A stretch of 64,000 nucleotides of DNA, taken from positions 39,621-103,620 of the IMG/VR virus record IMGVR_UViG_3300017650_000001. One strand, written 5' to 3'. Under the pieces are notes generated by a model. The model was not told where the DNA came from and made no database searches. It saw only the letters and a program-made list of their open reading frames with translations. Positions 1 through 64,000 of the stretch are shown here, one piece after another. The stretch comes from a virus. A program made the translations under genes and the position numbers. The stretch's first letter is position 1. The number at the start of each line of letters is the position of its first letter.

Positions 1-172
1 TGAGATAAAGGTCAAAGTCGTTGACCGGTTCACCAAGCAGCATGGAAGCAAGGCAACCGCCAGTGACAATTGTGTCCTTAGCTGCGAGATTACGGACAGT
101 CTCGTCTTCGATCGATGCCAGCCAAGCATCAATCTTCTGCCGAATTACCTTCTTGATTGTCTTGGCTTTCAT
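1..172 (-). CDS. Nucleotidyltransferase (Pol-beta superfamily), N-terminal part, runs off the window edge
   Basis: Not in ORF track. Manual translation from ATG at 172: MKAKTIKKVIRQKIDAWLASIEDETVRNLAAKDTIVTGGCLASMLLGEPVNDFDLYL, with the hGG...DxD NTase signature; overlaps the recA 3' end. Confidence 0.7.
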   Translation of the reverse strand, partial: MKAKTIKKVIRQKIDAWLASIEDETVRNLAAKDTIVTGGCLASMLLGEPVNDFDLYL

Positions 173-1127
173 TCCGCGGTGAAACACGTCCACGAGATTT
201 CTCCTTCACAACCCCATATTTTGGTTCTTTTGGCAAGAAATCGTTTTCGATCTCCCACCAGCGTCGCTTTACTTCTGCTCGAAGCTCCTCAAGTGGTGTA
301 CCTTTTTCGGGAGGCTTTTTATTCACCTCTTTGAGAAACTCAAAGCAAGCGTCGTAATCATCAATACCATACCCAAATAGTATCTTGAACTCTGCTGAGC
401 GATAGGGCAGTCCTACCTTGTTTTTATCTAGTTGAGCCTTCACCCAAGTACCGGTCGTTCGCTCAACACCTTTGATAGATCGTTTGACCTTCTCGATTTG
501 TGCTAACCATACGATCTGACTTGAATAGAAATCGAGAGCTTTGCCGCCCGAACGCTGATGCTTCTTAGCAAACATCGCAGCACCGATGTTGTCTCGAATC
601 TGCGATATCACGAACAGAGTAATATCTTTTTCTGCAAGCCCGCGTACTTGGCGACGGAAAAGCTCTGATAGCTTCTTGGCCTTAGCAGCGCCATAAGTGC
701 CGTCATCTATATCGCGCTTCATCTCCGCTCTATCGCTGAGAGAATCTAAAGAGTCAACAACATAGAATTCAGGACCACGCGCTCCTTTGATGACACGCTC
801 AAGATCTTCAAATAGATCCTCAATTGTGTCTACAGGATCACCAAAATCAACTTTTTCAACAGGGAATCCCAATGCAGCCGCGTAGTCATTATCAAAAGCA
901 GATTCAGCTTCTCGATAACGTATCTTTGCCTTGGGCAGAATCATATTGAAGTTGGCACAAGCTTCAATAGCCAGAAGCGTTTTGCCAACAGCTTTATCGG
1001 CAACGACATTTGCGATACGAGATCGTGCCCACCCACCTCCAAGTGCGAGGTCGAGTGTTGTGCATCCACTGGGAATGAATTTCACATCTTTCTTTGGAGT
1101 ACCAAAGTATAATCCGCCACCCGACAT
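129..1127 (-). CDS. recA: RecA/UvsX-like recombinase
   Basis: PSGCTTLDLALGGG, Walker A-like ADKAVGKT, Walker B VVDSLDSL, ISQIRDNIG...SGGKALDFYSS, KNKVG motifs. Confidence 0.93.
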   Translation of the reverse strand: MSGGGLYFGTPKKDVKFIPSGCTTLDLALGGGWARSRIANVVADKAVGKTLLAIEACANFNMILPKAKIRYREAESAFDNDYAAALGFPVEKVDFGDPVDTIEDLFEDLERVIKGARGPEFYVVDSLDSLSDRAEMKRDIDDGTYGAAKAKKLSELFRRQVRGLAEKDITLFVISQIRDNIGAAMFAKKHQRSGGKALDFYSSQIVWLAQIEKVKRSIKGVERTTGTWVKAQLDKNKVGLPYRSAEFKILFGYGIDDYDACFEFLKEVNKKPPEKGTPLEELRAEVKRRWWEIENDFLPKEPKYGVVKEKSRGRVSPRNESQDNQEGNSAED

Positions 1128-1298
1128 TTACTTCGCTTGACCTTCATTGTGAGCAAGCCAAATGGTTCCAAATAACAAAACAGGAACGATAAGGATGTGG
1201 AGGACGAGGCTTGCAAAACTTGGCTGCGACATAAATCCCGTCGCTCCCCATGTTACAAGCGCACCATAAGTCGATAGATTCTTATGACTGATCATCAT
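1128..1298 (-). CDS. Small membrane protein
   Basis: Two hydrophobic segments; ATG at 1298 overlaps the terC stop. Confidence 0.5.
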   Translation of the reverse strand: MMISHKNLSTYGALVTWGATGFMSQPSFASLVLHILIVPVLLFGTIWLAHNEGQAK

Positions 1299-1990
1299 GA
1301 CAGTTTCATCACTTTGAGGAAATCGCGCCGCCACAGGAATCCAAGCAGTAGAACAGACAGAGCACCCGCAGCGGCTGCGGTATAGAGGTGCCCATCTCCG
1401 ATCACAGATAAAACAACAGCATCCGTTGAAATTGTCTCTCCCGCGATCCAGCCTAGCAAACCAGCACCCAGCCAGATCAAAATTGGAAGCCTATCCAAGA
1501 CCTCTACAATAAAGGAAGCACCTGCGATAATCAAAGGAATACTAAGCGCAAGACCGATTCCCAGCAACAACAAGCTTCCATTCGCAGCGGCCGCAACAGC
1601 AATGATGTTATCAAGGCTCATAGTCGCATCTGCGATCAGCACAGTGACAATAGCTGAAAAGAGTGTAGCTGCTTCCGATACCTTTGAATCTTCTTCTTTA
1701 GGCGGAGCGAGCAGCTTAACTGCAATAATAAACAGGAGGAAACCACCGATAGCCTTAGCGTAAGGCCATTCCATCACTGTTGATGCGAATCCTGTTAGGA
1801 CAACCCGCATCGCAACAGCAGCAACGGCGCCAAAGACCATACCCAAAGCACGCTGCCGATGTGGAAGATTGCGGCACACCATAGCAATAACAAGAGCGTT
1901 ATCGCCAGATAGAAAGATATCAATCCAAACAATTTTGCTGAATGCCAGCCAAAATAAAGGATGCGAAATCTCGTTGTACAAATATTCCAC
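1295..1990 (-). CDS. terC: TerC-family (YjbE-like) integral membrane protein
   Basis: IDIFLSGDNALVIAM and ADATMSLDNIIAVAAAA TerC signatures; multiple TM helices. Confidence 0.9.
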   Translation of the reverse strand: MEYLYNEISHPLFWLAFSKIVWIDIFLSGDNALVIAMVCRNLPHRQRALGMVFGAVAAVAMRVVLTGFASTVMEWPYAKAIGGFLLFIIAVKLLAPPKEEDSKVSEAATLFSAIVTVLIADATMSLDNIIAVAAAANGSLLLLGIGLALSIPLIIAGASFIVEVLDRLPILIWLGAGLLGWIAGETISTDAVVLSVIGDGHLYTAAAAGALSVLLLGFLWRRDFLKVMKLS

Positions 1991-2010
1991 GGAAACCCCC
2001 TATAAGAACA

Positions 2011-2109
2011 TCAGGAGGAGTAGGTCTGTTTGCTTCTCTAGCTGACTAGGCCAGGATATCCGTATAGTCTTATACGGCCAAAGCTACCACAGGTTGCTTA
2101 CTCCTCCTG
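2011..2109 (-). promoter_or_regulatory. Structured RNA element between terB and terC
   Basis: Terminal stem CAGGAGGAGTA...TACTCCTCCTG with internal hairpin CCGTATA-AGAC-TATACGG, just upstream of the terC RBS. Confidence 0.45.
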
Positions 2110-2116
2110 TAACCGA

Positions 2117-2572
2117 TTAGAACTCGAACTTGGACGGGTCGACGCCGAGACGGTCAGCGATCTTCTTCAGGACTGCTTCTTCCTCCGGAGCGACGGAACC
2201 ATCTGCCGAAGCGATGTCCGCAGCGACGAGGTAGACATCTTCCGACATCGCCTTGCCGTTCTCCAACCCGCGTACCTTGTCAATGTAGCGAGCCAATTCC
2301 TGGCGCCCAGACTTGTCCTTCGACAGCTTCAGCATCCGGTCCGTGGTTTCTTCGATCTTGTCGCCGCTATACAGCTTCGAAAGTGTCGAGTGATTGCGGA
2401 TTAGCGAAATTGCCTTGGTACGCTCGCTGTCCTCGATCACACCATCCGCGTTAGCCACAAGAGCAGATGACGAACAGACCGCATTCAAGAAATCATCTGT
2501 CTTGCCGTATTCCGACGACACTTCCTTGACGCCGGACGCAATAGCCTTCTTCAAGGCTCCGAAAATGCTCAT
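2117..2572 (-). CDS. terB: TerB-family tellurite resistance protein
   Basis: Two ADG.....E motifs (ALVANADGVIEDSE; IASADGSVAPEEEAVLKKIADRLG). Confidence 0.88.
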   Translation of the reverse strand: MSIFGALKKAIASGVKEVSSEYGKTDDFLNAVCSSSALVANADGVIEDSERTKAISLIRNHSTLSKLYSGDKIEETTDRMLKLSKDKSGRQELARYIDKVRGLENGKAMSEDVYLVAADIASADGSVAPEEEAVLKKIADRLGVDPSKFEF

Positions 2573-2653
2573 ATAGTATCTCCCAAAATGAGCTATAGAT
2601 TGGCGCTGATGAAACGGTTTGGGCCGCGCCGAAAACCCAAACCGTTCGCAAAC

Positions 2654-3772
2654 TTAGCGAGTCCGTCCACGACGCGTAGGACGCTCCTCAACTTCCTCTT
2701 CCTCAGGATCTTCTTCGACCACACGACGACCAGCAGACCGACGCGGCGGCGGAGTCTCTTCAGCTTCCTCGTCGACTTCCTCGTCAACCGGGGCAGGACG
2801 ACGCGAAGTCGAGCGCCGTGGAGCAGGGGTTTCCTCCTCCTCTTCCTCTACAGGAGCGGCGCGGCGACCACGTCCACGAGGTGCTTCTTCCTCTTCCGGA
2901 TCAGCATCTGCGGGGTCGTTATCCCGACGTGGTCCACGACGCGCAGGACGCTCGTCTGCGTCAAACGGAGGATCTTCTTCCTCCTCTGCACCGCGACGCG
3001 AACTTGAACGACGCGGACGATCTTCATCATCGTCATCGTTCTTGATATCCTTGTCGCCCTTCTCAATCGTACCTGAAAGCACACCCTTCAGATAATCATA
3101 ATCGTAGAAGTTGAGAGTGTCTGGGATGGGATTTTCACGGACGTAATCAAGGATCTCGTCCTGAACCTTCTCATTCTCGTGCAATGGCGTGTCGTTGCGA
3201 TCGATCTGCCAGCCGTAATACTTGGTCTTGAGCCCAGTTCCTTGGCGCTTGAACGACACATCAAATCCCTTGTCCGGATGATCGATCATCAAGACTTCAC
3301 CCGTGCGCTCATTCACGCAAAGAGCAGAGACATCGCGATCTTGCGTCCAAGACTGATTCCAAAGAACCGGCTTGTCAGGATCGTCACCCTCACGGTCGAG
3401 GATCCAAGAAACAATGCGCTCACTCGTTCCAAGCGCTTTCGCTTCTTCAGCCTCGCCCGCATCCTTCGCGTCTTTTGCAGCGTCGCAAATGGCGCAAGGC
3501 TTGCCCAACATCTTACGCGGGCACAAGTAGGTCGAATTGTCGGGACCGATATTGTTGTGCACAAAAATCGTGTACCCGTAATGATCACTATCATCCCAAG
3601 TCGGAGGGATGTATCGGGTTAAGTTGTCACCCGTACGAGCAGTGAAGGTATCATATCCCTGCTTGAAGATCGAGTCAAAGTTGCCAACCTTGCGATTAGC
3701 ACGACCCTTGACCTGTTCTGCTGTCCGCGGCTTGTACACAAAGCCGCTCTTCTTTGTACTCTTTAGCGCCAT
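2654..3772 (-). CDS. Single-stranded DNA-binding protein (gp32-like) with long acidic/Arg tail
   Basis: His/Cys Zn ligands (H..CPR..PCAICD), GFDVSFKRQGTGLKTKY motif, low-complexity acidic C-terminus, replication context. Confidence 0.75.
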   Translation of the reverse strand: MALKSTKKSGFVYKPRTAEQVKGRANRKVGNFDSIFKQGYDTFTARTGDNLTRYIPPTWDDSDHYGYTIFVHNNIGPDNSTYLCPRKMLGKPCAICDAAKDAKDAGEAEEAKALGTSERIVSWILDREGDDPDKPVLWNQSWTQDRDVSALCVNERTGEVLMIDHPDKGFDVSFKRQGTGLKTKYYGWQIDRNDTPLHENEKVQDEILDYVRENPIPDTLNFYDYDYLKGVLSGTIEKGDKDIKNDDDDEDRPRRSSSRRGAEEEEDPPFDADERPARRGPRRDNDPADADPEEEEAPRGRGRRAAPVEEEEEETPAPRRSTSRRPAPVDEEVDEEAEETPPPRRSAGRRVVEEDPEEEEVEERPTRRGRTR

Positions 3773-3778
3773 ATACGC

Positions 3779-3949
3779 CTATCCTCCTAGAGTGCTTCTG
3801 CGAGTGCCATCAAATTCTCTGAAGAACTTGACTTGGTACTCAATTTTGGATCGAAAGAATGCTTTGCTGCATAGGCGCGACAAAACATACAAATACGCGG
3901 GAAATCCCGCAATTGCCCAAAAGAGCAAAAATAAAGTTTCGGAACTCAT
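3779..3949 (-). CDS. Small membrane protein (56 aa)
   Basis: Not in ORF track: MSSETLFLLFWAIAGFPAYLYVLSRLCSKAFFRSK...; ATGA overlap with the upstream stop; fills the gap. Confidence 0.55.
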   Translation of the reverse strand: MSSETLFLLFWAIAGFPAYLYVLSRLCSKAFFRSKIEYQVKFFREFDGTRRSTLGG

Positions 3950-4434
3950 GGACGGACTCTCCTTGAAGCATTCACAGACTTCGCAGTATCTGCCCGCATT
4001 GTTTTGATGTCAGCATGACCGGTCCGAACTTCGGTCTTGTCGCTGTAGTAGTTTGCGAGATAGAGATCAACCAGCTTAGACAATGCATAGGAACGCTGAT
4101 CAAAAGCTTCTTTCAACACAGACCACTGTGATGCATCAAGCTTTCTATTCAGGTAGTCTTGATTTGCTGCTTTGACTCGATTATCGACTTTCTTTTGGCT
4201 CTCAACTTCCTTTTCTGTGATCTTGTCACCATTTTGAGAAGCTGTACCTCGAATTTCAGCATCTACAAACGCCTCAACCTCTTCAAGGGTTTGCTTGGCC
4301 GCATCACGATCAGAAATCGCAAACGCGAGTTCCATACCGACATCAAAAACAAAATCAGGATGGTCGCGTAAAGCAAATTCCAAGCCGTGCTCGTCAATGG
4401 CTAGTTTCTTTTTGAATTCTAGTAATTTACTCAT
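3946..4434 (-). CDS. UvsY-like recombination mediator
   Basis: Helical protein with KITEKEVESQ..D and LKEAFDQRSYAL pattern; near ssb and recA. Confidence 0.6.
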   Translation of the reverse strand: MSKLLEFKKKLAIDEHGLEFALRDHPDFVFDVGMELAFAISDRDAAKQTLEEVEAFVDAEIRGTASQNGDKITEKEVESQKKVDNRVKAANQDYLNRKLDASQWSVLKEAFDQRSYALSKLVDLYLANYYSDKTEVRTGHADIKTMRADTAKSVNASRRVRP

Positions 4435-4452
4435 GCAACTACATACGCAACG

Positions 4453-5391
4453 CTATTCCGAAAATAGCGCCCTTCCTATTGATAGGAGTAGAGGCGCTTG
4501 TCCTTCGGTTCCTGTGTAGGACTGCATGAACGCATCCAGTTTCTGCATGAAGCCAACAGCCGTTTTATCATCTTTTGAATTCCTCAAGCATGAAGCTAGA
4601 TAGTTAGCAACGAGGATACGAACGCCCTCAGGGTTTTCACCCTCAAGCTTTTTCAAAATGGTCATAGCCTTAGACCATGATCCATTCCCTTGCGCGATAA
4701 ACTGACACAATTCAAGTGTTGCATCACTTTCAACTGCTGTTTTTAACAATTCAGCAGCTTCTTTCTTATTGCGAGCTGTCCGCGCTACAACAAGATTAGA
4801 TAAGAGTTGTCTTGGAGACCCTTTTGCTTCACGAATTAGAAGGTCAAAGACCTCTTGATCAATATCGATTTTCTCGTCAGCACAAACGTCATCCAGCAAC
4901 AAAGCAAGATCCTTATCGGACACAGGCTTGAGTTCAAACTTAGCACATCGCGACTTAATTGTCGTCGGAATCTTCGCTGGATTGGTTGTGCAGAAACACC
5001 AAACAACATGCTTTGGAGGTTCTTCAAGCGTCTTCAGCAAACTATCCAAAGCTTGCTTGGATAGTGAATGTGCCTCGTCCAGGATGATGGCTCGCATCCC
5101 AGAAGCACCAAAGGGACGATATCGGAGAATTTCTTGAATGTTACGCATGGAATCGATGCCGGTAAAGGTCGCAGCATCGATTTCAACAATTGCGCTTTGT
5201 GTGTCTTCACAGCCGTACGACTTAGCTACAATTCGTGCTAAGGTAGTCTTTCCCGTCCCTGCCGGACCGGTGAAAAGGAAGATCTGACTGTCTTTCTTTT
5301 TGCAGACTGCTTGAAGCGATCGAACGACCGCAGACTGCCCAACAACATCAGCAAAGTTCTGCGGTCGGTACTTTGTTATGAGATTTGTCAA
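4453..5391 (-). CDS. dnaX: Clamp loader, DNA pol III gamma/tau-like AAA+
   Basis: KYRPQNFADVVGQ, GPAGTGKTT, ILDEAH, LLKTLEEPP, TIKSRC. Confidence 0.9.
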   Translation of the reverse strand: MTNLITKYRPQNFADVVGQSAVVRSLQAVCKKKDSQIFLFTGPAGTGKTTLARIVAKSYGCEDTQSAIVEIDAATFTGIDSMRNIQEILRYRPFGASGMRAIILDEAHSLSKQALDSLLKTLEEPPKHVVWCFCTTNPAKIPTTIKSRCAKFELKPVSDKDLALLLDDVCADEKIDIDQEVFDLLIREAKGSPRQLLSNLVVARTARNKKEAAELLKTAVESDATLELCQFIAQGNGSWSKAMTILKKLEGENPEGVRILVANYLASCLRNSKDDKTAVGFMQKLDAFMQSYTGTEGQAPLLLSIGRALFSE

Positions 5392-5717
5392 ATGTTTTTC
5401 TCGATATAGTCAGCGATTTCTTTGAATGACTTCTTTTCAGTGTCATTCATTTCCATGAGCAAATCCGTTTCTTCTTCACCCAATCCAACCTCATCCAAAA
5501 TATCTGGTCCTAAAGTCCCTGTATTCGTCAGATTACCAGATGGAAACTCCGCGCACCCTGAATACAGTGAAAACTTCGCACCCGAAACTCGACAAAGAAC
5601 ACCAAGACAACAATATCGTGCACGTGATCCTGATCGATCAATCAACGATTCTCGAGCTTGTCGATAGTTACCACTACGCAAAGCAGCTACCCAACGCTTC
5701 TTCAGCTTCTTATCCAT
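5388..5717 (-). CDS. Conserved phage hypothetical protein (CCLGV family)
   Basis: WVAALRSGNYRQ...YCCLGVLC...MND...SFKEIADYIEKN; paralog of the next ORF. Confidence 0.75.
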   Translation of the reverse strand: MDKKLKKRWVAALRSGNYRQARESLIDRSGSRARYCCLGVLCRVSGAKFSLYSGCAEFPSGNLTNTGTLGPDILDEVGLGEEETDLLMEMNDTEKKSFKEIADYIEKNI

Positions 5718-5729
5718 GACAACAACCCC

Positions 5730-6068
5730 TTAAAGATTCTTTTCGACCCAGTCTGCGATTTCCTTGAAAGAGTTTCCGTAATTATCGTTCATTCCCATAA
5801 GCTTATCAGCAACAACATGTGAAAGACCAAGCTCATCAAGGACGGGAATGCTCAAAGTACAAACATTAGTTATGTTTCCTGAAGGGAAAACAGCGCGACC
5901 CGTTATATCAAACTGAGCACCAGCTACTCGACAGAGTACACCCAAGCAACAGTAGGTTGACCGTTTGCCAGCCTTTCGGTTACCTTTTCTATTTAGAACT
6001 TTCCTTGTTTGACGATAGCCACGACCACGAAGTGCTTTTACCCAAGCACGTTTCAGATCACCTTTCAT
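5730..6068 (-). CDS. Conserved phage hypothetical protein (CCLGV family), tandem paralog
   Basis: WVKALRGRGYRQ...YCCLGVLC...MND...SFKEIADWVEKN. Confidence 0.75.
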   Translation of the reverse strand: MKGDLKRAWVKALRGRGYRQTRKVLNRKGNRKAGKRSTYCCLGVLCRVAGAQFDITGRAVFPSGNITNVCTLSIPVLDELGLSHVVADKLMGMNDNYGNSFKEIADWVEKNL

Positions 6069-6106
6069 TGTAAACCCCTAATAGAAATAGATGTGGAAAC
6101 ATACGC

Positions 6107-6598
6107 TCAACTAAAATCGCGCACATACCGTGTAGCAACTTCAGGTATTGCTAAGTTATCTACGCGAATGTCGTATTCTTTCGCGATACGCAGAGCTTGT
6201 CCCGTCCCACCTCCCATCAATCCTGCTTTGGTCCAACAGATAATCAACATAGTAGGAGTCTTGAGATCGTGTCCCAAAACTTGGTGGCAATTGCGCGCAT
6301 GGAAAGCGCGGGCTGTTTCATTACAATTATGCCATGCAGGATGAAATTGTGCAGCCATCTTGAAAGCAGCTTCGGTCGGAAGCAGTTTTGACTTGGAACC
6401 ATTAAATCCCAGCCAGGGGAGATAAATCTCCTTCTGGTCACCAGCTCCTTTTTCAAAGGCGGTATCAGCGCCCTTAGCTCCTCCAGAACGCAAAGTATAA
6501 CCAGAAATAGCCATCTTCTTAGCCGTTCTGGTCATAAGGCGCATGACTGCTTCAGGAGTTTCTCGACTACCTATTCCTGTATAAATGAAGTCAACCAT
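6107..6598 (-). CDS. SLOG/DprA-Smf-like nucleotide-binding protein
   Basis: YTGIGSRETP, LRSGGAKGAD, ARN, GGTGQALRIA motifs. Confidence 0.75.
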   Translation of the reverse strand: MVDFIYTGIGSRETPEAVMRLMTRTAKKMAISGYTLRSGGAKGADTAFEKGAGDQKEIYLPWLGFNGSKSKLLPTEAAFKMAAQFHPAWHNCNETARAFHARNCHQVLGHDLKTPTMLIICWTKAGLMGGGTGQALRIAKEYDIRVDNLAIPEVATRYVRDFS

Positions 6599-9147
6599 TA
6601 CACACCCTTAATTTCAACAATTCCATTCCATTTATCGTTCGCAAACTTACCGACTTCCTCCATATGGATCCAATCTTCACCAACACTCATTTCAACTTCA
6701 ATTGGGACAATGTTGGCCCATTCAAAAGGAACAGTAATCATGTTGTGGACAACAATCTCTGCTCGCTTTTCAATTTCATCCTTTGGCCAGCAGAAAGTCA
6801 AATCGTCGTGGACCATCAGCATAGGTTGGTAACGCGGATCCTCCCGCTCAGACAGTCGCGCCATAGCATCCATGACAATTATGCTCTCATCGCTCTGGAT
6901 TGGCGTGTTGATGCGTTCATTTGGCGAGACTGGGGCATAGCGCCGGAAACCTGACAACCCTGTGACATAGCCATTTTTGAAATAGAACTTCTCAAGCGCT
7001 TTATGCCACTTGGCAATATCATGGAATTGATCGAAGAATTCTTCTTGAATACCCTCAATCACATTCTTTGGGATACTCAAACTTTCAGATATTGAGAAGG
7101 CTTGTGCTCCAAAGAACGATGGGAATACAAATTTGTTTTTTGCAAGGTGTCGGAAAGACTTCAAAGCAGCTTTGTCTTGTAACGCTGACTTAGGTATCCA
7201 TCGTGGGTAATGTTTGTTGATTGTCTCCATCCACGTCGTGTGGATATCATAATTGTGCCAATAAGCATCGACCAAAGCTTGATCTTTTGATTCCATGGCC
7301 ACATTTCGAGCTTGAATACCCGAGTAGTCAAAAGATACAATTCGCATGTTTGCATCGGGATGCTTAACTTGCGCGCGAACTTCTTTCTGTTCCTCGTGGC
7401 GTTTAGGCCAATTCTGAATATTGGGGTCACTTGATCCCGTCCGCCATGAAATTGTAACAGTCGATGAAATGATCGGATGCATCATTCCATCTGGGAAAAC
7501 AACATTATCCTCTTCTTCCTCGTCAACAGGAAGAATATAGGTGCTCAAAACCTTGTTAACTTCACGCCATCGCACAATCTTCTTGGCAATAGGATGATCG
7601 ACATGGTCAAGATCACCTTTAGTTGATTTTTCAATGTTCTGTTTGAGAACATCGCGCATCAAGAAGTTGACATCAGGTACGGATGATGGATTGAACGCTC
7701 GTCCTTTTAATTCTTCAAACTTCCGGACAGCATCTTCTTCGTTAATTTCCGCAGCGATTTTTGCAGCTCGCTTTTTATACTTCTTCTTAAAGTCCTGTAC
7801 AACATCTTGCGAGACAGGAACACCCTCCAACTGACCGAGTACAAGTGATGGAAGTCGTCGTAATTGTTGCCTGTAAACACTAACTAACTTTCGATCTTTG
7901 ATCAAAGGAACTTGCGCGAGGTACAGATTGCGATGGTACCGCGCGTCAATCGCATTGTATTTCAAAACTTGAGGAAGTGGGGACTTCTCAAGATTCTTGC
8001 GGTCGAGACCTGAAATAGCTTTCAGATTGAGTCCAAAATGGAGTAAGCAGAGGAAGTCCAAAGATAGACCACCGCGGCGAGCATCAAGAACGTAAGCTTG
8101 AGACTCACTATCTTCCCAACGTCCTGCATAGAAACAGCCGCGTCCATAGAAATAGCCAAACCACTCCAGCTCAAATGGTAAGTGATGGACGATTTTCCTG
8201 CACTTCGATTCATATAAGAAGCGTTTGATCAAAACATCAAGCTGCTTTCGCTCTAAAACAGTCCAAGTCGCTTGTGGATGATCTACTGGAAAAGCAAACG
8301 TCATCGACTTTGACGATACTGCAATACTTAGAATCTTGGCTTTTTTCTGGAAAGGTCGAAGGCAATTTGTTTCGATATCAACGCCTGCTGACGGCTCGTT
8401 TGCTGCAATATCCAACAATTCAGCAATACGACCGATATCTTCTACCAGTTCAATATCAGATGTTGCGTAGTCAACAGTGTGAATATCAGGTTCTGGAAGT
8501 TTTTCAACTTCTGAGAAGGCTCTTGCGACATCAAGCGCAAACGCAAACTCCTCTTCACTACCGTAAGAATTAGCATCACGCGGTTCAAACTTCCGCAGAC
8601 ATTGAATGTACGAAGGATGATGCATTGGGTAGTACCAACAATCGTGGTTCCCAATGCGGACAGGCAAGCGACGCCCACGCCAAAGACCAATGCTTCGATA
8701 CTTTGAATCAGGATTTACAATCTGATACAAAGGAATTGAACCGAACCCAAAAATGGCTCGAGGCTTGTGCTGCTCAACATCACGCACAAGTCTCGGATAG
8801 CAACATGTGAATTCGACAACTTCTGGGGTTCGATTATCAGGAGGTCGGCAGTTTACCGCATTCGTCCAACGAATATCACGATCATCCCAGTCTTCCGGGA
8901 TCCGCATCCGCAACACGCGGCCCGCTTTACCTACAAACTGGCGACCTTTTTCATCCTCGTTACGTCCGGGAGCTTCTCCAACGATAAGAACTGTGGGACT
9001 CTTGCTTCCCGTAGGTTCCATCTTTGGAGACAAATTTTGGACTTGGTTCAGCGGGCAGACTGAACACTCATGACGCTTCAAGAAGTCTGGAGATAAGCCT
9101 TTGAGGTTTTTGTCAGCTTTCTTGCTTTCGGTGAAAAAGAATCCCAT
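6598..9147 (-). CDS. polA: Family A DNA polymerase with N-terminal family-4 uracil-DNA glycosylase-like domain and 3'-5' exonuclease
   Basis: UDG: CSVC, IVGEAPG..ED..G..FVG.AG, NCRPP.NR, HPSY. Exo: VDIET, YNAIDA. Pol: SSDPNIQNWP, FDYSGIQAR, NTPIQS, MVHDDL. Confidence 0.92.
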   Translation of the reverse strand: MGFFFTESKKADKNLKGLSPDFLKRHECSVCPLNQVQNLSPKMEPTGSKSPTVLIVGEAPGRNEDEKGRQFVGKAGRVLRMRIPEDWDDRDIRWTNAVNCRPPDNRTPEVVEFTCCYPRLVRDVEQHKPRAIFGFGSIPLYQIVNPDSKYRSIGLWRGRRLPVRIGNHDCWYYPMHHPSYIQCLRKFEPRDANSYGSEEEFAFALDVARAFSEVEKLPEPDIHTVDYATSDIELVEDIGRIAELLDIAANEPSAGVDIETNCLRPFQKKAKILSIAVSSKSMTFAFPVDHPQATWTVLERKQLDVLIKRFLYESKCRKIVHHLPFELEWFGYFYGRGCFYAGRWEDSESQAYVLDARRGGLSLDFLCLLHFGLNLKAISGLDRKNLEKSPLPQVLKYNAIDARYHRNLYLAQVPLIKDRKLVSVYRQQLRRLPSLVLGQLEGVPVSQDVVQDFKKKYKKRAAKIAAEINEEDAVRKFEELKGRAFNPSSVPDVNFLMRDVLKQNIEKSTKGDLDHVDHPIAKKIVRWREVNKVLSTYILPVDEEEEDNVVFPDGMMHPIISSTVTISWRTGSSDPNIQNWPKRHEEQKEVRAQVKHPDANMRIVSFDYSGIQARNVAMESKDQALVDAYWHNYDIHTTWMETINKHYPRWIPKSALQDKAALKSFRHLAKNKFVFPSFFGAQAFSISESLSIPKNVIEGIQEEFFDQFHDIAKWHKALEKFYFKNGYVTGLSGFRRYAPVSPNERINTPIQSDESIIVMDAMARLSEREDPRYQPMLMVHDDLTFCWPKDEIEKRAEIVVHNMITVPFEWANIVPIEVEMSVGEDWIHMEEVGKFANDKWNGIVEIKGV

Positions 9148-10224
9148 TTAGTGCGCCGCTGATACAAGATACAAACTGCTTCCCTTTGCCATAATCAGAC
9201 AATTTTCAGTAAGCAAGAAGTCGGTGAAGTATCCATACCCATTCTTGAATAACCTCGGGTCGATAGCAAGACTCACATCTGGGTGGTTCTCTCCCACCTG
9301 CATCTGATCACGCACCTCGCCCTTTTCAGACTGTGAGAAGAACTTAGCGATGCCTTCACTCAAAGAAATTTCAGTCCGCGGCCGATCTGCTTTCGATTCT
9401 GTGATGATGATTGCACGATCTAGAATCAGTTCAAGCTTGCTGGGAACAGGGACCAATCCCTTCTGTGCAGCTTTCGGGAACTGCGAAGCAATAACACCAT
9501 CGAAATCCAGAGGTCGCGGAATATCAACAAGACGCCCAAACAACTTGTTGTCACCACACTGGAAAAGAGAATAGCCTTCAGGATTGATTTCAAAATGCTT
9601 CGTCCCCGACCCCTTAGCTAAAGAAAGCATCTCGCGACAGAAAGCTCCCGAAATAACAACGCGGAAGTCATCCATTTCTTTCTTGGTAGAAACACGCGCA
9701 TACGAAATAGTAGCATCATTGGTCGCGTAAAGATCGATTCCCTTATTCTTGTAGGAGAGCGTGATGCCAAGAGAGTCTGGCATCGAAGTATCCTCTTTCA
9801 AAGAACGCGTGCACGAATCCAAAGCTTCCAAGAAGGCTGCCATATCAATCGGCAAAGCAGATTCAGCATCTGCTTCTGGCATCTCAAAGATGTTTGTATC
9901 TTCGACATTCAAGTAAGGAAGCTTGAGGCGTGACGACGCCGCTTTAACTAGCAACTGACCCGCAGGCAAAGCTTTTCCATCAGGGCCTTTCCCTGTCATG
10001 AACTCAACTTCTTTCGCTTTGGAAACCGAAAGCAAAGAAATCAATGTATCAGGGATGGCGCCTTCAAAATCAGCTGCAAGTTTTGTGCTGATTGCAATCT
10101 GGTCATTGTACGCAAGAAGCGTGTCATCACGGAACCAGAAATGGCTTAGAATGGGTACGAGGTTGTTATTGCTCAACGCAGGAGCAACACGCTCAAGCTT
10201 ATCCAGTAGTTCTTTTCTAATCAT
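9148..10224 (-). CDS. dnaN: Sliding clamp (DNA pol III beta-like)
   Basis: 358 aa; N-terminal NLVPILSHF, LYATND, LFGRLVD pattern of beta clamps; adjacent to the polymerase. Confidence 0.75.
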   Translation of the reverse strand: MIRKELLDKLERVAPALSNNNLVPILSHFWFRDDTLLAYNDQIAISTKLAADFEGAIPDTLISLLSVSKAKEVEFMTGKGPDGKALPAGQLLVKAASSRLKLPYLNVEDTNIFEMPEADAESALPIDMAAFLEALDSCTRSLKEDTSMPDSLGITLSYKNKGIDLYATNDATISYARVSTKKEMDDFRVVISGAFCREMLSLAKGSGTKHFEINPEGYSLFQCGDNKLFGRLVDIPRPLDFDGVIASQFPKAAQKGLVPVPSKLELILDRAIIITESKADRPRTEISLSEGIAKFFSQSEKGEVRDQMQVGENHPDVSLAIDPRLFKNGYGYFTDFLLTENCLIMAKGSSLYLVSAAH

Positions 10225-11336
10225 GCCTCAAACTCATCCACTCTTGCGATTCTTTGTAGCGTAGCTTGAACTCGTTTGACACGATAAGCCTCGCTGCTCA
10301 ATACTTTCAGGGTTGTTTTCCGCGGACGCGAAGTAGTCTGCTCAGGAAGACCTGTAGCCAGGTATCTTCCCAAGAAATCATCAGGCAGGTCCTTCAAAAA
10401 AGCATACGACAGCAATCGATTTCGAATACCTTGCTCATTCAAGAAGATATTGTGGTGCTTGGTATGGAGTACCGTCGCAAAGTACATTCGAAGCGGTTCG
10501 GGCTGATACCCTTTCTTCTTTGAAGTCTCTTGCTCAAACATGCTACGAATACGATTTTTGAACAAACGACCGTCACATGTCGCAGCCATTCCCAAATGAT
10601 ATCTGATATTGAACTTCCAACGCCCGATAAACGTGTTGCGAAGCTCGCTCATTGGGACTCCAGCGTCCTCAGCAGCTTTGCGTACGAAATCTTGTTGCGC
10701 CTCTGATAGCCCATCAAAACCGTTTGATTGGTCCATCTTACGAGCAGAGATTCGCATAGTCTGAGGTGGCTTGGTAAAGTCGGGGATCCCGTTCACATAT
10801 CGCGGGACCAGAATCGATCCATAGCCTCCTCCCACAGACCAGCTCGTGCTGTCAACTGAGTACCATGGATATCGACGGCACAGTGCTGAAGCAGTAACTC
10901 CAAATCCGTGGGTCTTGATGAATGGTTTTCCTTCACGGTCTGTGATCCTTGTGAAGCATTTGTCCATCCACTCGATGATTTCGTTTTGATGGGCACGCAT
11001 ATAAGGCGAAATTCCGACATAGGTTTCTCCATCCGCAACCATCTTGTCCAACCACTCAAAGCGCTCACCTTGGTGAAAGACCGGGATTGGGTGCAAGCCT
11101 TCAGACTTCATCGATTGAAGATTGTCATAAGATTTCGCAGCGGAATTCTCAATCGAGGCTTGCGTGTGGTCCATCTTCCCGTTCTCGCCGGGAATACAAT
11201 CGAGGTTGACGTAAGCATCAACCTCGTCTTGATGATTCTTGCAATAGGTGATATAATCTTTCAGCGGAATTTCGCCACCACGACGCCATGCGCTGAACGC
11301 ACCAGAATCAAGCAGAACTCCACAGATAGTAGTCAT
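10221..11336 (-). CDS. TGT-fold transglycosylase-like protein (DpdA-like candidate)
   Basis: LLDSGAFS (cf. TGT DSGG), IPVFHQGE, THGFG, SVDSTSW; translationally coupled to folE. Confidence 0.65.
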   Translation of the reverse strand: MTTICGVLLDSGAFSAWRRGGEIPLKDYITYCKNHQDEVDAYVNLDCIPGENGKMDHTQASIENSAAKSYDNLQSMKSEGLHPIPVFHQGERFEWLDKMVADGETYVGISPYMRAHQNEIIEWMDKCFTRITDREGKPFIKTHGFGVTASALCRRYPWYSVDSTSWSVGGGYGSILVPRYVNGIPDFTKPPQTMRISARKMDQSNGFDGLSEAQQDFVRKAAEDAGVPMSELRNTFIGRWKFNIRYHLGMAATCDGRLFKNRIRSMFEQETSKKKGYQPEPLRMYFATVLHTKHHNIFLNEQGIRNRLLSYAFLKDLPDDFLGRYLATGLPEQTTSRPRKTTLKVLSSEAYRVKRVQATLQRIARVDEFEA

Positions 11337-11941
11337 CAGATTTTTACAAGACCATGTGACGCTGTTGTTACCATTTGCATGAACTCAGCACGACAATCAG
11401 GTTCATCTTTGATGCATCCACGCAGCGCTGAACTCATAGTCACAGTACCAACTCGCTGGATACCTCGAGACTCCATACACAAATGGCGAAGCTGCATAAC
11501 AACACCAACTCCCTTGGGGTGTAGGTTGTCCATGAGTGCATCAGCAATTTGTTGAGTCATACGCTCCTGCACTTGTAAACGGCGCGCAAAGATATCTGCA
11601 AGACGTGAAAGTTTCGAAAGCCCAACAACTCGACCATTCGGGACATAAGCGATATGAGCAATTCCAAACATACCCGCTAAGTGATGTTCGCAATGGCTAT
11701 AGATTGGGATGTTTGCTTGGAACAGGAGTTCGTCGTATTTCTCGCCGCCGTCATCAAATGTTTTGAGAACGTCTTTGGGATCCTGCTCATAACCTGAGCA
11801 CCAGAACTTCCAAGCTTTCGTAGCGCGGTCAGGAGTTTCTTTCAAACCTCCACGATCGGGATCTTCCCCAAACCGTTTTAAAAGCTGCGTAAACAGCTCT
11901 GCCTCTGAAAGAACTTCTTTTTCTGACAACAATTTATTCAT
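11336..11941 (-). CDS. folE: GTP cyclohydrolase I
   Basis: GLKETPDR, SHCEHH, VVGLSKLSRL, RRLQVQERMT, HLCMESRG. Confidence 0.96.
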   Translation of the reverse strand: MNKLLSEKEVLSEAELFTQLLKRFGEDPDRGGLKETPDRATKAWKFWCSGYEQDPKDVLKTFDDGGEKYDELLFQANIPIYSHCEHHLAGMFGIAHIAYVPNGRVVGLSKLSRLADIFARRLQVQERMTQQIADALMDNLHPKGVGVVMQLRHLCMESRGIQRVGTVTMSSALRGCIKDEPDCRAEFMQMVTTASHGLVKI

Positions 11942-12048
11942 TCTATCCTTCCAACAGAAGTGTGGACGCGAGCCTACGCATCACTGAAAGCTCGCGTCCA
12001 CTAGCAACGCAAAGAGGGGGCTGGGGGACTGGCCTCTGCGTGCTATCA

Positions 12049-12717
12049 CTACATACGCGCAAAGCTCCATAGCTTTGTTGAAAATGACAAATCACGAGTT
12101 CGTGATTGGGGACGACTCGCCCAATCAAGAATATCGTCTACTCGATGCTTCAAACCAAAGTGCTCGCACCATTCTTTCAAACGTTTGAGTTTTCGAATTG
12201 TATCTTGTACAGATTCTTCTGATATAGGCGTGATCTCGCAAAGTGCTCCACGCTCACCATCTACACGGAGCATAGCCCAACCGCGACCAAACAACTTTGT
12301 CGTGAGTCTATTTGCTCTGTCCGGGTTATCAAATTTGATAGATCGAATCAACTCAAAATCACAAGAGAAAGGCTGCTTTCCATGTACACCGCAACGACCA
12401 TTTGACATATTCAGATTTCTACAATGGTGATTGTTGTGGTCTAGTTGCATATCTGAATAGAGTTCGATTGATCGACCATCAAATTCAACTACTCGTTTCG
12501 ACATAGTATACGGCATAAGTTCTGAAGGCAAGTAGTCAAGCGAAAATCGTGGGCAACACCCCCCACATTTTGCAGGACATGTAAATCCTCGAAAAATGGT
12601 AGATCGAACTGTTAGGGATCGTCGCGCGTATTGCTTCTTCTTGTAAACAAAAGGCTCGTCAGCTACCACCGAAAAGTAACTGTCTACAATTTTGTCTACA
12701 GAATCAACGAGAGGCAT
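12049..12717 (-). CDS. YkgJ/DUF3109-like Cys-cluster (Fe-S/Zn) protein
   Basis: CPAKCGGCC ... CRNL...GRCGVHGKQPFSC Cys pattern; immediately upstream of folE. Confidence 0.6.
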   Translation of the reverse strand: MPLVDSVDKIVDSYFSVVADEPFVYKKKQYARRSLTVRSTIFRGFTCPAKCGGCCPRFSLDYLPSELMPYTMSKRVVEFDGRSIELYSDMQLDHNNHHCRNLNMSNGRCGVHGKQPFSCDFELIRSIKFDNPDRANRLTTKLFGRGWAMLRVDGERGALCEITPISEESVQDTIRKLKRLKEWCEHFGLKHRVDDILDWASRPQSRTRDLSFSTKLWSFARM

Positions 12718-12973
12718 AGGCGGTCAATTCAGGAACAGATATCGAACAAATATGCTGATTCTTGCCAAACATCCTCACCGCGCACAACATAAGACGGTAG
12801 GGCTTTCCCAAGTTCAAAATGTTGTTGTAGCGCTGCAACGCTTCTTGTGCTGTGAATCGAGCAGAGTCAATCCAACCATATTCTTGTTGAAAGACTCGAA
12901 TCAAGAAGAAATCAGGAGCGTTCAAGATTTCTTTATCCGAATCGCTCCTGAAGTCGGCCGCCGGCTTTGCCAT
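12704..12973 (-). CDS. Hypothetical protein
   Basis: GGGAGACTAC RBS directly after a sigma70 promoter. Confidence 0.65.
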   Translation of the reverse strand: MAKPAADFRSDSDKEILNAPDFFLIRVFQQEYGWIDSARFTAQEALQRYNNILNLGKPYRLMLCAVRMFGKNQHICSISVPELTAYASR

Positions 12974-12996
12974 CGTAGTCTCCCATTGACTTATTG

Positions 12997-13025
12997 TTTA
13001 TAGACGGCAAAGTATACAATTGCAA
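12997..13025 (-). promoter_or_regulatory. Host sigma70-type promoter
   Basis: TTGCAA-17 bp-TATAAA; one of four ATGCTTGCAATTG copies. Confidence 0.8.
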
Positions 13026-13028
13026 GCA

Positions 13029-13523
13029 TTATTTGTCAGATAGATGGAAGGTTCCCAAATCGAGTTCGTTCAAAACCCGCAAGGTATCACGCGTATCAGA
13101 CCGGATAGTTGCAATGGTAACATCAGAAACTTTCAAGTTCTTAGACTTGAGCTTTTCTGAAAGATCTTGAACTGAAATCGAAGGCTTCTTGACCACCATC
13201 GTCTTGATGACATGACAAGCACTCGTGCGCTTTGTCACGCGAGTAGGACGCTCAGTCTTGGGAGGAGGGGCTTCTTCAGGCTCTTCCTCAGGGACGTCAA
13301 CGTCCAAATCAGGGAAGTCAGCGATCGAAGAACCAGTCTTTACAGACTCCGCAGCATCGTTGTTCCAGTCCTGAGCTTCGCCAGAAAGTTCTGCCCAACT
13401 ATCATCGTCTAGCTTAGACACAGCCTTCATCAAACGCTTCAAGTGACTCTGACGCGCTTCGTCCTTTTTCAACTTGAAATTGGTCGCTGTAACCAATTCC
13501 TGCTCGATAACAGATGTTGTCAT
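13029..13523 (-). CDS. Hypothetical protein, possible C-terminal HTH
   Basis: Acidic/Pro linker between two domains; GGAG RBS. Confidence 0.65.
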   Translation of the reverse strand: MTTSVIEQELVTATNFKLKKDEARQSHLKRLMKAVSKLDDDSWAELSGEAQDWNNDAAESVKTGSSIADFPDLDVDVPEEEPEEAPPPKTERPTRVTKRTSACHVIKTMVVKKPSISVQDLSEKLKSKNLKVSDVTIATIRSDTRDTLRVLNELDLGTFHLSDK

Positions 13524-13540
13524 TGTAAACTCCTACAAAC

Positions 13541-13981
13541 TCAGAACTGAGCGATCGTCACAACGACCATCTTCAAATCGCGAATCTTCGCGGGTTCGAG
13601 GTACTCAGTCCTATCCTTCACACGCTTGTCAATGATCTTGACACGCTTTTCATTGTGGGTCTTGAGCAATTCTTGAATACTGATATCAAAGAATAGTTCT
13701 TGATCAGTTAGATCGGTGAGCAATTCGTCACCCTTGTAAATTACAGAATCACTCAGCGGGATATTCTCGTTAGGGTCAACAACAAGAACTCGAACTAAAC
13801 GACGAGTAGGAAGAGCAACCATAGTAACATTCCTTACTTTAGGCAAACTTGATGCTTGATTTGCTGCTGTTGTCGCTTGCAACACCTGGGCTGTAAACTC
13901 ATTCGGGTTATACACCGTATGCGTATGCGCGGACGACGCAAATGTTGGGTAGTCTAGAGGATCTAGCGGACCATTGAGCAT
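13541..13981 (-). CDS. Hypothetical protein
   Basis: ORF in the operon downstream of queC. Confidence 0.6.
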   Translation of the reverse strand: MLNGPLDPLDYPTFASSAHTHTVYNPNEFTAQVLQATTAANQASSLPKVRNVTMVALPTRRLVRVLVVDPNENIPLSDSVIYKGDELLTDLTDQELFFDISIQELLKTHNEKRVKIIDKRVKDRTEYLEPAKIRDLKMVVVTIAQF

Positions 13982-13986
13982 TATGC

Positions 13987-14796
13987 TTACACCTCTGCTG
14001 AATCTTGATAGATAGTTGGATCATCAATACCAGCTTCAAGAAAAGCTTCACGTCGTGAACGACATGTAGGGCAAACGCCGCAATGGAATTCGTCTCCTTT
14101 GTAACAAGACCACGTATCCTCAAACCGGACACCTAGTTCATCACCAAGAGAAACAACTCCTGTTTTATTGAGCCATTCAAGAGGCGTGTGCAAACGGATT
14201 TGCATATACGACCCAATGTAGATCGCGTTTGCCATCGCTCCGATAAATTCGGGAGTGCAATCAGGATAAGCCCAATTGTGAGCATCTTCGGAATGAGCCC
14301 CGAAGTAAATCCCTGCTGACACACTGCGGTCATCGGGGTGGTATTTGCCCGGGATTTCAACCTCTTTATTCTTCTCATTCACCCACTTCTGGGCATGAGC
14401 AGTCAATGCTGAAAGCATAAGGCCATTGCGGAATGGGACATAGGTAGGAGAGACACCTTTGATTTGATCGTAACTGATGTCAGGCACGTCAACCTTGCCC
14501 CGGGAGTCATCTGTGAGCATGACAGCATCGCCGCGAAGAAGAGCGCCAACATCTAAGATAGTGTGCTTGATACGCAGACGCTCACAAGTCTTCGCAGCGT
14601 AATCCATTTCCTTCTTATGTCGCTGTCCGTAGTAAACACTAACAGCCTCGACCCAAAAGACAGGATCTTGCGCGTTGTTTCTGACAATGCTGCTCAAAGA
14701 TTGAGTTGTATACTCAGGCGCATAGTCAAAGATTGCCTTGTGCAGGCAAGTTGTTGAATCAAGTCCTCCGGACAAGAGCACAAAAGCTTTACGCAT
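13987..14796 (-). CDS. queC: 7-cyano-7-deazaguanine (preQ0) synthase
   Basis: LLSGGLDSTT, YGQRH..E, TYVPFRN, YPDCTPEF, TWSCY..CGVCPTC. Confidence 0.96.
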   Translation of the reverse strand: MRKAFVLLSGGLDSTTCLHKAIFDYAPEYTTQSLSSIVRNNAQDPVFWVEAVSVYYGQRHKKEMDYAAKTCERLRIKHTILDVGALLRGDAVMLTDDSRGKVDVPDISYDQIKGVSPTYVPFRNGLMLSALTAHAQKWVNEKNKEVEIPGKYHPDDRSVSAGIYFGAHSEDAHNWAYPDCTPEFIGAMANAIYIGSYMQIRLHTPLEWLNKTGVVSLGDELGVRFEDTWSCYKGDEFHCGVCPTCRSRREAFLEAGIDDPTIYQDSAEV

Positions 14797-14925
14797 CTAG
14801 TCTCCCAAAAATACTCGAGGGTTGATAGCCTTGAACCTGTTATGCCTCGAACGCTACCCGAGGCAGGCTATCTCTCTTTTCTGACGCCCTCGATCGCCAG
14901 TAAGGACAAACCGGGTAGCGTAGCT

Positions 14926-15453
14926 CTAAGCACTTCGCAGATACATACGCACCTCTTTGATGACATCAACATCTTTAGAGTTCAAACCCAAAAGCTTGCA
15001 GATGCGGTCATTCAAAGTTTCACGGCGTCCGTTTGCATAGCGTTCCAGCGGCTTTGAAACTTCTTCGCTACGCTGATCGCTGACCAACAAAGCAATTGTA
15101 TCTTTAATGATCTTTGGAGCTTTGATCATCAAAACCTGAAAATCAGAATAGTCCGGGATGACCGCAGCATCACCTTCATAGACTTCAACAATATCACTGC
15201 GAGCATCATCCTGCTGTTTTGTTTTCTTGCGGGACAAGTCTGTGATGATGCAAGAGTAACAAAGCTTGAAGAGGCTCATAATATGAGCTGGTTCAACAGC
15301 AGTGGGGTAGCGCCAACGAACTTCGTAGTAGGCAGCATAGCCCTCTTGTATCAGATCATCGTAGTCCATCCACGCAGCAACACGCCAGTAGTTTTTTCGA
15401 GCGTAAGAGTGCATCCACGCCACCGCACCAGCGTCGGGAAGAACATCTGCCAT
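14926..15453 (-). CDS. Small sigma-factor-like protein (region 2-like)
   Basis: YARK....WMDYDDLIQEGYAAYYE..RY...ITDLSRK resembles sigma70 region 2; start chosen at MADVLP. Confidence 0.55.
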   Translation of the reverse strand: MADVLPDAGAVAWMHSYARKNYWRVAAWMDYDDLIQEGYAAYYEVRWRYPTAVEPAHIMSLFKLCYSCIITDLSRKKTKQQDDARSDIVEVYEGDAAVIPDYSDFQVLMIKAPKIIKDTIALLVSDQRSEEVSKPLERYANGRRETLNDRICKLLGLNSKDVDVIKEVRMYLRSA

Positions 15454-15612
15454 TGTTGTGATGCCTTTTGGTAACTTACGGAAAATTCCGGGGTCTGGAC
15501 GGCCCCCGGCGCCGCCGTAAGAGGCATAGGTCCTAAGGGGTGAAGGAACTATGCAGCCCACCAGACTTGGGCGAGATACAAACTATAGCGCTACGGGAAC
15601 GCCTACGCAATA

Positions 15613-15825
15613 CTACTTTTGTCCGTCGTTGACACCTTTGATAAATCCGCCCACAGCTTTCCCCAAAGCTTGTGAAGCATTCGGATCGGTAACTCCTTTG
15701 TACATACCGTAACCGACAATTCCCCATACGGATATGATTGCGAAGAAGATAACAACCCAAACAACCATGAACAGGCGAAAACCAATGCTCATGGAACGTT
15801 GGTGGCGATCAAAGTCAAAGCCCAT
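15613..15825 (-). CDS. Small membrane protein
   Basis: GGAGG RBS, one TM helix, downstream of a sigma70 promoter. Confidence 0.7.
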   Translation of the reverse strand: MGFDFDRHQRSMSIGFRLFMVVWVVIFFAIISVWGIVGYGMYKGVTDPNASQALGKAVGGFIKGVNDGQK

Positions 15826-15855
15826 TGTGTCCTCCTACGGTTGCTAACAAAGAGC

Positions 15856-15884
15856 AACATAGATGGACGTCAATACAATTGCAA
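15856..15884 (-). promoter_or_regulatory. Host sigma70-type promoter
   Basis: TTGCAA-17 bp-TATGTT. Confidence 0.75.
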
Positions 15885-15887
15885 GCA

Positions 15888-16331
15888 TTATCTATAGAAT
15901 ACAGCGCTATTGCCAGAATGTTCAGATACTTCAACCGACTTCAGGGTAACACGTGGAGCGTACCCAGCGTCTTGCAACCATTGCTCAGCACACTCAAACA
16001 CCATTTCCGCTACCTTCTCACAACCTGTAGCAGGAACAGTAATCAATTTGATGATGTTGCGTTTCTGAGCTTCTAAGAACCAATCAAGGTGTGGATCGTC
16101 TTGAGCCACAAGCGTGACGTGGTCAAAGTTATCTTCAAGGATATTTTTCAAGGACTTGAGACTGCCAAAGTCAACAACCCAATTCCGAATATCGAGATCA
16201 CGCGATTCAAATACAAACTTGAAAGCAAGGCTGTACCCATGCAGTTGTGCACAATGACTGTCAGCCCGCCACTGTCGGAAGCAGCAAGAAAGTCCAACAT
16301 TGTGGTCATATTTCTTTGTTGACTGATACAT
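15888..16331 (-). CDS. queD: 6-carboxytetrahydropterin synthase
   Basis: SHCAQLHGY, WVVDFGSLK, FDH, TGCE, VEVSEH. Confidence 0.92.
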   Translation of the reverse strand: MYQSTKKYDHNVGLSCCFRQWRADSHCAQLHGYSLAFKFVFESRDLDIRNWVVDFGSLKSLKNILEDNFDHVTLVAQDDPHLDWFLEAQKRNIIKLITVPATGCEKVAEMVFECAEQWLQDAGYAPRVTLKSVEVSEHSGNSAVFYR

Positions 16332-16332
16332 A

Positions 16333-16575
16333 TCAGATTCCCTTATACACAGGCTTCTTTGAGCAACGCAGCGGTATTGGATAGCACCAGTGCTGATCAT
16401 GGTTCAAAGGCAAGCCTGTGAACTTCCCATTACGACCATCTGTGATCAAACTTGTAGGATCAAGTCCTCGATTTCGAGCAATCTTTCCCCAGAAAAACAA
16501 AGCTTCGCCTTGTACAGGTCGAAGCTTCCAGAATTGACGCTGTTCAAAAGGTTCAAGTTGGTAGGTCTGTCGCAT
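16333..16575 (-). CDS. Hypothetical protein
   Basis: Tightly packed between primase and queD. Confidence 0.6.
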   Translation of the reverse strand: MRQTYQLEPFEQRQFWKLRPVQGEALFFWGKIARNRGLDPTSLITDGRNGKFTGLPLNHDQHWCYPIPLRCSKKPVYKGI

Positions 16576-17569
16576 ACAACACCTTTAGGAGTTCTCTTGT
16601 TGTCGTAATTTCGCCCGGGTCTTTAAATTGTTTAGGTAGCTTCTTTGCATCAACACCCAAAGTGACCAAGTCAGATCGAATTCTAGCTGCTTTAGAAAAA
16701 GTATTCTGGTCCAGCAAAAGATATCGATTTTCAAACTTGGGCAAAATAGCATGAAGCAGGTTTAGTTGTTCATTTGATAACATACTTGTGAAAAAGCAAG
16801 TAGCTACAATTCCATGAACTTCACCCAAAAGATTTACGCGCCACGCATCGAAAGGACCTTCGCACAAAACAATGGTGTGAGCTGGCGTATAAAGCAGCCT
16901 GTCATGGAATAGGAGGTAATGGCTAATGGGATTGGGCGCTGGAATTTCACCGCGCTCAGAAGCCTTCTCTAGATCGTGTGTCAGTGTTTTGTATCGGACC
17001 ATCTGGTCTTTGTAAATCGTCCGACCAGTCCAGCCTACAATTTCACCGTACTCTCTGACGACAAAAATAATGCGACCCTTGTATAACCCACGTGAGGCGT
17101 AGTAAACGTCATAACCCTTTGATCGCGATATATCGCGATCAAGAAAGCCTCGATCATGCAAATAAGCAATGTAAGGACGTGCTGAAGGCAATCCCGAAAA
17201 TTGCTTGAATTCAGAAGGCAGACGTAATTCAGGACGCTTCTCTTCAACTTCTTCTGTTTTGAAGAACTTTGACTTCAATTTATTCAAAAAGTCATCCGGG
17301 ACCGAACGTTCATTACCAGCTAACCGGGAAGCTTGTTCCCACGAACATCCTAAGAGGGCTTGGATAAGTTTGGCCGGGTTCTTGCCCGAATGCTGTCTCG
17401 GATTTCTCCAACAGCGAAACCCTTTGCCGTTCAGGTTGACCGACAAATGCTGAGAGTGGTCGTCCACTCCGCACCATGGACACTGTAAAGATATTTGTCC
17501 GCGCGACGTGTTTGGACCTGACGTCACATAGTGGATATGATGACGATCAAGGAACTCTACCCAGTCCAT
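16553..17569 (-). CDS. DNA primase (Zn finger + TOPRIM)
   Basis: CPWC..H..FRCW Zn finger, GRIIF..GWTGR, LCEGPFDA, LLLD, KDPGE. Confidence 0.88.
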   Translation of the reverse strand: MDWVEFLDRHHIHYVTSGPNTSRGQISLQCPWCGVDDHSQHLSVNLNGKGFRCWRNPRQHSGKNPAKLIQALLGCSWEQASRLAGNERSVPDDFLNKLKSKFFKTEEVEEKRPELRLPSEFKQFSGLPSARPYIAYLHDRGFLDRDISRSKGYDVYYASRGLYKGRIIFVVREYGEIVGWTGRTIYKDQMVRYKTLTHDLEKASERGEIPAPNPISHYLLFHDRLLYTPAHTIVLCEGPFDAWRVNLLGEVHGIVATCFFTSMLSNEQLNLLHAILPKFENRYLLLDQNTFSKAARIRSDLVTLGVDAKKLPKQFKDPGEITTTRELLKVLYATDLPT

Positions 17570-17983
17570 TTAATCGAATACACGCTGGAACATCACACCA
17601 TTCCAAACACCCGGGATACCTTGGAAAGAGACCCAATGATCCCACGGCTCAACTGCACAACCAGTCACTGTATAAATTTTGTTCATATCGAATACTTTTG
17701 CTGCGGCTTCACGCTGAGAGTCGTAACCGTTCGCATTCAAGAATTTCATTCGATCGCCTCGTATCGGAAAATCTTGAAAACGAGAAGGCTCACCTTCTTT
17801 AACCAGAGTGTAGCGACTGTTTTTGGTTTCAATCTCGCCTGTTGCATCATCGTGATGCAACACCAAACTGGTATGACCCTCGCCTCGGTGGTATGGGTGG
17901 TCTAAAAACACACCACGGATAACATCACCGTCTCGGTACCAATCTTTGATGCGACCATAATGCGGCTTTTCGCTCTTGGTCAT
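17570..17983 (-). CDS. Hypothetical protein
   Basis: GHTSLV...IETKNSRYTL phage motif; operon packing. Confidence 0.65.
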   Translation of the reverse strand: MTKSEKPHYGRIKDWYRDGDVIRGVFLDHPYHRGEGHTSLVLHHDDATGEIETKNSRYTLVKEGEPSRFQDFPIRGDRMKFLNANGYDSQREAAAKVFDMNKIYTVTGCAVEPWDHWVSFQGIPGVWNGVMFQRVFD

Positions 17984-18185
17984 GCTTTTTCTCCAGTTTC
18001 AACAGACTTAGTTCTGTTTCAGCATCTTTGTTGCTGTAACCACAAAAGGTCAGGGACAACACATATGTAGCATCGCCAATCAGGCCACGTTTCCATTCAG
18101 CATCTCGGAGGAGCTTTCGCTCCTCCAAGTCTTGCTTTGCTTCAGGATCTGAAAAGTGAGGTTGCATTATACCCGCTTCCACCAC
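17925..18185 (-). CDS. Hypothetical protein
   Basis: Operon packing. Confidence 0.5.
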   Translation of the reverse strand: MVEAGIMQPHFSDPEAKQDLEERKLLRDAEWKRGLIGDATYVLSLTFCGYSNKDAETELSLLKLEKKHDQERKAALWSHQRLVPRR

Positions 18186-18865
18186 CCACGCATGGGCGAA
18201 ACAATGTAGCCACCGTGATGCAGTCGATGCAAAACAACATACACAGCTTTAACATTCATATCCAACTTTTCTGCAAGCTGCTTCGCATGAGCGGCTTTTC
18301 CATCCGAAGGAATCTCAGCCAAAAGTTGATAAGGTCGGGTTCCTGGCTTCAAAACCCAAGTAGGAGTGTGACGAGTCTCATGCGAGACTTTCAAATCAGG
18401 AGCAGCGGCCAATTCTTGGATTGAATCTTGCACCTGTCGCGGGGTCGCTACGGTCCCAAATTCAACTCGAGAAGTAACCGTCACACTTGAAAGTTTACCC
18501 TCAAGATCTCTGATCTGACTTTGCAGATCAAAAACAAGATCACACAAAGTTTCAAAATCTTTGTGGTGAATACTTTCTTGAGCAGCGACGGGAATTCGTG
18601 GAGCTTTCGGCAAAGACATTGCTTTGTCAAAAGATGTTGGCTCTTTAAGAGTAACCCCATCCTCTTTTAGAAATTGACGGAGTTGAGATCGAGCATTCAT
18701 TCCAGCGCGCCAGTCGCTGGATGTTCTTGATGTGAACAATTGACGAAGTCGACTTCCGACTTGCCAAACAACTGCAAGATGCTTCCCTCGATCCGACACT
18801 GTACCCTCAATGCCGTATTTATCAAGTTCATCAAGCAGAAGATCTGTTATCTCGTTCCTTGACAT
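18167..18865 (-). CDS. HicA-like N-terminal domain + coiled coil + C-terminal wHTH protein
   Basis: RGKHLAVVW..TSSDWRAGMNARSQLR; C-terminal AKQLAEKLDMNVKAVYVVLHRL; GGAGACTAC RBS. Confidence 0.6.
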   Translation of the reverse strand: MSRNEITDLLLDELDKYGIEGTVSDRGKHLAVVWQVGSRLRQLFTSRTSSDWRAGMNARSQLRQFLKEDGVTLKEPTSFDKAMSLPKAPRIPVAAQESIHHKDFETLCDLVFDLQSQIRDLEGKLSSVTVTSRVEFGTVATPRQVQDSIQELAAAPDLKVSHETRHTPTWVLKPGTRPYQLLAEIPSDGKAAHAKQLAEKLDMNVKAVYVVLHRLHHGGYIVSPMRGWWKRV

Positions 18866-18894
18866 GTAGTCTCCTTGCTTACGGTAGCAGGACT

Positions 18895-18923
18895 ACTATA
18901 GCGGTTTGTTTATTCAATTGCAA
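18895..18923 (-). promoter_or_regulatory. Host sigma70-type promoter
   Basis: TTGCAA-17 bp-TATAGT. Confidence 0.8.
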
Positions 18924-18928
18924 GCATT

Positions 18929-20470
18929 TTATTTACCACGTATAATAGCTTCGAACAAATCTCCACCCTCTTTGTGGAATTGCAAAATCTGCTCATCAAC
19001 AGTCCCACGCATCAACAAATCATAGATAAAAACGGTAGAATGTTCTGAATGCTGGCGTTCAACACGACGCTGACACTGTTTACGCATCAAAGCAGAGACA
19101 GGACTCTCGTAAAAGAATCCATATTTTGCCACTTGAATATTGAGTCCTGCTCCCATCTTGTTCTGTAATAACAATACGCGCGTCTTTGGATTCTTCATAA
19201 ACTGACGCTTAGCTGCTTCAACATCTTTGGTTTTTCCGTAGATGATTTCAGCACCAATTTTCAATTTCTTGAGTTCCTTAAGGATGCGCTCCCCACTGAA
19301 GTTAAACTCGAAGAATACAATTGATTTGTGTTGTTGATACACCGTCTGCAGAATAGAAGTCAGCAACTCAAGCTTGGGGTTATCAGGGAACTCAATCTTT
19401 GCTTTTTCACCAGTCTCATCGTCTTCAAATCCGATAAAACCAGAAGATATCTGACGCATTCGAACGAATGCATTTTGACTTTCTTGGAAGTTTCCACGTG
19501 CAGCAACAAGAGTATCTTTGAATCGCTGGTAGTAGGTATCAGCATCTGTTCCCAATGAAATATACTTTGGGACAAGGACGCATTCAGGAAGTGATCCCTC
19601 ATCAGCTGGAAAGGATATTGATTGATTTGCGATAAACTGATTCAGCAAACTCTTCTGTTTTTTACTGAACTTGTATTCCGGCATCCCGCTGAAATAATTG
19701 ATAGATTCATTACAGAAAATAGAACGAAATAGACCTAATGTCTCTCCTAGAGTATACCCACCGTCAATCAGGAACATTTGCGACCACAGCACTGTAGGAT
19801 CGCGGTTGAATGGAGTTCCTGTCAATTCAAAGAAAACTTCAGATGTTTTAGACAGTTGCCGACAAACACGAAAGGGCAAAGCTTGGTGGTTACTCAGAGC
19901 TACAGATTCATCGCAAACAACACCTTGAAAATGCTTTTGTAGTTTCTTGATTTTCTTGCTGCTTATGACAAAACGATTCTTCCCTTTTTTGTTGGGCTCA
20001 ACATCACAAACCATGTTGAAAAGGCCAGCATAAGTCTCAACAACAAAAAGATGATTTGACGTTTCTAACGTTGACCACTTCTTTTCAATTTCGCTGGGAA
20101 GGACAAGATAGGAGGAATTGGGAGAATGCTTAACAAGTTCGTCCGGCCACTCAACCTTGTTTGGTCGATTCGGGACCAAAATCAAACAATGTTTCAGTAT
20201 TCCCAATCTACGGAAGTAACGCACAAGAGCAATAGAAAGAAGACTCTTTCCTGTACCCGTATCATTCAAAAACATGAATCGTTGCGTTTCCGCACCGATG
20301 ATAAAACATACCTTTTGAAGATAAGTCAGTTTATAATAGATGGGAGGCTGCACAGGAAGCTTGAGCATCCGCGCATCAAGTTCGTCTTCCGTTAGGTTTT
20401 TGTACTCACGGAAGTCAACACGAGGGCGCTCTAGAAATGCTTTCTTTGCACTATGTGCTATGATACCCAT
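18929..20470 (-). CDS. SNF2/SF2 helicase-like ATPase
   Basis: DTGTGKS, VVCDES, LTGTP, NPKLE, GAGLNIQ, QCQRRVER. Confidence 0.88.
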   Translation of the reverse strand: MGIIAHSAKKAFLERPRVDFREYKNLTEDELDARMLKLPVQPPIYYKLTYLQKVCFIIGAETQRFMFLNDTGTGKSLLSIALVRYFRRLGILKHCLILVPNRPNKVEWPDELVKHSPNSSYLVLPSEIEKKWSTLETSNHLFVVETYAGLFNMVCDVEPNKKGKNRFVISSKKIKKLQKHFQGVVCDESVALSNHQALPFRVCRQLSKTSEVFFELTGTPFNRDPTVLWSQMFLIDGGYTLGETLGLFRSIFCNESINYFSGMPEYKFSKKQKSLLNQFIANQSISFPADEGSLPECVLVPKYISLGTDADTYYQRFKDTLVAARGNFQESQNAFVRMRQISSGFIGFEDDETGEKAKIEFPDNPKLELLTSILQTVYQQHKSIVFFEFNFSGERILKELKKLKIGAEIIYGKTKDVEAAKRQFMKNPKTRVLLLQNKMGAGLNIQVAKYGFFYESPVSALMRKQCQRRVERQHSEHSTVFIYDLLMRGTVDEQILQFHKEGGDLFEAIIRGK

Positions 20471-20498
20471 AAAACCTAATCAGAAGCTTGATGATGCT

Positions 20499-21938
20499 TT
20501 AATCAGCATCGTCGCTACCATCGCCGCTATCATCGTCATGCATTTGCTCTAGCAGCTTCGCATACGAGTCATCAAGGCGGATAGATTCCAATACGAACTG
20601 TCCTGCTTTATAAGTTTGCGTGATCAAAACACCAAACTTGTCACTCTCAGATCGAGCTTTATCAACAAACAAACGCGCTAAGCCTAAGGCTTTCTCAGCC
20701 GCTGTTTGGGAATAGGTAAGAACGAAATCAGCCGAGCCAATAACAGACCAAGCTTCAGAAGCATGAGTCGCTCGTACCAATTCAGCACTTGCTGATTCGC
20801 GATTGCCTTGATGTGCAGCTACAAGAGCAAAATTACGTCGCTGAGAAAGACCGCGTAGATCTTCAATCAAAGTTCCTAGCGATATGCGTAGATTCTTTTC
20901 ATCAGTTTTCATGATTCCCGGGTAGTCTAAGATAACCATATCCGGGACAAAGTTGTCCAAAGCTTCTAGCGATTCAAGGTAAGCTTCTAGTTGATTCATC
21001 GTCAACGATCGCATCGGGAAACGTTTGACGATCAAATTCTCAGCACGAGTTCCAAAATGTTTGATTCGAGTATTGAGTTCCTCTCGAATAGCAGGAGAAC
21101 TAAAGGTAAAGGGAACCTCAACAGTTTGACTAACAAACTGGTCAAGATTACCTTTTCGATCAAGCTTCAGCGTAGTGATTTTATTGAGATCATCACGTTT
21201 GGTAACCCCAAACAAAGCTTGATAGTAACGCTGGATAACTTCTTCGCTTTCTATTTCAAGCGAAATATGAACAATCTTCTTGCGCTGCAAGTAGGCCATC
21301 TTGCCCACTTCAATCAAGAACCAAGTTTTGCCTAAACCTGTAGGTGCAAGAATGAAATATATCTTCCCGCGCATGGGAACGATATTTGCTTCGTCAAGGA
21401 CGCGAATGCCTGTCTTGAATTCGTTTTGAGAGGTCGATAAAAACTCAAGGACGCGATCGATTTCACTTAGACGTATACCACGATCCAGTGTGATATCGCG
21501 ATCACGCAAGAACTTGCTGATGAGAACTTCAGCATTGCCATTTCCATGAATACCTTCAGCATCGAGGATTTCAGCTGCTTCAACAATAACGGATTTGAAT
21601 TGCTGATGTCGAATGAACTGAGTCATCGAACGCAGAACAAACTCCGTATTGATCTGGTCTTTCATCTCCATCATTTGGACCAGAATACGGGTAAAGGTTT
21701 GAGCGCGACGATCGCGCTTATCCTCCAAAATATCTGAGAGCAAATCAGCAACGTGTTGCTTGGGCGCTACTCCGTACTGTTGCCAAAACGGCAAAGCACG
21801 ATCAACAATTGTTCTGTAGTCGCCTTCAAACAACAAAGAACTTACCGTCTTAGCAACAGTCTTTCCGTGCTTGTCGTCATGCACCAACAAAGTAATCAAG
21901 TCTTGCTGGAGCGATATCGCGAATTTTTCTTGTATCAT
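20499..21938 (-). CDS. DnaB-like replicative helicase
   Basis: APTGLGKT, HISLE, VILDYP, AHQGNR, DKAR; start chosen at the ATGA overlap. Confidence 0.85.
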   Translation of the reverse strand: MIQEKFAISLQQDLITLLVHDDKHGKTVAKTVSSLLFEGDYRTIVDRALPFWQQYGVAPKQHVADLLSDILEDKRDRRAQTFTRILVQMMEMKDQINTEFVLRSMTQFIRHQQFKSVIVEAAEILDAEGIHGNGNAEVLISKFLRDRDITLDRGIRLSEIDRVLEFLSTSQNEFKTGIRVLDEANIVPMRGKIYFILAPTGLGKTWFLIEVGKMAYLQRKKIVHISLEIESEEVIQRYYQALFGVTKRDDLNKITTLKLDRKGNLDQFVSQTVEVPFTFSSPAIREELNTRIKHFGTRAENLIVKRFPMRSLTMNQLEAYLESLEALDNFVPDMVILDYPGIMKTDEKNLRISLGTLIEDLRGLSQRRNFALVAAHQGNRESASAELVRATHASEAWSVIGSADFVLTYSQTAAEKALGLARLFVDKARSESDKFGVLITQTYKAGQFVLESIRLDDSYAKLLEQMHDDDSGDGSDDAD

Positions 21939-22342
21939 TTGTAAGTCATATCCAAGACGCGTCGACAAGTCTCGATCAATTCAAAGAGTTTAGGAGCACG
22001 TTTTGGCAATTGAGCCAATCCTGTCCCTATCCCATCCTGCGGCCAAACAATCAAACGCCCTGCCGTAGCTTCGTTATAAACCCGGAGGATATCCGGCATC
22101 ATAATGAAGAAAACATGACTGTAATCACGATCCGAGAAGAAAGCATCGGGATTATTAGACGGATACCATTTTGTCACGATGCCGATCGCATTAGGCTCGC
22201 CTCGCATTTCAGCAGCCTGACCACCCAATCCACGACGCTCTACGTTATCACCGAAGACAAATATGTCATCCGGGAATCTCTGGAGCATCTTTCGTGTAAC
22301 AAATTTCTCGTATCTCAGAATCTTTCTCTGACAAGAGATCAT
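21935..22342 (-). CDS. Conserved phage protein, Macro-like FVFGDN family
   Basis: IFVFGDN...GGQA..MRGEPNAIGI.TK...GIGTGLA. Confidence 0.6.
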   Translation of the reverse strand: MISCQRKILRYEKFVTRKMLQRFPDDIFVFGDNVERRGLGGQAAEMRGEPNAIGIVTKWYPSNNPDAFFSDRDYSHVFFIMMPDILRVYNEATAGRLIVWPQDGIGTGLAQLPKRAPKLFELIETCRRVLDMTYK

Positions 22343-22667
22343 ACTGCTTCACAGGCTCCCAACAATGGCACCAACTACCATCCTTATTCACCAGTCTATA
22401 TTGAAATTGATCCCAAAGAATCTTTCGCAGGATGGGTGGACATTTCCATTCACAGTATCCTGTTGGATAACCTCCAATATCACTATGATTTGATGTATCT
22501 ATGTAAGCTGGGCTTTTGTAGTTTTTGCAGTAAGCTCGACCGAATTCTTTGCCTTGAATCTGACATTCACAACGGTCCAACTTGCAGGTTGAATTCCATT
22601 CTTCTTCTTTCGAAGTGTAGTGGACACATGTTCCGCATTTACGCGGACCTCGATTAGGTGCACTCAC
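22266..22667 (-). CDS. Cys-rich hypothetical protein
   Basis: Multiple Cys (CGTC, CEC, CHC); ATGA overlap with mazG. Confidence 0.6.
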   Translation of the reverse strand: MSAPNRGPRKCGTCVHYTSKEEEWNSTCKLDRCECQIQGKEFGRAYCKNYKSPAYIDTSNHSDIGGYPTGYCEWKCPPILRKILWDQFQYRLVNKDGSWCHCWEPVKQYDLLSEKDSEIREICYTKDAPEIPG

Positions 22668-23053
22668 AGGGACATCCGAGTCAAAAGTCCAAGCTTTTCA
22701 GATGACTTGTTGAACTTAGCTACGAGGGCGGCGTTAAGATCAATGCCTTGATGAATAGCTATCAAGTCGATACATATCAAAACATCAGCCAATTCTTCTG
22801 CAAGAGCATCGTTCGTAGTCCGTGATCCGGCAAGACCAAGGGCTTCTCGATCCAATTTCTTGATATGGTTTGAAGCACGACCGCCCGCAGAAGCGATTGC
22901 TGCGGAGTAACCTAATAAATCGATGATAACCTCGATGGCCTCTCCAAGCTCCCCAAAAGCCTCATTTCCTTTGAATGAAAGCGAAAGTTCTCCTTTGGAA
23001 TCCCACTCTTTCTGACGTGCTAGATTAGCTTCTCGTAAATCTCTGAACATCAA
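22664..23053 (-). CDS. MazG-like NTP pyrophosphohydrolase
   Basis: EAFGELGE ... LAEELADV ... KFNKSS. Confidence 0.85.
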   Translation of the reverse strand: MMFRDLREANLARQKEWDSKGELSLSFKGNEAFGELGEAIEVIIDLLGYSAAIASAGGRASNHIKKLDREALGLAGSRTTNDALAEELADVLICIDLIAIHQGIDLNAALVAKFNKSSEKLGLLTRMSL

Positions 23054-23871
23054 GCAATACTCGCATACAGTTGCATTTGTAACGTTAAATACACTCCCTT
23101 TCGTAGAGCATATTTTGCTGCATAGTTGTGATTAATACGGTTCTTCTCACGATCAAGGATGTTGTCATCCCAAGCCGAGATAACTTCATCTACCGTTGAA
23201 CGATAATCGAGGTCATGCTCACGACGCTCTTTGATACGATCACGAGCTTTCTGCAAAAACTCTTCCCGATACATATTCATCGGACTGATATAAATAGGTT
23301 TGTCAGTCGCGCGTTGCCACTCAAAAGCCCATGCTGGAATTGAGTGGTAGGGACTTTCAATATCTGCAGATACAACAAACTTAAGGCAGGATGCTATTTC
23401 GAGCGTCTTTTTGTTTGGCTCGTAATACTTATGAGCCCGCTCATTGCACTTGGGTGATACAACGATTTGCGTAGCGCTGGGAAGTCGATTGATCGGTAAA
23501 ATTCCGTTGGTTTCAATTTGTGTGTATTTAACACCCAGCGCATGACAGTTCAACAAGAAATCAGCGATGTTTTCTTGCAGGGAGGGCTCACCTCCAGTAA
23601 TTACGATGCCACATTTTGATAGCGTCCCATATTGGGTTCGAATCATCCCAATTGCGCGTGTCAGCAAAGCATGATGCGTAAACCAGTTGCCCTCGTCAAA
23701 GAAGGTGTCGCACATCGCGCAACGAAGCTGGCACCCTGTCAATCGAATGAATAAAGCAGGTTGTCCTTGGAATGGACCTTCACCTTGTAGTGTTAGAAAA
23801 ATCGATGTCACAAGAAGGCTGTCTGCTTCTTTGTAGTCTGATCGACCATAGACCCGATTGGTCCCAAACAT
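23050..23871 (-). CDS. queE: 7-carboxy-7-deazaguanine synthase (radical SAM)
   Basis: IFLTLQGEG, FIRLTGCQLRCAMCDT, ITGGEP, IETNG, VSPK. Confidence 0.94.
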   Translation of the reverse strand: MFGTNRVYGRSDYKEADSLLVTSIFLTLQGEGPFQGQPALFIRLTGCQLRCAMCDTFFDEGNWFTHHALLTRAIGMIRTQYGTLSKCGIVITGGEPSLQENIADFLLNCHALGVKYTQIETNGILPINRLPSATQIVVSPKCNERAHKYYEPNKKTLEIASCLKFVVSADIESPYHSIPAWAFEWQRATDKPIYISPMNMYREEFLQKARDRIKERREHDLDYRSTVDEVISAWDDNILDREKNRINHNYAAKYALRKGVYLTLQMQLYASIA

Positions 23872-23872
23872 T

Positions 23873-24349
23873 TCAGATACCTTTCACAACCTTGGTCAGC
23901 AAGCCAGCGGCAGCATAACCCGGAAAATGACGATTCAGAGTCGCAGGAATACGATGCAGTTGCTGTAGCACGGTATGTGCACTGATAGTGACATTCTGCC
24001 AATGAAGCAAATCGTCAAACAGAAGGCTGATAGCAAGGCGTAAAATGCGCTCCTGCACTAGCTTTGATGATGATATCTGTTCGAAGAATTGAGACAGCGA
24101 TGCAACCTTCTCTTTCGAAGATGCATACGCAGAGCTTTTCCGGAGCATATTGTAACTAGGCGTGTCAACATGCTTCTTACGCAAAACATCGACGACCGCG
24201 ACTAGAACACGATCGCCGAAATCTTGCTTACCTGAAAAATCGGTTCGAATATTAGAGAGTATTTTTATTCGATTTGACAGGTCTTTAATCTGTGGAGCGG
24301 TCAAAGAAGTTAAACCTTTGACCCACTCGCGGTATTGTTCGTCATTCAC
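23873..24349 (-). CDS. Hypothetical protein
   Basis: Operon packing. Confidence 0.65.
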   Translation of the reverse strand: MNDEQYREWVKGLTSLTAPQIKDLSNRIKILSNIRTDFSGKQDFGDRVLVAVVDVLRKKHVDTPSYNMLRKSSAYASSKEKVASLSQFFEQISSSKLVQERILRLAISLLFDDLLHWQNVTISAHTVLQQLHRIPATLNRHFPGYAAAGLLTKVVKGI

Positions 24350-24816
24350 TTCTTGGTAGCGCGTTTCTTCTTTGGAGTGTGTGTCTTGACGATTTCACGA
24401 ATGCGATCAGCGACCAAACGTTCACCGACGAACCCGCGACGCTTCAAAGGTGGGTACGCATTCGGACTGAACAAGTTGTAAGCTTCATCGTTAGTCAGTC
24501 CAAAAGTTTCGGTAGCGGCATGAATATAAGAGCAAGAATCTCCCTTGTAGACAGTGCCGATAAACCCTCCAGAAACTTCGTAGGTCAGACCCGCACGCTT
24601 GAATTCACCGCTGATAGCAGCAAGTCCCATGGCGCAGGCAGTAGTTCCACAGTTGAGCCCTGGCGTCCAATCGTCTTCGGAATTGAACGAATTGATAACA
24701 TTGCCAGACTGCTCACCGACCGTATTGAGGTCAAACTGCATACCCTTCTTGCGCTTGGAATCAGCAACAAGCATACGCGCAAGCTTGCGGAGACGTTCAC
24801 GGTAGATCTTCTTCAT
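24346..24816 (-). CDS. Phage hypothetical protein (CGTTACAMG motif)
   Basis: AGGGG RBS; FDL..CGTTACAMG..FGL...A..LF pattern. Confidence 0.7.
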   Translation of the reverse strand: MKKIYRERLRKLARMLVADSKRKKGMQFDLNTVGEQSGNVINSFNSEDDWTPGLNCGTTACAMGLAAISGEFKRAGLTYEVSGGFIGTVYKGDSCSYIHAATETFGLTNDEAYNLFSPNAYPPLKRRGFVGERLVADRIREIVKTHTPKKKRATKK

Positions 24817-24842
24817 AGTAAACCCCTTTTGGTTGTGGAAGG

Positions 24843-25163
24843 TTATTCAGAACGAGATGCAACAATTTCCTTGATCTGTTTTTCAAGTAAATCGTTGAAA
24901 AGAGACGATCTCTTCTTTGTTATACGTTCGATTTCGTTTTCACAGCGTAAAATTCCTCCACGGAACATATGCGAAGGAACTTCGTCGCTTGGAACAAACT
25001 CAGCAACACAACCACGGTAGCCGTCGTAAATTGAATGCTTGTGATTTGTTCCAGATATGAACTCGTTTAAGTCTTCTTCTCCGAACTCATTGGTGACATA
25101 GATGAATACCCATGGATCAACACCTGAAGACCAGTGCAATCGCCTTTTAATGTACTTACCCAT
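24843..25163 (-). CDS. Hypothetical protein
   Basis: Start chosen at MGKYIK; operon packing. Confidence 0.55.
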   Translation of the reverse strand: MGKYIKRRLHWSSGVDPWVFIYVTNEFGEEDLNEFISGTNHKHSIYDGYRGCVAEFVPSDEVPSHMFRGGILRCENEIERITKKRSSLFNDLLEKQIKEIVASRSE

Positions 25164-25395
25164 TGGAAAGCTTCCCTCGATCGTAGAATTCAACAAGCTT
25201 TTCCATAGCAGCATATTTGATAACAGATTCTGCTACGCTCAAGCGATGATGAGTATTGATCTTTTGGATATGCTCGTTGGTGTCAACAAAGAGTTTGAAC
25301 ACACCTTGTTGATTGAGCTTTCCTGTTAATGACCACTCGACAAGATCACGGCAGCATTCGACAAGCTGTTCGAGCGTGAGATTGTGGTCGATCAT
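25156..25395 (-). CDS. Hypothetical protein
   Basis: TGATG coupling with the upstream gene. Confidence 0.6.
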   Translation of the reverse strand: MIDHNLTLEQLVECCRDLVEWSLTGKLNQQGVFKLFVDTNEHIQKINTHHRLSVAESVIKYAAMEKLVEFYDRGKLSNG

Positions 25396-25799
25396 CAGAA
25401 CTTCCTCATGTTACGCAGCATTTCGTTGACTTTGAGCTCGACGATGTCGTCGATGCGGCGTTCGGTTTGTTCGATCAACCAGCGTTGACGTTCCGCGAAG
25501 AAGTGTCGAAGCTCTTCATGGAGCGTTTGCGACATGACCTCTTTCATCGCACTCCGAACGGAACTATCGATTGCAGCATTGATTCGCTGACGAACTTCCT
25601 TCGGCATGGTGTATGACGAGCCGATTAAACTGTTGATCTGAGAAACAGCATTTGTGACAATTGACTTCACATCAACGCGCTTTTTGAGCTGTTCAGCGAC
25701 CTGAGCGGCTGCATTGGCAGCCAGGTCGACTTCGATCTCGGGATTGTCCTTGATCAGGTGTCGGACAGCTTCGGCATTGAGGATAACTTTTACGGTCAT
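25395..25799 (-). CDS. Hypothetical helical protein
   Basis: GAGGA RBS, coupled stop/start. Confidence 0.65.
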   Translation of the reverse strand: MTVKVILNAEAVRHLIKDNPEIEVDLAANAAAQVAEQLKKRVDVKSIVTNAVSQINSLIGSSYTMPKEVRQRINAAIDSSVRSAMKEVMSQTLHEELRHFFAERQRWLIEQTERRIDDIVELKVNEMLRNMRKF

Positions 25800-25803
25800 A
25801 GCA

Positions 25804-26130
25804 TCAGTCCTCGCTAGTTTCTGTAGTTGTTTCTTTCCGGGTAATTATGTTCATGTTGACAAGGAGCAACAACCACAAAAAGGACCACCCGCTAGATGTG
25901 TAATAGAAAAACAATGCAGTCATGCCGCAAGCAAGGAGCATTGTAACGATGTTTTCAATGACCATGTAGCAGATGATACGATCCATTGTTAAGTCATCCT
26001 TTTGAATTGTTGAAAGCTTCATACGGTCAATTATGAACCATCCAAGCAGACACGATCCAAGGATGATTCTGAACACGATTATAGTAGGAACAGCTGATGT
26101 GACGATAACGATAGCCATTGCGAGCATCAT
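25804..26130 (-). CDS. Small membrane protein (start uncertain)
   Basis: Hydrophobic segments; downstream of a sigma70 promoter. Confidence 0.45.
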   Translation of the reverse strand: MMLAMAIVIVTSAVPTIIVFRIILGSCLLGWFIIDRMKLSTIQKDDLTMDRIICYMVIENIVTMLLACGMTALFFYYTSSGWSFLWLLLLVNMNIITRKETTTETSED

Positions 26131-26185
26131 AAAGATAGATGATAACCATCGTTAATCTCTCTTTTGTTGAACTCTATTGTCTAAT

Positions 26186-26214
26186 TGTATAGACGTATAT
26201 CAATACAATTGCAA
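26186..26214 (-). promoter_or_regulatory. Host sigma70-type promoter
   Basis: TTGCAA-17 bp-TATACA. Confidence 0.75.
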
Positions 26215-26890
26215 GCATGTTTTGCATTGTTTTTGGCTTATCCATGAATAGACTTGTTTTTCAATGGCTTCTTCTATCTTTTAAAAGCTTTTCTTTGTTT
26301 TTAAGATTCAACGTAGATTGAAACGCACGAGTCCCAGCTTGAAGTAAGCCGGAACTCGATGAGTATTTCAACGTGAGTTGTATACGCAAGTACAATTTAT
26401 AAATAGATGAACTCTATTGCGTTATGTGTTGTACTAACACATGAAGCTTAAAACGCTCGTCCTCTTGTTTGCTTCTTCACAGTGATTGTATGGCCATCGG
26501 ACCATCCGCACCGATACAATCCCATAGTCTATCTAATCCTATGGCTAACCTCTATACCCTTAGAGGTTGTGACGTAAGGACTCCCGCAAGTCTGGCTAAC
26601 TTGGATGGCTTACGGCGCGTAGGGCGCAGGTTATGGTAAATCGAGGGAGGGAATAGGAGAATGCGAAGTGCCGAAATGGCGATGTGCAGAAACCCCTGAT
26701 GCTGACATCATACGCCTGCGTGATTTCAAAATCAGCGTATGTGGTCATGAACAGGTGATTCGATAATGTTTGATTTAATCTGGGTTGGTAACACGCTGTA
26801 CCCGCGTTGGTTCGTCATTGCTGTAGCAGTTGGCGGTCTTCTGTTAATTGTGTGTTTAGTTACGTGGGTCGATTACATGATGGGGGATTT

Positions 26891-28324
26891 ATGATTGACC
26901 GCGACGACTACAAGCGACTGGCGGACGAACTGGACGATTGGCACGATTGCGCTGACGGTGATGTGTCGGCAGGCAATGGTCACTTCCGCGTCGTCTGTGA
27001 AAACGATTCCGAGCAACAGCGTATAAACCTGCGAGCGACATTGCGCGAAGCAGCAGAAACTCTCCGCGCCGCGTCGGTGAAGGCTGTCGAGGTGAAGATC
27101 GATCCAGATAGCCCGGAAGAGTGGGATTTAGAGCAACGAGCTTTTAGCGCGGCTAATGATCCGGCCGCACCCGAGCACGTCAAAGAATTGGTGCGAGATT
27201 TATGGAAGGCGTACTGCGCCGCCCCCACCGCCAGCGTTGGCGCAATGTGGGAGGCGCAAGAGAAAGCCGCGCACGATGCCGGACGCGATACGGCGCGAAG
27301 TCTGCTCTCCATCAAGAATTATACATTTTCGCCCGACTATATCGCGATGGCTATTGTGCAGGACGCACTCAAAGCCTTCAGCGCAAACCAATCTGACGGC
27401 GGCGATCTGCCGTCTGCTGAAACGGTGGAAGTAAAGCGTTGGTGGCTTCAAAAGGTCCATGACGACCTTAGCCGAGTAAAACTCCCGAGCGGTGTGCTGG
27501 GCGACTACATTTTCCTGCTGATTCCAGCGCTCAAAGACATTCTCGATTCTGACGTGGAGGCGCTTGCGGCAACTACAGCCGAGCGTCCCAGCACCGTAAC
27601 GAGTGAACCGGAACCCTCCACGTCAGATGCCGTCTCGCACGAGTCGTTTGTCACCACAAACCCGGACGGGAGCGTTACGCTTGATGCTTATGCCGGAAAG
27701 ACGCGCGAAGAGTTGAAAGCACGTTGTCGCGAACTGAGCATGGCTCTTAATGAGTGGCAGTTCATAGCCATGGAAACAGCAACGGCGCACGGCAACTGCC
27801 TTTCTAACGTGCCGGAACACGCTCGCGCCAAGATCGCCAACATGATCGAGGCATACCGCGATGATGATGAACCGATTCTGTCAGACACCCCACCGGCACC
27901 GACGCCGAGCGGGGCAAGGGAGAGGATTGCGCGGCTGTGGCATAAAGCCCACAACGACTGGATGCGCGCCTCGCGCCATGGAACGCAAGAGGAAGCGGAC
28001 AGCGCTGCTATCTCCATCCTTGCAGATGCCCTCCTGCCCGACGCAGCCGCGATCTACATTTGCTATGACGGACACGGCCAATATTTCATAAGCCCTGAAC
28101 GTCCTGCCAGCCACGTCGCGATTGTCTACGACGAGGACGCGGCAGAAAAGGTGGTCGATCTATTCAACGACGATACTCCCGACGCAGCCGAGATCAGGGC
28201 GGCGGCATTCGAGGAAGCGGCGCTCGAGCTTGAGCGATCGTATCCCGACCATGCGTGGCTCAACGCAGCCTGTGCGGCCATCCGCGCCGCAGCCATTCGT
28301 GCCGCCGGGGAGAACACAAAATGA
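26891..28324 (+). CDS. Mosaic hypothetical protein (GC-rich)
   Basis: GGGGGA RBS before MIDRDD; Ala-rich with repeated PDAA.I; ATGA overlap with the next ORF. Confidence 0.65.
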   Translation: MIDRDDYKRLADELDDWHDCADGDVSAGNGHFRVVCENDSEQQRINLRATLREAAETLRAASVKAVEVKIDPDSPEEWDLEQRAFSAANDPAAPEHVKELVRDLWKAYCAAPTASVGAMWEAQEKAAHDAGRDTARSLLSIKNYTFSPDYIAMAIVQDALKAFSANQSDGGDLPSAETVEVKRWWLQKVHDDLSRVKLPSGVLGDYIFLLIPALKDILDSDVEALAATTAERPSTVTSEPEPSTSDAVSHESFVTTNPDGSVTLDAYAGKTREELKARCRELSMALNEWQFIAMETATAHGNCLSNVPEHARAKIANMIEAYRDDDEPILSDTPPAPTPSGARERIARLWHKAHNDWMRASRHGTQEEADSAAISILADALLPDAAAIYICYDGHGQYFISPERPASHVAIVYDEDAAEKVVDLFNDDTPDAAEIRAAAFEEAALELERSYPDHAWLNAACAAIRAAAIRAAGENTK

Positions 28325-28614
28325 ACTACGCTGGCATGGCAGTCCAAATCGTTGATGCTCAACAACAAAGACGGACCCCGCGCGACGTTCGCGGTCCTTG
28401 GTTGCGACCAAAGGTGCCGAGCAAAGCGTGCGGTCGCAAAGGCACGCGCAGACAATTCAAACGCAAAAACCCTCCTTGCTTTATCTGGTTCTATCGCGAA
28501 CCCTCTGACGTTCTGGTTCTTTACGGCCGAACAATCATTGCAACACCGAGTCAGGCGGATGCGCTGCGGCGATCCGTTTTGCAACACGAGAGTGGGCACT
28601 ATGTCAGGTACTAA
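28321..28614 (+). CDS. Hypothetical basic protein
   Basis: GGGGAG RBS, MNYAGMAVQ start. Confidence 0.55.
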   Translation: MNYAGMAVQIVDAQQQRRTPRDVRGPWLRPKVPSKACGRKGTRRQFKRKNPPCFIWFYREPSDVLVLYGRTIIATPSQADALRRSVLQHESGHYVRY

Positions 28615-29245
28615 CACCGTATTTGATCCCTTCCTCAACAAAGAGGTTGAAGTCAGCGCTCGATTAGTTAATCGATTGCGTGGACGGTACGCGGTGGGTC
28701 CTACACTCGCTAATGGTGAACCTGAATTTGGTTGGAGACAATTTGAAGTACCTCCAATTCAAGAAGAAGCAGCGGGTGTTATTGAAGCCTTAGAAACAAC
28801 AATAGAAGAACTCAAAAAACAGGTATACATTCCAGGATCATGGTACTGTCCAAAATGCAAGTTCGTACTAGTACAACGAACCTTTAATGTCCCTAGTGGG
28901 ACTGTTTCTGTTCGTGATACTCCGGGTGATAAATGCCCGAATTGTAATAGTCCTTTATGGCGCTGCACCTGGAAGCAGGATTCTGATGAGATGCACGAAC
29001 GTGCAATCGAACAGATGAAACGTGCCGAAGCGGCTGAAAATCTGCTTGAATCTGAAAAATCTTTTCGAGAACGTGATAAAGAGGAAATCAAACAGCTTCG
29101 AGTTGTTATCGAGACATTAACAAACAACACAGACAATGGAGCTCTTTGTCTCGAGATTAACGATCTGACTGCGAGACTTGGTGAGGCTATGTCTGAAATC
29201 GGCGGTCTTCGTCGAGAACTGGAAAGCTTGAAAAATGGGCCGTAA
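28601..29245 (+). CDS. Zn-ribbon/coiled-coil hypothetical protein
   Basis: CPKC...CPNC; start chosen at MSGTNT. Confidence 0.65.
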   Translation: MSGTNTVFDPFLNKEVEVSARLVNRLRGRYAVGPTLANGEPEFGWRQFEVPPIQEEAAGVIEALETTIEELKKQVYIPGSWYCPKCKFVLVQRTFNVPSGTVSVRDTPGDKCPNCNSPLWRCTWKQDSDEMHERAIEQMKRAEAAENLLESEKSFRERDKEEIKQLRVVIETLTNNTDNGALCLEINDLTARLGEAMSEIGGLRRELESLKNGP

Positions 29246-29552
29246 CACGATTCCAAAACTCTTTGAATGGCGTGACGGTAAATGTTACCAGTTCAAAACA
29301 CTAAAAGAAGATGAATTCAGCATTCAATCTGATGACGGCTCATTTATCGTCTACGAGTGCTTGTCTATGGGACCTGATGGAAAAGAAATCAGAGAGGTCC
29401 TTGGAACTGCTTATGCCGACGGATTGTGCGAATTGATGGCTACAATGTTCGCTTGTGGATACTTCCGTGGAAAGTCTGAAGGCTACGAAAACGCCCAAAA
29501 AGATATTCGTAAAGCGCTAGGGGTTTCAGATGGACGATCAGCAAAAAACTAA
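29235..29552 (+). CDS. Hypothetical protein
   Basis: Operon packing. Confidence 0.6.
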   Translation: MGRNTIPKLFEWRDGKCYQFKTLKEDEFSIQSDDGSFIVYECLSMGPDGKEIREVLGTAYADGLCELMATMFACGYFRGKSEGYENAQKDIRKALGVSDGRSAKN

Positions 29553-29952
29553 AGTGGTGTTAGCCATTGCTCAGCACCTTGTTCGGCTTGAGTATGGTAA
29601 AACAGCAGACATCGATTTTTTACCTGCATCATCTCAAAAAGCTTACCAAGAAGATGCGAGTGCGATCCTAAAGGTCATCACTGATTTGGGATTTGCAGTT
29701 GTCCCTGAAAAACCTAGTCGTGGGCTGCTTATCAGCATGGCTTTGCGAATGGATCATGCGTTCTGTGCTCCGGAACAGAGCCTGTTTGGTATGTCAGTTT
29801 TTGGACACACAAATGATTACCGAGAATCTGTACTAACTACGTTGCGACAAGCGTATGAAGAAGTTGTTGGAAAGGGCTTCTATCATCCAGATGGAGAAGA
29901 GCACTACCGATCCATGATGTCTACTAATGGAGAAAACAGTGCAATTGACTAG
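29530..29952 (+). CDS. Hypothetical protein
   Basis: Operon packing. Confidence 0.6.
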   Translation: MDDQQKTKVVLAIAQHLVRLEYGKTADIDFLPASSQKAYQEDASAILKVITDLGFAVVPEKPSRGLLISMALRMDHAFCAPEQSLFGMSVFGHTNDYRESVLTTLRQAYEEVVGKGFYHPDGEEHYRSMMSTNGENSAID

Positions 29953-30976
29953 TGCTGCATCTATTCTAGCTATTCCGCTTGATCAGCCCGAAAGTCTATT
30001 TAGTGACAAGACAAATTTACGTGCACGTTTCCTATCACTTCTGAAACTGTGGCATCCAGATGTCAACAAAGACGAACACGCTGGAATGGTTGCTGCTCAC
30101 ATTCAAGCTTTGTATGAATCTGCACAAGCTAAGCTCGACAAAGGTATTTGGGTCACACCTTTCTTACTAGAAGTTCCCGGTGTTGACGGTCGTATTCGAA
30201 AGATCGCGTATCGTGTTCGTGATACTTTCGAATTGGGTGAGATTTACATCGGTAATGGAATTGTCACCTATGCAATCAATCGAGTGCATGAACCTGCTGT
30301 AATTCGAGCATTGAAGAACATCGGAACTATTCGGTACCCTGATGAATCTTTCAAGAAAAGTCTTGAGCCTTTCTTCCCCAAGGTTGAACACTATTTCGAA
30401 AGCAAGGATCATATCTTTGTCTGTATGCGAAAGCACAATGATGAGATCTTGTTAAGCGATCTTATCGAGCATCTTGGAGGTAAAATTGATCCCAAGCATG
30501 TTGCTTGGATTATGAGTTGTTTGTTCAACTTGGTCTGCTTCTTGTGGATCAACGATATGACCTTAAATGGCATTGATACAAAGGCTATATTTGTTTCACC
30601 GGCAAAACATGCGGGAAGTATTCTTGGCGGTTGGTGGTATTCAACACCAAAGGGTAAGCGGATGGATTCGCTGCCTCCGTCTACCTACAAACTCGCTTCG
30701 CGCAAACTGCTGGCAACCAAAGAAGCTACGACTCAATTCGATCTTGAATGCATCCGCGCAGTAGGTCGCGCAGCTTTGGGTGATGCAACCGGCGACTCTT
30801 TGCGTATGTGTAAAGAGATACCCAAACCGATGACAACGTTCTTGATGCTTCCGAGCACAGGGAACCCTGTTAAGGAGTACGAAGCATGGAGTAAAGTCTT
30901 AGTTGATTGCTTCGGACCACGGAAATTTGTTCAACTGAACGTGTCTATTGACGACGTTTATCCAAAGGAGACTTGA
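29927..30976 (+). CDS. J-domain protein fused to a kinase-like (probably pseudokinase) domain
   Basis: LRARFLSLLKLWHPDVN (HPD motif); C-terminal HVAWIMSCL..LNGI..IFV..LGGWWY in place of HRD/DFG. Confidence 0.7.
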   Translation: MEKTVQLTSAASILAIPLDQPESLFSDKTNLRARFLSLLKLWHPDVNKDEHAGMVAAHIQALYESAQAKLDKGIWVTPFLLEVPGVDGRIRKIAYRVRDTFELGEIYIGNGIVTYAINRVHEPAVIRALKNIGTIRYPDESFKKSLEPFFPKVEHYFESKDHIFVCMRKHNDEILLSDLIEHLGGKIDPKHVAWIMSCLFNLVCFLWINDMTLNGIDTKAIFVSPAKHAGSILGGWWYSTPKGKRMDSLPPSTYKLASRKLLATKEATTQFDLECIRAVGRAALGDATGDSLRMCKEIPKPMTTFLMLPSTGNPVKEYEAWSKVLVDCFGPRKFVQLNVSIDDVYPKET

Positions 30977-30979
30977 AGA

Positions 30980-31894
30980 ATGGGAATGTCACGATTTGAT
31001 TCTGCGACATATGCCAGCTATTCTGCACGAACAGCAAGTATGCGGCATACGGATTACAAAGCGACTTCGATCAAGAAAGATTTCGATCCGAAGATGATTA
31101 CAGTTCGCGAATCGGTCAAGAGCGAACTCAATCCGCATCCGACTCCGATCATCGTCGGTCTCGACGTTACGGGGTCGATGGGAGCTGTGGTTGAAGCTTG
31201 CCGCAAGGGTCTCGGAACTCTGTTCGAGGAAATCATCAAGCGCAATCCCGTCAGCGATCCTCATGTTCTCGCAATGGCAATCGGCGACATGGAATGTGAC
31301 CGTAGCCCCGTCCAAGCAACACAGTTTGAAGCTGATCCGGTCACTATCGGTAAGCAGATTGAAGATCTGTATCTTGAGCGTGGCGGTGGCGGTAACAACT
31401 ACGAGAGTTATCTCGGACCGCTTTACTTCGCTCTGATGCGAACCAAGTGCGACGCTTTCAACGAGAACCGCAAGGGCTACCTGTTCACGGTCGGCGACGA
31501 GGAGCCACAAACACTGCTCCGTGCAACGGACATCTCGCGTTGGTTTGGCGATCAGCCGAAGCAGGATTACACCGCAGCAGACCTGATTGCTACGGTCGAA
31601 CGTAACTGGAATATCTTCCACATTATCGTGGAGGAGGGTAGCTACGCTTCCGGCCGACCTGATCGTGTCAAGCAGGAGTGGCGCAATCTTCTCGGTCAGC
31701 GCGTGATTCAGCTCAGCGACCATACCAAGATGGCAGAGGTCATCATCTCGACCATCGAAGTTACCGAAGGTCGCGATAAGGATGCTGTCGCAAAGTCGTG
31801 GTCCGATGGCACCGACCTTGTAGTTGCCAAGGCTGTTTCAGGACTGCCGGCGTCGCATACGGGCAGCGCTGCTACAGGTCCAATCTCGCTGTGA
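30980..31894 (+). CDS. vWA (MIDAS) domain protein
   Basis: IIVGLDVTGSMG, GGGGNNYESY, LFTVGDE. Confidence 0.8.
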   Translation: MGMSRFDSATYASYSARTASMRHTDYKATSIKKDFDPKMITVRESVKSELNPHPTPIIVGLDVTGSMGAVVEACRKGLGTLFEEIIKRNPVSDPHVLAMAIGDMECDRSPVQATQFEADPVTIGKQIEDLYLERGGGGNNYESYLGPLYFALMRTKCDAFNENRKGYLFTVGDEEPQTLLRATDISRWFGDQPKQDYTAADLIATVERNWNIFHIIVEEGSYASGRPDRVKQEWRNLLGQRVIQLSDHTKMAEVIISTIEVTEGRDKDAVAKSWSDGTDLVVAKAVSGLPASHTGSAATGPISL

Positions 31895-32361
31895 TCCTTA
31901 GCGCACAGACTATTCGTAGGCTGTGCCAATCAGATACACCGTTGTTAACTCCTTTTGTAGAAAGAGGGGTTTTCAACGGTGTTTCTTTTGGTCTGTCCTC
32001 TTGTGGATACGATATCCGTATTCGAGAAGATCTGCACATCAGTCGCGGTAAGTTTGCTCTTGCTTCTAGCGTTGAGCACTTTGATCTTCCAACCAACATT
32101 TGTATGCGAGTCTTAGATAAATCTACGTGGGCTCGTCAGGGACTTTTCTGTCAAAATACAATTGCAGAACCGGGATGGCGTGGTTACCTCACGCTTGAAT
32201 TGACTCTTCATAGAGATACTAGTTTTCCCAACCGCGTGATTCCTTCTGGAACAGCAATCGCTCAAGTCATCTTTGAGCAGCTAGACTATCCTACAGAAAT
32301 TCCGTATGTAGGTAAATATCAGAATCAACCGCCGAGGGCTGTTGAAGCTAAGTTTGAATAG
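31891..32361 (+). CDS. dcd: dCTP deaminase / trimeric dUTPase family
   Basis: MILS start (GTGA overlap), GYDIR, DKSTWARQGL, AEPGWRGYLTLE, IAQVIF, YVGKYQNQ. Confidence 0.88.
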   Translation: MILSAQTIRRLCQSDTPLLTPFVERGVFNGVSFGLSSCGYDIRIREDLHISRGKFALASSVEHFDLPTNICMRVLDKSTWARQGLFCQNTIAEPGWRGYLTLELTLHRDTSFPNRVIPSGTAIAQVIFEQLDYPTEIPYVGKYQNQPPRAVEAKFE

Positions 32362-32370
32362 GGGGTTTTC

Positions 32371-33474
32371 ATGAAAGCAGTTGCGGTGATTGGTGCTGCC
32401 TTTGGTGATGAGGGCAAGGGCTTGATGACAGATTACTTCTGTCGTCAGTATTCCAAACCCCCAATTGTTGTTCGCTACAATGGCGGGGCACAAGCAGGTC
32501 ACACAGTCGTAACTGACAAACGTCGTCATGTGTTCAGTCATATTGGTTCTGGATATTTTACGGGTGCAGATACCTTCCTCAGCAAGTTTTTTCTAGTCAA
32601 TCCCGCAGCATTCCGAATAGAATGTAGCGAGCTTGGGAAGTATACTGAAGGTCGCGTCTACGTGCATCCAAATGCACTTGTTTCAACTGTATACGATTCA
32701 TTTATCAATCAAGAACTTGAAAAGTCACGTGGTGATTCGAGACATGGTTCCTGTGGGATGGGAATCAATGAAACAATTCAACGCAGCAAGGTTGCTGGAT
32801 TTGTTCTTACCGCATCCGACCTTTACGCACACGATCTTATCGATAAAGTTGTTCGGGTGCAGAATTGGGCGCGAATACGTTTGCAACAATGCAATTTGTT
32901 GAACAAAGAAACAGAAGCTTGGATCCGCGACCCTGCTATCACGCGGACATTTATCGATGACTGCCGATCTTTTGCTGACAACGTTCAGTATAGTTCAGGA
33001 ATGGTTCTGAACGGGCGCAATGTAGTCTTTGAAGGAGCTCAAGGACTTTTGCTGGATGCAAACAGTTATTTCTTCCCGCATGTCACCCACAGCTATACGG
33101 GGTTACGGAATATCGTCGCTATTGCTGAAGATCTCGGAATCGATGAAATTGATGCTACTTACGTAATGCGGACTTATCTTACGCGTCATGGAGCAGGACC
33201 GCTCCCGGGGGAAGACTCAAATCTCAACTATCTTGATACAACTAATAACAAGAATGCTTGGCAGGGTAGTTTGCGTTTTGCACGACAAGATAACGAATTG
33301 ATGAGTAAAGCTATTATCAAAGACCTCATCATCAGGAAATATACCACAGTGAAGATCAACCCAGATATTGCGCTTACGCATGTCGATCAAGAAGGGTTTA
33401 TCCCGCGCATCCAGGATGTCCTTGTTAGGTACAATTCAGATGGTCCTACAGCGGATCACGTAGGTAGGTTGTAA
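32371..33474 (+). CDS. Divergent adenylosuccinate synthetase (PurA-like)
   Basis: GAAFGDEGKG, VVRYNGGAQAGHTV, HGSCGMG, FEGAQGLLLD, FFPHVTHS, YLTRHGAGP. Confidence 0.88.
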   Translation: MKAVAVIGAAFGDEGKGLMTDYFCRQYSKPPIVVRYNGGAQAGHTVVTDKRRHVFSHIGSGYFTGADTFLSKFFLVNPAAFRIECSELGKYTEGRVYVHPNALVSTVYDSFINQELEKSRGDSRHGSCGMGINETIQRSKVAGFVLTASDLYAHDLIDKVVRVQNWARIRLQQCNLLNKETEAWIRDPAITRTFIDDCRSFADNVQYSSGMVLNGRNVVFEGAQGLLLDANSYFFPHVTHSYTGLRNIVAIAEDLGIDEIDATYVMRTYLTRHGAGPLPGEDSNLNYLDTTNNKNAWQGSLRFARQDNELMSKAIIKDLIIRKYTTVKINPDIALTHVDQEGFIPRIQDVLVRYNSDGPTADHVGRL

Positions 33475-33701
33475 TGCCACAAGCAAATCCCGATCTTCAA
33501 GATCTGATTCAAAAACGTTTTGGGGACCTCGACATAAGTGGTCCCCAAGCCTATTTGCTTGATCGTGGATACTCGCTATCACGTGGATGGACTTGGTCAC
33601 ATCCAAAGATCAAACATGTAAAAGATATGACAAGAGATGAATTTGATTGTCTCTTGTTCCTCATGCACGAATGGGATTACGGAGGTTTAGAAGATAAATG
33701 A
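33474..33701 (+). CDS. Hypothetical protein
   Basis: TAATG coupling. Confidence 0.65.
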   Translation: MPQANPDLQDLIQKRFGDLDISGPQAYLLDRGYSLSRGWTWSHPKIKHVKDMTRDEFDCLLFLMHEWDYGGLEDK

Positions 33702-33958
33702 GCAAAGAACCAACAGTGAAAACACAGGTTGTTGAAACTCCAGTTGTTTCACAAACCAAAACGTCAGCAGCGCCTGTTGTTGATCAAATCAGTATCGGTG
33801 CACAACTTGAAATCCTTGAGGGCATGGTTGATATCGAGCAAGCTCTATCCCTGATCCTCAAGAGCTTGATCGGTGATATGCTTATTTCTACCAATCTTGA
33901 TGAGCGTGTTAAGAAAACCAAGGTTTTGATCGAGACACTCCGTGGATATCAGGTTTAA
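33698..33958 (+). CDS. Hypothetical protein
   Basis: ATGA coupling. Confidence 0.6.
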   Translation: MSKEPTVKTQVVETPVVSQTKTSAAPVVDQISIGAQLEILEGMVDIEQALSLILKSLIGDMLISTNLDERVKKTKVLIETLRGYQV

Positions 33959-35777
33959 GTCAATACGACTGAAGCGTTTTCGGTCCTTTCTTGAAGAAAC
34001 AACCGTAACTTTTGATGATGCGGGTTTCGGTCTTTACTTCCTCAAAGGGAAGAATGAACGCAGCAGCACACTTGGAAGCAATGGCGCCGGCAAGAGCACA
34101 ATCTTAGATGCTCTTGTTTGGTGCTTGTTTGGTCGTACTGTTCGCGGTTTGAAAAACCCGGATGTTGTTCCTTGGACAGGAAAAGGAGCAACAGAAGTCG
34201 AAGTCTGCGTATCTGTTGATAACACAGACCATACAATCAAACGGACAATCGGTCCCAACCTGCTGACCATCAACGACCAAGAAGTCGCGCAGCAACACGT
34301 TGACGACTTGATACAAATTCCGATTGAAATAGTCCCCTACACTTTGTTGATGGGACAAGACCAGCCGCTCTTCTTTGATAAGACGGCTGGAGAGAAGCTT
34401 GAGGTTTTTTCAAGCACACTCAACCTAGATCGTTGGGAAAAACGATCAACACACGCAAACGAACTTGCTCGCCAGCTTGAAAAAGAGATTGAAGCTAAAT
34501 CTCTTGAGGTCACGCTACGCAAAGATGAATTAGAGCGTGCTGAGACAACGCTGGCTGATTTGAAACGAGACTCTGAAAAGTGGGAGAGTTCACGATCAGA
34601 GTCAATTGAAAACAGTGAAAAGCAACAAAGTCAAATCAGAAAGCGTCTTGAGCCCTTACTCAAGCAGCGCGATACTGCTGACTTAGCCTTAGATCGTGCA
34701 GAGACAGAACTACGCGCCAGCAAAGTATCTGACCTTGTTGGCGAAGAGTCTCGGTGTGCTCGAAAAGAATCTGAAGCTTCTCGCGAACTCGCTTCAGCAA
34801 AACGACAAGTTGTAAGTTTGCAGGAGATGATTGCTTCGATTTCGGACGAGTGTTGTCCGACATGCCAGCAGCCTATTAAATCGAAGAAGATGCGCGATGA
34901 GCTGGCTAAAAATATCGAAGGACAGATTGCGGCTTTGGGCGTGAAGAAGCTATCAGAGACGTTCGCTCTGGCGCAGAAAGCACATCATGCATCTGTTGAT
35001 GCTTTAGACATTGAAACGAAAGCAATGTCTAAATTCAAGCAGGCTGCAGAAAGTGCTCGCGATACACTAGACACGCTATCTTCACAAATTAGTAGTTTCG
35101 AAGCAGATATTCGTTCTATCGATCGTTTACGGGAGCAGTTTGAAAAACAAGATAACCCGTATCGTGATCAGATACAGAAACTACGACGTCACAAAGACGG
35201 TTTGAAAGCTAAGTTAGAAGCTGATGTAGACTCTGTTGTAGCTAAGACTGAATATTATGAACGTGTTCGTTACTGGGTGAAGGGATTCAAAGACATCAAG
35301 CTCTACACATTAACAGAAATCCTTCAAGAGCTTGAAATCACAACCAATGGGATGTTGGATGAATTTGGTCTGTCCGGTTGGGAGATTCAGTATGATATCG
35401 AACGTGAAAACAAGTCGGGTGGAGTTACGCGCGGACTCAATATCGTAGTACTATCACCCGATAATGATAAACTTGTGAAGTGGGGGGTTTGGTCTGGAGG
35501 TGAAGCGCAGCGATTGAAGATTATTGGGTCACTGGCGCTGGGTGCTGTTTTGTTGAACCACCTTGGAATTTCAACAAACCTGACCTTCTTTGACGAGCCT
35601 ACCAAGGGACTCTCTAAAGAGGGTGTCACTAACCTCGTTGATCTACTCGCTGATTATGCGAAAGACAATAAAAAAAATGTGTGGTTGATTGATCACCACG
35701 TGATTTCATCAAATCGATTTGCGTTAGAAGTCCAAGTTACTAAAAACGGTTCCGGTAGCTGCGTCCAATTCGAGTAG
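33942..35777 (+). CDS. SbcC/Rad50 (gp46-like) ABC ATPase
   Basis: GSNGAGKST, Q-loop MGQ, Zn hook CPTCQQ, WSGGE, FFDEP, IDH. Confidence 0.92.
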   Translation: MDIRFKSIRLKRFRSFLEETTVTFDDAGFGLYFLKGKNERSSTLGSNGAGKSTILDALVWCLFGRTVRGLKNPDVVPWTGKGATEVEVCVSVDNTDHTIKRTIGPNLLTINDQEVAQQHVDDLIQIPIEIVPYTLLMGQDQPLFFDKTAGEKLEVFSSTLNLDRWEKRSTHANELARQLEKEIEAKSLEVTLRKDELERAETTLADLKRDSEKWESSRSESIENSEKQQSQIRKRLEPLLKQRDTADLALDRAETELRASKVSDLVGEESRCARKESEASRELASAKRQVVSLQEMIASISDECCPTCQQPIKSKKMRDELAKNIEGQIAALGVKKLSETFALAQKAHHASVDALDIETKAMSKFKQAAESARDTLDTLSSQISSFEADIRSIDRLREQFEKQDNPYRDQIQKLRRHKDGLKAKLEADVDSVVAKTEYYERVRYWVKGFKDIKLYTLTEILQELEITTNGMLDEFGLSGWEIQYDIERENKSGGVTRGLNIVVLSPDNDKLVKWGVWSGGEAQRLKIIGSLALGAVLLNHLGISTNLTFFDEPTKGLSKEGVTNLVDLLADYAKDNKKNVWLIDHHVISSNRFALEVQVTKNGSGSCVQFE

Positions 35778-35782
35778 TCGGT

Positions 35783-36352
35783 TTAGCGAATTCTGATGAC
35801 ACTCAGTTTAGCTTGAGCGCCAAGAGTAGACGTTGTGAATGATGCAGAACTAGTAATACACACTGTAGTAGTAGCATTCAGTGATATTCTAAATTCTGGC
35901 AACGTAGCAGAAAAATTAAGTCCTCCTGTAGACACACCGGGAGAAGCAGTTAGTATTGGCTGTGCCCATGAACCGCCGATGGCAGCATTAACTGATGGCG
36001 TTGAGCATCCAGTATCAGTGTTTATGCTAGATTGAGCATATGCTATGACAGTTGTATTTGCTGGCGCATACTGTATAGCTCCTGACACTAAATAGTCTCC
36101 TGGTGGTAAAGAGACCGATACTAAAGACTGTGTGACCGGTTGAGAAGTCAGGTTTCCAAAATTGTTGATTGTTGTATAGCCAGAGTATCCAACGCAAGTT
36201 GTACAGGCAGCCGAATTATTTTGAATGGCAGGAACTTGACCTACAGAAGCTGTTCCAACAGAACTTGGGTTAACGCGCAAATCCATTTGTTGAGCTTGCG
36301 CGTAAGTGCTGATAACTAGTGAAATCAAGAATACAGAAAAATAGTAACGCAT
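35783..36352 (-). CDS. Exported or virion beta-rich protein
   Basis: Signal peptide (..YAQA), Ser/Thr-rich, LPPGDYLVSG beta pattern. Confidence 0.6.
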   Translation of the reverse strand: MRYYFSVFLISLVISTYAQAQQMDLRVNPSSVGTASVGQVPAIQNNSAACTTCVGYSGYTTINNFGNLTSQPVTQSLVSVSLPPGDYLVSGAIQYAPANTTVIAYAQSSINTDTGCSTPSVNAAIGGSWAQPILTASPGVSTGGLNFSATLPEFRISLNATTTVCITSSASFTTSTLGAQAKLSVIRIR

Positions 36353-36353
36353 A

Positions 36354-36881
36354 TCAGTAAACCTCCGCTACAGATATCGTTTGAGCGCTAGTTACAGCAA
36401 TACAGTTAACAACACCTGCATAAGGTAAAGTTAGATTTGCACCAGCAAGTCCGGGGATATACTGCCCATTAGCTGTTGTAGCTGTTCCAGAAGTGCAGTA
36501 AATAGGCTGGGTTCCTGTAATGTTTGTGATCATTACAGAGCGTCTCCCTGATCGAGCAGCAACAGCTTGCGTTGATGCTGTTGTTATCGATACTTGTGCT
36601 GTTGCAAGGTTTGTTGATCCAGGTATCCCAACATTACCTGAAACTGGAATCGTTGTTGTAACAGCGTTACCGCCGACGCTTGCAACGTTCACATCTGAAG
36701 ATCCGCCGCCACCTGAGCATCCTGAGATGCACGTGACTGGGAGCGGGCTGCTAGACGATGTCGGTGTACCACTAACAACTGGCTGCACAAGCGTTACTGC
36801 ACCTTGGGCTAAGCTCTGTGAAACAAATGCAAGCGATAGAGCAATAGATGCAATCGCTAGATGTATTTTTGAGTAAGACAT
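36354..36881 (-). CDS. Exported or virion beta-rich protein
   Basis: Signal peptide (..SLAQ), C-terminal RRSVMITN..PIY..G jelly-roll-like pattern. Confidence 0.6.
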   Translation of the reverse strand: MSYSKIHLAIASIALSLAFVSQSLAQGAVTLVQPVVSGTPTSSSSPLPVTCISGCSGGGGSSDVNVASVGGNAVTTTIPVSGNVGIPGSTNLATAQVSITTASTQAVAARSGRRSVMITNITGTQPIYCTSGTATTANGQYIPGLAGANLTLPYAGVVNCIAVTSAQTISVAEVY

Positions 36882-36972
36882 GAACCACACTTCATTGGTT
36901 TCTGAGTTAACAAGATCATAAAGCATCCTGTAGTAGAACTATAGAGTAGCTCCAATCAGTTTAAGAAACAAC

Positions 36973-37002
36973 AAAAAGGGCGGCCTTTGCGGACCGCCCT
37001 TT
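36973..37002 (-). terminator. Rho-independent terminator after ro60
   Basis: AAAGGGCGGTCC-GCAAA-GGCCGCCCTTTTT on the minus strand. Confidence 0.8.
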
Positions 37003-37038
37003 GTAGACTTCAGTTAATGGAGCTAATGAAGCTAAAGA

Positions 37039-38619
37039 TTAGCTCTTCGCGAACTCGGCCATAATTGCCGGAACCGATGTATCGAAACCAGAAACGTCGA
37101 GCATTCCCGGATCGTTCGGATCTGCAATACTGAAGTTCGTTGCAGCCATACCAACAACGATAAGCTTTGCATTGATTCCCGTAGCCTTGCGGTAGTCTAC
37201 AAGAGCACGAGACGGATGTACACGACCGGCGTAAGTCTCATTGTCGGTCATGACAACGAAGACGTCAACGTTCAAGCCCTGTTCACGAGCGTAGACCATA
37301 GGCAACGAACAATCGGTTGATCCGAAGTTGTTGTCATGAGCCTTCTTCGTGGCTGCCACAAGAGAATCACTTGTATTGATCTTGAGATCACGGAATTGAT
37401 TTGCGAAACCCATGACATGGGTACTCGGTTCCGTATTCAAAGATACAAGTGACAATGCTGCGGTAGCTTCGCAGTAGCTGACGTTCGAATTCGCCATCGA
37501 TGACGACATTGAACCCGAAACGTCCAAGGCAAACAAGAAACGCTTGCCTGTCGGCTGCACGTTCTTGAACGCCTTGTAGAACGCCTTGTCCAGCGCTGCA
37601 ACGATCGGCTGCGACGGAGTCCAGGAATTCCCACCGCGGAAACCACGGCCGGAATTGTAGGTCTTCAGCGCAACCAAGATGTTGAACGGATGCAAGCGTG
37701 ACTTGCGGATCACGTTCTCGTCGCTCAACCGCTGCACAATCAGCGATTCAGCGTCGCTGAGCGGCTTGATCAGACCGATGCGGGTCATATTGGCAAGATT
37801 CCGCATAAGCGCTGTTAGCCCCATCGTCGGTAGCATCGCAGCCCAGTAATCAGGGTCACTGTTGCACTCGGTCGGCAGAGCTTCCCAAGGCAACTTGTAT
37901 TCCTTGATTAGTGCGGTACGGAGCTTCTTGGTCGTCCGTGGATCCATTGCGTTCATGTGTGCCATGACTTGCGGAGGCAACGATGCTTGCGTATGGTCAA
38001 CACCGCGGACCCACTGATAAAGAGCGCGACGCGCTTCGCTGTTGCCAGCATCCGGATGATGCAGCTGATGCACATTCTTGTGCGACCAGCCATTGCGCTC
38101 ACGATACTTGATCATCTGGAACGCGACGTCGTCCACAGACTTGTCATTGTACCACTTACCGATTGCACGATGCAGAGCACGACCACCCTTCCCGCCGCCC
38201 AAAGCCTTGCGAGCTTCGAGGTACTGAAAGAGGTGAGTTGCAGTACGACAGACAGCCGGCAAAGCCGAATGAGCGTACGAGCGTACCTTGACGTCCTTGT
38301 GCGTGCCGCCGATTGCCAATGCGAAGATGGCTGGATCGTTCTTCGGAGCACGGCCTTCCTGCGAAACCGAAACGATCACATCGATCGTCTTGATTGGATT
38401 CTCGTCGAAACACTCCTGAACACAACGTGCATTTTCGCGCGTCAGGTCAGCAGCCTTCTGGTAATAGGTGTTGGAGTCACTTCCAAGGATCAGGAAGCGG
38501 TTGAGGCGGGACCAGATATCGATCGCATAGACGTAGCCGCCGGCGTTGTTCTTTACCTGATTCTTGGTAAGCGGCTGAGTCTGCGGAACTGGCGTAGAGA
38601 TAAGTGATGCATACTTCAT
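37039..38619 (-). CDS. rsr: Ro60/Rsr TROVE-domain RNA-binding protein
   Basis: QVKNNAGGYV, RLNRFLILGS..TYY, KYRER.GWSH, ALMRNL, SRLHPF, vWA LDVSGSM, GSTDCSLPM, TDNET, DPGMLDVSGFD. Confidence 0.96.
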   Translation of the reverse strand: MKYASLISTPVPQTQPLTKNQVKNNAGGYVYAIDIWSRLNRFLILGSDSNTYYQKAADLTRENARCVQECFDENPIKTIDVIVSVSQEGRAPKNDPAIFALAIGGTHKDVKVRSYAHSALPAVCRTATHLFQYLEARKALGGGKGGRALHRAIGKWYNDKSVDDVAFQMIKYRERNGWSHKNVHQLHHPDAGNSEARRALYQWVRGVDHTQASLPPQVMAHMNAMDPRTTKKLRTALIKEYKLPWEALPTECNSDPDYWAAMLPTMGLTALMRNLANMTRIGLIKPLSDAESLIVQRLSDENVIRKSRLHPFNILVALKTYNSGRGFRGGNSWTPSQPIVAALDKAFYKAFKNVQPTGKRFLFALDVSGSMSSSMANSNVSYCEATAALSLVSLNTEPSTHVMGFANQFRDLKINTSDSLVAATKKAHDNNFGSTDCSLPMVYAREQGLNVDVFVVMTDNETYAGRVHPSRALVDYRKATGINAKLIVVGMAATNFSIADPNDPGMLDVSGFDTSVPAIMAEFAKS

Positions 38620-38646
38620 TGTAGTCTCCCTTGGTGAAAACGAAAT

Positions 38647-38710
38647 GCCTGAGCATAAAGGTCGTAGATCGGGTATATTTTGCCGATAACCGAACTACTG
38701 CAACTCAGGC
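38647..38710 (-). ncRNA. Y RNA-like gene Y1 (minimal, no tRNA module)
   Basis: GCCTGAG-TTG..GTAG-TTCGGTTATC..CGATCTAC..TATG-CTCAGGC; shared scaffold, immediately upstream of ro60. Confidence 0.75.
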
Positions 38711-38721
38711 GACTTCAAGCT

Positions 38722-38824
38722 GCTGAACGTGATTTTGGCATCGGATAAGCTCCCATTTGAGCAGTAATTCCATTCGGAACCACTCGGAGTCGAACCAAGA
38801 TAACCGATAACCATTCAATTCAGC
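38722..38824 (-). ncRNA. YrlA-like Y RNA Y2 (permuted T-AS-D tRNA module)
   Basis: GCTGAA stem, TCGGTTATC, T arm CTTGG-TTCGACT-CCGAG, loop-closed acceptor TGGTTCC-GAAT-GGAATTA, D arm GCTC-AAATGG-GAGC. Confidence 0.8.
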
Positions 38825-38827
38825 GTA

Positions 38828-38991
38828 AGGAGTGTCTTACTAGATTGAGCATGAAATTGAAAATTCGCGTTTAGAGTTGGATTCGAACCAACGTCTCTAG
38901 TCCAAGACTAGCGCACTAACCACTATGCTACCCGTTCAGTTTTGGCGAACGATAACGAAATTTCAGCAACTCAATCTAATAAGACACTCCT
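38828..38991 (-). ncRNA. Y RNA-like gene Y3 (non-permuted D-anticodon-T module)
   Basis: About 22-bp terminal stem AGGAGTGTCTTA.TAGATTGAG, TTCGTTATC, then D arm, CTAGT-CTTGG-ACTAG hairpin, T arm GTTGG-TTCGAAT-CCAAC. Confidence 0.75.
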
Positions 38992-39017
38992 CAGTTTGTA
39001 GCTCACCAAATGGAGAC

Positions 39018-39158
39018 TTGCACGAGCATAAAGGGCGAAGATCGATGTTTGACGTGCTACCATTACACTACAGGCCCGTAAATGTTGGACCCGATGGGAT
39101 TCGAACCCATTCCGCCAGCTTTCAATGCTGATAACCGAACTTCAGTCAACTCGTACAA
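39018..39158 (-). ncRNA. YrlA-like Y RNA Y4
   Basis: TTGTACGAG/CTCGTGCAA stem, GAAGTTCGGTTATC, T arm ATGGG-TTCGAAT-CCCAT, acceptor CGGGTCC-AACATTTAC-GGGCCTG, D arm GTGT-AATGGT-AGCAC. Confidence 0.85.
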
Positions 39159-39167
39159 ATATTCCAG

Positions 39168-39238
39168 AAGGTGAGCGTAAGTGTCGGCAATTGGTGGCAT
39201 CATTAACAGTGATAACCAAAAGCCTTTCAACTCACCCT
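39168..39238 (-). ncRNA. Y RNA-like gene Y5 (minimal)
   Basis: AGGGTGAG-TTG..GGC-TTTTGGTTATC..CCAATTGCC..TACG-CTCACCTT; GCGTATG motif just upstream. Confidence 0.7.
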
Positions 39239-39262
39239 TAACAACTACCACATACGCTGATT

Positions 39263-39466
39263 CTAGTGTGCTCCCAAAATCTTTTTGAGATTCGTGAGCG
39301 CATGAACGGCGCAGCGATCGTTAACAAAAGTCGCGAGATGCTTGGTCAACTTCTTGACCTTGTTCTTCTCGCGACGATTGGTATTCTTGTATCGCGAACA
39401 GAAGTCAGCATTGCGACCGTGTTTGCGATTCTTCTTCGAACTCTTGGCCTTGTGCAGACCAGACAT
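39263..39466 (-). CDS. Small basic protein
   Basis: GAGG RBS, Lys/Arg-rich. Confidence 0.6.
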   Translation of the reverse strand: MSGLHKAKSSKKNRKHGRNADFCSRYKNTNRREKNKVKKLTKHLATFVNDRCAVHALTNLKKILGAH

Positions 39467-39626
39467 AACATGACCTCATTGAGGGCTTAATTGCCCTATA
39501 CAAGCCTCATGTCTGCCTCCTTTTGTTAGGGTTAATCTGCGTTTATGCTCAATGCAGCGGCGCCTTGCGCCTTCTGTACACAAGCATACGCAGGAATTGT
39601 AGTCTGCGTCAAGATTTTTTAGAAAA

Positions 39627-39698
39627 TGGCACCGGTGGAAGGATTCGAACCCTCTAGGCGAAGTTTTGGAGACCTGCCTGCATCCAATGCTCACCGAT
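39627..39698 (-). tRNA. trnW: tRNA-Trp(CCA)
   Basis: Loop CTCCAAA, T arm, encoded CCA; short D arm. Confidence 0.8.
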
Positions 39699-39701
39699 AA
39701 T

Positions 39702-39778
39702 TGGTACTGACGTAGTGATTCGAACACTATGCTCCCGGTTCACAGCCGGACCGCCCATTGCCATCGAGCATCGTCAGC
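39702..39778 (-). tRNA. trnH: tRNA-His(GTG), no G-1, A73
   Basis: TCCGG-CTGTGAA-CCGGG; ends CGTCAGT-A-CCA. Confidence 0.9.
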
Positions 39779-39782
39779 ATAT

Positions 39783-39853
39783 TGGTCGCTCTGGGTGGGG
39801 ACGATCCACCCTATCAGCCTTATGAGAGCCGACTCCTCGCCGGAGGCAGAGCG
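39783..39853 (-). tRNA. tRNA-CAT (Met or Ile2)
   Basis: CGGCT-CTCATAA-GGCTG; T loop ATCGTCC; CCA. Confidence 0.8.
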
Positions 39854-39854
39854 A

Positions 39855-40187
39855 TTATTGTTTTGGGTTTATTGCCCAATCGTACCCACGTTCAACAGCG
39901 ATGCGATTCATGCGCTGTCTATCTGATAAGTGCGTGTAACCCTGTGGGCTGATGAGCATCTGACCACGCTTGAATGCAGTACCATCAGGATGCGTACCAC
40001 TTGAAGAGACTATGACTTGATATTCACCCTCTCCGATGATGGCTTGGAGGTAGTCCCAAGCTTCGGGTGTGAAGGTAGCTGGCCAATCTTGATATCGCCA
40101 TCCAGCAGCTTTCAAATCAGGAGGGACTAAAGCTTCCTGTTCTGCCCCTAGCAGACTATTTAACAAGTTTGACAATTCAAACAACAT
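39855..40187 (-). CDS. Hypothetical protein in the tRNA array
   Basis: GAGGA RBS; fills the inter-tRNA gap. Confidence 0.65.
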   Translation of the reverse strand: MLFELSNLLNSLLGAEQEALVPPDLKAAGWRYQDWPATFTPEAWDYLQAIIGEGEYQVIVSSSGTHPDGTAFKRGQMLISPQGYTHLSDRQRMNRIAVERGYDWAINPKQ

Positions 40188-40201
40188 AAGTTCCTCTTTA
40201 T

Positions 40202-40277
40202 TGGCAGGGGATACAGGAATCGAACCTGTTCAATGGGGGAGTCAAAGTCCCCCGCCTTCCCATCTGGCTCATCCCCC
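40202..40277 (-). tRNA. trnQ: tRNA-Gln(TTG)
   Basis: GGGGA-CTTTGAC-TCCCC; CCA. Confidence 0.9.
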
Positions 40278-40282
40278 GTAAA

Positions 40283-40357
40283 TGGTGCTCCGTGACGGTT
40301 TCGATCCGTCTTCCCCGATTTGAAGGACCGGGATCCTAGCCACTAGACGAACGGAGC
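40283..40357 (-). tRNA. trnE: tRNA-Glu(TTC) with C33
   Basis: Glu-type D arm GTCTAGTGGCTAGGA; CCGGT-CCTTCAA-ATCGG. Confidence 0.85.
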
Positions 40358-40362
40358 GTAAA

Positions 40363-40436
40363 TGGTGCGGGCTACGAGAATCGAACTCGTGACTCCTCGT
40401 TGGAAGCGAGGGATTTTACCATTAAACTAAGCACGC
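40363..40436 (-). tRNA. trnG: tRNA-Gly(TCC)
   Basis: CCTCG-CTTCCAA-CGAGG; CCA. Confidence 0.9.
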
Positions 40437-40437
40437 A

Positions 40438-40523
40438 TGGCGGTGAGTTGAGAGCACGATTCTCACTCCTTTCGGAGCCCTTCGTTTAGCAAACGATGAC
40501 AGGTCCCACCTGCTTAACTCACC
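40438..40523 (-). tRNA. trnS: tRNA-Ser(GCT)
   Basis: Loop TTGCTAA, long variable arm, G73, CCA. Confidence 0.85.
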
Positions 40524-40753
40524 TAATTTCTATTAGTTAGTCCTTTATAGGTCCGTCTACAGGCTGATTCAGCAGCTTGTAACGATTTGAATGGATTCCC
40601 ATCAATAGGTATAGCCATTCTGCCAATGTGCTCTACAGATTTCCAAGATGCATAAAAACCATCAGAATCTTGGGATATCAGAAATTGGTATCCCTTTATA
40701 GAGCACCCATATAATGGCATGTCCATAAAATGGGCCAAAAACTCAAAGTTCAT
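40523..40753 (-). CDS. Hypothetical protein in the tRNA array
   Basis: Fills the gap between tRNAs; F.SL.AAE.AC phage motif. Confidence 0.6.
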   Translation of the reverse strand: MNFEFLAHFMDMPLYGCSIKGYQFLISQDSDGFYASWKSVEHIGRMAIPIDGNPFKSLQAAESACRRTYKGLTNRN

Positions 40754-40754
40754 A

Positions 40755-40833
40755 TGGCGCTCCTGGAAGGACTTGAACCTCCATAGTTTCCAGTTACGGT
40801 ACTCTGCTTAGGAGGCAGAGCCGGTACAGGAGC
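40755..40833 (-). tRNA. trnR: tRNA-Arg(CCT), non-canonical (no D arm; D-loop-like segment after the anticodon arm)
   Basis: GCTCCTG-TACCGG-CTCTGC-CTCCTAA-GCAGAG-TACCG-TAACTGGAA-ACTAT-T arm-CAGGAGC-G-CCA. Confidence 0.75.
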
Positions 40834-40971
40834 TAAGCAGCTTGAACAGGTGTAGTCAATTTCTTCCGGGCCAAATTCATTCAGGGGTACAAACCTCGTC
40901 ATATGGAGGTCTTCCCATCGCTTGAATAAGTTACATTCACAGCATCTGTTCATGTTAACACATACGCTAAA

Positions 40972-41053
40972 TGGCACCCCGAGCAGGATTCGAACCCGCG
41001 TTTTCAGCTCCTCTACAGATAACTGCTTAGAAGGCAGAACTGGCTACCGGGGC
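40972..41053 (-). tRNA. trnR: tRNA-Arg(TCT), non-canonical
   Basis: GCCCCGG-TAGC-CAG..CTGC-CTTCTAA-GCAG..CTG-TAGAGGA-GC..T arm-G-CCA. Confidence 0.75.
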
Positions 41054-41057
41054 AAAT

Positions 41058-41132
41058 TGGAGGTGTGGGCGGGAGTCTAACCCGCCTATCGCAGTTTTGC
41101 AGACTGGCCCATAAACGCTCTGGCACCACACC
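41058..41132 (-). tRNA. trnC: tRNA-Cys(GCA)
   Basis: Loop CTGCAAA, U73, CCA. Confidence 0.85.
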
Positions 41133-41137
41133 GTAAA

Positions 41138-41212
41138 TGGCTACCCCTGCATGAGTTGAACATGCCTAACCAGTTTCAGAGACTGGCGCCTATACCGCTC
41201 GGCCAAGGGGCA
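41138..41212 (-). tRNA. trnQ: tRNA-Gln(CTG)
   Basis: CCAGT-CTCTGAA-ACTGG; U1-A72; CCA. Confidence 0.9.
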
Positions 41213-41218
41213 ATGAAA

Positions 41219-41293
41219 TGGTCAGGGTAGGGAGTTCCGCCTTCCCACCTCTAGTTCCCGAAACTAGTGCTCTTCTACACGAGCTTTACCCTG
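41219..41293 (-). tRNA. trnP: tRNA-Pro(CGG), aberrant T loop
   Basis: CTAGT-TTCGGGA-ACTAG; C1-G72, A73; CCA. Confidence 0.75.
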
Positions 41294-41301
41294 TTAAATT
41301 C

Positions 41302-41399
41302 TGGTCTTGATAGAGGACTCGACCACGCGCTACCCACCGCAGACTAACACGTTATCCATGCGTCCGCGCCAAAGCCTTGTCCGTCGGCCTCTATCAAGA
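41302..41399 (-). ncRNA. CCA-terminated tRNA-like RNA without a recognisable anticodon arm
   Basis: 12-bp terminal helix TCTTGATAGAGG/CCTCTATCAAGA followed by CCA. Confidence 0.5.
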
Positions 41400-41400
41400 A

Positions 41401-41485
41401 TGGTACCCACGAGGCGAGTCGAACGCCTATTTGCAGCTTCCAGTTACGGTTCCACTGATTCGTAGTCAGGGCCGGCTACGTGGGC
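41401..41485 (-). tRNA. trnR: tRNA-Arg(ACG), non-canonical
   Basis: GCCCACG-TAGC-CGG-CCCTGA-CTACGAA-TCAGTGG-AA-CCG-TAACTGGAA-GC..T arm-A-CCA. Confidence 0.78.
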
Positions 41486-41492
41486 AAAATTC

Positions 41493-41628
41493 TTTGTACG
41501 AGCATAAGGGTCGAAGATCGGTATGGGACCGGAGTTCTACCATTGAACTATCAACGACGCAGCCGTTGAGTTGGATTCGAACCAACATATCCAGTTTGGG
41601 GTAACCAAACTTCTACAACTCGTACAAA
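41493..41628 (-). ncRNA. YrlA-like Y RNA Y6 embedded in the tRNA array
   Basis: TTTGTACGAG/CTCGTACAAA stem as in Y4, GAAGTTTGGTTACC, T arm GTTGG-TTCGAAT-CCAAC, closed acceptor TCAACGGC-TGC-GTCGTTGA, D arm GTTC-AATGGTA-GAAC. Confidence 0.85.
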
Positions 41629-41630
41629 CT

Positions 41631-41705
41631 TGGTGCTGCATAGGGGTTTCGATCCCCTTTCATCTGATTGAGAATCAGACATCCTAGCCACTAGACGAAT
41701 GCAGC
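41631..41705 (-). tRNA. trnE: tRNA-Glu(CTC)
   Basis: TCTGA-TTCTCAA-TCAGA; CCA. Confidence 0.9.
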
Positions 41706-41709
41706 AAAT

Positions 41710-41788
41710 TGGCTCCCAGTCGCGGGATCGAACCGCGCTAATCAGTGGTTAACAGCCACGTCCATGCACCAAGCTCGGATTACTGGGA
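41710..41788 (-). tRNA. trnN: tRNA-Asn(GTT)
   Basis: Loop CTGTTAA; G73; CCA. Confidence 0.85.
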
Positions 41789-41794
41789 ATAAAA

Positions 41795-41866
41795 TGGTGG
41801 AGACAGAGGGTGTTGATCCCTCCCCGCCAATCTTGCAAGGATTAGCTGCGCCCCGGCGCTGTCCCC
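41795..41866 (-). tRNA. trnA: tRNA-Ala(TGC)
   Basis: Loop CTTGCAA; G3-U70; CCA. Confidence 0.85.
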
Positions 41867-41871
41867 ATAAA

Positions 41872-41947
41872 TGGTGCCTAAGCTCCGTTCTGCCCGGAGT
41901 CCTCTAGTTCTTCAGACTAGCGCTTCTACTAAGTTAGCTTCTTAGGC
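41872..41947 (-). tRNA. trnF: tRNA-Phe(GAA)
   Basis: CTAGT-CTGAAGA-ACTAG; T loop GGCAGAA; CCA. Confidence 0.82.
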
Positions 41948-42016
41948 ATGATTTCTGAGCATTCCCAATTACGGAGGTTGCTCCTATCCGGTACCTGCTT
42001 TTCAGCGTTCATGAAA

Positions 42017-42090
42017 TGGTGCGGGCACGGGGAGTCGAACCCCGGCTGGAAGTGTGGCACACTTCCCGACTTCCGTAATCTTTTACCCGC
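42017..42090 (-). tRNA. trnG: tRNA-Gly(GCC)
   Basis: GAAGT-GTGCCAC-ACTTC; CCA. Confidence 0.85.
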
Positions 42091-42095
42091 ATAAA

Positions 42096-42187
42096 TGGTG
42101 GGAAGTGGGATGAGTTGAACACCTTGCCACATAGGGACCTGATTTACAGTCAGGCGACAGAACCGTCCGTCCTTATTAGCACTTCCC
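42096..42187 (-). tRNA. trnY: tRNA-Tyr(GTA), extended acceptor/D connector
   Basis: CCTGA-CTGTAAA-TCAGG; CCA. Confidence 0.8.
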
Positions 42188-42283
42188 ATGAATTAAATTG
42201 CCGGTGTACACGCCTTCACTATAGAACAATAGATTCAGTTCTGCAGAACATCCTCTAGCTACAGTCCATCGACCCGGCAAACT

Positions 42284-42365
42284 TGGGAGCGGGAGGTGGA
42301 TTTGAACCACCGTCTACTGGTTATGAGCCAGTCAAGAGGCCTGTTTACCGCTTCTCCATCCCGCA
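42284..42365 (-). tRNA. tRNA-CAT, initiator-like
   Basis: TGCGGGATGGAGAAGCGG 5' end, 1-72 mismatch, ACTGG-CTCATAA-CCAGT. Confidence 0.78.
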
Positions 42366-42555
42366 CAAAAACGTTGCAGGGCTTTTCATCTCCCATGCTC
42401 ATTCATCAGTACATCCGTGAGTGAATGGAAACACGCTGGTTGGGCTTGAGTACCAGCGTAAGTGCAGTAGTGTAGATATGCGATCATTCTACCTTACCCA
42501 ACTCGTTAGGATCGCCCTCGGAGTGACTACTGCAAAAGCTACATACGCAACTAAA

Positions 42556-42643
42556 TGGCGGAGAGCTGAGGAGTCGAACCCCTAACGGTTTCCCGTTCCA
42601 CGGTTTTCAAGACCGCTGACACACCACTGCGTCTTAACTCTCC
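42556..42643 (-). tRNA. trnS: tRNA-Ser(TGA)
   Basis: GCGGT-CTTGAAA-ACCGT, long variable arm, G73, CCA. Confidence 0.9.
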
Positions 42644-42648
42644 AAACT

Positions 42649-42729
42649 TGGCGACCACGGCAGGATTCGAACCCGCATTTACATCCGGTTACCTTGATCT
42701 CCGTTCGAAGCGGAGTGGGATACGTGGTC
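42649..42729 (-). tRNA. trnR: tRNA-Arg(TCG), non-canonical
   Basis: GACCACG-TATCCCA-CTCCG-CTTCGAA-CGGAG-ATCAAGG-TAACCGGA-TGTAAAT-T arm-G-CCA. Confidence 0.75.
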
Positions 42730-42910
42730 AAAATAGGTGTCGTCAGATGACTACTCTGACAGAGGTTGTAAGGCTGCCTAGCCAACTCCGACCTCTCCGC
42801 CTTTTATAGTCGTTTCCCTTACTAACGACCAGTTGTACTAGTATTCTGATCGTTTTCATTCGAGGCGCATCTAGCGGGAATCGAACCCTCTAGCGACATA
42901 GTCACATACG

Positions 42911-43261
42911 CTACTTCTTTCCATTGTTAGGGAAATACTTTGCCATTGTGACCTTTTGTATCAGACTGTCGTCCTCAACAATTCCAGGCTTGGTCAACGT
43001 GCAGTTATCTAGCGCTTGTTCAAGTGCCAGATATGCGTTTCCCAAATCGGGTGTTGTTGGTGATACGAAAAGGACTTCAAGCTCTATCGGATGTCCAATC
43101 GGCAAGTTGCGACCAATTGATGTCCGCTTAACTGCCTCGTAAATGAACTTCCGGTACTGCTGAATGACCTTGATATGCATCCGACGATGCGGAGCATCAT
43201 GGATCCAAAGTTGCAACAAAGGCGGATCGTACAATGTGTGATACTTTGCGATAACCTTCAT
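42911..43261 (-). CDS. RusA-like resolvase fold, degenerate
   Basis: PIELEVLF..PDLGN....ALD...GIVEDDSLI; AGGGG RBS. Confidence 0.6.
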   Translation of the reverse strand: MKVIAKYHTLYDPPLLQLWIHDAPHRRMHIKVIQQYRKFIYEAVKRTSIGRNLPIGHPIELEVLFVSPTTPDLGNAYLALEQALDNCTLTKPGIVEDDSLIQKVTMAKYFPNNGKK

Positions 43262-43274
43262 TGCAAACCCCTAT

Positions 43275-43350
43275 TGGTACCCGCTCGCGGAATCGAACCG
43301 CGTCATAAGACTGTTATGAGCAGTCGGCCGTCCCACCTGGCTCAGCGGGC
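43275..43350 (-). tRNA. trnM: tRNA-Met(CAT)
   Basis: GACTG-CTCATAA-CAGTC; CCA. Confidence 0.85.
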
Positions 43351-43452
43351 AAAATGGTGGCGGTCACGACCTCACAGTCCACCGCCGCTGCTAACTGAGC
43401 CGTCACTCAGTGCAGGTATAGGGAGCATGTTAGCGTCCTAACGGTCCCTAGC

Positions 43453-43529
43453 TGGTCTAGGTGGCAGGATTCGAACCCGCGATCCCCTGTACCCAAAACA
43501 GGTGCGATACCAGACTTCGCTACACCTAG
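43453..43529 (-). tRNA. trnP: tRNA-Pro(TGG)
   Basis: CCTGT-TTTGGGT-ACAGG; CCA. Confidence 0.92.
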
Positions 43530-43535
43530 ATAAAA

Positions 43536-43610
43536 TGGCGCCCCATAGCGGTTCCGACCCGCTTTCTCTCGATCGACAGTCGAGGATTTTAGCCACTAAA
43601 CTAATGAGGC
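43536..43610 (-). tRNA. trnD: tRNA-Asp(GTC)
   Basis: CTCGA-CTGTCGA-TCGAG; G73; CCA. Confidence 0.85.
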
Positions 43611-43614
43611 AAAT

Positions 43615-43689
43615 TGGTAGATCCTCGGGGAATCGAACCCCGCCCTCATGGGTTAAGAGGCCAGCGCACTACCACTATGCTAAGGATCT
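43615..43689 (-). tRNA. trnK: tRNA-Lys(CTT)
   Basis: Loop CTCTTAA; C31/C39 mismatch; CCA. Confidence 0.85.
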
Positions 43690-43694
43690 GTAAT

Positions 43695-43769
43695 TGGTGA
43701 ACCGCCACGGTACTGCCCCGTGTTCTCATGGGTTAAAAGGCCAGCGTGCTACTTTCCTACTCGCGGTCC
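43695..43769 (-). tRNA. trnK: tRNA-Lys(TTT)
   Basis: Loop CTTTTAA; C31/C39 mismatch; T loop GGCAGTA; CCA. Confidence 0.78.
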
Positions 43770-43771
43770 GA

Positions 43772-44272
43772 TTAGGACTCGCGTTTCATGTGCTTCGCTA
43801 GAGCAGCTTCACCCTTTTCAGCGATTCGTCGCAGCGTTTCCATATCCTGCTTCGAAACGCGGTGTACGCCATCAGGAAGCAGATTGTCTGTGTGGTCAGC
43901 TGTCACAAGCACGTCTCGTGCCTTCAGCAAGAGCTCCATCTGCTCCTCCGTTTCACAAGTGTAATCAACGTAAATCTTTCCAAACCATTCACCCACAAGA
44001 GCGTGCAGCGCGTTGCGGCTAGCACTCTTTCTCCCGGGTCGGACAAGGCGAATATCCAGTCCATAGAACAGTTTCAAACTAACCAAAGGACCGTGATCAT
44101 GACGTCCATTTGTCATCTTTGACAAACTAAGATCGACAGGGCGACCTGGCGCAGCTAGGAGCGCATCGTATATTTCACGAGTACGCGTTCCTTCACGCGG
44201 CTCTAATTGCAATTCTTGCAACTTCTGCCCGTTCTTACGGCGCTTGATTTGCGTAACTGATAACAACCGCAT
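43772..44272 (-). CDS. Hypothetical protein in the tRNA array
   Basis: AGGA RBS; downstream of a GCGTATG motif; fills the gap. Confidence 0.65.
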   Translation of the reverse strand: MRLLSVTQIKRRKNGQKLQELQLEPREGTRTREIYDALLAAPGRPVDLSLSKMTNGRHDHGPLVSLKLFYGLDIRLVRPGRKSASRNALHALVGEWFGKIYVDYTCETEEQMELLLKARDVLVTADHTDNLLPDGVHRVSKQDMETLRRIAEKGEAALAKHMKRES

Positions 44273-44314
44273 GTAACAATCCTAAGGTAACAATGGCTAC
44301 ATACGCAAGAATTG

Positions 44315-44388
44315 TGGTCCTTCCTCACGGTAACGATCCGTGGTCGCTCGGTTATCAGCCGAATGCTCTACCTTTGAGCTAAGGAAGG
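44315..44388 (-). tRNA. trnI: tRNA-Ile(GAT)
   Basis: TTCGG-CTGATAA-CCGAG; CCA. Confidence 0.88.
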
Positions 44389-44516
44389 GAATTAGTACCT
44401 TGCGCTGCTTCACAGGAGCAACCCTGATTCACGTCACGCTCCATTCCACCGCTATGATCACTCGCTTGTGGTCTAGAACGCCAACCTATCCCATAGGACC
44501 CGGCAGGCAAGGATAA

Positions 44517-44592
44517 TGGTGCGTCTTGGCTGAGTCGAACAGCCGACCTCTTGCGTGTCATGCAAGCGTTCGTTCCGCTGAACTAAAGACGC
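44517..44592 (-). tRNA. trnV: tRNA-Val(GAC)
   Basis: CTTGC-ATGACAC-GCAAG; CCA. Confidence 0.88.
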
Positions 44593-44597
44593 GTAAA

Positions 44598-44673
44598 TGG
44601 TGCTCCTTCCGTGAATCGAACACGGTCAATCGAGGTGTGTAAAACCACTGCCTTCCCATCTGGCGCAAGGAGC
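44598..44673 (-). tRNA. trnV: tRNA-Val(TAC)
   Basis: Loop TTTACAC; CCA. Confidence 0.82.
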
Positions 44674-44684
44674 AAAACTTAGGA

Positions 44685-44865
44685 TTAGCAGCCCTACCGT
44701 TGCTTTCGCATATTGGAGGGAATCGAACCCTCACTTCGGAGTTATCCGCGTTCTCCCATTGAACTACAATACCGGTAGAAGCGTCTACTGAACTCAGTGT
44801 ATATGCGCTATGTAAGGCCTTACATAGCAATACAGGGACCGAGACTTCGACTAACGGACTGCTAA
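44685..44865 (-). ncRNA. Structured RNA with an embedded anticodon-less tRNA module
   Basis: TTAGCAG/CTGCTAA terminal stem; internal D arm GTTC-AATGGGA-GAAC, CGGA-TAAC-TCCG, T arm GAGGG-TTCGATT-CCCTC; no CCA. Confidence 0.6.
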
Positions 44866-44867
44866 CT

Positions 44868-44952
44868 TGGTGTCGACGCGGGGATTTGAACCCCGAAAGC
44901 TACCGATTTTAAGCCGGCATCGTGTGCCTATTCCGAATTAAGCCACGTCGAC
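44868..44952 (-). tRNA. trnL: tRNA-Leu(TAA), short variable loop, long connector
   Basis: CCGG-CTTAAAA-TCGG; A73; CCA. Confidence 0.8.
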
Positions 44953-44957
44953 AAAAT

Positions 44958-45033
44958 TGGTACGCGTCCGGGGACTTGAACCCCGACTGTGCTCCTTTTG
45001 AGAGAGTTGCCTCTACCGTTGGGCTAGACGCGC
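44958..45033 (-). tRNA. trnL: tRNA-Leu(CAA), short variable loop
   Basis: Loop CTCAAAA; CCA. Confidence 0.85.
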
Positions 45034-45039
45034 ATAAGA

Positions 45040-45124
45040 TGGTACGGTCGGGGAGACTCGAACTCCCAAAACCACGGAGTCTAAATCCGCAAGCTGTGCC
45101 AATTCGCTACAAGGTCACGACCGC
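45040..45124 (-). tRNA. trnL: tRNA-Leu(TAG), short variable loop, long connector
   Basis: GCGGA-TTTAGAC-TCCGT; CCA. Confidence 0.8.
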
Positions 45125-45129
45125 ATAAA

Positions 45130-45203
45130 TGGTGCTCTCTACTGGTTACGATCCAGTGTCTACGCTTTACCAAAGCGCTATTCTGCCATTGAACTAAGAG
45201 AGC
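45130..45203 (-). tRNA. trnT: tRNA-Thr(GGT)
   Basis: GCGCT-TTGGTAA-AGCGT; CCA. Confidence 0.88.
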
Positions 45204-45208
45204 GTCAA

Positions 45209-45283
45209 TGGTGCTCCATGGAAGAATCGAACTCCCGAACCCGGGTTACAAATCCGGACCTTTGCCACTAAGGATAATGGAGC
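45209..45283 (-). tRNA. trnT: tRNA-Thr(TGT)
   Basis: Loop TTTGTAA; CCA. Confidence 0.82.
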
Positions 45284-45396
45284 ATTAAAGGCTTTCCCCT
45301 TGTGAGAATTGAACTCACATTCCGCTGAAACTAGCTAAGAATCGCGTGTGGTCGCTATCCACCAAATCCACCAGGAGGGGCTTAACTTGTTCTTTG

Positions 45397-45468
45397 TGCT
45401 GCTTCGGTGAATCGAACACCGGACATCCTCTTTACGAAAGAGGCGGTCTGCCACTGACCTAAAGCAGC
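45397..45468 (-). tRNA. trnT: tRNA-Thr(CGT), CCA not encoded
   Basis: CCTCT-TTCGTAA-AGAGG; acceptor extended by flanking TTGTTCTTTG/CAAAGAACAA. Confidence 0.85.
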
Positions 45469-45936
45469 GCAAAGAACAACTTTTCAGTCTACGCGAAACC
45501 AGTATCACCGGCATGAGCCGCGTGTCCTACGCGCTAGACCTAGCTTCCGGTGCTTACGCAGACAGAAGCAGATTATTCTGTTTAGGCAGATTCTGGAGAG
45601 TGTCCGGCGAACCGGGTCTTTGCTCTCTGCCTTTCGGCAGAGGTTAGACCACTGCCGCTTTAGTCTTTGGAGCTATTCCCGCGTGGGGCGAGAATAAATG
45701 TATCTTGTGTTCCATATACAGCCGTCCACGAGCACAGCCGCTTTGGCTGTTCGGGCAAGCTTGTCATGGTCACTAACAGATGCATTTCTATCTCCGTTGA
45801 AAGCAAGCATTGCTTCCAATGTCTGCTTTATGGACGGTTCATACGCGAACCGCAAGTATAAAAATTGTAGAAATGGGTAGGAAGGGTTGTTTTCTATCCC
45901 TTCCTACTTGATTTCATTTGCAAAGAAAAATTTTGA

Positions 45937-46389
45937 TTACCGACGGATTCGTGGGTTTACAATTCGATATCCACGGATAGATCTCGGATGGATGCGAGTC
46001 TTATGACCTCCTGAATTAGCATCATACACCATCCAGATATCGCCACGGATATGGTGAAGTAAGCCAAAAACATGGCCATGACGCCATGCTGCCATCCCTG
46101 GCGCTGCAATAGCTGATACGAAACGACGTCCCCATTCTGATGATAGATACAATGCGCGAATAGGTTTGCCAAAGAAATGCACGCTCAATCCGCATCCACA
46201 AAAATTGCGACGCGGACAACCTGCGGGATGGCTGACATACCGCGTGTATCCGCGATTAGATGGCTGAGGAGCAGGCTGGAAAAAGTTGAAAGCTAGTTGC
46301 GGGGGAGTGTTTGTTTGTGGGCGATATCGACGAGCTTCAGCGGTAGAGCAAGTCAGTATTGTAGCTAATACAATTAGAAACAATCTCAT
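45937..46389 (-). CDS. Exported CHAP/NlpC-like protein
   Basis: Signal peptide; FCGC...W...PGMAAWRHGHV...YDANSG Cys/His pattern. Confidence 0.6.
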   Translation of the reverse strand: MRLFLIVLATILTCSTAEARRYRPQTNTPPQLAFNFFQPAPQPSNRGYTRYVSHPAGCPRRNFCGCGLSVHFFGKPIRALYLSSEWGRRFVSAIAAPGMAAWRHGHVFGLLHHIRGDIWMVYDANSGGHKTRIHPRSIRGYRIVNPRIRR

Positions 46390-46433
46390 TTCTTGTTGGT
46401 ACCTCTCTGTTTACACGTCAAGCTACATACAAG

Positions 46434-46724
46434 TCACTGTTTTCGTGATTCCATGTAGAACTTGATACGCTCTTGGCCTTTTGCCAATTCTCTTATCTCA
46501 CGGTGCATTTCTTGCATAGTAGCAGAGATCGCATTGAGTTCAATAACCAGCCATGGTGATTCTACCTGAATTGGAACAGGTGGTGGTTGATGACTCTCTT
46601 CCTTGCGATCGCGCAAACCCTTGATAATGATAGGCATCGCCAACAAGAAGATGATTAGCGAGGCGACACCTTGCAGGGGGGCTTTGGTAAGAGCTTCAAT
46701 TATCGCAGAAGCTATTTCGACCAC
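46434..46724 (-). CDS. Membrane protein with C-terminal coiled coil (lysis region)
   Basis: One TM helix plus coiled coil. Confidence 0.6.
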   Translation of the reverse strand: MVEIASAIIEALTKAPLQGVASLIIFLLAMPIIIKGLRDRKEESHQPPPVPIQVESPWLVIELNAISATMQEMHREIRELAKGQERIKFYMESRKQ

Positions 46725-47194
46725 TTTCTCTTACCTGCGGTTGCTAGGGCTCGGTATATTGATAACAACTCAAACAAGGCAAAAATTATGAATACCGGAA
46801 TCCCAATGGACGGAGCTTGTCCATTTAGTAAGTTGCCTTGATAAAGATCTGCGGCCATGTTGGCAAAGATCAAAGCACCTACAAAAGCACCCGCAACACG
46901 CAGATAAGGTCCGTATTTAGGCCAAGCTCCGTTCGCTATCAAAGCAGCAAACCGCAACATACCAATAGCTCCAAAGAAGGAACTAATGAGACTCGCTTGG
47001 ACATAAACAGAAAGACCTCGAAAGGAACTGTTTGAAACTGATTCAGGCCATATTGACAGATGGATTGACCATCCTATCAATACGAAAGACATCAACAATT
47101 CAACTTGTCTGCCTTCGAAGTGTCGGAGGAGCGCAAGCAAACGCGGTGTATGCCGCGTTTGCTCAACATGGATCCTTTTTGATACCGACGCCAT
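46712..47194 (-). CDS. Multi-pass membrane protein (holin-like candidate)
   Basis: About four TM helices. Confidence 0.6.
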   Translation of the reverse strand: MASVSKRIHVEQTRHTPRLLALLRHFEGRQVELLMSFVLIGWSIHLSIWPESVSNSSFRGLSVYVQASLISSFFGAIGMLRFAALIANGAWPKYGPYLRVAGAFVGALIFANMAADLYQGNLLNGQAPSIGIPVFIIFALFELLSIYRALATAGKRKWSK

Positions 47195-47202
47195 CGCGTA
47201 GA

Positions 47203-47493
47203 TCAGATACCAGCGTCGGTGTCTTTTGCTGCTTCATCAAAAGCAGCATCGACTTGAGCGTCCAGCGCTTTCAACTGAGCAAGTTGCTCCGCAGTCGTAG
47301 CTGGATTCGCAGACAACGCTGCGATGATATTCTTGATCGCAGGCGTAACCAGCTGAACCTCATCCACAATAAGCGGGACAAGATTCTTCAAAGCATTGAT
47401 GATCGACTGAATTGTTGATACAGTCGATGACGATCCAAGAAGCGGCAAAAACTGGCTAATCATAGCCAGCACAGACTGGATAACAAGGGTCAT
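47203..47493 (-). CDS. Hypothetical helical protein
   Basis: Operon packing. Confidence 0.65.
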   Translation of the reverse strand: MTLVIQSVLAMISQFLPLLGSSSTVSTIQSIINALKNLVPLIVDEVQLVTPAIKNIIAALSANPATTAEQLAQLKALDAQVDAAFDEAAKDTDAGI

Positions 47494-47497
47494 TTAT

Positions 47498-47890
47498 TTA
47501 CTTCCCTGTGGTTGGGGTGCTGGTCTGTAGAGCAGAAACTGCCGCTACAAGAACGTTGTAAACACCAGATGGTCCAGCCCCACCCTTTTCAACATAAGTC
47601 TCGAGCTCATCACGAGCAGCACGACCTGAGCGAACAAGAGCAACAACCTTCTGACGAGTTGTCAGCGCACAGGCTGCAACTTGTACATTGATCTTACAGT
47701 AGTTGAGATACTGTGTTGCAGTCGCTTGTGCAGCATTGAAGGCATTAGCCGCAACGATGATCTGCGTCGGCGATACCGATGCTGATGTTGCGACCTGCCA
47801 TGCGTTCTCAACACGCTGGCTGAAGTCTTGAAGTTGCGCGCAACCACCAAGGCTGATTGCAAGGATAACAGCTACAAAAAGTTTCTTCAC
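47498..47890 (-). CDS. Lipoprotein (spanin-like candidate)
   Basis: MKK-hydrophobic-LGGC lipobox. Confidence 0.7.
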   Translation of the reverse strand: MKKLFVAVILAISLGGCAQLQDFSQRVENAWQVATSASVSPTQIIVAANAFNAAQATATQYLNYCKINVQVAACALTTRQKVVALVRSGRAARDELETYVEKGGAGPSGVYNVLVAAVSALQTSTPTTGK

Positions 47891-47893
47891 AGG

Positions 47894-48238
47894 TTAACTC
47901 CCTTGTGCAATTTGTGTGACAGTTTCAACATCATCAGGCTGCGGTCCGATCTTGTCTTGCTTAGGATCAACAGCAATCTGTGCCAAGGTCTTGTTGGCTT
48001 GAGAGTTGACATCAATTTTTTGAACACCCGGCATTGCTAGGACATTCTTGACAGTAGCACCTTGGCTGGTAATAACCGCAAGCGCAGCTGACAGAATTGT
48101 GTTCAACAATCCAGCCGCAGGCACAACGACCTTAGCGACTTCAGTTCCAAAGATATCGGTGAGAGACGACGTTGAGACCGCGAGGACGGACAACACCGCA
48201 ATGACAATTGCGATGAACTGCTTTAGGTTCACAGTCAT
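47894..48238 (-). CDS. Two-TM holin-like protein
   Basis: Two TM helices; start chosen at MTVNLK. Confidence 0.55.
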   Translation of the reverse strand: MTVNLKQFIAIVIAVLSVLAVSTSSLTDIFGTEVAKVVVPAAGLLNTILSAALAVITSQGATVKNVLAMPGVQKIDVNSQANKTLAQIAVDPKQDKIGPQPDDVETVTQIAQGS

Positions 48239-48321
48239 TGTGCGAGCACCCCCATTGGGTTCCAAAGTAAAGTGTTGTACTTATAGAATAGATGTCTATT
48301 TGATGCGCGCTGCTTTGACGT

Positions 48322-51300
48322 TTAGTTTAATGAAAACGGCTTGCGCGTATCACCATGCTTCAGCCAATGCTTGAATGTGCTGATTGTAGTCGGAACGATT
48401 GATCCAATACGCTCTAGTCCACGACCGTCTGAAAACCCTGATTCATAGGTTTTCAGAGCGTGTTCAAGGTTACGCATCCCAAAACAGCACTTATGTTCAT
48501 CGAACTTTTTGGTGTCAGCATCAACTTGGTTGATGACAAACACATGCTTGGAATGCATATGCGGTCCCATATAGACATCTACATGATCGCCATCTGCGCC
48601 TTCCGTGCGTTTGATATACCCGTAGTGCGCGGGCATCTTTACACTCCAACGTTTGCCATCTTTACCGGTACCTGAACGCTCTTTGCCACGAGCGTTCTCG
48701 ATAGTGAAGTCAAGACCATGCGCGCGTATGTGTTCTTTAGCGTAGTTCCCAGCGTGTTTTTGTGCCTCGCTGGGTGAGTGGTTAATATTCGAAAGCACAA
48801 CCCGGCCACCAGCCGCACGTTCTGGTACGTTTATTTCACTTTCATCTTTCTGATGCTGTACTGGCCGGCTAACATCTTTTCTTTGATCGTTGGCATTTAC
48901 TGCAGAAATAGGTGAAGTCTCTGAAAACAGCGGCTGCCCTTTAGTCAGGACATCGTGCTTCATTTTTTCAGGGATGTCAAAGTAGTAAACAGGCTCTTGT
49001 TTTGGAAGCCTTTTTAGTTGCCCTCCAAGAGTTTCAGCCAAGATTTTATTTAGATTCAAATCCGCAGCTTCTTGAAATGACTTTCCGTTTTCCATAGCCT
49101 TGATTACAGAACGTAGCGACTGTTTAGTATAAACAGACATATCACGGCTTGCTGTAGGATCATTAGCTAGATTCACAAGATCTTGTCTAGTATGCTCAGG
49201 GCCTACATAATGCTCTTCTTTTGCACCTCCCGTAGAACCTTTCTTCACCTTTACGCCATATTGCTTACCCAGTTTCTCGACCATCTTGGGCAGCATCTTA
49301 TCGTAGAACCCTCTCATACCCTCGCCGCCAACTTTAAGGTCAAGGCCTCGAAAATGTGTTTCGTCCTTTGCACCTAATCCTTTATCAGCAATTTCTTTAC
49401 CTACAACATCAGCAATGTTTTTACCTTCGATATCACCAAAGCGTCCGTTAGCTGAAATGATTTTCCCACTAGGATCAGTTTTGATTGATCCTATACCATG
49501 TCCACTAGTTGTACGCGGCCACCAGAAAAAATTTCCTTCTTCTGGTACAACTCCGATTTCACTGTAGTGATTACTTAGATTGTATCTAGCAGCTTGTGCC
49601 TCGCCAGGGGTCCATGAAACCCGGTCCTTGCCCTCTTCCGCTGCCATGCGGATCATGCGCTTGAGCGCAAGTTCAGGCCATGCTGTTTTGAAAGGAGCGT
49701 CGGGAATAGTAGACGGATTTATAAGGCCTAGTTCGCGGCTTAGCGTATTTTCTCTATCGAGAAGTTTTTGTAATTCAGGAGATGGTCCAAAATCGGGACT
49801 CCCGTATTTGCCAACAGCATGTTTGCCTTGCTTAATCAAGTCATCTTTTGCTTTGTTTACCTCATTAAATTCTTTGATTGCTGCTTCTCGTTTAGCGCCA
49901 GAAAGTTTATACCCTTGTTTTCGACCCTGCTGATGCCAGTCGCTCTGGATTTCTTCCAGATGCAGCGACGGGACACCGCCAACATCACGTTCATTAGTAC
50001 GCACGTGAGCTAGTACGTTAGGCTCTTCCCAATGGCGCGAAAAATAGCTCAACCGAGCATCCTCTGGTGTTTTAGGGACTTCCCCTCCAAAAACACCTTT
50101 TGTAGTTTCTCCACGTTGTGGCAGCGTCAACAAATGTTCGCGGTAGTTCTCACCACCAGGCAACTGCCAATCATTGTATCGAGGAGATTGGGTTGCTCTT
50201 TCAAAATTGATGAAATCTTCCGGATTACTACGCATATCGCGTTTCACACGGCCTAATATCTTTTCCATTTCAGCAGGATTGGGCATCCTGCCTTTATCTT
50301 CGTAAAAAACGTCAACATAGCGCTCTGCATAATCTGGAGCGTACTCATCAATTAACTTGTTGATATCAGGCTTGCCTTTTGTAACGTCCTTTAACTCAAC
50401 CTTATTTTGGTTGAGGTGATCTTGGACTTGCTCTTTGGTTACAGGGCCTTTTTGATCACGGAGCCAGCTATCGACGCCAGTCCACTCCAACTCATCAGGC
50501 TTTACACCTGGCTGATTCTTAAGCCAGTTAGCCCATTGCTCACCTTGCATCTTGGGTTGTGGAGCATTCTGTACAGAACGCTCTACCGCTGAATAGAATG
50601 GTTCAGCACGAGCTAATCCCGCAACAGCAGCACCGGGTTGAGACGTGTCACTCATCAATAGATTGTCAGTTGTCAAAGCTCCTTGACGTGCTGTGGCAGG
50701 ATCAACTAATCCCTGCTCAACAGCGTAATCCAATGCAGCTTCGCGATTCAAGAACTGACCTTTGTGATTCATGAACCCGAAGTCAAAGTTGCTGATATCA
50801 TCGCCATTTAGCGCTTGGCGCATGTATGTATTGCGGACCTCAGGGGGAAGTGCGTCAAGATGCTGACCACCCGTAGGCGCTTTGTAAACCTTGCCTTCAT
50901 ACTTCAAAGCAGGTCGTAGAAAAGGCGCTGATCCGAGCGTCATATCTGCGGCTGAACCTCCGACCCCACCCAAGCCACCAGAGCCTGCGAGCCCAGCCAT
51001 GTCTTGCGCTCGCTCGACCATTTCAGGGTTGGTATGATAATCTCCAGTCTTGGGATCGATTGACCACTGCGGGACTTCGCCCGTCATAGCATCATGAGCA
51101 AGGGAGGCTCCTGATCGAACTACTTTTTCAGGCCAAGTCTGGTATCGTGGATGGGCATTTCCCTCTTTGTCTTTCCATTCACCAGTCAGAGCGTTAACAG
51201 TTTCAGAACCTTCAGGCTTTGTGAAGTAGTCGTGGACTCCGCTCGCGATAGCACTAGGAGCATTCATGATGCTCTGTGTTATTTCACGATCGTAATTTGT

Positions 51301-53778
51301 GAAGCGTTTAGCTGCATCGCCTACTTTCGAAAGAAAAGATCGCCCGTCATCAGGGGGATCCGCAGCTTGCTGAGCAGCTAGGTTTGCTCGCGCTTCAGCT
51401 TCTTTCCAATCGGGTTCTGGATTGTTCGCAAGCGATCGATGAGAGACATTGTCGATCATATCATCAGGAGATGGGTCATCAATGGACGTGCCACGAAACC
51501 TCTCATCAAAAGTAGGGACACCACCATCTGCAAACTTGCTAACGAAACGATCAGGACCCGCAGTCAAACTATCTGAAAAACCATCGACGTCAATATGGTC
51601 TGATCCTCCTGGATCCGTGCTAATGCCTCCACCACGAGCGCGTCCCTCTGCTTCACTTGTCCCCGGTCCCTGCGGACCGCTTTGTGCTAGAACACGCGCT
51701 ACAGCAGAACCCTCAAGCCCTATCGCTTGTAAGCCATTCGCCAGTCGTCCTGCCGTGTAAGCAACGCGTCGCGTATTGGCAAGTGAAGCTTGACGAGCAC
51801 TGGAACGAACAGCTTGTTGCCAAGCTTGAAACTGACGTGCAATAATGGGCAGTTGACGTGTCGCTTGCGCTAGATTTCGTGCATTTTCACGATTACGCAT
51901 CACACCCGCAAGGCGTTCACCGGCAGCGTAACCCGCAAGGCCGCCCACCATAGGTGAGATATGATGACCAATCAAAGCACCGATAGCGCCAACAATACGG
52001 TCACCAACCTGCTTTACAAAAGGAGCGGTCGCAGCACCTGTATTTGACCAGTTTGCTCCTTGCAATGGGATAGCCATCTGACGATGTAGATTAGCATATT
52101 CTTGCAACAAGTTTCGTTCAGAAGCTGTAAACATAGCCGCAGCCATATCACTTCCAGAACCATTCAAGAATTTGTTAAGGCGCGTTGCAACAGTACCCGG
52201 ACCCGCAGCAATGCCTTCCTCAACTTCATTGATGAGGCGGCGTAGCATTCCCTGCTTGATGCCTGCCCATTCAGGAGAGTCGGGACCAAGAATACTACGG
52301 ATGCGTCGTACCATCCCAATATTTGTTGAATTGGGGGACGTTCCGGATGCACTATACATCCAATTTGCAACGTCGTTCAAAGATGCTGGATCGCGACCGC
52401 GTGCAGGATCACCAATGATATTTTGGAGCTTACGACCAATAGCGTCGTTGCCCCAAAGTTTCATTCTCGCAGCGTGTGCAGCACGCGCGTCGTTAAATAG
52501 ATCAACAGCACGAGGATCACCTCGGAAAGCTCCACTATTAACAGCATGAGCAATCATGTCATCAAATTCATTGATAACAGCACTCGCTGCTCGTGCATCA
52601 GACGGATTTGTGCCATAAGCAGCAAGCGCATCACCGCGCATCCGAGATAGATTCTTACGCCACTGCTCAACACCCTCAAGATTGACACCTACAATGGGTG
52701 CGGGTCCCGGAGCGGCCAGACCTCTACTTTGAGGCTGGGCTTTATTTAGGATATTCAGCTGACCAATCTGATTATCAAGATAGTCCATCATGCGCGATGC
52801 GACAGGTGTATTGTTATCGATGATAACAGCATCCGGTCTGTTGCTTAGACTGGTCTTGATAGCTTGTGGCATTCCAGTGAACGTATCCGCAGCAATTTCA
52901 CCAGGAAGTGCTTTTGCTTGATCGTAAAGCGATTTAACACCCGCTTTAGATCGTGCTGATTCTCTCTGTAAGGTTGTCTGTGCTAGTTCAGCAGCTTCTG
53001 CAGGCGTTTCAGCAAGAACTTGATTTCCATAAGGGTCAAGTTCTCGGGAAACAACATTGCGGGACTCAGCGACTTGCGGAGGACGTTCAACATTGAAGAA
53101 TTCAGTTGCGTGCTCTTGTGCAGGACGTCCTGACTGTCCGCGAAGAGCGGCCTGTTCAAACTGACGTGCACCAAGATCGCCTGTACGTTCAGCTTCAGAA
53201 AGAGTCACACCGAAAGGAGCAGTAGCAGGTGTTGGTGCTGGAGCAGCCGTTGGAACTCTGCGATTGGCAGGAATCGCAGACATTGCAAGATCGACATCTT
53301 TCTTGGACTGTTCGTAAAGTTGCTCATTAGTTGGTAGAGGCGTTTCACGCTTCTTACCAGTCAAATACTCCATTGCGGGAGTAACAACATTCTCCCCAAC
53401 AGCTTGTTCAAGATCAGCCATTGGGTGTCCGATAAGTGACCGTGCAGTTCCTGTAACAGGAGAGAAGGGAACGCGTAGCGCATTTCCCATACCTTTGGTT
53501 GTTTCCCAAAGATTCTTTACAGCGCCTGTCACTCCCGGTTCTGGAGGTGTGGTTAGGTTTTCCTTAGCTGATGACCAAGCGTCCGTAGCCTCTTTGGCGA
53601 TTTCAGGGCCAATATCCGTAAACGGATCAGTCAAGCGATCATACCAACCGCGCTGCTTCGGTGCAGAAGCATCTTCGAAGGGCTTGTTCGGATCGAACTC
53701 TGGTACTGCAGAAGAAGATGCAGGAGCAGAGACGTCTTCAAATGGCTTGTTTGGGTCGAATTCAGGAGTATCAGCCAT
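48322..53778 (-). CDS. Large multidomain internal virion/ejection protein (polyvalent-protein domains, C-terminal inorganic pyrophosphatase-like domain)
   Basis: 1818 aa; FYSAVE..GVKPDELEW, LPGGENYRE, LEEIQSDWHQ segment; C-terminal HYGYIKRTEGADGDHVDVY..FDEHK. Confidence 0.75.
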   Translation of the reverse strand: MADTPEFDPNKPFEDVSAPASSSAVPEFDPNKPFEDASAPKQRGWYDRLTDPFTDIGPEIAKEATDAWSSAKENLTTPPEPGVTGAVKNLWETTKGMGNALRVPFSPVTGTARSLIGHPMADLEQAVGENVVTPAMEYLTGKKRETPLPTNEQLYEQSKKDVDLAMSAIPANRRVPTAAPAPTPATAPFGVTLSEAERTGDLGARQFEQAALRGQSGRPAQEHATEFFNVERPPQVAESRNVVSRELDPYGNQVLAETPAEAAELAQTTLQRESARSKAGVKSLYDQAKALPGEIAADTFTGMPQAIKTSLSNRPDAVIIDNNTPVASRMMDYLDNQIGQLNILNKAQPQSRGLAAPGPAPIVGVNLEGVEQWRKNLSRMRGDALAAYGTNPSDARAASAVINEFDDMIAHAVNSGAFRGDPRAVDLFNDARAAHAARMKLWGNDAIGRKLQNIIGDPARGRDPASLNDVANWMYSASGTSPNSTNIGMVRRIRSILGPDSPEWAGIKQGMLRRLINEVEEGIAAGPGTVATRLNKFLNGSGSDMAAAMFTASERNLLQEYANLHRQMAIPLQGANWSNTGAATAPFVKQVGDRIVGAIGALIGHHISPMVGGLAGYAAGERLAGVMRNRENARNLAQATRQLPIIARQFQAWQQAVRSSARQASLANTRRVAYTAGRLANGLQAIGLEGSAVARVLAQSGPQGPGTSEAEGRARGGGISTDPGGSDHIDVDGFSDSLTAGPDRFVSKFADGGVPTFDERFRGTSIDDPSPDDMIDNVSHRSLANNPEPDWKEAEARANLAAQQAADPPDDGRSFLSKVGDAAKRFTNYDREITQSIMNAPSAIASGVHDYFTKPEGSETVNALTGEWKDKEGNAHPRYQTWPEKVVRSGASLAHDAMTGEVPQWSIDPKTGDYHTNPEMVERAQDMAGLAGSGGLGGVGGSAADMTLGSAPFLRPALKYEGKVYKAPTGGQHLDALPPEVRNTYMRQALNGDDISNFDFGFMNHKGQFLNREAALDYAVEQGLVDPATARQGALTTDNLLMSDTSQPGAAVAGLARAEPFYSAVERSVQNAPQPKMQGEQWANWLKNQPGVKPDELEWTGVDSWLRDQKGPVTKEQVQDHLNQNKVELKDVTKGKPDINKLIDEYAPDYAERYVDVFYEDKGRMPNPAEMEKILGRVKRDMRSNPEDFINFERATQSPRYNDWQLPGGENYREHLLTLPQRGETTKGVFGGEVPKTPEDARLSYFSRHWEEPNVLAHVRTNERDVGGVPSLHLEEIQSDWHQQGRKQGYKLSGAKREAAIKEFNEVNKAKDDLIKQGKHAVGKYGSPDFGPSPELQKLLDRENTLSRELGLINPSTIPDAPFKTAWPELALKRMIRMAAEEGKDRVSWTPGEAQAARYNLSNHYSEIGVVPEEGNFFWWPRTTSGHGIGSIKTDPSGKIISANGRFGDIEGKNIADVVGKEIADKGLGAKDETHFRGLDLKVGGEGMRGFYDKMLPKMVEKLGKQYGVKVKKGSTGGAKEEHYVGPEHTRQDLVNLANDPTASRDMSVYTKQSLRSVIKAMENGKSFQEAADLNLNKILAETLGGQLKRLPKQEPVYYFDIPEKMKHDVLTKGQPLFSETSPISAVNANDQRKDVSRPVQHQKDESEINVPERAAGGRVVLSNINHSPSEAQKHAGNYAKEHIRAHGLDFTIENARGKERSGTGKDGKRWSVKMPAHYGYIKRTEGADGDHVDVYMGPHMHSKHVFVINQVDADTKKFDEHKCCFGMRNLEHALKTYESGFSDGRGLERIGSIVPTTISTFKHWLKHGDTRKPFSLN

Positions 53779-56700
53779 TAGTCAATTGCCTTATACTTTC
53801 CGTCTGGCTGTAGTTCATAGGTGTGTCCATTCTGACGAACACGCGCGGGCTTATTTGTAGGAACAGGTGTTGTTGGCGTTCCGTGTCCCAAATCTTCCAT
53901 GAGAGGTTCGCCGGTCCGACCCGTATAACGATTCGCAGCGCCCGGACCAATTGTATTGATTCCCGGGACCGCGTTGACACGGTAGTGGATCAAACGCTGG
54001 ATTTCATCAAGAGATGCACCCAACTGCTTCACACCAAAGTTACCATTGATCTGATCGTTGGCCAGTTTCCACGCTGCTTCAGTTGGAGCGTAACCACCGT
54101 TCGCCAAGTTCGCGAATTCTTCCTTCAACGTATTAACAGAAGCCATGTACTGTGCAGCTAACTGGCCTTGAGGGGTGTTGCCCATAGTCTGCATGTAGGC
54201 AGTAAGTTTTGCCTTGTTCAACAGAGGGACGCCACTGTTCTGAAGTTCCTTAGAAAGCTGTCGAACGCGATCAATAGTTTTACTGACGCTAATAGCCAGA
54301 CCCGCAAAGCGGACTTGTTGTGGACCATTAAGCGATGCAATCTGCTTTTCAGCAGTCTTGTACTCAAGTTCAGCCTTACTGAGATCAAAGCCCTCCGCTT
54401 CAAGTTGGGCGCGAACAGGCCCCGACATTCCATACAACCCTTTAAGGGTGGGAGGCTGCCTTCCTGTTATAATTCCGGTAGCAACCTTAGCTACAGCGGC
54501 AGGATCGACATTTGTTCCTCCCTTACCGGTAGTCGCAATGCGATCACCAGGCTGTGGAGGCTTTCCTGTAACAGCATCAAGCACTGTGCCATTGACCTTA
54601 TTCATGACAAGCGGGTGGACACTATCACCAGACATGACGCTGCCAACAGGAGCCCAGCTATCGCGTTGCGTGATTTCTGCTTCTTGTCGCTTCAGTTCAA
54701 GATAGGCTGGGTTGACTTTGTATCCACCCGCACCATCAGGAACAAGGGAAGCTGTTCCCGCTGCACGATCTGCCTGTTGTTGTGCACGAGAGTCAGCACG
54801 TTCACGAAGTGCTTGCTGCGCCTGTTGCAAGCCCTGCTCTTCAGCAAATTTACGAGCTTCAAATTCAGCCTTTTGCTGAGCATTGTAAGAAGCTACACCT
54901 GCAAGACCACCTTCACCAATAGCGCCTCCAACACTTGGTGACCGCGAAGCCATCATTCCAAAGCCAGCAGAAATCAAGGAAGGCCACAACTTAGAATCGG
55001 ACCCCCAATTCATGTTACTGCCAAAGGAAGGAGCAACACCTTCTGATGATGGAGGAACTTCATCTGCATAAGACATTGCTGAACTACTCTGAGGCTCAGC
55101 AGTAGATGATCCTCCTGTGATTTCTGAAGGCAATCCACGACTTGCAACCTGCGGGGCAGAAGCTACGCCTTGCGGTTCTGCTACCATTGTTGGCTGTTCG
55201 TCTACAACAGGAGCTACGGGTGGTGGTGCAGCGTTAAACGCGGTGTAATTGATTCCTTGTGGATCGAACTCACCGCTCTTAAGCGCGTCCTGTACCGCTG
55301 CGAAGCGATCCTCTAATGGATCGACAACACCACCATCCGCGTATCCGCGCATCTTGTCCGCAATTGATTGCGCTTCAAATATATCATGACGGCGACGCTC
55401 GTTTAGAGCTGCTCCAAGACCGCCATATGTACTACCCTCATCAGGAGCAGTCGCTGAATTCCACAACCCTGCACGAGTGGTATTGTAAAGCGCTCGTTGA
55501 CCACGATCGCGGCCGTTGCTCAAGAATCTTGAAGCTCGTTCTACCATGTCTGGCAGTTCATCAACAGAACCGCCATCAGCAAAAGAAGCCACGCCACCAC
55601 GTGCGAATCCAGGACCGTAGTCACTCGCACTAAGACCCGGGAGCGGATTGCTCGAACTACCTCCCCAAGCGCCATCAGCAATACTACCTCCCCATGCTGT
55701 TGGATTCAAAAAACCACCGACTTGTTTAGCAAAATCACCGATCGATGCCATTTGCTTAGACGTATCGCCTTGCTGTCCAGATGCCCCTGAAGGAGCGCGT
55801 CCTTGTGGAGCACCAGAACCACGCGCGATGTTCATAGATGGGATCCATGTAAGCGCATCACCAAAAGGCGACGTCGCTACACCACCGCCCGAAGCAAAGG
55901 AAGCTACACCACCCGTTGACTTGTGCTTAACAGCATCCTTGGTAGCTTCTTTGTAGTCAACGGTTTTAATACCGTCGACGCTGCCAACAGCTTCTGGGTG
56001 CTTGCGCTCAACTTCCTGAGCAATGAAGCCAATTCGAGTAGTTGGATCACCCTTATAGTTGAAACGGACGATACGCTGGCCATCAAAAGTCTTACCAACT
56101 GTTTTGACATTTTCCTTGACGCGTTCATCTGAGAACAGGCCAAGTGACCCCAGCATACCAATACCGCTGGTGATGCCACCCAAGATTGAGCTCAGACCGC
56201 TTGGACCGGGCTGGGTTGTGGTACCAGATGACGTTCCACCCATCTGACTACCAACACCAGTCTGCATACCAGCCAGCCATTGTGCCTGCTGATATGGAAA
56301 GGCTTGCTGTTGCTGATACTGTTGTAGCAAAGCTTGATCAAGCAATTGTTGGGTGTTCTGCTGAACTTGTCCTGCACCCATTTGTGCAGCGCCACCGGAC
56401 AACCCGGCAGACTGCCCCGCACCAGCCAAACTACCGATAGCTCCAGCACCCTGTAACCCCAAAGCTTGCTGTTGCTGTGCGGTATTAACCGCTTGATTGT
56501 ATCCTGAATTGTACAGACCAGCGATTGTTGGAGCTTGTGATAACTGAAGTTGTCCAAGCGTGTTAGATTCAGCGATAGCTTCTCTGTTACCGCCAAGTGC
56601 TCCTTGTGCGATAGCGTTGCCTTTGACCTGCTGAAGCGCTTGAGCATTCTGGTTGTTAAAATGTGCTTGAGTAGCGTCAACAACGTTCTGCGTATATGGA

Positions 56701-56990
56701 CTCATATACTGCTGAATGCCAGCGGCTGTCAGCGGCTGGGAAGCGTTCTGAGCCTGTTGAATCGCAGAATTGTAATAAGGCTGCGCGTAGCCAGCACTTG
56801 CGTTGATGCTTCCGATACCAAGGTTCTGTTGGGCATTGACTGGAGCAACCAGCTCACCCGTATAGGGCTGATAAGGTGTTGAAGCTACACCTGACGCCCG
56901 TTGCAACAGATTTTGATAGGCAGCATAGGCCTGATCATCTGGCCGAGTCGTAGACTCTTGAGTTGAAGTTTGAGTACCCTTGCTGCCCAT
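53778..56990 (-). CDS. DNA ejection/pilot-type virion protein with an internal S74-like autoprocessing domain
   Basis: Gln/Gly-rich N-terminus (YMSPYTQNVV, GALGGNR), FSDERVKENV..GFIAQEVE..P.AV..VDY. Confidence 0.72.
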   Translation of the reverse strand: MGSKGTQTSTQESTTRPDDQAYAAYQNLLQRASGVASTPYQPYTGELVAPVNAQQNLGIGSINASAGYAQPYYNSAIQQAQNASQPLTAAGIQQYMSPYTQNVVDATQAHFNNQNAQALQQVKGNAIAQGALGGNREAIAESNTLGQLQLSQAPTIAGLYNSGYNQAVNTAQQQQALGLQGAGAIGSLAGAGQSAGLSGGAAQMGAGQVQQNTQQLLDQALLQQYQQQQAFPYQQAQWLAGMQTGVGSQMGGTSSGTTTQPGPSGLSSILGGITSGIGMLGSLGLFSDERVKENVKTVGKTFDGQRIVRFNYKGDPTTRIGFIAQEVERKHPEAVGSVDGIKTVDYKEATKDAVKHKSTGGVASFASGGGVATSPFGDALTWIPSMNIARGSGAPQGRAPSGASGQQGDTSKQMASIGDFAKQVGGFLNPTAWGGSIADGAWGGSSSNPLPGLSASDYGPGFARGGVASFADGGSVDELPDMVERASRFLSNGRDRGQRALYNTTRAGLWNSATAPDEGSTYGGLGAALNERRRHDIFEAQSIADKMRGYADGGVVDPLEDRFAAVQDALKSGEFDPQGINYTAFNAAPPPVAPVVDEQPTMVAEPQGVASAPQVASRGLPSEITGGSSTAEPQSSSAMSYADEVPPSSEGVAPSFGSNMNWGSDSKLWPSLISAGFGMMASRSPSVGGAIGEGGLAGVASYNAQQKAEFEARKFAEEQGLQQAQQALRERADSRAQQQADRAAGTASLVPDGAGGYKVNPAYLELKRQEAEITQRDSWAPVGSVMSGDSVHPLVMNKVNGTVLDAVTGKPPQPGDRIATTGKGGTNVDPAAVAKVATGIITGRQPPTLKGLYGMSGPVRAQLEAEGFDLSKAELEYKTAEKQIASLNGPQQVRFAGLAISVSKTIDRVRQLSKELQNSGVPLLNKAKLTAYMQTMGNTPQGQLAAQYMASVNTLKEEFANLANGGYAPTEAAWKLANDQINGNFGVKQLGASLDEIQRLIHYRVNAVPGINTIGPGAANRYTGRTGEPLMEDLGHGTPTTPVPTNKPARVRQNGHTYELQPDGKYKAID

Positions 56991-56996
56991 CGTATT

Positions 56997-57626
56997 TTAC
57001 GCCGCGTTGGTGTGTCCTGAATAGATAAAGAAACATCCCTTCTGCGTAGAAGCTTGCTTTATTACGGATTCAGCTTCTTTTAATCGACTCTCAGCAACCT
57101 TCTTTACGTTCCCGACAGAAGATCCAAGACTCTTACTATCAATCAACTTGATAGCCTCTAACATGCCTTTTGCAACATTGAACTCATCATGAGCTGCGAT
57201 ATCACTATTCAGCTGACGATCGTACAAGTAGACTTTACGCTGAGATGCAGCGTTAGGCATGATTCCGATAAACAACGGAAATGGTGTTTGTGTTGCACAC
57301 CATTTCGCAAATTTCAACAATTCAACTGCGTTGCGGGACTTCCGGTGTTCGGGGGAAACGTAAAGGAAAAGTTCTTCCCAATGATGGTCATTTGTATACC
57401 AAAATGACGACAACAAGAGATAGACCAATCCTTCGAGTTTTCCTTTGGGGCCTACCCCACCGAGTAGGCCACCCTCTTTATTGAAAGCACGCATCAACAT
57501 AGAGCGCACTTTAGTATCGTCCATCTTGAAGATGCCATTTTCAGCCCATAACTCCTTACAGAGTCGCATGACATCTTCAATTTCATCGACTTCTATAATT
57601 CGAACCCTACCTGAGTATGGTTCCAT
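56997..57626 (-). CDS. GNAT-like acetyltransferase
   Basis: ELFLYVSPEHRKSRNAVELLKFAKW motif A; typical position before podovirus ejection genes. Confidence 0.65.
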   Translation of the reverse strand: MEPYSGRVRIIEVDEIEDVMRLCKELWAENGIFKMDDTKVRSMLMRAFNKEGGLLGGVGPKGKLEGLVYLLLSSFWYTNDHHWEELFLYVSPEHRKSRNAVELLKFAKWCATQTPFPLFIGIMPNAASQRKVYLYDRQLNSDIAAHDEFNVAKGMLEAIKLIDSKSLGSSVGNVKKVAESRLKEAESVIKQASTQKGCFFIYSGHTNAA

Positions 57627-57953
57627 TTAGTTCACCTTGGTGCGATTTTCTTTTGCACGCTTGGTTGGTACGACTTCTTCGTCTTCAACCACAGGAGCTA
57701 CACCCGAAGTCTCCAGCGCGGCTGGAATCTTATTTTCAAGAGTAGCAAGAAGCTCACCTGTTGATTCATGCAACTGACGCAAACACTGGATATCCATCCG
57801 CAGCCTGCAAGAAATCACAGGATCAGCCTCAATCCCATCTTCTGCAGGGGAGAAGTTATAGGTACTGAAGGTCAAGTTAGCTACATTGTTGAGCAGCCCC
57901 CGACCCACTACTGTGTTTACAAAAACGACACCCACCTTATCTTGGTCTTTCAT
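57627..57953 (-). CDS. Hypothetical protein
   Basis: GGAGACTA RBS. Confidence 0.65.
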   Translation of the reverse strand: MKDQDKVGVVFVNTVVGRGLLNNVANLTFSTYNFSPAEDGIEADPVISCRLRMDIQCLRQLHESTGELLATLENKIPAALETSGVAPVVEDEEVVPTKRAKENRTKVN

Positions 57954-57965
57954 TGACTAGTCTCC

Positions 57966-58682
57966 TTAGTCTCTAGCTGGCCCGGGTAGCTTAGCCAGCG
58001 TTTTACGTAGTTTTTTACGTTCGTTTACTACCCATGAATCCATCGCTCGATGCGCTTCATCGAGCGACATTGATTTGTTATGCAGACGTTGCATCGTCTC
58101 GTGAACTGCGCTTGGAGGAAGAACGATTTCACCTCCAGCTAGTTTCACTGGAACAGGTTTTCCAACATGCTTGTCCGAATGACCCCCCTTAGCCATTGCT
58201 CTTGGTCGCGACGGGAACTTTGGAGCAGAATGACTACTATGACTATCAAGCTTGAACAGTTTATGCAGCTTTTCCATACCCGCAAGTGTATTTCCCTGCC
58301 CATGAGCAGAAACGATATCCGCTGGTATTACGTATGCGCCTGATGGTACATGCGTAAAATGTAAATCTGTGCGTCCGGGAACCGTGCTTACCAATGGACC
58401 GGTAGTCAATTTCACTGCATTCGCAGCGCCACCGCGCTTCAACTGCACAATCTCGGGTTGTCCAGGAGCAACACCCTGTGCAGGACTGAAAGGCTGTGAC
58501 AATGAACCTCCCATATTGCGCCCTTTGGTTTCGCGAGCGTTACTCAAAGCGATCGCCACAGCTTGCTTGTCAGCACGCTTCTTACCGAATTTGTCTTCGG
58601 TATGAGCAAAGGTCTTACCTTTGTGGAGCTCTCGAATGTTGCTCGAGATTGTTTTCTGACTTGATCCTGATCGAAGCGGCAT
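57966..58682 (-). CDS. Basic virion-associated protein
   Basis: MPL..GSSQKTISSNIREL..QAVAIAL, GRTD..GAYVIPADIVS..GQGNT.AG. Confidence 0.7.
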   Translation of the reverse strand: MPLRSGSSQKTISSNIRELHKGKTFAHTEDKFGKKRADKQAVAIALSNARETKGRNMGGSLSQPFSPAQGVAPGQPEIVQLKRGGAANAVKLTTGPLVSTVPGRTDLHFTHVPSGAYVIPADIVSAHGQGNTLAGMEKLHKLFKLDSHSSHSAPKFPSRPRAMAKGGHSDKHVGKPVPVKLAGGEIVLPPSAVHETMQRLHNKSMSLDEAHRAMDSWVVNERKKLRKTLAKLPGPARD

Positions 58683-58716
58683 CTTTGTATTCTAGCAGGT
58701 TACAGCCCAACCGCAA

Positions 58717-59100
58717 TTAGGTTGGTGTGTTGATGGTGTATGAGAATTGAGGAGTCCCGCTAACAACTCCTGTTTGAGTTGCTATTGTAAACGAAGTTCC
58801 AGGAACTATTGTTGAGATATAGATACCATTGGTTCTTTGCGCGGCCGCAGCATCCGCGTTTAAGGCAGTTAGTCCAATTGTGGATTGTGACTGAACAGAG
58901 GGTTGCGTAACAACAAAAGATCCTACACCTGTTGTCATTGTAAATGATCCTGAAACAACCCGTCCCTTAATGACATTAACAAGAGCAGTCAACTGACGGA
59001 CAATGCCCTGTAGTTGGATAACAATGTCTGTTGTACCAGCCGCTTGTGGCGGCGGTTGGTTCATGGGACCATTTTGATTTAGACCATCTAAGAATGACAT
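58717..59100 (-). CDS. Putative tail-associated protein
   Basis: Beta-rich, coupled to the tail gene. Confidence 0.6.
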   Translation of the reverse strand: MSFLDGLNQNGPMNQPPPQAAGTTDIVIQLQGIVRQLTALVNVIKGRVVSGSFTMTTGVGSFVVTQPSVQSQSTIGLTALNADAAAAQRTNGIYISTIVPGTSFTIATQTGVVSGTPQFSYTINTPT

Positions 59101-61352
59101 TACCTACGTCCTGATGGGTTGTATCTAAATTTAATACTGCCGATTCTCCAGAAAGAGCCCGTATCGCTTGACGACACAGTTACCGACATCAAGCGACCTC
59201 TAAATCGAACAGGCAGGTATCTTGTAGCTTGTGTGACCGTATACGGTCCATAAGAAATGGGAGTATCTCCCGGAAAGTTTGATACGTCAAATGTTAGTTG
59301 TATTTGTGCGGATGGTCCGCCTGGAAATTCGTTCCACTTAAAATCAGGCATGATTTGATCGACAAATACGAAATCTTCACCCTCAGCTAAATAGAAATCA
59401 CCTGTTGTAAAAGAAGAACCAAGTGGTTGTCCATCAGCATCATTGGTTGTTTCTTGCCAATAGATCGTGCCAGTTGATGCTGCGGAAATGGGCATTCCCA
59501 AAATGCTCTGATCAATCCATGCAGAACGCTGTAATAAGCCGTAATCCCATGGAGCTCCAGGCTCTAGGATATTCATCTTCACGTAGCTGTCATTTTCACC
59601 GTTCACTGAATTCACAGACGGGTACAACCAACCAATCTCGTTGAAGGGTGTATTTGGCATCGCACAGATATTGTCTAAGAAATCTGTATTTAGATTCTGA
59701 AAGACAGCATCCCAAATAGGGCATGGAATGACGTTAGCTGAACCTCCACTATATACATAAAAGTTTGTAGGACCCATCCAAAAAACACCGGTACGCAGCA
59801 CTTGGATAGCATGTGCTGATACAAGTCCCATACCAGCGCCGATTTTGTTGAATCCAAATACTGTTGGAGGACCAATGTAGTTCATCGCCCAAAGATCTTG
59901 GTCTGTCCACAGAAGGTTTTGATTTGTTGCAGCAAGACCACCTACAAGTTTGGAACCTGTCGGAATAGTGAAGTTACCTGCTTGTGTGGTTGCAGTCGCT
60001 TCCCATTCAAAGAAGTTACCAACATCGCACCACTGCACAAGTAAAGGTTGCTGTTGAACACCAAGATCAAGCGAAACAGAAGAACCGTAAGCTACAAGAA
60101 TTTGTTGCGTGTTAGAGATAAAAATCCCTGTATTATATGGCGGAGCTCCTGGAATGATCGATGCCGTCTGAAAACCCGATCCCGGTTGCCAGTAGTAAAT
60201 TGAGTCATTCAAAGGACAGGCAAGTAAGATTTCTCCCCAGTTACCTGTTGTCCAGGACGCTGTTGTAATATCGGTTCCTGTCTGTGATGATGGAACAACA
60301 CCCGTTCCGTATCCACCATCCCCGTATCCTCCCAAGCCGTAGCCAATACCAACAGCCTGTGGTCCCAGCGCAATTTTGTAGACAATCTGAACTTCGCCAT
60401 CGTTCATAGCGAATGTGCTAGAACTTGTTGCGAGTGTATTTGATGAAATCGTAAATGTATTCGCTGACGGAATTGTCAATACTTTGTACGATCCCAAAAT
60501 AGAAACACCACTACCTGTTGTAGCAATCGGAAATTGTACAGAACCTCCTACACTTAGATTGTGGTTGATAAACGTTACTGTAACAACAGCACTGCCTGCA
60601 ATCACTGTAAAAACAGGGATGCTGGAAAATACAATATCATCTCCCGATCCAACACCTGGAGGATCGATATTGTTGTTTATTGTTACTGTAGTCCCTGTCG
60701 TTCCGGAAACAATTGTATTCGGAGGAATTGCAGCAGGAGTTGTGATATCAGCCACCACCATGCCGTCATCTACCCAAGACGGTGTAGTAGTAAAATTCAA
60801 AGTAGCTGTTCCAGCAGCCGATCCCGCGCTTGTGCTGGTTGGATTGGTTTCTGTTACAGTCGCATTTGAATTCGCCAAAATTGTATAAGAATTCGTACCT
60901 GTAATTGAAGCGATTTGATACAACCCAAACAAAATAATTCCACCCTGAGATACAGGCGTGTTGAATAAGACCGAATCGTTTATGGTTACGTTATTGATAT
61001 TTGGGTCTACAATCTCAACAATGTTGCTTCCCGCAGTTACAGATATGTTAGGAGCGAAATTAGATACAAGGAGTTGCGGGCTTATATTCTGTAGTTGACC
61101 ATTGTTGATGATAGCAAGCTGTGTCGTTGTGCCAACACTCAAATACTTGTTTGAGTTGAGGTCTTGCCAAGCGTGCAAATCACGCGGTGTCCCGGCGACT
61201 GTGTAGGGATAGAACTTAGACCATCCGCCATACTTTTGGACCAGAGAGTCTCTAAAGCGAATGAGTTGACTCTTTGAATAGCTCGCACGCAAAAGCAAAG
61301 GTGTCTTTTCTACGTTGACACCGGGTTGTAGTGTGATAGATCCAAAAGGCAT
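59100..61352 (-). CDS. Tail nozzle / DNA stabilization protein (P22 gp10-like beta-propeller)
   Basis: 750 aa, IRFR..KYGGW N-terminus, VQWCD..W..AG, FWMG..FY.Y.G, C-terminal RFRGR..WRIG..GRR. Confidence 0.7.
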   Translation of the reverse strand: MPFGSITLQPGVNVEKTPLLLRASYSKSQLIRFRDSLVQKYGGWSKFYPYTVAGTPRDLHAWQDLNSNKYLSVGTTTQLAIINNGQLQNISPQLLVSNFAPNISVTAGSNIVEIVDPNINNVTINDSVLFNTPVSQGGIILFGLYQIASITGTNSYTILANSNATVTETNPTSTSAGSAAGTATLNFTTTPSWVDDGMVVADITTPAAIPPNTIVSGTTGTTVTINNNIDPPGVGSGDDIVFSSIPVFTVIAGSAVVTVTFINHNLSVGGSVQFPIATTGSGVSILGSYKVLTIPSANTFTISSNTLATSSSTFAMNDGEVQIVYKIALGPQAVGIGYGLGGYGDGGYGTGVVPSSQTGTDITTASWTTGNWGEILLACPLNDSIYYWQPGSGFQTASIIPGAPPYNTGIFISNTQQILVAYGSSVSLDLGVQQQPLLVQWCDVGNFFEWEATATTQAGNFTIPTGSKLVGGLAATNQNLLWTDQDLWAMNYIGPPTVFGFNKIGAGMGLVSAHAIQVLRTGVFWMGPTNFYVYSGGSANVIPCPIWDAVFQNLNTDFLDNICAMPNTPFNEIGWLYPSVNSVNGENDSYVKMNILEPGAPWDYGLLQRSAWIDQSILGMPISAASTGTIYWQETTNDADGQPLGSSFTTGDFYLAEGEDFVFVDQIMPDFKWNEFPGGPSAQIQLTFDVSNFPGDTPISYGPYTVTQATRYLPVRFRGRLMSVTVSSSDTGSFWRIGSIKFRYNPSGRR

Positions 61353-61355
61353 GAT

Positions 61356-62063
61356 TTATGCGCGCGGGGGAGTCGTAACAGGATAGGGCTGTTTTGGCGA
61401 CCAAGCAAAAGATTGGTACTTCTTTCGCAGCTCTTCCGTGTTTGCAGAACTCATCAATTCTTTAGTATGGCTTTCCCAAGTCACAGCCATCTGTGGGTTA
61501 TCCACAACAGCACCAAAGTTCTGCAGATACCCTGTCGAGAATACCATTGATGCTGCAAAAAAGAGATCAGGCAAATACTGAGTTAGGTACGTTGTAGGAT
61601 TTGTCGCACTCAGAGCTTCAGGTCTAATAGTGCCAATAACCTCTACTGTATAGTCTGCATCAGGAGAAGGTCCTACAATAATGGTTTGATCCGTCATCAT
61701 CGCGTAGTACTGCGGTATTGATGGTGAACCTGTCGCTGTATCATTCCCATAAACAGCATCTAAAAATTCACGAGTTGTAGGAATTAGCTGTAGTCGATTT
61801 GTTGTTGTGTTCACGGGGGTAAACACATTGATTGACTCACTAACAACGAAATGTTGTGGAAACGTAAAACTTCTACTATTTGCTGTCAGCTTCCCGGATT
61901 GATCGTTAACGATTGTAGTCAACAAATCTAGTTCACGATAGATGCGCTGCTCAGCATCATCAATGATTCGTGGAAGTTCTGCTTGGAAATTTGCGTCTGT
62001 AGACGGAACAACTAGCGTGTTAGCTAACGTTGTTACAAATCCGTTGTAATCATACCCCGGCAT
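61356..62063 (-). CDS. Head-tail adaptor-like protein
   Basis: IDDAEQRIYREL, PQYYA, VGPSPD..Y, TYL..PDL pattern. Confidence 0.65.
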   Translation of the reverse strand: MPGYDYNGFVTTLANTLVVPSTDANFQAELPRIIDDAEQRIYRELDLLTTIVNDQSGKLTANSRSFTFPQHFVVSESINVFTPVNTTTNRLQLIPTTREFLDAVYGNDTATGSPSIPQYYAMMTDQTIIVGPSPDADYTVEVIGTIRPEALSATNPTTYLTQYLPDLFFAASMVFSTGYLQNFGAVVDNPQMAVTWESHTKELMSSANTEELRKKYQSFAWSPKQPYPVTTPPRA

Positions 62064-62712
62064 CGTTCACACCTAGAGCATTCTTCCACTTGATTAACCA
62101 TTCCTTACGCTTTTCATATCCAATGATGCTCTTGGAACTCTTAACAAGATGTCCAACATTGAGCAATGCAGATACACTGAGTAGGTCATCTTTCAGAGCG
62201 TAAGGGCGGCATCCACAATTGATAAAATCAGATACCGCACATTCTAAGAAGTGATCAGGATCAACCAACAAATCTGGATTGTTTACAACATCTAGACCAG
62301 TTTGTTTTGCTACACGCTCGTAACCGCTACGACCTGTGGTTTGTGAACCACCACGACCCCTAAAATTCCAACCATCGTTGCTGTTCAATCGATTTCCCAT
62401 GCGTCCATTGTAGACTTTGTTAGCTAATTTCTGCGGATTGTGAGCATAAGGCTCAGCAGAAGCTACAGATGGGAATCGAGAAGGCCAGACCGCGCGGATT
62501 CGATCTGCACGATAGTTCATGTTTTCAACAAGATCGTTGCCAGCACCGCATTCATGACTAATCTGCGCCATAACATGTGCAATTAACAAAGGTGTATTGA
62601 TCTTGTATTTTTCAAACACAGCATCAGACGAATTCGCGATACCATCTCGCAAACCCGGCTGCTTCTTATCGCCGTTTGGCCATAGGTTGTATAGTGTGTT
62701 TATGAATGCCAT
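62050..62712 (-). CDS. GH19 endolysin
   Basis: MAQISHECG, ENMNY, ANKVY.GRMGN..DGWNFRGRG..QTTGR..Y. Confidence 0.9.
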   Translation of the reverse strand: MAFINTLYNLWPNGDKKQPGLRDGIANSSDAVFEKYKINTPLLIAHVMAQISHECGAGNDLVENMNYRADRIRAVWPSRFPSVASAEPYAHNPQKLANKVYNGRMGNRLNSNDGWNFRGRGGSQTTGRSGYERVAKQTGLDVVNNPDLLVDPDHFLECAVSDFINCGCRPYALKDDLLSVSALLNVGHLVKSSKSIIGYEKRKEWLIKWKNALGVNDAGV

Positions 62713-62716
62713 GATA

Positions 62717-63193
62717 CTAGGTCATATACCAAGAGTTGCCATTCGGAACAGGGGTGATGGTAACCCACTGATAAGAGGTATCCAATGTAATCGAGCTCAA
62801 ACCGTCACATAGTTGACCAGATGAGAACGTGATCGTGATTGGATTGATATCAGCATCCCCTTTGATATCTTTGACAAGAACAGGGAAGGGATACTGCATA
62901 GAAGAAGCGGTCGGGAATATAATTGACGTCGGGGATGGCAAAGTCTTGTTTACAAGAATTCGAGTATCTGTTGGTGCAACATTGTAAGTTGCGCCTGCTG
63001 TAATAATTTCAGTATTAAGGACTGGAAAGGCTGCGAAGAAGGACGCAAGAGTTTCCGTCGTTATCTTATAAGAGACACCCTGACCTTGTGTGCCTGGCGA
63101 AACGATATACATCAATTCACCGCCAGTCAAAGTCCCTGTTAGCGGGTTTTGACTGGTCAGTCGGCCATCAGAAGGTATGAACAGTGCAGGCAT
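62717..63193 (-). CDS. Putative virion protein
   Basis: Beta-rich, VKD..GDA..NPITI pattern. Confidence 0.6.
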   Translation of the reverse strand: MPALFIPSDGRLTSQNPLTGTLTGGELMYIVSPGTQGQGVSYKITTETLASFFAAFPVLNTEIITAGATYNVAPTDTRILVNKTLPSPTSIIFPTASSMQYPFPVLVKDIKGDADINPITITFSSGQLCDGLSSITLDTSYQWVTITPVPNGNSWYMT

Positions 63194-63610
63194 TTACGAA
63201 GGCATCGTTGGTGTTGTTGTCGTGTACTCTAAGATAAGGAGTGTTTCACCATCTTCTGTTGTTAATTGGCTTTGTGGTCCCGCAAGCCACGGCGGCAAAG
63301 GTGTTACAGATCCAATCTGCAACTGAATTACTGTCTGCTCTTCATACCCAAAATTGGGTACACGAGCGTTAACAATAGGCGGCGGGTCCGGTGGTAGAAT
63401 GATAGTCCGGAACTGCTCTTGTGGAACATCGTAGCAGCCATTGCCTGTTGTGCAAACAAGCTTGCCGGTATTGTATAGATGCATACCAGCCCATTCATAC
63501 TGCCAATCAAGCTTAGAACGGTTGTACCAAAAGCCGCAACGGTCGCATTGCGCGAACGCTTCAGGATTGTGGGTATCTACCCTAGCATATCGTGGGGTAG
63601 GATCAGCCAT
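63194..63610 (-). CDS. Conserved Zn-finger phage protein
   Basis: AQCDRCGFWY...VC...CYD.PQ.Q...DP.P. Confidence 0.7.
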   Translation of the reverse strand: MADPTPRYARVDTHNPEAFAQCDRCGFWYNRSKLDWQYEWAGMHLYNTGKLVCTTGNGCYDVPQEQFRTIILPPDPPPIVNARVPNFGYEEQTVIQLQIGSVTPLPPWLAGPQSQLTTEDGETLLILEYTTTTPTMPS

Positions 63611-63733
63611 TTAGTGATCCCAGCCTTGTGCCATGAACCACAAAGCAAACATTACGCCTGCGAAAACGATACCTACAAGGAACAAGCCGCCAAAGGCAGC
63701 TACAACCTGTCCAACTGTAATTGCCTGATCCAT
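63611..63733 (-). CDS. Small membrane protein (40 aa)
   Basis: Not in ORF track: MMDQAITVGQVVAAFGGLFLVGIVFAGVMFALWFMAQGWDH; coupled at both ends. Confidence 0.5.
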   Translation of the reverse strand: MDQAITVGQVVAAFGGLFLVGIVFAGVMFALWFMAQGWDH

Positions 63734-64000
63734 CATCTGAAATACCCGCTCAATCCCGGAGTGACGTAAAGGTTTTCGTTCTCGACTTGCTTACAAGCTG
63801 TTGCATAAGCTTCAGCCTTGTCGGTCTTTCGTACAGCTTCAAGGGCAGGAGCATGATGGCGAGCTAGACGATGAGCCAAATCTGCTGTATACGCATCTAA
63901 CCAGAAATAAGGCACGTTCGCATTACCGGCCTGTCGAATTGTCGCATCTTGTATCTGATTGTACACGTAGTAGTTCATCGTGTACATAGCTGTGTTGTCG
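63733..64000 (-). CDS. Virion connector-like protein, C-terminal part (start outside the window)
   Basis: VPYFWLDAY...LAHRLA pattern; reading frame open to the edge. Confidence 0.55.
   Translation of the reverse strand, partial: DNTAMYTMNYYVYNQIQDATIRQAGNANVPYFWLDAYTADLAHRLARHHAPALEAVRKTDKAEAYATACKQVENENLYVTPGLSGYFR

What the first reader, a model, noticed from the sequence alone, without database searches (positions are those of the whole stretch)
38828..38991. Y3: Y-RNA scaffold carrying a non-permuted tRNA body with an exposed anticodon-like hairpin
Seen: order is D arm, CTAGT-CTTGG-ACTAG hairpin, T arm. The acceptor stem is cut to about 3 bp and replaced by the Y scaffold, which ends in an unusually long ~22-bp helix. 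Established: in YrlA the Ro stem replaces the anticodon arm, which is the opposite arrangement. Inference: a new Y-RNA architecture that presents an anticodon loop and elbow but cannot be charged, which suits a decoy for anticodon nucleases or modification enzymes.
Basis: partly seen in the sequence, partly recalled or inferred. Interest (0 to 1): 0.72.

Follow-up and report, generated by a model that had tools for sequence, protein, structure and literature searches.

The report
Ro60 partner RNA with whole-tRNA mimic
A 164-base RNA gene just upstream of a phage's Ro60 gene folds into a complete tRNA look-alike mounted on the stem that probably docks Ro60. Relatives beside other Ro60 genes keep the same fold, so it is a real but rare variant of the known tRNA-mimicking Y RNAs and not a dead tRNA gene.

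Summary
There is a 22-23-bp closing helix, a handle shared with four neighbouring Y-like RNAs, and then D arm, capped hairpin and T arm in tRNA order. The RNA lies about 210 nt upstream of an intact Ro60 gene.

Its loop starts with GCCA. Together with a 2-bp stub it makes a 7-bp acceptor stem. The tRNA body is therefore complete, and the handle enters through the acceptor 3' strand.

A covariance model found the same design beside Ro60 genes in 12 other loci: phage contigs, metagenome contigs and one Chloroflexota MAG. In the 13-row alignment 39 of 48 pairs show compensatory changes. This rules out a decaying pseudogene.

The "anticodon" loop is 3-9 nt long and not conserved, so the anticodon-nuclease decoy idea is not supported. 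The D/T elbow and purine-CCA are conserved.

My best reading is a Ro60-bound Y RNA that shows a tRNA shape to tRNA-handling proteins. RNase P might open it at the CCA loop.

The closest known RNAs are YrlA (opposite wiring) and Deinococcus Yrn1 (same arm order, cruder). Earlier notes of this scan describe the same design in other phages. I class it as a new variant of a known kind.

The parts
38828..38991 (-). Whole Y3 RNA (164 nt), one of five tandem Y-like modules upstream of Ro60
   Evidence: MFE -66.4 kcal/mol, z -7.6. Model R1/R2 self-hit, plus homologues in other Ro60 loci.
38969..38991 (-). Closing helix, 5' strand (RNA positions 1-23)
   Evidence: Inverted repeat of 22 nt, 95% complementary; paired in the MFE fold. 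The helix exists in all homologues, but its length (about 8-23 bp) is not conserved.
38828..38850 (-). Closing helix, 3' strand (RNA positions 142-164)
38951..38972 (-). Handle, 5' strand: GAG, then a GCUGAA stretch (a C-to-U variant of the published GNCGAA Ro60 motif), then UUCG and UUAUC
   Evidence: The same elements occur in the four neighbouring modules and in all homologues. Motif definition from Chen 2014. Handle helices covary (helices 2-3).
38933..38951 (-). Acceptor hairpin H: 5 bp, with a loop that starts with discriminator G + CCA (38943-38946)
   Evidence: RNAalifold predicts the 5-bp helix independently. Every one of its five pairs shows compensatory changes (helix 4). Purine-CCA follows the 5' strand in 6 of 9 hairpin-bearing homologues.
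38931..38932 (-). Acceptor stub, 5' side (GG), pairing with 38874-38875 (UC)
   Evidence: Rfam tRNA alignment, model positions 6-7/64-65. 92% of cells paired; one of the two pairs has 7 double changes (helix 5).
38913..38928 (-). D arm (4-bp stem, 8-nt loop with GG), preceded by U8 A9
   Evidence: 100% paired in the alignment (helix 6).
38897..38911 (-). Anticodon-arm mimic: 5-bp stem with a 5-nt loop (or 6 bp with a 3-nt loop)
   Evidence: All 5 pairs covary (helix 7). Loop length is 3-9 nt and the sequence is not conserved.
38876..38892 (-). T arm (5 bp, loop UUCGAAU), preceded by a 4-nt variable region at 38893-38896
   Evidence: 100% paired (helix 8).
38851..38875 (-). Stub 3' side (UC), UAAAC joiner and handle 3' strand ending AUGCUC
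   Evidence: The UAAAC joiner and the following CGA-type strand are shared with the YrlA-like neighbours and with homologues.
37039..38619 (-). Ro60 gene (526 aa), the presumed protein partner
   Evidence: Pfam vWA_Ro60 5.7e-62 and TROVE 3.2e-36; PHROG 850 RNA-binding protein 1.4e-85. A terminator-like site follows at 37002-36975.
38647..39238 (-). Context: the array of five Y-like modules. Bare handles at 38647-38710 and 39168-39238; T-acceptor-D (YrlA-like) modules at 38722-38824 and 39016-39160; Y3 between them.
   Evidence: Folds. Rfam YrlA gives 22.8 bits at 39047-39117. No terminator-like site lies between modules; a promoter-like site lies at 39612-39583.

Best explanation
Y3 is a phage Y RNA, a small non-coding partner of the phage's own Ro60 protein.

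Its two ends pair into a long clamp. Above the clamp sits the handle that all five RNAs of the array share, and this handle probably docks Ro60 (inferred from the published YrlA motif).

The handle carries a complete four-armed tRNA mimic. Its parts are a 7-bp acceptor stem (a 5-bp hairpin whose loop begins with GCCA, plus 2 bp made with the strand after the T arm), a D arm, a capped anticodon-arm helix, a short variable region and a T arm. The nucleotides needed for the D/T elbow are present.

The handle strands leave through the acceptor 3' strand. Ro60 would therefore sit beside the acceptor/T side. In the YrlA-type neighbours it would sit at the anticodon end.

The most likely role (inferred) is to show a tRNA shape to host tRNA-handling proteins, or to PNPase, and so tether them to Ro60 or hold them away. 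The very stable fold would also protect the RNA.

It cannot decode. RNase P may open the CCA loop, which would give a two-piece RNA held together by the clamp.
For: Shown:
- Fold stability and anatomy.
- An intact Ro60 gene about 210 nt downstream on the same strand.
- Handle elements shared with four neighbouring modules.
- The same design next to Ro60 genes, on the same strand, in L100, L089, L051/L052, L102/L104, L025 (two copies), L031/L027, L035, L041, L110, L167 (two copies) and L263.
- In the 13-row alignment 90.6% of cells are paired and 39 of 48 pairs show compensatory changes, against 13-22 in slid controls and 0 of 500 shuffles.
- RNAalifold recovers the clamp, the handle, the 5-bp acceptor hairpin and the D, AC and T arms.
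- The 5 + 2 bp rule and purine-CCA recur although the stem sequences differ.
- A pattern scan of all viral contigs gave 22 matches. The only three with a perfect hairpin were Ro60-linked.
- The phage's own tRNA genes encode NCCA followed by a 4-6-nt spacer, the same layout as the hairpin loop.

From papers:
- YrlA is bound by Rsr, modified by TruB and DusA, and M. smegmatis YrlA is cut by RNase P (PMC4201824).
- The Ro60 and Y-like RNAs of Thermus phage phiLo bind host PNPase in vitro (PMC12135203).
Against: - There are no expression, binding or processing data for this RNA or any homologue.
- The window's handle has GCUGAA/GUUGAA where the published Ro60 motif has GNCGAA.
- Neither the Rfam YrlA model nor the Deinococcus Y RNA model scores Y3.
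- The 2-bp stub is too short for thermodynamic prediction and rests on covariation alone.
- The alignments were fitted to my own model, which inflates pair counts.
- Four of the 13 homologues lack the acceptor hairpin and two of the nine that have it lack CCA, so that part is not universal.
- The effector protein is unknown even for well-studied YrlA.
Confidence: 0.72

Rival explanations
1. Anticodon-nuclease or modification-enzyme decoy: the exposed anticodon-like hairpin soaks up enzymes that attack or modify tRNA anticodon loops.
For: An anticodon-arm helix of tRNA-like length is conserved and exposed. Phages with large tRNA arrays are thought to counter tRNA-targeting defences (general knowledge).
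Against: The loop is 5 nt here (3 nt if the stem closes further). In homologues it is 3-9 nt with no conserved bases; several are GNRA-type or 3-nt caps, and only one or two of 13 have 7 nt. Anticodon nucleases read specific 7-nt loops (general knowledge).
Confidence: 0.06
2. Precursor of a two-piece, tRNA-ended Y RNA: RNase P cuts 5' of acceptor position 1 inside the hairpin loop, and trimming leaves a free purine-CCA 3' end. The long clamp keeps the halves together. The product could meet the CCA-adding enzyme, a synthetase or EF-Tu.
For: The acceptor is exactly 7 bp (5 + 2) and stacks on a 5-bp T stem. A purine discriminator plus CCA is retained in 6 of 9 hairpin-bearing homologues while the stems diverged. 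Position +1 is G in 8 of 9. The loop copies the NCCA-spacer junctions that are processed in the phage's tRNA array. Precedent: M. smegmatis YrlA (PMC4201824). The clamp is unusually long here.
Against: The handle branches out of the acceptor between base pairs 5 and 6, which may block RNase P. Some homologues have no hairpin or no CCA. S. Typhimurium YrlA and Yrn1 are not cleaved (PMC4201824). The phage encodes no CCA-adding enzyme, RtcB or RNA ligase. CCA could be an inherited remnant of a tRNA-tRNA junction.
Confidence: 0.25
3. Decaying tRNA gene caught between an inverted repeat, or merely an RNase III processing hairpin in the Ro60 leader, with no function of the tRNA-like part.
For: ARAGORN calls no tRNA. 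A 23-bp near-perfect helix is long enough for RNase III (general knowledge). No promoter or terminator of its own was detected.
Against: Homologues in distant Ro60 lineages (Ro60 identity 32-51%) keep every helix through compensatory changes. The body is at most 49/66 identical to any tRNA of the same phage. The handle motifs are shared with the neighbouring Y-like RNAs.
Confidence: 0.04

Closest known systems
YrlA (Y RNA-like A; Rfam RF02553; Chen et al. 2014, PMC4201824; crystal structure in Wang et al. 2018, bioRxiv 10.1101/312249)
   Same: Encoded next to Ro60 on the same strand. It has a terminal stem and a 5' handle motif followed by a YUAY-type joiner (UUAUC here), and a tRNA-like domain with D and T arms and a loop-closed acceptor stem. 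YrlA-like modules co-occur with Y3-type modules in the same loci.
   Different: The YrlA order is T arm, acceptor hairpin, D arm; the handle replaces the anticodon loop and there is no anticodon arm. The Y3 order is acceptor hairpin, D, capped anticodon arm, T, and the handle enters through the acceptor 3' strand. RF02553 gives no hit on Y3 at E <= 10.
Deinococcus radiodurans Yrn1 (Rfam RF01053 Deinococcus_Y_RNA; Chen et al. 2000, 2013, 2014)
   Same: Chen 2014 drew it with D-like, anticodon-like (5-bp stem, 6-nt loop) and T elements in tRNA order on a Ro60-binding stem, the same orientation as Y3. A Trueperaceae MAG (L226) has a weak module of this order upstream of Ro60.
   Different: In Yrn1 the D arm is doubtful (no dihydrouridine was found), and there is no variable region and no acceptor hairpin with CCA. 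Y3 has all of these. RF01053 does not match Y3; its only match in the phage is 22 bits on a tRNA-like gene elsewhere. Chen 2014 found no Yrn1 orthologues.
M. smegmatis YrlA (Chen et al. 2014)
   Same: It has a 7-bp loop-closed acceptor stem. It was shown to be cut by RNase P and to receive CCA, giving a Y RNA with a tRNA-like end.
   Different: It has YrlA wiring, and its CCA is added, not encoded. No processing data exist for Y3.
Circularly permuted tRNA genes of Cyanidioschyzon merolae, and permuted two-piece tmRNA (general knowledge; Soma 2007 as cited in 10.1101/312249)
   Same: The 3' acceptor strand lies upstream of the 5' acceptor strand, joined by a short linker that is opened by tRNA end-processing enzymes.
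   Different: Those become functional tRNA or tmRNA. Y3 has no usable anticodon loop, and its break point is occupied by a conserved Ro60-type handle.

Membership tests
YrlA (RF02553) | Encoded within a few kb of a Ro60/Rsr gene on the same strand | tested here: met
   Ro60 lies at 37039-38619(-), and Y3 ends about 210 nt upstream of its start.
YrlA (RF02553) | 5' GNCGAAN0-1G motif, followed by YUAY before the tRNA-like domain | tested here: inconclusive
   UUAUC is present. The motif reads GCUGAA here (C to U at the third position), and the neighbouring modules have GUUGAA. Homologues have GCCGAA or GUCGAA.
YrlA (RF02553) | Order T arm, acceptor hairpin, D arm, with the handle in place of the anticodon loop | tested here: not met
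   The order is acceptor hairpin, D, capped AC arm, T.
YrlA (RF02553) | Score at or above the Rfam gathering threshold (69 bits) | tested here: not met
   No RF02553 hit on Y3 at E <= 10. The neighbouring module scores 22.8 bits.
Deinococcus Y RNA / Yrn1 (RF01053) | D-like, anticodon-like and T elements in tRNA order on a Ro60-binding stem | tested here: met
   description of Yrn1 in PMC4201824.
Deinococcus Y RNA / Yrn1 (RF01053) | Sequence/structure match to the Rfam model (gathering score 80 bits) | tested here: not met
   No match on Y3 at E <= 1. The only match in the phage is 22.2 bits, at window 44711-44771.
Y RNA (functional definition) | Bound and stabilised by Ro60 | not testable with these tools
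   Needs co-immunoprecipitation or EMSA with the phage Ro60.
tRNA (RF00005) | Cloverleaf with a continuous 7-bp acceptor stem and free 5' and 3' ends | tested here: not met
   The Rfam match is local (model 6-65, 41.3 bits). The acceptor 3' strand is split between an upstream hairpin and a 2-nt stub. ARAGORN makes no call.
tRNA (RF00005) | 7-nt anticodon loop | tested here: not met
   The loop is 5 nt (or 3 nt) here and 3-9 nt in homologues.
tRNA (RF00005) | Elbow nucleotides (U8, A14, G18 G19, G15/C48, T-loop UUCRA) | tested here: met
   Read directly from the Rfam alignment and the alignment.

The most novel reading that the evidence does not exclude
Y3-type RNAs are opened by RNase P at the purine-CCA loop. 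This would give a two-piece, Ro60-bound RNA with a true tRNA acceptor end (5'-phosphate at position 1, 3'-CCA). Such an end could be recognised by the CCA-adding enzyme, charged, or bound by EF-Tu, and would physically couple a phage Ro60 particle to the tRNA or translation machinery.
Probability: 0.15. Interest if true: 0.8.

Novelty: new variant of a known kind. Interest (0 to 1): 0.5.

Why it matters
What the tRNA-like domain of bacterial Y RNAs is for has been open since 2014. This phage carries, side by side on one handle, tRNA mimics wired in two ways: Ro60 at the anticodon end in the YrlA-like modules, and Ro60 at the acceptor side in Y3. That gives a natural pair for asking which face of the tRNA shape matters and which host proteins bind it. 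The conserved 5 + 2 bp acceptor stem with an encoded purine-CCA also gives a concrete prediction about processing that can be tested. Finally, it shows that current Rfam models miss a recurrent class of Ro60-linked RNAs.

Tried and rejected
- An exact search for the capped hairpin in viral contigs gave only four chance hits, in coding or unrelated DNA.
- blastn of the whole Y array against GenBank phages found only a tRNA-like match in Aeromonas phages.
- My first degenerate pattern was off by one base. Its 17 hits all lacked hairpin complementarity and Ro60, so they served as a null.
- The corrected pattern gave 22 hits, and only the three with a perfect hairpin were Ro60-linked.
- Model hits below about 45 bits were ordinary tRNAs with flanks (ARAGORN overlap), and I excluded them.
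- L001, the closest contig with upstream sequence (Ro60 66% identical), has six Y-like modules but no Y3-type module.
- I looked for RtcB, a CCA-adding enzyme and an RNA ligase in the phage and found none.
- Neighbouring ORFs gave no informative Pfam or PHROG hits.
- Two reviews (PMC6047535, PMC10870794) were not held, so I could not check whether they mention this wiring.

Full report
**What is there.** The window is the right-hand 64 kb of a 103,620-bp phage record with direct terminal repeats. All relevant features lie on the minus strand.
- More than 24 tRNA genes lie at 39702-45468.
- A promoter-like site lies at 39612-39583.
- A 67-aa basic ORF follows.
- Five stem-closed RNAs lie between 39238 and 38647.
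- A 526-aa Ro60 gene lies at 38619-37039, with Pfam vWA_Ro60 5.7e-62 and TROVE 3.2e-36.
- A strong terminator-like hairpin lies at 37002-36975.

No terminator-like site separates the small RNAs, so they may be cut out of one transcript (inference).

**The observation.** The flagged RNA runs from 38991 to 38828.
- Its ends form a 22-nt inverted repeat that is 95% complementary as DNA. In RNA this is 23 bp with two G.U pairs.
- The MFE is -66.4 kcal/mol, against -37.2 +/- 3.8 for shuffles: z = -7.6, with 0 of 200 shuffles as stable.
- The Rfam tRNA model matches 38932-38874 at 41.3 bits (gathering score 29), but only over model positions 6-65 and with two bases where the model expects four in the anticodon loop.
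- ARAGORN makes no call.

U8, A9, A14, G18 G19, a G15/C48 pair and the T-loop UUCGAAU are all in place (read).

Between the handle and the D arm lies a 5-bp hairpin (38951-38933).
- Its 5' strand is followed by G, then CCA, then a 5-nt linker.
- Its 3' strand continues without a gap into two G residues that pair with the two bases after the T stem, and then into U8-A9.

Five plus two base pairs make a 7-bp acceptor stem with a discriminator and CCA. Its 3' strand is interrupted between tRNA positions 67 and 68 by the handle and clamp. The body is thus a complete four-armed tRNA mimic. It is circularly permuted at the acceptor 3' strand and is not a cloverleaf with its acceptor cut off.

The phage's own tRNA genes end in NCCA followed by a 4-6-nt spacer and the next tRNA. 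The hairpin loop has the layout of such a tRNA-tRNA junction. This idea was prompted by note e1-6005909 on the neighbouring module. The body is at most 49/66 identical to any tRNA of the phage, so it is not a recent copy.

**The handle.** All five modules share:
- a terminal stem ending in GAG/CUC;
- a GUUGAA- or GCUGAA-type stretch;
- UUCGG or UUCG followed by UUAUC;
- on the 3' side, a CGA-type strand and AUGCUC.

The UAAAC-type joiner on the 3' side is seen in Y3 and in the YrlA-like module at 39016-39160.

In related loci the first stretch reads GCCGAA or GUCGAA. That is the GNCGAAN0-1G motif which Chen et al. 2014 proposed as the Rsr/Ro60 contact, and UUAUC fits their YUAY. The window's version is a C-to-U variant.

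Two neighbours, at 38722-38824 and 39016-39160, carry T arm, acceptor hairpin and D arm, which is YrlA wiring. Rfam YrlA scores one of them at only 22.8 bits against a threshold of 69. Two others are bare handles.

**Homologues.** I collected Ro60 loci from viral contigs, metagenomes and genomes (220 loci in all). I searched them with a covariance model of Y3 (R1) and then with a second-round model (R2). After removing ordinary tRNAs with flanks, the same design was found at:

| Locus | Score with R2 |
|---|---|
| L051 / L052 | 106 / 100 bits |
| L089 | 105 bits |
| L102 = L104 | 101 bits |
| L100 | 94 bits |
| L025 (two copies) | 80 and 67 bits |
| L031 / L027 | 67 bits |
| L167 (Aggregatilineales MAG, two copies, no tRNA genes nearby) | 67 and 60 bits |
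| L035 | 60 bits |
| L110 | 52 bits |
| L041 | 45 bits |

All lie on the Ro60 strand, upstream or downstream, usually with YrlA-like modules in the same locus.

A degenerate pattern scan of all 2.9 million viral contigs gave 22 matches. Only three have a perfectly paired hairpin, and all three are Ro60-linked: the L100 and L089 contigs, and a new 147-kb contig, L263, whose Ro60 is 32% identical. A mis-specified version of the pattern gave 17 matches with no pairing and no Ro60, which serves as a null.

**Covariation.** In the 13-row alignment A5:
- 90.6% of cells form standard pairs, against 33-44% when partners are slid;
- 39 of 48 pairs show changes on both sides, against 13-22 when slid;
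- 0 of 500 shuffles reach any of the measures.

All five pairs of the acceptor hairpin, one of the two stub pairs (7 double changes) and all five anticodon-arm pairs covary. RNAalifold, predicting on its own, recovers the clamp, the handle helices, the 5-bp hairpin and the D, AC and T arms.

Two caveats apply. The alignment was fitted to my model, and the rows are related.

**What is and is not conserved.**
- *Acceptor hairpin.* Nine of 13 rows have it. In most of them it is 5 bp followed by a 2-bp stub. In L025b, and possibly L167a, the upstream strand pairs with all 7 nt.
- *CCA.* A purine plus CCA follows the hairpin's 5' strand in six rows. One row has CCU, and two have no CCA.
- *Position +1.* It is G in eight of nine rows.
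- *Rows without the hairpin.* In four rows the acceptor stub runs straight into the handle.
- *Anticodon arm.* It is always a 4-7-bp helix, but its loop is 3, 3, 3, 4, 4, 4, 5, 5, 6, 6, 7, 8 or 9 nt with no common sequence.
- *Clamp length.* It varies from about 8 to 23 bp. The long clamp is peculiar to this phage.

**Interpretation.** The conserved parts are the handle, the elbow and the acceptor, not the anticodon loop.
- This speaks against the proposed decoy for anticodon nucleases.
- It fits a Y RNA that displays the tRNA shape, as YrlA does. YrlA is modified by TruB and DusA, co-purifies with PNPase, and in M. smegmatis is cut by RNase P and CCA-tailed (PMC4201824).
- A phage Ro60 with Y-like RNAs binds host PNPase in vitro (PMC12135203).
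- Because the handle leaves from the acceptor side, Ro60 would sit at the opposite end of the L-shape from its position in YrlA. The phage thus offers the tRNA shape in two orientations (inference).
- The retained purine-CCA, the exact 7-bp stem and the junction-like loop make RNase P opening plausible but unproven. I put it at about 25%.
- The phage has no RtcB, CCA-adding enzyme or RNA ligase, so any processing would be done by host enzymes.

**Comparison with what is known.**
- Published YrlA has the opposite wiring and no anticodon arm.
- D. radiodurans Yrn1 was drawn by Chen et al. with D-like, anticodon-like (6-nt loop) and T elements in this order. However, it has a doubtful D arm, no variable region, no acceptor hairpin and no known orthologues.
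- Rfam's Deinococcus_Y_RNA model does not match Y3.
- I found no paper describing a Y RNA with a full cloverleaf whose acceptor stem is split by the handle. Two reviews were not available to me.

Earlier notes of this scan (e1-5705623, e1-5958324) report whole tRNA cloverleaves with capped anticodon loops nested in Y scaffolds of other phages. The design has therefore been seen before in this scan on other DNA. I did not re-test those loci.

**Verdict.** This is a real, conserved, Ro60-linked RNA and a new variant of the known tRNA-mimicking Y RNAs. The decoy mechanism is not supported.

Noticed in passing
window 39630-39699 (-): A tRNA-like gene that ARAGORN does not call. By eye it has an 8-bp acceptor stem, a short D arm, a 7-nt anticodon loop with CCA (Trp) and an encoded 3' CCA. 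Rfam gives only tRNA-Sec at 16.4 bits. An 83%-identical stretch occurs in Aeromonas phages AhSzq-1 and AhSzw-1.
   Followed up: partly
window 39263-39466 (-): A 67-aa, very basic ORF between the tRNA array and the Y-RNA array, just downstream of the only promoter-like site (39612-39583). It has only a weak PHROG hit of unknown function.
   Followed up: partly
window 44708-44773, 41875-41947, 44871-44952 (-): Three Rfam tRNA hits (36-44 bits) that ARAGORN does not call. The first is also the phage's only (weak) match to the Deinococcus Y RNA model.
   Followed up: no
L226 2548-2935 (Trueperaceae MAG): Three Y-like modules upstream of Ro60 in a Deinococcota genome: one YrlA-wired, one bare handle, and one AT-rich module with D-like, 7-nt-loop anticodon-like and T arms in tRNA order plus an extra hairpin. 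The last may be a Yrn1 relative.
   Followed up: partly
L025 550-695 and 821-962: Two Y3-type modules in tandem in one metagenome contig, followed by two YrlA-like modules. The second Y3-type copy has a full 7-bp upstream acceptor strand with GCCA and a 7-nt loop reading like a Trp anticodon loop.
   Followed up: partly
L001 3015-3745: The closest contig with upstream sequence (Ro60 66% identical) has six tandem Y-like modules with a GAGCCC...CGUUC handle. Two are YrlA-wired and none is Y3-type, so the cargo set turns over quickly between related phages.
   Followed up: partly
window 39702-45468 (-): Nearly every tRNA gene of the array encodes its CCA and is followed by a 4-6-nt U/A-rich spacer before the next tRNA.
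   Followed up: yes

Follow-up and report, generated by a model that had tools for sequence, protein, structure and literature searches.

YrlA RNAs (Rfam RF02553; Wang et al. 2018, bioRxiv 10.1101/312249; Chen et al. 2014, PMC4201824) are bacterial Y RNAs that are encoded beside rsr, whose two ends form the helix bound by Ro60 and whose T arm lies 5′ of the D arm. The 5′ strand of this end-to-end helix carries a conserved motif, GNCGAAN0-1G (Chen et al. 2014, PMC4201824), and phage examples of the class are already known (bioRxiv 10.1101/312249; PMC4201824). The Salmonella YrlA has a 6-bp acceptor stem closed by a 3-nt loop, with no anticodon loop and no CCA. The M. smegmatis YrlA has a 7-bp stem; RNase P cleaves it both in vitro and in vivo, even though the RNA encodes no CA itself, and CA is then added (Chen et al. 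2014, PMC4201824). Most YrlAs, according to the published view, have no CCA end and remain closed. The dimeric-tRNA model of Sim and Wolin (2018), as summarised by Wang et al. 2018, derives the T arm from a first tRNA, the D arm from a second and, in that summary, the acceptor-like stem from the spacer between them; a dimeric-tRNA origin is accordingly not a new idea and has been published at least in outline.

The phage RNA described here, which we call Y4, resembles these RNAs in lying beside rsr and in having its T arm 5′ of its D arm, and its two ends form a helix that presumably binds Ro60. It differs from the Salmonella RNA in its 7-bp stem, its 9-nt junction-like loop and a separate hairpin resembling an anticodon arm. 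Outside the Y RNAs, the permuted tRNAs of Cyanidioschyzon and the two-piece tmRNA resemble Y4 in that the 3′ half comes first and the acceptor stem is closed by a loop. Circularly permuted tRNA genes have reportedly been found in Cyanidioschyzon merolae. In permuted tRNAs and two-piece tmRNA the loop is later opened by RNase P or RNase Z, and tmRNA also carries G3-U70. These RNAs mature to a working tRNA or tmRNA, whereas the ends of Y4 instead form a Y-RNA helix.

The DNA analysed, referred to as the window, is a 64-kb stretch that forms the right-hand part of a 103,620-bp phage record with terminal repeats. Read 5′ to 3′ on the minus strand, it contains a tRNA array, a 67-aa ORF, five tandem small RNAs and rsr (Table 1). 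The Y RNA set comprises six small RNAs, the sixth of which, Y6, lies inside the tRNA array directly after tRNA-Glu(CUC). Y4 is the fourth counting away from rsr and lies about 400 nt upstream of the TROVE and vWA_Ro60 ORF on the same strand, so that the rsr adjacency of the YrlA class is found here. The 67-aa ORF between the tRNA array and the Y RNAs (39263-39466, minus) is Lys/Arg-rich, has no Pfam match and is conserved at the same place in the viral contig L010 (5741-5938).

Table 1. Features of the Y4 locus, in window coordinates.
Feature	Position	Strand	Details
tRNA array	45468-39702	minus	24 ARAGORN calls and several Rfam-only tRNAs
Reference junction tRNA-Glu/tRNA-Gln, ACCATTTAC	40278..40286	minus	also at 40358-40366 and 44593-44601
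Y4, whole RNA	39020..39156	minus	closing stem GUACGAG (39156-39150) / CUCGUGC (39026-39020); from sequence and fold
Presumed Ro60/Rsr-binding helix, 5′ strand, UUGACUGAAGUUCGGUUA	39132..39149	minus	motif shared with other Y RNAs; binding presumed
Anticodon-arm-like hairpin, UCAGC-AUUGAAA-GCUGG	39115..39131	minus	5 bp; 7-nt loop with U second and A sixth
Variable-loop-like connector, CGGA	39111..39114	minus	4 nt; homologs mostly 5-nt AGGUC
T arm, AUGGG-UUCGAAU-CCCAU	39094..39110	minus	T-stem pairs covary in 198-199 of the 200 homologs listed
Acceptor 3′ strand, CGGGUCC	39087..39093	minus	tRNA positions 66-72; U39089 = U70
Junction loop, AACAUUUAC	39078..39086	minus	A73, then ACA (for CCA), then leader-like UUUAC; predicted RNase P site C39078/G39077
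Acceptor 5′ strand, GGGCCUG	39071..39077	minus	tRNA positions 1-7; G39075 = G3, pairs with U70
D arm, GUGU-AAUGGUA-GCAC	39054..39068	minus	UA (39070-39069) before; G26 (39053) after
Presumed Ro60-binding helix, 3′ strand	39027..39052	minus	from sequence and fold
rsr (Ro60 ortholog), presumed Y RNA protein partner	37039..38619	minus	526 aa; Pfam TROVE 3.2e-36, vWA_Ro60 5.7e-62

The minimum-free-energy fold of Y4 (RNAfold) gives all four hairpins and the closing stem, with a z-score of only -1.4, so that folding energy alone is no proof of the structure. The RNA fits the interval 39018-39158 from which the analysis started. Its T arm precedes its D arm, with an acceptor-like stem-loop between them, and the 7-bp acceptor stem stands beside a 5-bp T stem, A73 and C-1 being unpaired. 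The anticodon-like hairpin anticipated before the T arm is present. The effector module comprises an entire tRNA body whose parts are permuted, running from positions 27-76 through a spacer to positions 1-26, and the presumed Ro60-binding helix emerges between positions 26 and 27. The closing stems of Y4 and Y6 begin alike (GTACGAGTTG at 39156 and 41625), and the UGAAG...GGUUAUC motif of Y4 is common to Y1, Y5, Y6 and homologs such as L087 and L105 (GGUGAAG...GGUUACUUCG). The Y4 5′ strand, GACUGAAG...GGUUAUC, is close to, although not identical with, the published GNCGAAN0-1G.

Neither ARAGORN nor the Rfam tRNA model called Y4 as a contiguous cloverleaf. Against the Rfam YrlA model (RF02553) it scored 22.8 bits (E = 0.14) with only the tRNA-like part aligned, below the gathering score of 69, and there was a weak match to tmRNA_permuted. 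Its homologs gave graded YrlA scores (L010 32.7, L007 34.6, L328 40.5, L129 43.7, L096 66.2 and L091 69.4 bits), which indicates that the low score of Y4 reflects divergence and not another kind of RNA. Y4 is an ordinary phage member of the known YrlA class, and it is very probably a YrlA-type permuted tRNA.

In cultured phages (of Gordonia, Microbacterium, Mycobacterium and Streptomyces) the relatives of the phage Rsr are distant, none exceeding 44% identity; uncultured viral contigs hold closer ones (72% in L010, 66% in L007, 57% in L071 and 51% in L021). The same set of small RNAs, a clear Y4 homolog among them, precedes rsr in L007 and L010. A blastn search of the Y-RNA region against 50,697 phage records returned no match. 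A pattern built from Y4 and its L007 homolog, with the T loop and five acceptor pairs fixed and the loop left free at 3-14 nt, matched 12 viral contigs, and with one T-loop base freed it matched at least 120 genome contigs and at least 119 metagenome contigs. Deduplication left at least 227 unique matches, comprising 200 permuted-only modules, 17 real tandem tRNA junctions and 10 ambiguous cases. By record title, the hosts of the listed modules include Alphaproteobacteria, Actinomycetota, Planctomycetota, Acidobacteriota, Myxococcota and others, as well as phages. A TROVE gene was present in the fetched flank of 76 of the 200 listed modules, always on the same strand and at a median distance of 429 nt. 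This linkage, together with the graded Rfam scores, indicates that the pattern picks out a genuine YrlA subfamily.

Two narrower searches were negative. Around the Ro gene of Mycobacteriophage Breeniome, a simple scanner detected no permuted module at distances up to 4 kb, a result that says little because only modules with a perfect 5-bp T stem and GG in the D loop are recognised. A primer from Chen et al. 2014, searched against 401 genomes of the order of a Nocardia match, did not recover the M. smegmatis YrlA, and M. smegmatis probably lies outside that sample.

We compared the Y4 loop with the junctions of the phage's own tRNA array. As noted originally, the acceptor stem CGGGUCC/GGGCCUG is closed by AACAUUUAC, one base from ACCAUUUAC, and the junction sequence ACCATTTAC occurs exactly at Glu(UUC)/Gln(UUG) (40278-40286), Gly(UCC)/Glu(UUC) (40358-40366) and Val(UAC)/Val(GAC) (44593-44601), where it spans the discriminator to the base before +1. 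The variant GCCATTTAC is found at the Gln(CUG)/Cys junction, and among the tRNA leader pentamers of the window TTTAC is the most frequent (4 junctions). Loop and local junction agree in 8 of their 9 bases. Across both strands (128,000 positions), about 11.8 sites would be expected to match with no more than one mismatch, which corresponds to roughly 1e-4 per site; even when three permuted loops and some ten junction variants are taken into account, the probability of a chance match stays below about 1e-2.

The same register recurs across the family. Within the GGGCC-type acceptor demanded by the pattern, to which these statistics are limited, A73 is the first loop base in 178 of the 200 listed modules (89%), CCA occupies positions 74-76 in 61 (30.5%, against a chance of 1/64), and NCA occupies them in 100, with 50% of the loops starting with ANCA; the commonest four-base starts are ACCA (56), AUCA (22), ACUC (17) and AACA (15). 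Loop-masked clustering with an 80% identity threshold gave 72 clusters, of which 13 were mostly CCA (binomial ~1e-10) and 62 mostly A73; a 70% threshold was too coarse, giving 11 clusters. Acceptor pair 6:67 is paired in 197 of the 200 listed homologs, with more than five pair types, and positions -1 and 73 can pair in just 60 of the 200, which indicates a 7-bp stem as in tRNA. The intact ACCA followed by a U-rich spacer survives in some homologs, including the phage contig L328 (ACCAUUUAU) and L012, L020 and L338. The AACA start of Y4 has a parallel in AACAUCUUAC of the bacterial genome L129, whose Rsr is 44% identical to that of the phage, and its 15 occurrences in the family mark it as a recurrent variant of the conserved ACCA. 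Modules with other acceptor types agree: among about 49 Rsr-linked phage modules, 6 have CCA at precisely positions 74-76 (p = 1e-4), and CCA is in register with other acceptor sequences in L008, L046, L047 and Rhodococcus phage Trina, whose Y RNA has the loop G-CCA-ACUU and a D arm identical to that of Y4. We found no description of this family rule (ACCA in register, an anticodon-type arm and a tandem tRNA-Ala analog) in the literature examined.

In many bacterial members the loop reads A-N-CA...UG-G/C (for example ACCAUUGG, AUCACUGG and ACCAUGUGC), an arrangement absent from Y4. Pairing of the loop CA with the UG near the loop 3′ end could form a short extension of the stem and hide the CCA.

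The pattern matches also point to a source for the module. All 17 tandem tRNA junctions among them have a tRNA-Ala upstream, and 15 have a second tRNA-Ala downstream (ARAGORN), an outcome partly forced by the G3-U70 contained in the pattern; tandem tRNA-Ala is the sole clear non-YrlA class among the listed matches, beside the 10 ambiguous ones. A tandem tRNA-Ala(CGC)/tRNA-Ala(GGC) shares with Y4 the T loop, C-N-GGUCC, A(CCA) with a short spacer, and GGGCC-N-G-UAG; it differs in having complete tRNAs on both sides and neither a Ro60-binding helix nor an rsr neighbour. Living genomes therefore hold exactly the proposed precursor, tandem tRNA-Ala genes, and as both tRNAs of such a pair have the same acceptor stem, the 3′ strand of one can pair at once with the 5′ strand of the next. 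These observations support a junction origin for the whole family from an old tRNA-Ala pair, most likely tRNA-Ala/tRNA-Ala, and we consider it quite probable that the Y4 loop is a tandem-tRNA junction by descent. Relative to the Sim and Wolin model as summarised by Wang et al. 2018, the stem would come from acceptor strands of both tRNAs, the 3′ strand of the upstream one and the 5′ strand of the downstream one, and the loop from ACCA plus the spacer.

This matters because the source of the tRNA-like half of bacterial Y RNAs has so far been, in the literature examined, a model without sequence evidence. In a large YrlA subfamily the discriminator, a spacer resembling a tRNA leader, an anticodon-type arm and, in many members, the CCA are retained in exact tRNA register. 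The published model can be refined accordingly, with the stem taken from two acceptor strands and not from the spacer, and an evolutionary guess becomes a concrete, datable scenario.

Taken together, the data are best explained by Y4 being a YrlA-class RNA whose loop is an inherited tandem-tRNA junction retained as a processing site, a reading to which we assign a probability of about 0.65. The Y4 design would have been inherited from an old, widespread YrlA subfamily in which the junction was kept as a functional, pre-tRNA-like processing site. By the M. smegmatis precedent, RNase P would cut Y4 at C39078/G39077; trimming of the resulting 3′ end and its completion to CCA, as in the M. smegmatis YrlA, would then leave a two-piece tRNA-like Y RNA. 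Judged by the text of that paper, the M. smegmatis RNA resembles Y4 in its 7-bp acceptor stem and in a loop that opens like a tRNA 3′ end. With A73 in 89% of modules and CCA or NCA in half of them, across phyla, a neutral relic is unlikely, and the family loop most likely serves as a pre-tRNA-like cleavage site. That the loop is still cleaved in this phage we rate at about even odds or slightly below. If the junction is under selection, many YrlAs, including phage ones in tRNA arrays, may be cut and CCA-tailed, in which case different effector proteins are to be sought.

The strongest competing account, which we nonetheless regard as unlikely, is that Y4 was captured from a junction of this array, that CCA then changed to ACA so that processing was blocked and the module stayed closed, and that Y6 and Y2 are later stages of erosion. 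The identity of the loop with local ACCATTTAC at 8 of 9 positions favours a local source, but the Y4 halves match the best local tRNAs at 36/51 and 20/29, no closer than the family medians of 35 and 20, and match distant family members at up to 42/51 and 24/29, which argues against capture from the phage's own array. The acceptor stem and the A-N-C-A start are shared across several bacterial phyla, so the module predates this array, and the recurrence of AACA elsewhere in the family makes the Y4 variant unexceptional. The proposal that such a module arose as the 3′ half of one tRNA, a spacer and the 5′ half of the next thus holds for the family, on the 200 listed homologs, and fails for this phage's array.

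The escape component of that account draws on the lineage nearest to the window. In the window, L007, L010, L276 and L021, A73 and the final UAC are invariant while the loop middle varies (AACAUUUAC, ACUUUAC, ACUUAC, ACCUAC and AUCUAC), indels giving lengths of 6 to 9 nt. None of these five loops has an intact CCA, though the called tRNA genes of the lineage encode CCA in 22/24, 13/15, 16/17 and 25/27 cases (L276 left out); such a picture would be expected if an unused CCA were decaying, and it counts against a site that is still processed, as does the view that most YrlAs remain closed. Loss of CCA alone is no block, however, given that the M. smegmatis YrlA is cut without an encoded CA, and it does not in general prevent cleavage. 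CCA is also said to be an anti-determinant for RNase Z, so that its loss can even open a cleavage route. A CCA mutated to escape processing is in our view less likely than a loop that can still be cleaved.

The suggestion that Y6 (3-nt loop) and Y2 (4-nt loop) are more eroded stages was not borne out in this lineage. Although a closed 3-nt-loop YrlA stands beside an open ACCAUUGG copy in a Sphingomonas genome, as loop loss would predict, the closed stems of Y2 type are conserved and covary in L007 and L010 (window GGUUCC/GGAAUU, L007 CAAAAA/UUUUUG, L010 GAUCU/AGGAUC, with loops of about 4 nt), and the 8-bp stem of Y6 carries a 3-nt loop and lacks G3-U70. By sequence comparison, Y2 and Y6 are stable, separate paralogs that predate the divergence of these phages, although further back in time closed YrlA forms may well descend from open ones.

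Homolog loops were also compared with the tRNA spacers of their own loci. Their tails relate to the local leaders, and the absence of any such relation, named at the outset as the adverse outcome, was not what we found. Among 18 loci, each with five or more tRNA genes, the final 2-5 bases of the loop fit the 5′ leaders of the local tRNAs better than they fit leaders from elsewhere (permutation p <= 0.0006, with kinship ignored and L009 and L014 being near-duplicates). Arrays rich in leaders ending ...AC before G have loops ending in AC (window, L007, L021, L265 and L141), and arrays rich in ...AU before G have loops ending in AU (L009, L011 and L019). CCA loops sit among CCA-encoding tRNA genes 9:2, compared with 15:24 for other loops (Fisher p = 0.016, kinship ignored). 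As both tests ignore shared ancestry, they are suggestive only.

A local likeness of this kind could also arise if an old Y4 had its UUUAC tail recently copied or homogenised from array spacers by gene conversion, which we consider very unlikely. The frequency of TTTAC among window leaders, its occurrence in the L007 array, where the Y4 homolog ends in UUUAC, and the resemblance of the L010 (CUAC) and L021 (UUAC) tails to some of their own leaders all agree with such patching. The likeness nevertheless stops at 5 nt, the flanking stems differ from those of every local tRNA, and tails of UUUAC or UUUAU type occur in unrelated bacterial members (L091 ACCAAUUAC, L175 ACCAUUUAU and L306). The shared processing constraint implied by a retained junction explains the same data.

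The hairpin before the T arm was assessed across the family as well. A hairpin with a 7-nt loop (at least 4 bp, 3-7 nt before the T stem) occurs in 77 of 197 homologs, compared with about 22 in shuffles, and the only other enriched loop length is 9. The 7-nt loops read pyrimidine-U-NNN-purine-A/C (Y32 92%, U33 90%, R37 87%), the middle triplet varies freely (UGA in Y4), and the connector that follows is mostly AGGUC, of 5 nt. By its sequence, the combination carries the hallmarks of an anticodon arm and, behind it, a class-I variable loop. A comparable element was labelled the 'V' arm by Chen et al. 2014 (PMC4201824), and the Rfam YrlA consensus treats both the anticodon-like hairpin and the long junction loop as insertions.

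With all four arms, a 7-nt U33/A37 loop, G3-U70 and A73, Y4 might be taken for a split or permuted tRNA gene that matures to a decoding tRNA in the manner of Cyanidioschyzon and is not a Y RNA. This is highly improbable: the triplet varies freely across the family, the Y4 ends form the Y-RNA helix common to Y1, Y5 and Y6, the family RNA sits with rsr in 76 loci, and the phage already encodes a tRNA-Ser(UGA). Furthermore, no splicing-ligation route for permuted tRNAs is known in bacteria (Wang et al. 2018, bioRxiv 10.1101/312249). Lastly, although short A/T-rich motifs are common and one other AACATTTAC lies in a coding region of the window (29278-29286), a chance likeness of the 9-nt loop to a common A/U-rich spacer is effectively refuted by the low per-site expectation and by the A73-then-CCA/NCA register, which holds in 100 of 200 listed homologs and in 13 of 72 loop-blind clusters (p = 1e-10).

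Y4 has the tRNA-Ala identity elements G3-U70 (G39075-U39089) and A73 (A39086); in its primary transcript the acceptor end is a closed loop with ACA where a tRNA would have a free CCA. Scans for G3-C70 and A3-U70 found genuine YrlA relatives (L326 is a near-twin of L013, and L328 has G3-C70), and strict conservation of G3-U70 was accordingly rejected. Since the wobble pair is not strictly kept, it is a hint of ancestry more than a conserved charging function. It is a speculative and rather improbable extension that GGGCC-type YrlAs are matured by RNase P, trimming and the CCA-adding enzyme and are then charged by AlaRS or bound by EF-Tu or another reader of tRNA ends. If so, a two-piece RNA of Y4 type, with an alanine-identity acceptor, a free CCA and an exposed anticodon-like arm, would be held on Ro60, and the Ro60 particle would be linked directly to translation or tRNA surveillance during infection.

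Several further observations concern the neighbouring RNAs. Y6 (41496-41625, minus) starts 5 nt past the CCA of tRNA-Glu(CUC); the spacer, AGUUU, also occurs before tRNA-Ser, and AAUAUUU, similar to it, precedes Y4. This spacing suggests that a single precursor is probably cut into both Y RNAs and tRNAs. Y3 (38829-38990, minus) has a closing helix of about 21 bp around a non-permuted tRNA-like body made up of a D arm, a short hairpin and a T arm; it matches the Rfam tRNA model over positions 6-65 with 41.3 bits, and L010 has a homolog at about 6245-6400.

Within the tRNA array, T-arm-containing elements uncalled by ARAGORN lie at 40975-41050, 42650-42900 and 41290-41470 (minus), with GGTTCGA at 40996, 42673 and 42887, and a long inverted repeat, CUUGAUAGAGG...CCUCUAUCAAG, lies at about 41400-41300. 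These may be unusual tRNAs or further structured RNAs.

Related arrangements were seen in other genomes. The Sphingomonas MAG L096 (7527-7796) has two tandem YrlA copies before rsr with similar acceptor sequences, one closed with a 3-nt loop (74.5 bits) and one of open type with the loop ACCAUUGG (66.2 bits). In the viral contig L016 (2430-2550), a T arm runs almost straight into a GUGUAAUGGUAGCAC D arm, the acceptor stem being absent, and a Y4-type module follows directly downstream, an arrangement that may represent a double tRNA-like RNA. ARAGORN miscalls YrlA halves as tRNA-Gln, tRNA-Asn or tRNA-Leu (L012 12669-12745, L019 2260-2330 and L338 5282-5352), taking the Y-RNA helix strand as a false acceptor strand, which constitutes an annotation trap in phage tRNA arrays.

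Follow-up and report, generated by a model that had tools for sequence, protein, structure and literature searches.

To our knowledge, textbooks give the order of the cloverleaf arms as universal outside mitochondria. The red alga Cyanidioschyzon merolae carries tRNA genes that are circularly permuted as a whole, and processing yields normal tRNAs from them. The D-armless mitochondrial tRNAs, namely metazoan mt-tRNA-Ser(AGY) and the minimal tRNAs of nematodes and mites, are shorter and have lost both the D-loop and the contact between G18G19 and the T loop (PMC2797822, PMC4394434). Natural non-standard architectures have also been mined from bacterial and phage sequence, as with the allo-tRNAs with 8/4 or 9/3 acceptor/T branches, in which helix lengths are altered and cloverleaf order is kept (PMC5389517). 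Bacterial Y RNAs of the YrlA type (RF02553) bind Ro60 and build a tRNA-like elbow through non-standard strand connectivity. The bacterial Arg determinants for ArgRS are A20, C35, U/G36 and A/G73 (PMC9976931).

The window analysed here is a stretch of 64,000 nt from a complete phage genome of 103,620 bp (~104 kb). A first-pass annotation had described four tRNA-Arg genes in it, with normal acceptor stems and T arms, encoded CCA, a mini-helix extending each anticodon arm and a D-loop-like motif following it; we confirmed the four genes, all on the minus strand, and found the mini-helices and motifs to be as described (Table 1). Each gene has a 7-bp acceptor stem, a discriminator (A in the ACG gene, G in the CCU, UCU and UCG genes) and an encoded 3′ CCA, a T arm with a 5-bp stem, G53:C61 and a 7-nt loop of the GTTCRA type, and an anticodon arm with a 5-bp stem and a 7-nt loop bearing U33, the anticodon (CCT, TCT, ACG or TCG) and a purine at position 37. 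In all four, the bases following U8-A9-N pair with those preceding a U13-A14-R15 motif located 3′ of the anticodon arm. The 15:48 pair is G15:C48 in the UCU gene and A15:T48 in the CCU, ACG and UCG genes. The arginine identity elements are also present: A20 (taken as the nucleotide that follows GG once the loop is relocated), C35, G/U36 and A/G73 occur in 4/4 genes. Judged from sequence, these are probably working arginine tRNAs in which the connectivity of the core is permuted.

The UCG gene, with its 2-bp CC/GG mini-helix and an internal loop, represents the most frequent type in the family. The UCU and ACG genes, alone among the four, have an outer 2-bp helix, H1 (GC/GC), which encloses the mini-helix, anticodon arm and D-loop and was overlooked by the first-pass annotation; of the 16 type B members, 15 show it covarying (GC/GC, GT/AC, AC/GT).

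Table 1. Rewired tRNA-Arg genes and their elements, in window coordinates
Feature	Position	Strand	Remarks
Rewired tRNA-Arg(CCU)	40755..40833	-	79 nt with CCA; simple type, acceptor stem to anticodon loop 12 nt; R1 90.1 bits
CCU mini-helix 5′ strand CGG	40821..40823	-	Proposed equivalent of positions 23-25
CCU mini-helix 3′ strand CCG	40797..40799	-	Proposed equivalent of positions 10-12
CCU relocated D-loop (U13 A14 A15 C U G18 G19 A20 A)	40788..40796	-	AACTGGA core as in canonical Arg D-loops of G004 and G005
Rewired tRNA-Arg(UCU)	40972..41053	-	82 nt with CCA; type B, outer helix present; R1 66.9 bits
UCU outer helix H1 5′ strand GC	41043..41044	-	Type B covariation
UCU mini-helix 5′ strand CAG	41040..41042	-	Covariation
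UCU mini-helix 3′ strand CTG	41016..41018	-	Covariation
UCU relocated D-loop with G15	41009..41015	-	C at 41000, preceding the T stem, gives the G15:C48 pair
UCU outer helix H1 3′ strand GC	41007..41008	-	Type B covariation
Rewired tRNA-Arg(ACG)	41401..41485	-	85 nt with CCA; type B; found by neither ARAGORN nor Rfam; R1 81.9 bits
ACG outer helix H1 5′ strand GC	41475..41476	-	Type B covariation
ACG mini-helix 5′ strand CGG	41472..41474	-	Sequence, covariation
ACG mini-helix 3′ strand CCG	41447..41449	-	Sequence, covariation
ACG relocated D-loop	41438..41446	-	Sequence
ACG outer helix H1 3′ strand GC	41436..41437	-	Type B covariation
Rewired tRNA-Arg(UCG)	42649..42729	-	81 nt with CCA; R1 76.4 bits
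UCG mini-helix 5′ strand CC	42718..42719	-	Covariation
UCG mini-helix 3′ strand GG	42692..42693	-	Covariation
UCG relocated D-loop	42684..42691	-	Sequence

This layout is best read as a block swap within a normal tRNA, in which positions 10-12, U13 and the D-loop (14-21) would have traded places with positions 22-45, which comprise the second strand of the D stem together with the complete anticodon arm, so that the chain order would become [1-9][22-45][10-21][46-76]. Segment lengths are consistent with such an exchange: the distance from acceptor stem to anticodon loop is exactly 12 nt in 123/127 genes of the first parse, a stretch matching U8, A9, positions 22-26 and positions 27-31. The short mini-helix would then be the D stem rebuilt from the two strands flanking the anticodon arm, and the relocated loop would supply A14 to U8, R15 to Y48, G18G19 to the T loop and A20 to ArgRS. 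Reasoning from this connectivity, the usual L shape could form, and ArgRS, EF-Tu and the ribosome could use the rewired molecule. The outer helix of the UCU and ACG genes is a poor fit to a pure block swap, and 26:44, though paired in the CCU gene, pairs in 15% of the relatives listed. The earlier description of these genes as having no D arm is right in that no D hairpin separating position 9 from the anticodon stem was found by Rfam alignment, ARAGORN or RNAalifold; the wording is imprecise, because the mini-helix and relocated loop resemble a D arm rebuilt from two flanking strands.

Relatives were collected by four pattern scans that left the mini-helix free and fixed nothing beyond the anticodon loop, a D-loop motif (TAAC/TAG..GGA) and GTTC. 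A separate, earlier pattern scan had returned 39 matches, mostly chance ones in ORFs, with 7/39 being real; the four scans together gave at least 158 distinct rewired Arg relatives in at least 137 loci. Because the patterns fixed them, the conservation of the anticodon loop, D-loop motif, GTTC and A20 outside the window is circular. The covariation of the mini-helix, which had been proposed from the window genes, was borne out on anchor-based columns blind to structure, with kinship among members ignored: among the 158 relatives listed, both core pairs include all four Watson-Crick types, with pair 1 100% paired (CG 114, AT 20, GC 15, TA 9) and pair 2 98.7% paired (CG 87, GC 47, TA 15, AT 7). 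Shuffled controls reached at most 70% for pair 1 and 60% for pair 2, slid registers gave 35-50%, and the mutual-information matrix peaked solely at the two mini-helix cells (1.29 and 1.15 bits). The mini-helix is just 2-3 bp long, a third pair being matched in 58% of the relatives listed. Position 15 covaries with position 48 as well: A15 occurs with T48 in 138/138 relatives listed and G15 with C48 in 15/20 (Fisher p about 4e-17, kinship ignored).

In a plain MAFFT alignment of 60 members, pairing amounts to 92-100% for the acceptor, anticodon and T helices and to 88% for the mini-helix, which shows 13 and 24 double changes; acceptor pairs, 99% paired in 60 relatives, covary, and the T-loop-closing pair is G:C in 60/60. 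CCA is encoded in 129/158 relatives listed, and the discriminator varies across them (G 70, T 42, A 41, C 5).

As the first-pass annotation had expected of a standard scanner, ARAGORN called 24 tRNAs in the window, none of them Arg, and left all four rewired genes uncalled. Rfam RF00005, with a gathering cut-off of 29 bits, scored the CCU gene at 36.1, the UCG gene at 36.5 and the UCU gene at 27.8 bits, and did not report the ACG gene. Rejection by gene finders is what decaying pseudogenes or assembly artefacts would give, but that explanation has almost no probability left: the family comprises at least 158 distinct sequences in at least 137 loci, each helix shows compensatory changes across the relatives listed, and both cultured phages with finished genomes and isolates of Bradyrhizobium carry members. 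The covariation already refutes it, and the data support a conserved alternative tRNA layout rather than decay.

The RF00005 alignments of the matched genes delete the D arm and place 17-19 extra bases in the variable region, and RNAalifold on 60 members predicts three helices, with neither a D hairpin nor the mini-helix. Both results are what would be seen if these were mitochondrial-type tRNAs devoid of a D arm, whose variable region is long and unstructured and resembles a mini-helix and D-loop only incidentally. We consider this very improbable, as the two bases after position 22 covary with the two preceding U13-A14 (100% and 98.7% paired in the relatives listed), position 15 covaries with the base preceding the T stem, and the loop core is identical to that of the D-loop in canonical tRNA-Arg from related phages; the loss of the D-loop and its T-loop contact that marks the mitochondrial type is not seen, the G18G19 motif being kept and 15:48 covarying. 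The mini-helix, which is also not predicted in most single-sequence folds, is absent from the RNAalifold structure because it is too short for the energy model of that program, and column statistics were used instead. RNAalifold likewise showed no independent hairpin separating the anticodon arm from the T arm, as a class II long variable arm would form, and the bases preceding the relocated loop pair with the 5′ side.

Two other pairings were rejected. The 5′ CC/CGG bases do not pair with G18G19 of the relocated loop, since G18G19 is invariant and the 5′ bases covary with those before U13. A self-contained hairpin after the anticodon arm occurs only in one divergent member (L032) and is not family-wide.

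The transcripts might instead be precursors that are cut and religated into normal segment order, for which the processing of permuted tRNA genes in C. merolae is a precedent. In the rewired genes, however, the acceptor strands stand at both gene ends, followed by CCA, which is not the layout of a circularly permuted gene; as the acceptor ends are already terminal, normal order would require an internal block transposition with three junctions, rather than circularization. No RNA ligase or splicing endonuclease was found among the ten neighbouring ORFs scanned, and the mini-helix covaries in its rewired register, which shows that the RNA is selected as encoded, making religation extremely unlikely. 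Reversing the proposed swap in silico led ARAGORN to call a tRNA-Arg with the right anticodon in 157/158 relatives (0/158 before), which is weak support for the block swap because ARAGORN accepts most 11-nt insertions and often called the controls too (shuffled block 116-120/158, non-pairing stem strand 104/158, wrong boundaries 108).

We built a model of the rewired fold, R1, with the window's four genes among its training sequences, and its scores were 67-90 bits for these four, with no other tRNA of the window exceeding 32 bits. The claim that the fold is specific to arginine therefore stands within the window, where no other amino acid has it, but fails family-wide: rewired tRNA-Ile genes occur in two further loci (L199 and L332) and in Streptomyces phage Mildred21. 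These Ile members have T rather than A at position 20, and that of Mildred21 scores only 38 bits on R1. In five other viral records, members scored 66-91 bits and cloverleaf tRNAs at most 34 bits.

The rewired layout is common to many other phage and bacterial tRNA-array genes. It is found in cultured Microbacterium phages (Pumpernickel among them) and Streptomyces phages of the genus Samistivirus, the Streptomyces members being tRNA-Ile, and was unannotated where checked. Pumpernickel has a rewired Arg(UCU) gene at about 100456-100535 of NC_073468.1, and Mildred21 a rewired Ile(GAU) gene at about 73703-73782 of NC_042008.1. Bradyrhizobium isolates, B. embrapense SEMIA 6208 among them, carry chromosomal tRNA arrays syntenic with the phage array, in which only the ACG gene is rewired. 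A megablast search of the region against cultured phages gave no match, distant blastn of the region gave ordinary tRNAs only, and a search with the CCU gene alone gave no match. No description of a block-swapped tRNA layout was found in the literature searched, the coverage of which excluded most subscription journals.

Within the phage array, the rewired genes resemble the neighbouring tRNAs in having spacers of 4-8 nt and encoded CCA. Next to the array lie a gene for Ro60 and several Y-RNA-like genes that carry tRNA-like modules; the array also holds tRNA-like RNAs lacking a usable anticodon and has weak RF02553 matches at 41534-41587 and 39047-39117.

Together with the four rewired genes, the array spans all 20 amino acids. 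Over the complete 103,620 bp of the genome, RF00005 detects tRNAs in this array alone and no cloverleaf tRNA-Arg, extending what had been noted for the array. All six Arg codons are used in the phage and make up 5.9% of its codons; by sequence, the four anticodons would jointly read all six and belong to what appear to be the only Arg tRNAs of the phage. An unlikely alternative is that the genes encode tRNA-Arg mimics, transcribed and L-shaped, that act outside translation, either as decoys that draw in host anticodon nucleases or some other factor that binds tRNA, or as partners in the phage's Ro60/Y-RNA system; the neighbouring Ro60 and Y-RNA-like genes, and the array's tRNA-like RNAs without a usable anticodon, would suit such a role. 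A decoy has no need, however, of a covarying 7-bp acceptor stem, an encoded CCA (129/158 listed) or A20, nor of four anticodons jointly reading six Arg codons. Without these genes, an otherwise complete tRNA set would miss Arg alone, and in related arrays a rewired ACG gene sits beside cloverleaf CCU, UCU and CCG genes and completes the Arg set.

If the genes are indeed working tRNAs, the phage might use them exclusively for Arg decoding because the rewiring is protective: a host defence nuclease, or the host-shutoff enzyme of the phage, might attack cloverleaf tRNA-Arg by recognizing its standard D arm or core and be unable to act on the rewired form. This seems unlikely. Under such protection, related arrays in which a rewired ACG gene accompanies three cloverleaf Arg genes would represent an earlier stage of takeover.

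Should the four genes work as tRNAs, bacterial RNase P, the CCA and modification enzymes, ArgRS, EF-Tu and the ribosome would all tolerate a differently threaded tRNA core, and a complete phage genome would depend on such tRNAs for one entire amino acid. tRNA finders under-count the tRNAs of phages and arrays, with ARAGORN missing 4/4 here and the checked members in cultured phages unannotated, and analyses of phage codon coverage can therefore falsely report Arg or Ile decoders as absent. The rewired layout offers a natural template for orthogonal tRNA engineering and a means of testing which tRNA contacts depend on backbone connectivity, and the cultured carriers put it within experimental reach.

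One comparison is with canonical class I tRNA-Arg of bacteria and phages (RF00005), for which a cloverleaf Arg(CCU) in the related viral contig G005 (L043:1109-1185) and an Arg(UCU) in G004 (L044:2380-2453) serve as examples. Rewired and canonical forms share the acceptor stem, anticodon arm and loop, T arm, CCA, U8, A14, R15:Y48, G18G19, A20 and overall length, and the AACTGGA core of the D-loop is identical in both; in G004, a cloverleaf and a rewired UCU gene have a near-identical acceptor stem and the same T stem. What differs is the placement of the D-stem 5′ strand and D-loop, which in the rewired form come 3′ of the anticodon arm; the D stem thus encloses that arm and has no hairpin of its own. 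The D-armless mitochondrial tRNAs also lack a hairpin between the acceptor and anticodon stems, and cloverleaf finders miss both groups, but the rewired genes keep all parts of the D arm in a new place, are of normal length and occur in a bacterial and phage setting. As in C. merolae, segment order departs from that of textbooks; the rewired genes, however, have normal termini, only the internal block 10-45 is permuted, at 21/22, and there is no sign that segment order gets restored. The tRNA-like elbow of Y RNAs, likewise reached by non-standard connectivity, comes without an anticodon arm or CCA end for decoding, whereas the rewired genes have complete decoding and acceptor ends. Finally, allo-tRNAs and rewired tRNAs are both natural departures from the standard architecture, the rewired ones combining standard helix lengths with an altered order.

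Read on the minus strand, the four tRNA-Arg genes of the window have the rearranged layout described in the first-pass annotation, with normal acceptor stems, T arms and CCA. In each, a 7 bp acceptor stem, U8 and A9 are followed by one or two bases, a strand of 2-3 bases and then directly by the anticodon arm. On the 3′ side of that arm come 2-5 unpaired bases and the complement of the 2-3 base strand, forming a mini-helix that flanks the arm, and then the relocated loop (U-A-R-(Y)-Y-G-G-A), a linker of 5-9 nt, and a normal T arm, acceptor 3′ strand, discriminator (G, G, A and G in CCU, UCU, ACG and UCG, respectively) and CCA. The expectation that standard finders would miss such genes was borne out for ARAGORN, which called none of them. 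The Rfam tRNA model matched CCU (36.1 bits), UCU (27.8 bits) and UCG (36.5 bits) but not ACG, and its alignments required the D arm to be left out and 17-19 bases to be added to the variable region.

The window covers bases 39621-103620 of an IMG/VR virus record that is 103,620 bp long, has direct terminal repeats and carries a completeness rating of 100 %. The tRNA array occupies ~38.3-45.5 kb of the window (minus strand), where ARAGORN found 24 tRNAs and none for Arg; a search of the whole genome with RF00005 returned tRNAs in the array only and no cloverleaf tRNA-Arg, in agreement with the earlier claim that a canonical tRNA-Arg is missing from the array. With the four rewired genes the array serves all 20 amino acids; Arg is the only one that would otherwise be missing. 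The spacers between these genes and their neighbours (4-8 nt) are the same as those of the ordinary tRNAs of the array. The four anticodons cover all six Arg codons, every one of which the phage uses (5.9 % of codons). The ArgRS identity elements to which attention had already been drawn (A20, C35 and A/G73) are present in all four genes, as is G/U36. We consider it probable that the four genes are working tRNAs; that genes with these elements are decoys or mimics is unlikely, and that they are pseudogenes is the least credible reading of all.

Window features discussed in the text
Feature	Position	Strand	Remarks
Rewired tRNA-Arg(CCU)	40755-40833	-	
Rewired tRNA-Arg(UCU)	40972-41053	-	
Rewired tRNA-Arg(ACG)	41401-41485	-	
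Rewired tRNA-Arg(UCG)	42649-42729	-	
Adenylosuccinate-synthetase homologue (ORF)	32371-33474	+	PF00709; top PHROG phrog_1211 (PurZ-like family)
Ro60 gene	37039-38619	-	TROVE and Ro60 vWA domains
Y-RNA-like genes with tRNA-like modules (several)	38647-39238; 41493-41628		Beside Ro60 gene; weak RF02553 matches at 41534-41587 and 39047-39117
Three odd Leu tRNAs	44958-45033; 45040-45124; 44868-44952	-	
97 nt element	41302-41398	-	11 bp closing stem; 3′ end ACCA
Cloverleaf tRNA-Pro(CGG)	41219-41293	-	Unusual T loop GGCGGAA; no ARAGORN call
tRNA-like module	44706-44773	-	Rfam 43.5 bits

The first-pass annotation had called for a covariance-model search for homologues, and pattern scans yielded relatives in which the mini-helix covariation is kept. 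An initial pattern taken from the shared loop gave 39 matches, seven of them true relatives, and a covariance model (R1) was trained on these seven plus the four genes of the window. Its scores set rewired genes apart from every other tRNA: the four genes, all in the training set, scored 67-90 bits in the window, where the other tRNAs reached at most 32, so that no other amino acid of the window has the fold, as first proposed; in five other viral records members scored 66-91 bits against at most 34. The four scans of viral contigs that followed were constrained solely at the anticodon loop, the D-loop motif and GTTC, whose conservation is therefore circular, and left the mini-helix free; the parser demanded base pairing in the acceptor, T and anticodon stems and made no such demand on the mini-helix. 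Together they yielded at least 158 distinct rewired Arg genes in at least 137 loci.

When columns were anchored solely on the acceptor end and the U13-A14 motif, and were thus blind to structure, the mutual-information matrix held only two strong cells (1.29 and 1.15 bits). The first joins the base just before U13 to the one that lies nine positions 5′ of the anticodon loop. Among the matches listed, this pair is matched in 100 % (CG 114, AT 20, GC 15, TA 9), the second in 98.7 % (CG 87, GC 47, TA 15, AT 7) and a third mini-helix pair in 58 %; with kinship ignored, shuffled partners reached at most 70 % and 60 % for the first two pairs, and slid registers 35-50 %. When 60 diverse members were aligned with plain MAFFT, pairing in the mini-helix stood at 88 %, double changes numbered 13 and 24, and the acceptor, anticodon and T helices were 92-100 % paired; RNAalifold found no D hairpin in 60 diverse rewired members. 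The covarying helices noted in the window (CGG/CCG, CAG/CTG, CC/GG) are ordinary members of this family series.

The segments can be placed on standard tRNA numbering. In the first parse, exactly 12 nt separate the acceptor stem from the anticodon loop in 123 of 127 genes, corresponding to U8, A9, five bases (22-26) and a 5 bp stem strand (27-31). Beyond the anticodon stem lie a few bases (44, 45 and extras), three bases (10-12), U13 A14 R15 Y Y G18 G19 A20, and 3-8 further bases ending in Y48. These segment lengths and this motif order indicate a chain that would run 1-9, 22-45, 10-21, 46-76, in effect a circular permutation of the internal segment 10-45 at 21/22. In standard tRNA structure position 9 lies against pair 12:23, 45 against 10:25, and 21 near 46-48, and the three new junctions would therefore join existing neighbours in space. 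A tandem duplication of 10-45 in which both ends were later lost could have given rise to such a gene. Reversing the swap in silico raised ARAGORN calls of tRNA-Arg with the correct anticodon from 0/158 to 157/158, which lends weak support to a block swap because 104-120 of 158 controls were also accepted. That the genes encode precursors which are re-ligated is highly improbable.

Scans for G15 variants left the final base before the T stem unconstrained. Among the matches listed, A15 occurs with T before the T stem in 138/138 genes, and the partner of G15 is C in 15/20, T in two and G in three (Fisher p ~4e-17, kinship ignored), a pattern that fits the R15:Y48 Levitt pair. UCU of the window is G15:C48, and CCU, ACG and UCG are A15:T48. 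From this covariation we infer, as for every three-dimensional claim made here for the rewired fold, that the relocated loop occupies the normal D-loop site. It is very unlikely that these are D-armless tRNAs of mitochondrial type that carry an unstructured insert.

Two architectures coexist in the phage genome. CCU and UCG represent a simple type. A subtype of 16 members, UCU and ACG among them, has an additional base on the 5′ side and a 9 nt linker, NN-TGMAAAY. In its members the dinucleotide next to A9 is paired with the two bases directly 3′ of the relocated loop (GC/GC n=7, GT/AC n=5, AC/GT n=3; the sixteenth member, CC/GT, reflects a register slip from one extra base). A second covarying helix thus appears to enclose the anticodon arm, mini-helix and D-loop, and a block swap alone would not generate this outer helix.

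The rewired class extends beyond free phages, since bacterial species genomes gave 16 pattern matches, 12 of them true rewired ACG genes. Seven of these 12 loci, including four Bradyrhizobium genomes, were put through ARAGORN, and six lie in multi-tRNA arrays (13-22 genes). The Bradyrhizobium arrays are chromosomal and share the gene order of the window; two have a Ro60 homologue, and in one, short stretches match the window at up to 93 % identity. These similarities suggest an alphaproteobacterial host or a shared mobile module. Two of these genomes (L424, L429) have cloverleaf Arg(CCU) and Arg(UCU), and three (L424, L425, L428) a cloverleaf Arg(CCG). The array of a complete 96 kb viral record also has the order of the window; ACG is its sole rewired Arg gene, and its Arg genes CCU, UCU and CCG are cloverleaf. 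The window phage and a relative (L025), in which the syntenic CCU and UCU are also rewired, are the extreme case. Another viral record carries a rewired UCU (L044:1501-1579) ~880 bp from a cloverleaf UCU (L044:2380-2453); the acceptor stems are nearly the same and the T stem and D-loop core are the same, while the D and anticodon stems differ, and the pair could reflect recent conversion or partial gene conversion.

The fold also occurs in the finished genomes of two cultured phages. Microbacterium phage Pumpernickel has an unannotated rewired Arg(UCU) (L418:1464-1543; R1 73 bits). Among Streptomyces phages, 37 records have an unannotated match; the one examined by R1, in Mildred21 (L435:597-676), is a rewired Ile(GAU) without encoded CCA, directly after the phage tRNA nucleotidyltransferase gene. 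Two further rewired Ile genes (L199, L332) have T at position 20, as does that of Mildred21. The proposed restriction to Arg thus does not hold across the family. Bacterial ArgRS reads A20 and IleRS reads U20/U21 (PMC9976931); on three Ile examples, both amino acids with the rewired fold would therefore be ones whose synthetase reads a position in the relocated loop.

The array holds other unusual elements. Leu(CAA), 76 nt long and with a short variable loop, is of class I shape. ARAGORN calls neither Leu(UAG) nor Leu(UAA), in which extra bases 5′ of the anticodon arm take the place of a long variable arm, and these odd Leu tRNAs may represent a second kind of rewiring. A T-loop-like TCGAGT occurs in the 97 nt element, in which no cloverleaf could be recognised. 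In the tRNA-like module the D and T arms are well formed, and both an anticodon loop and CCA are lacking. One Y-RNA-like copy sits within the array, adjoining Arg(ACG). Elsewhere, the PurZ-like ORF suggests that 2-aminoadenine may stand in for adenine in the phage DNA.

A full-text search of part of the literature found no account of this wiring, and earlier reports may exist. The rewired genes belong to a known kind, the tRNA.
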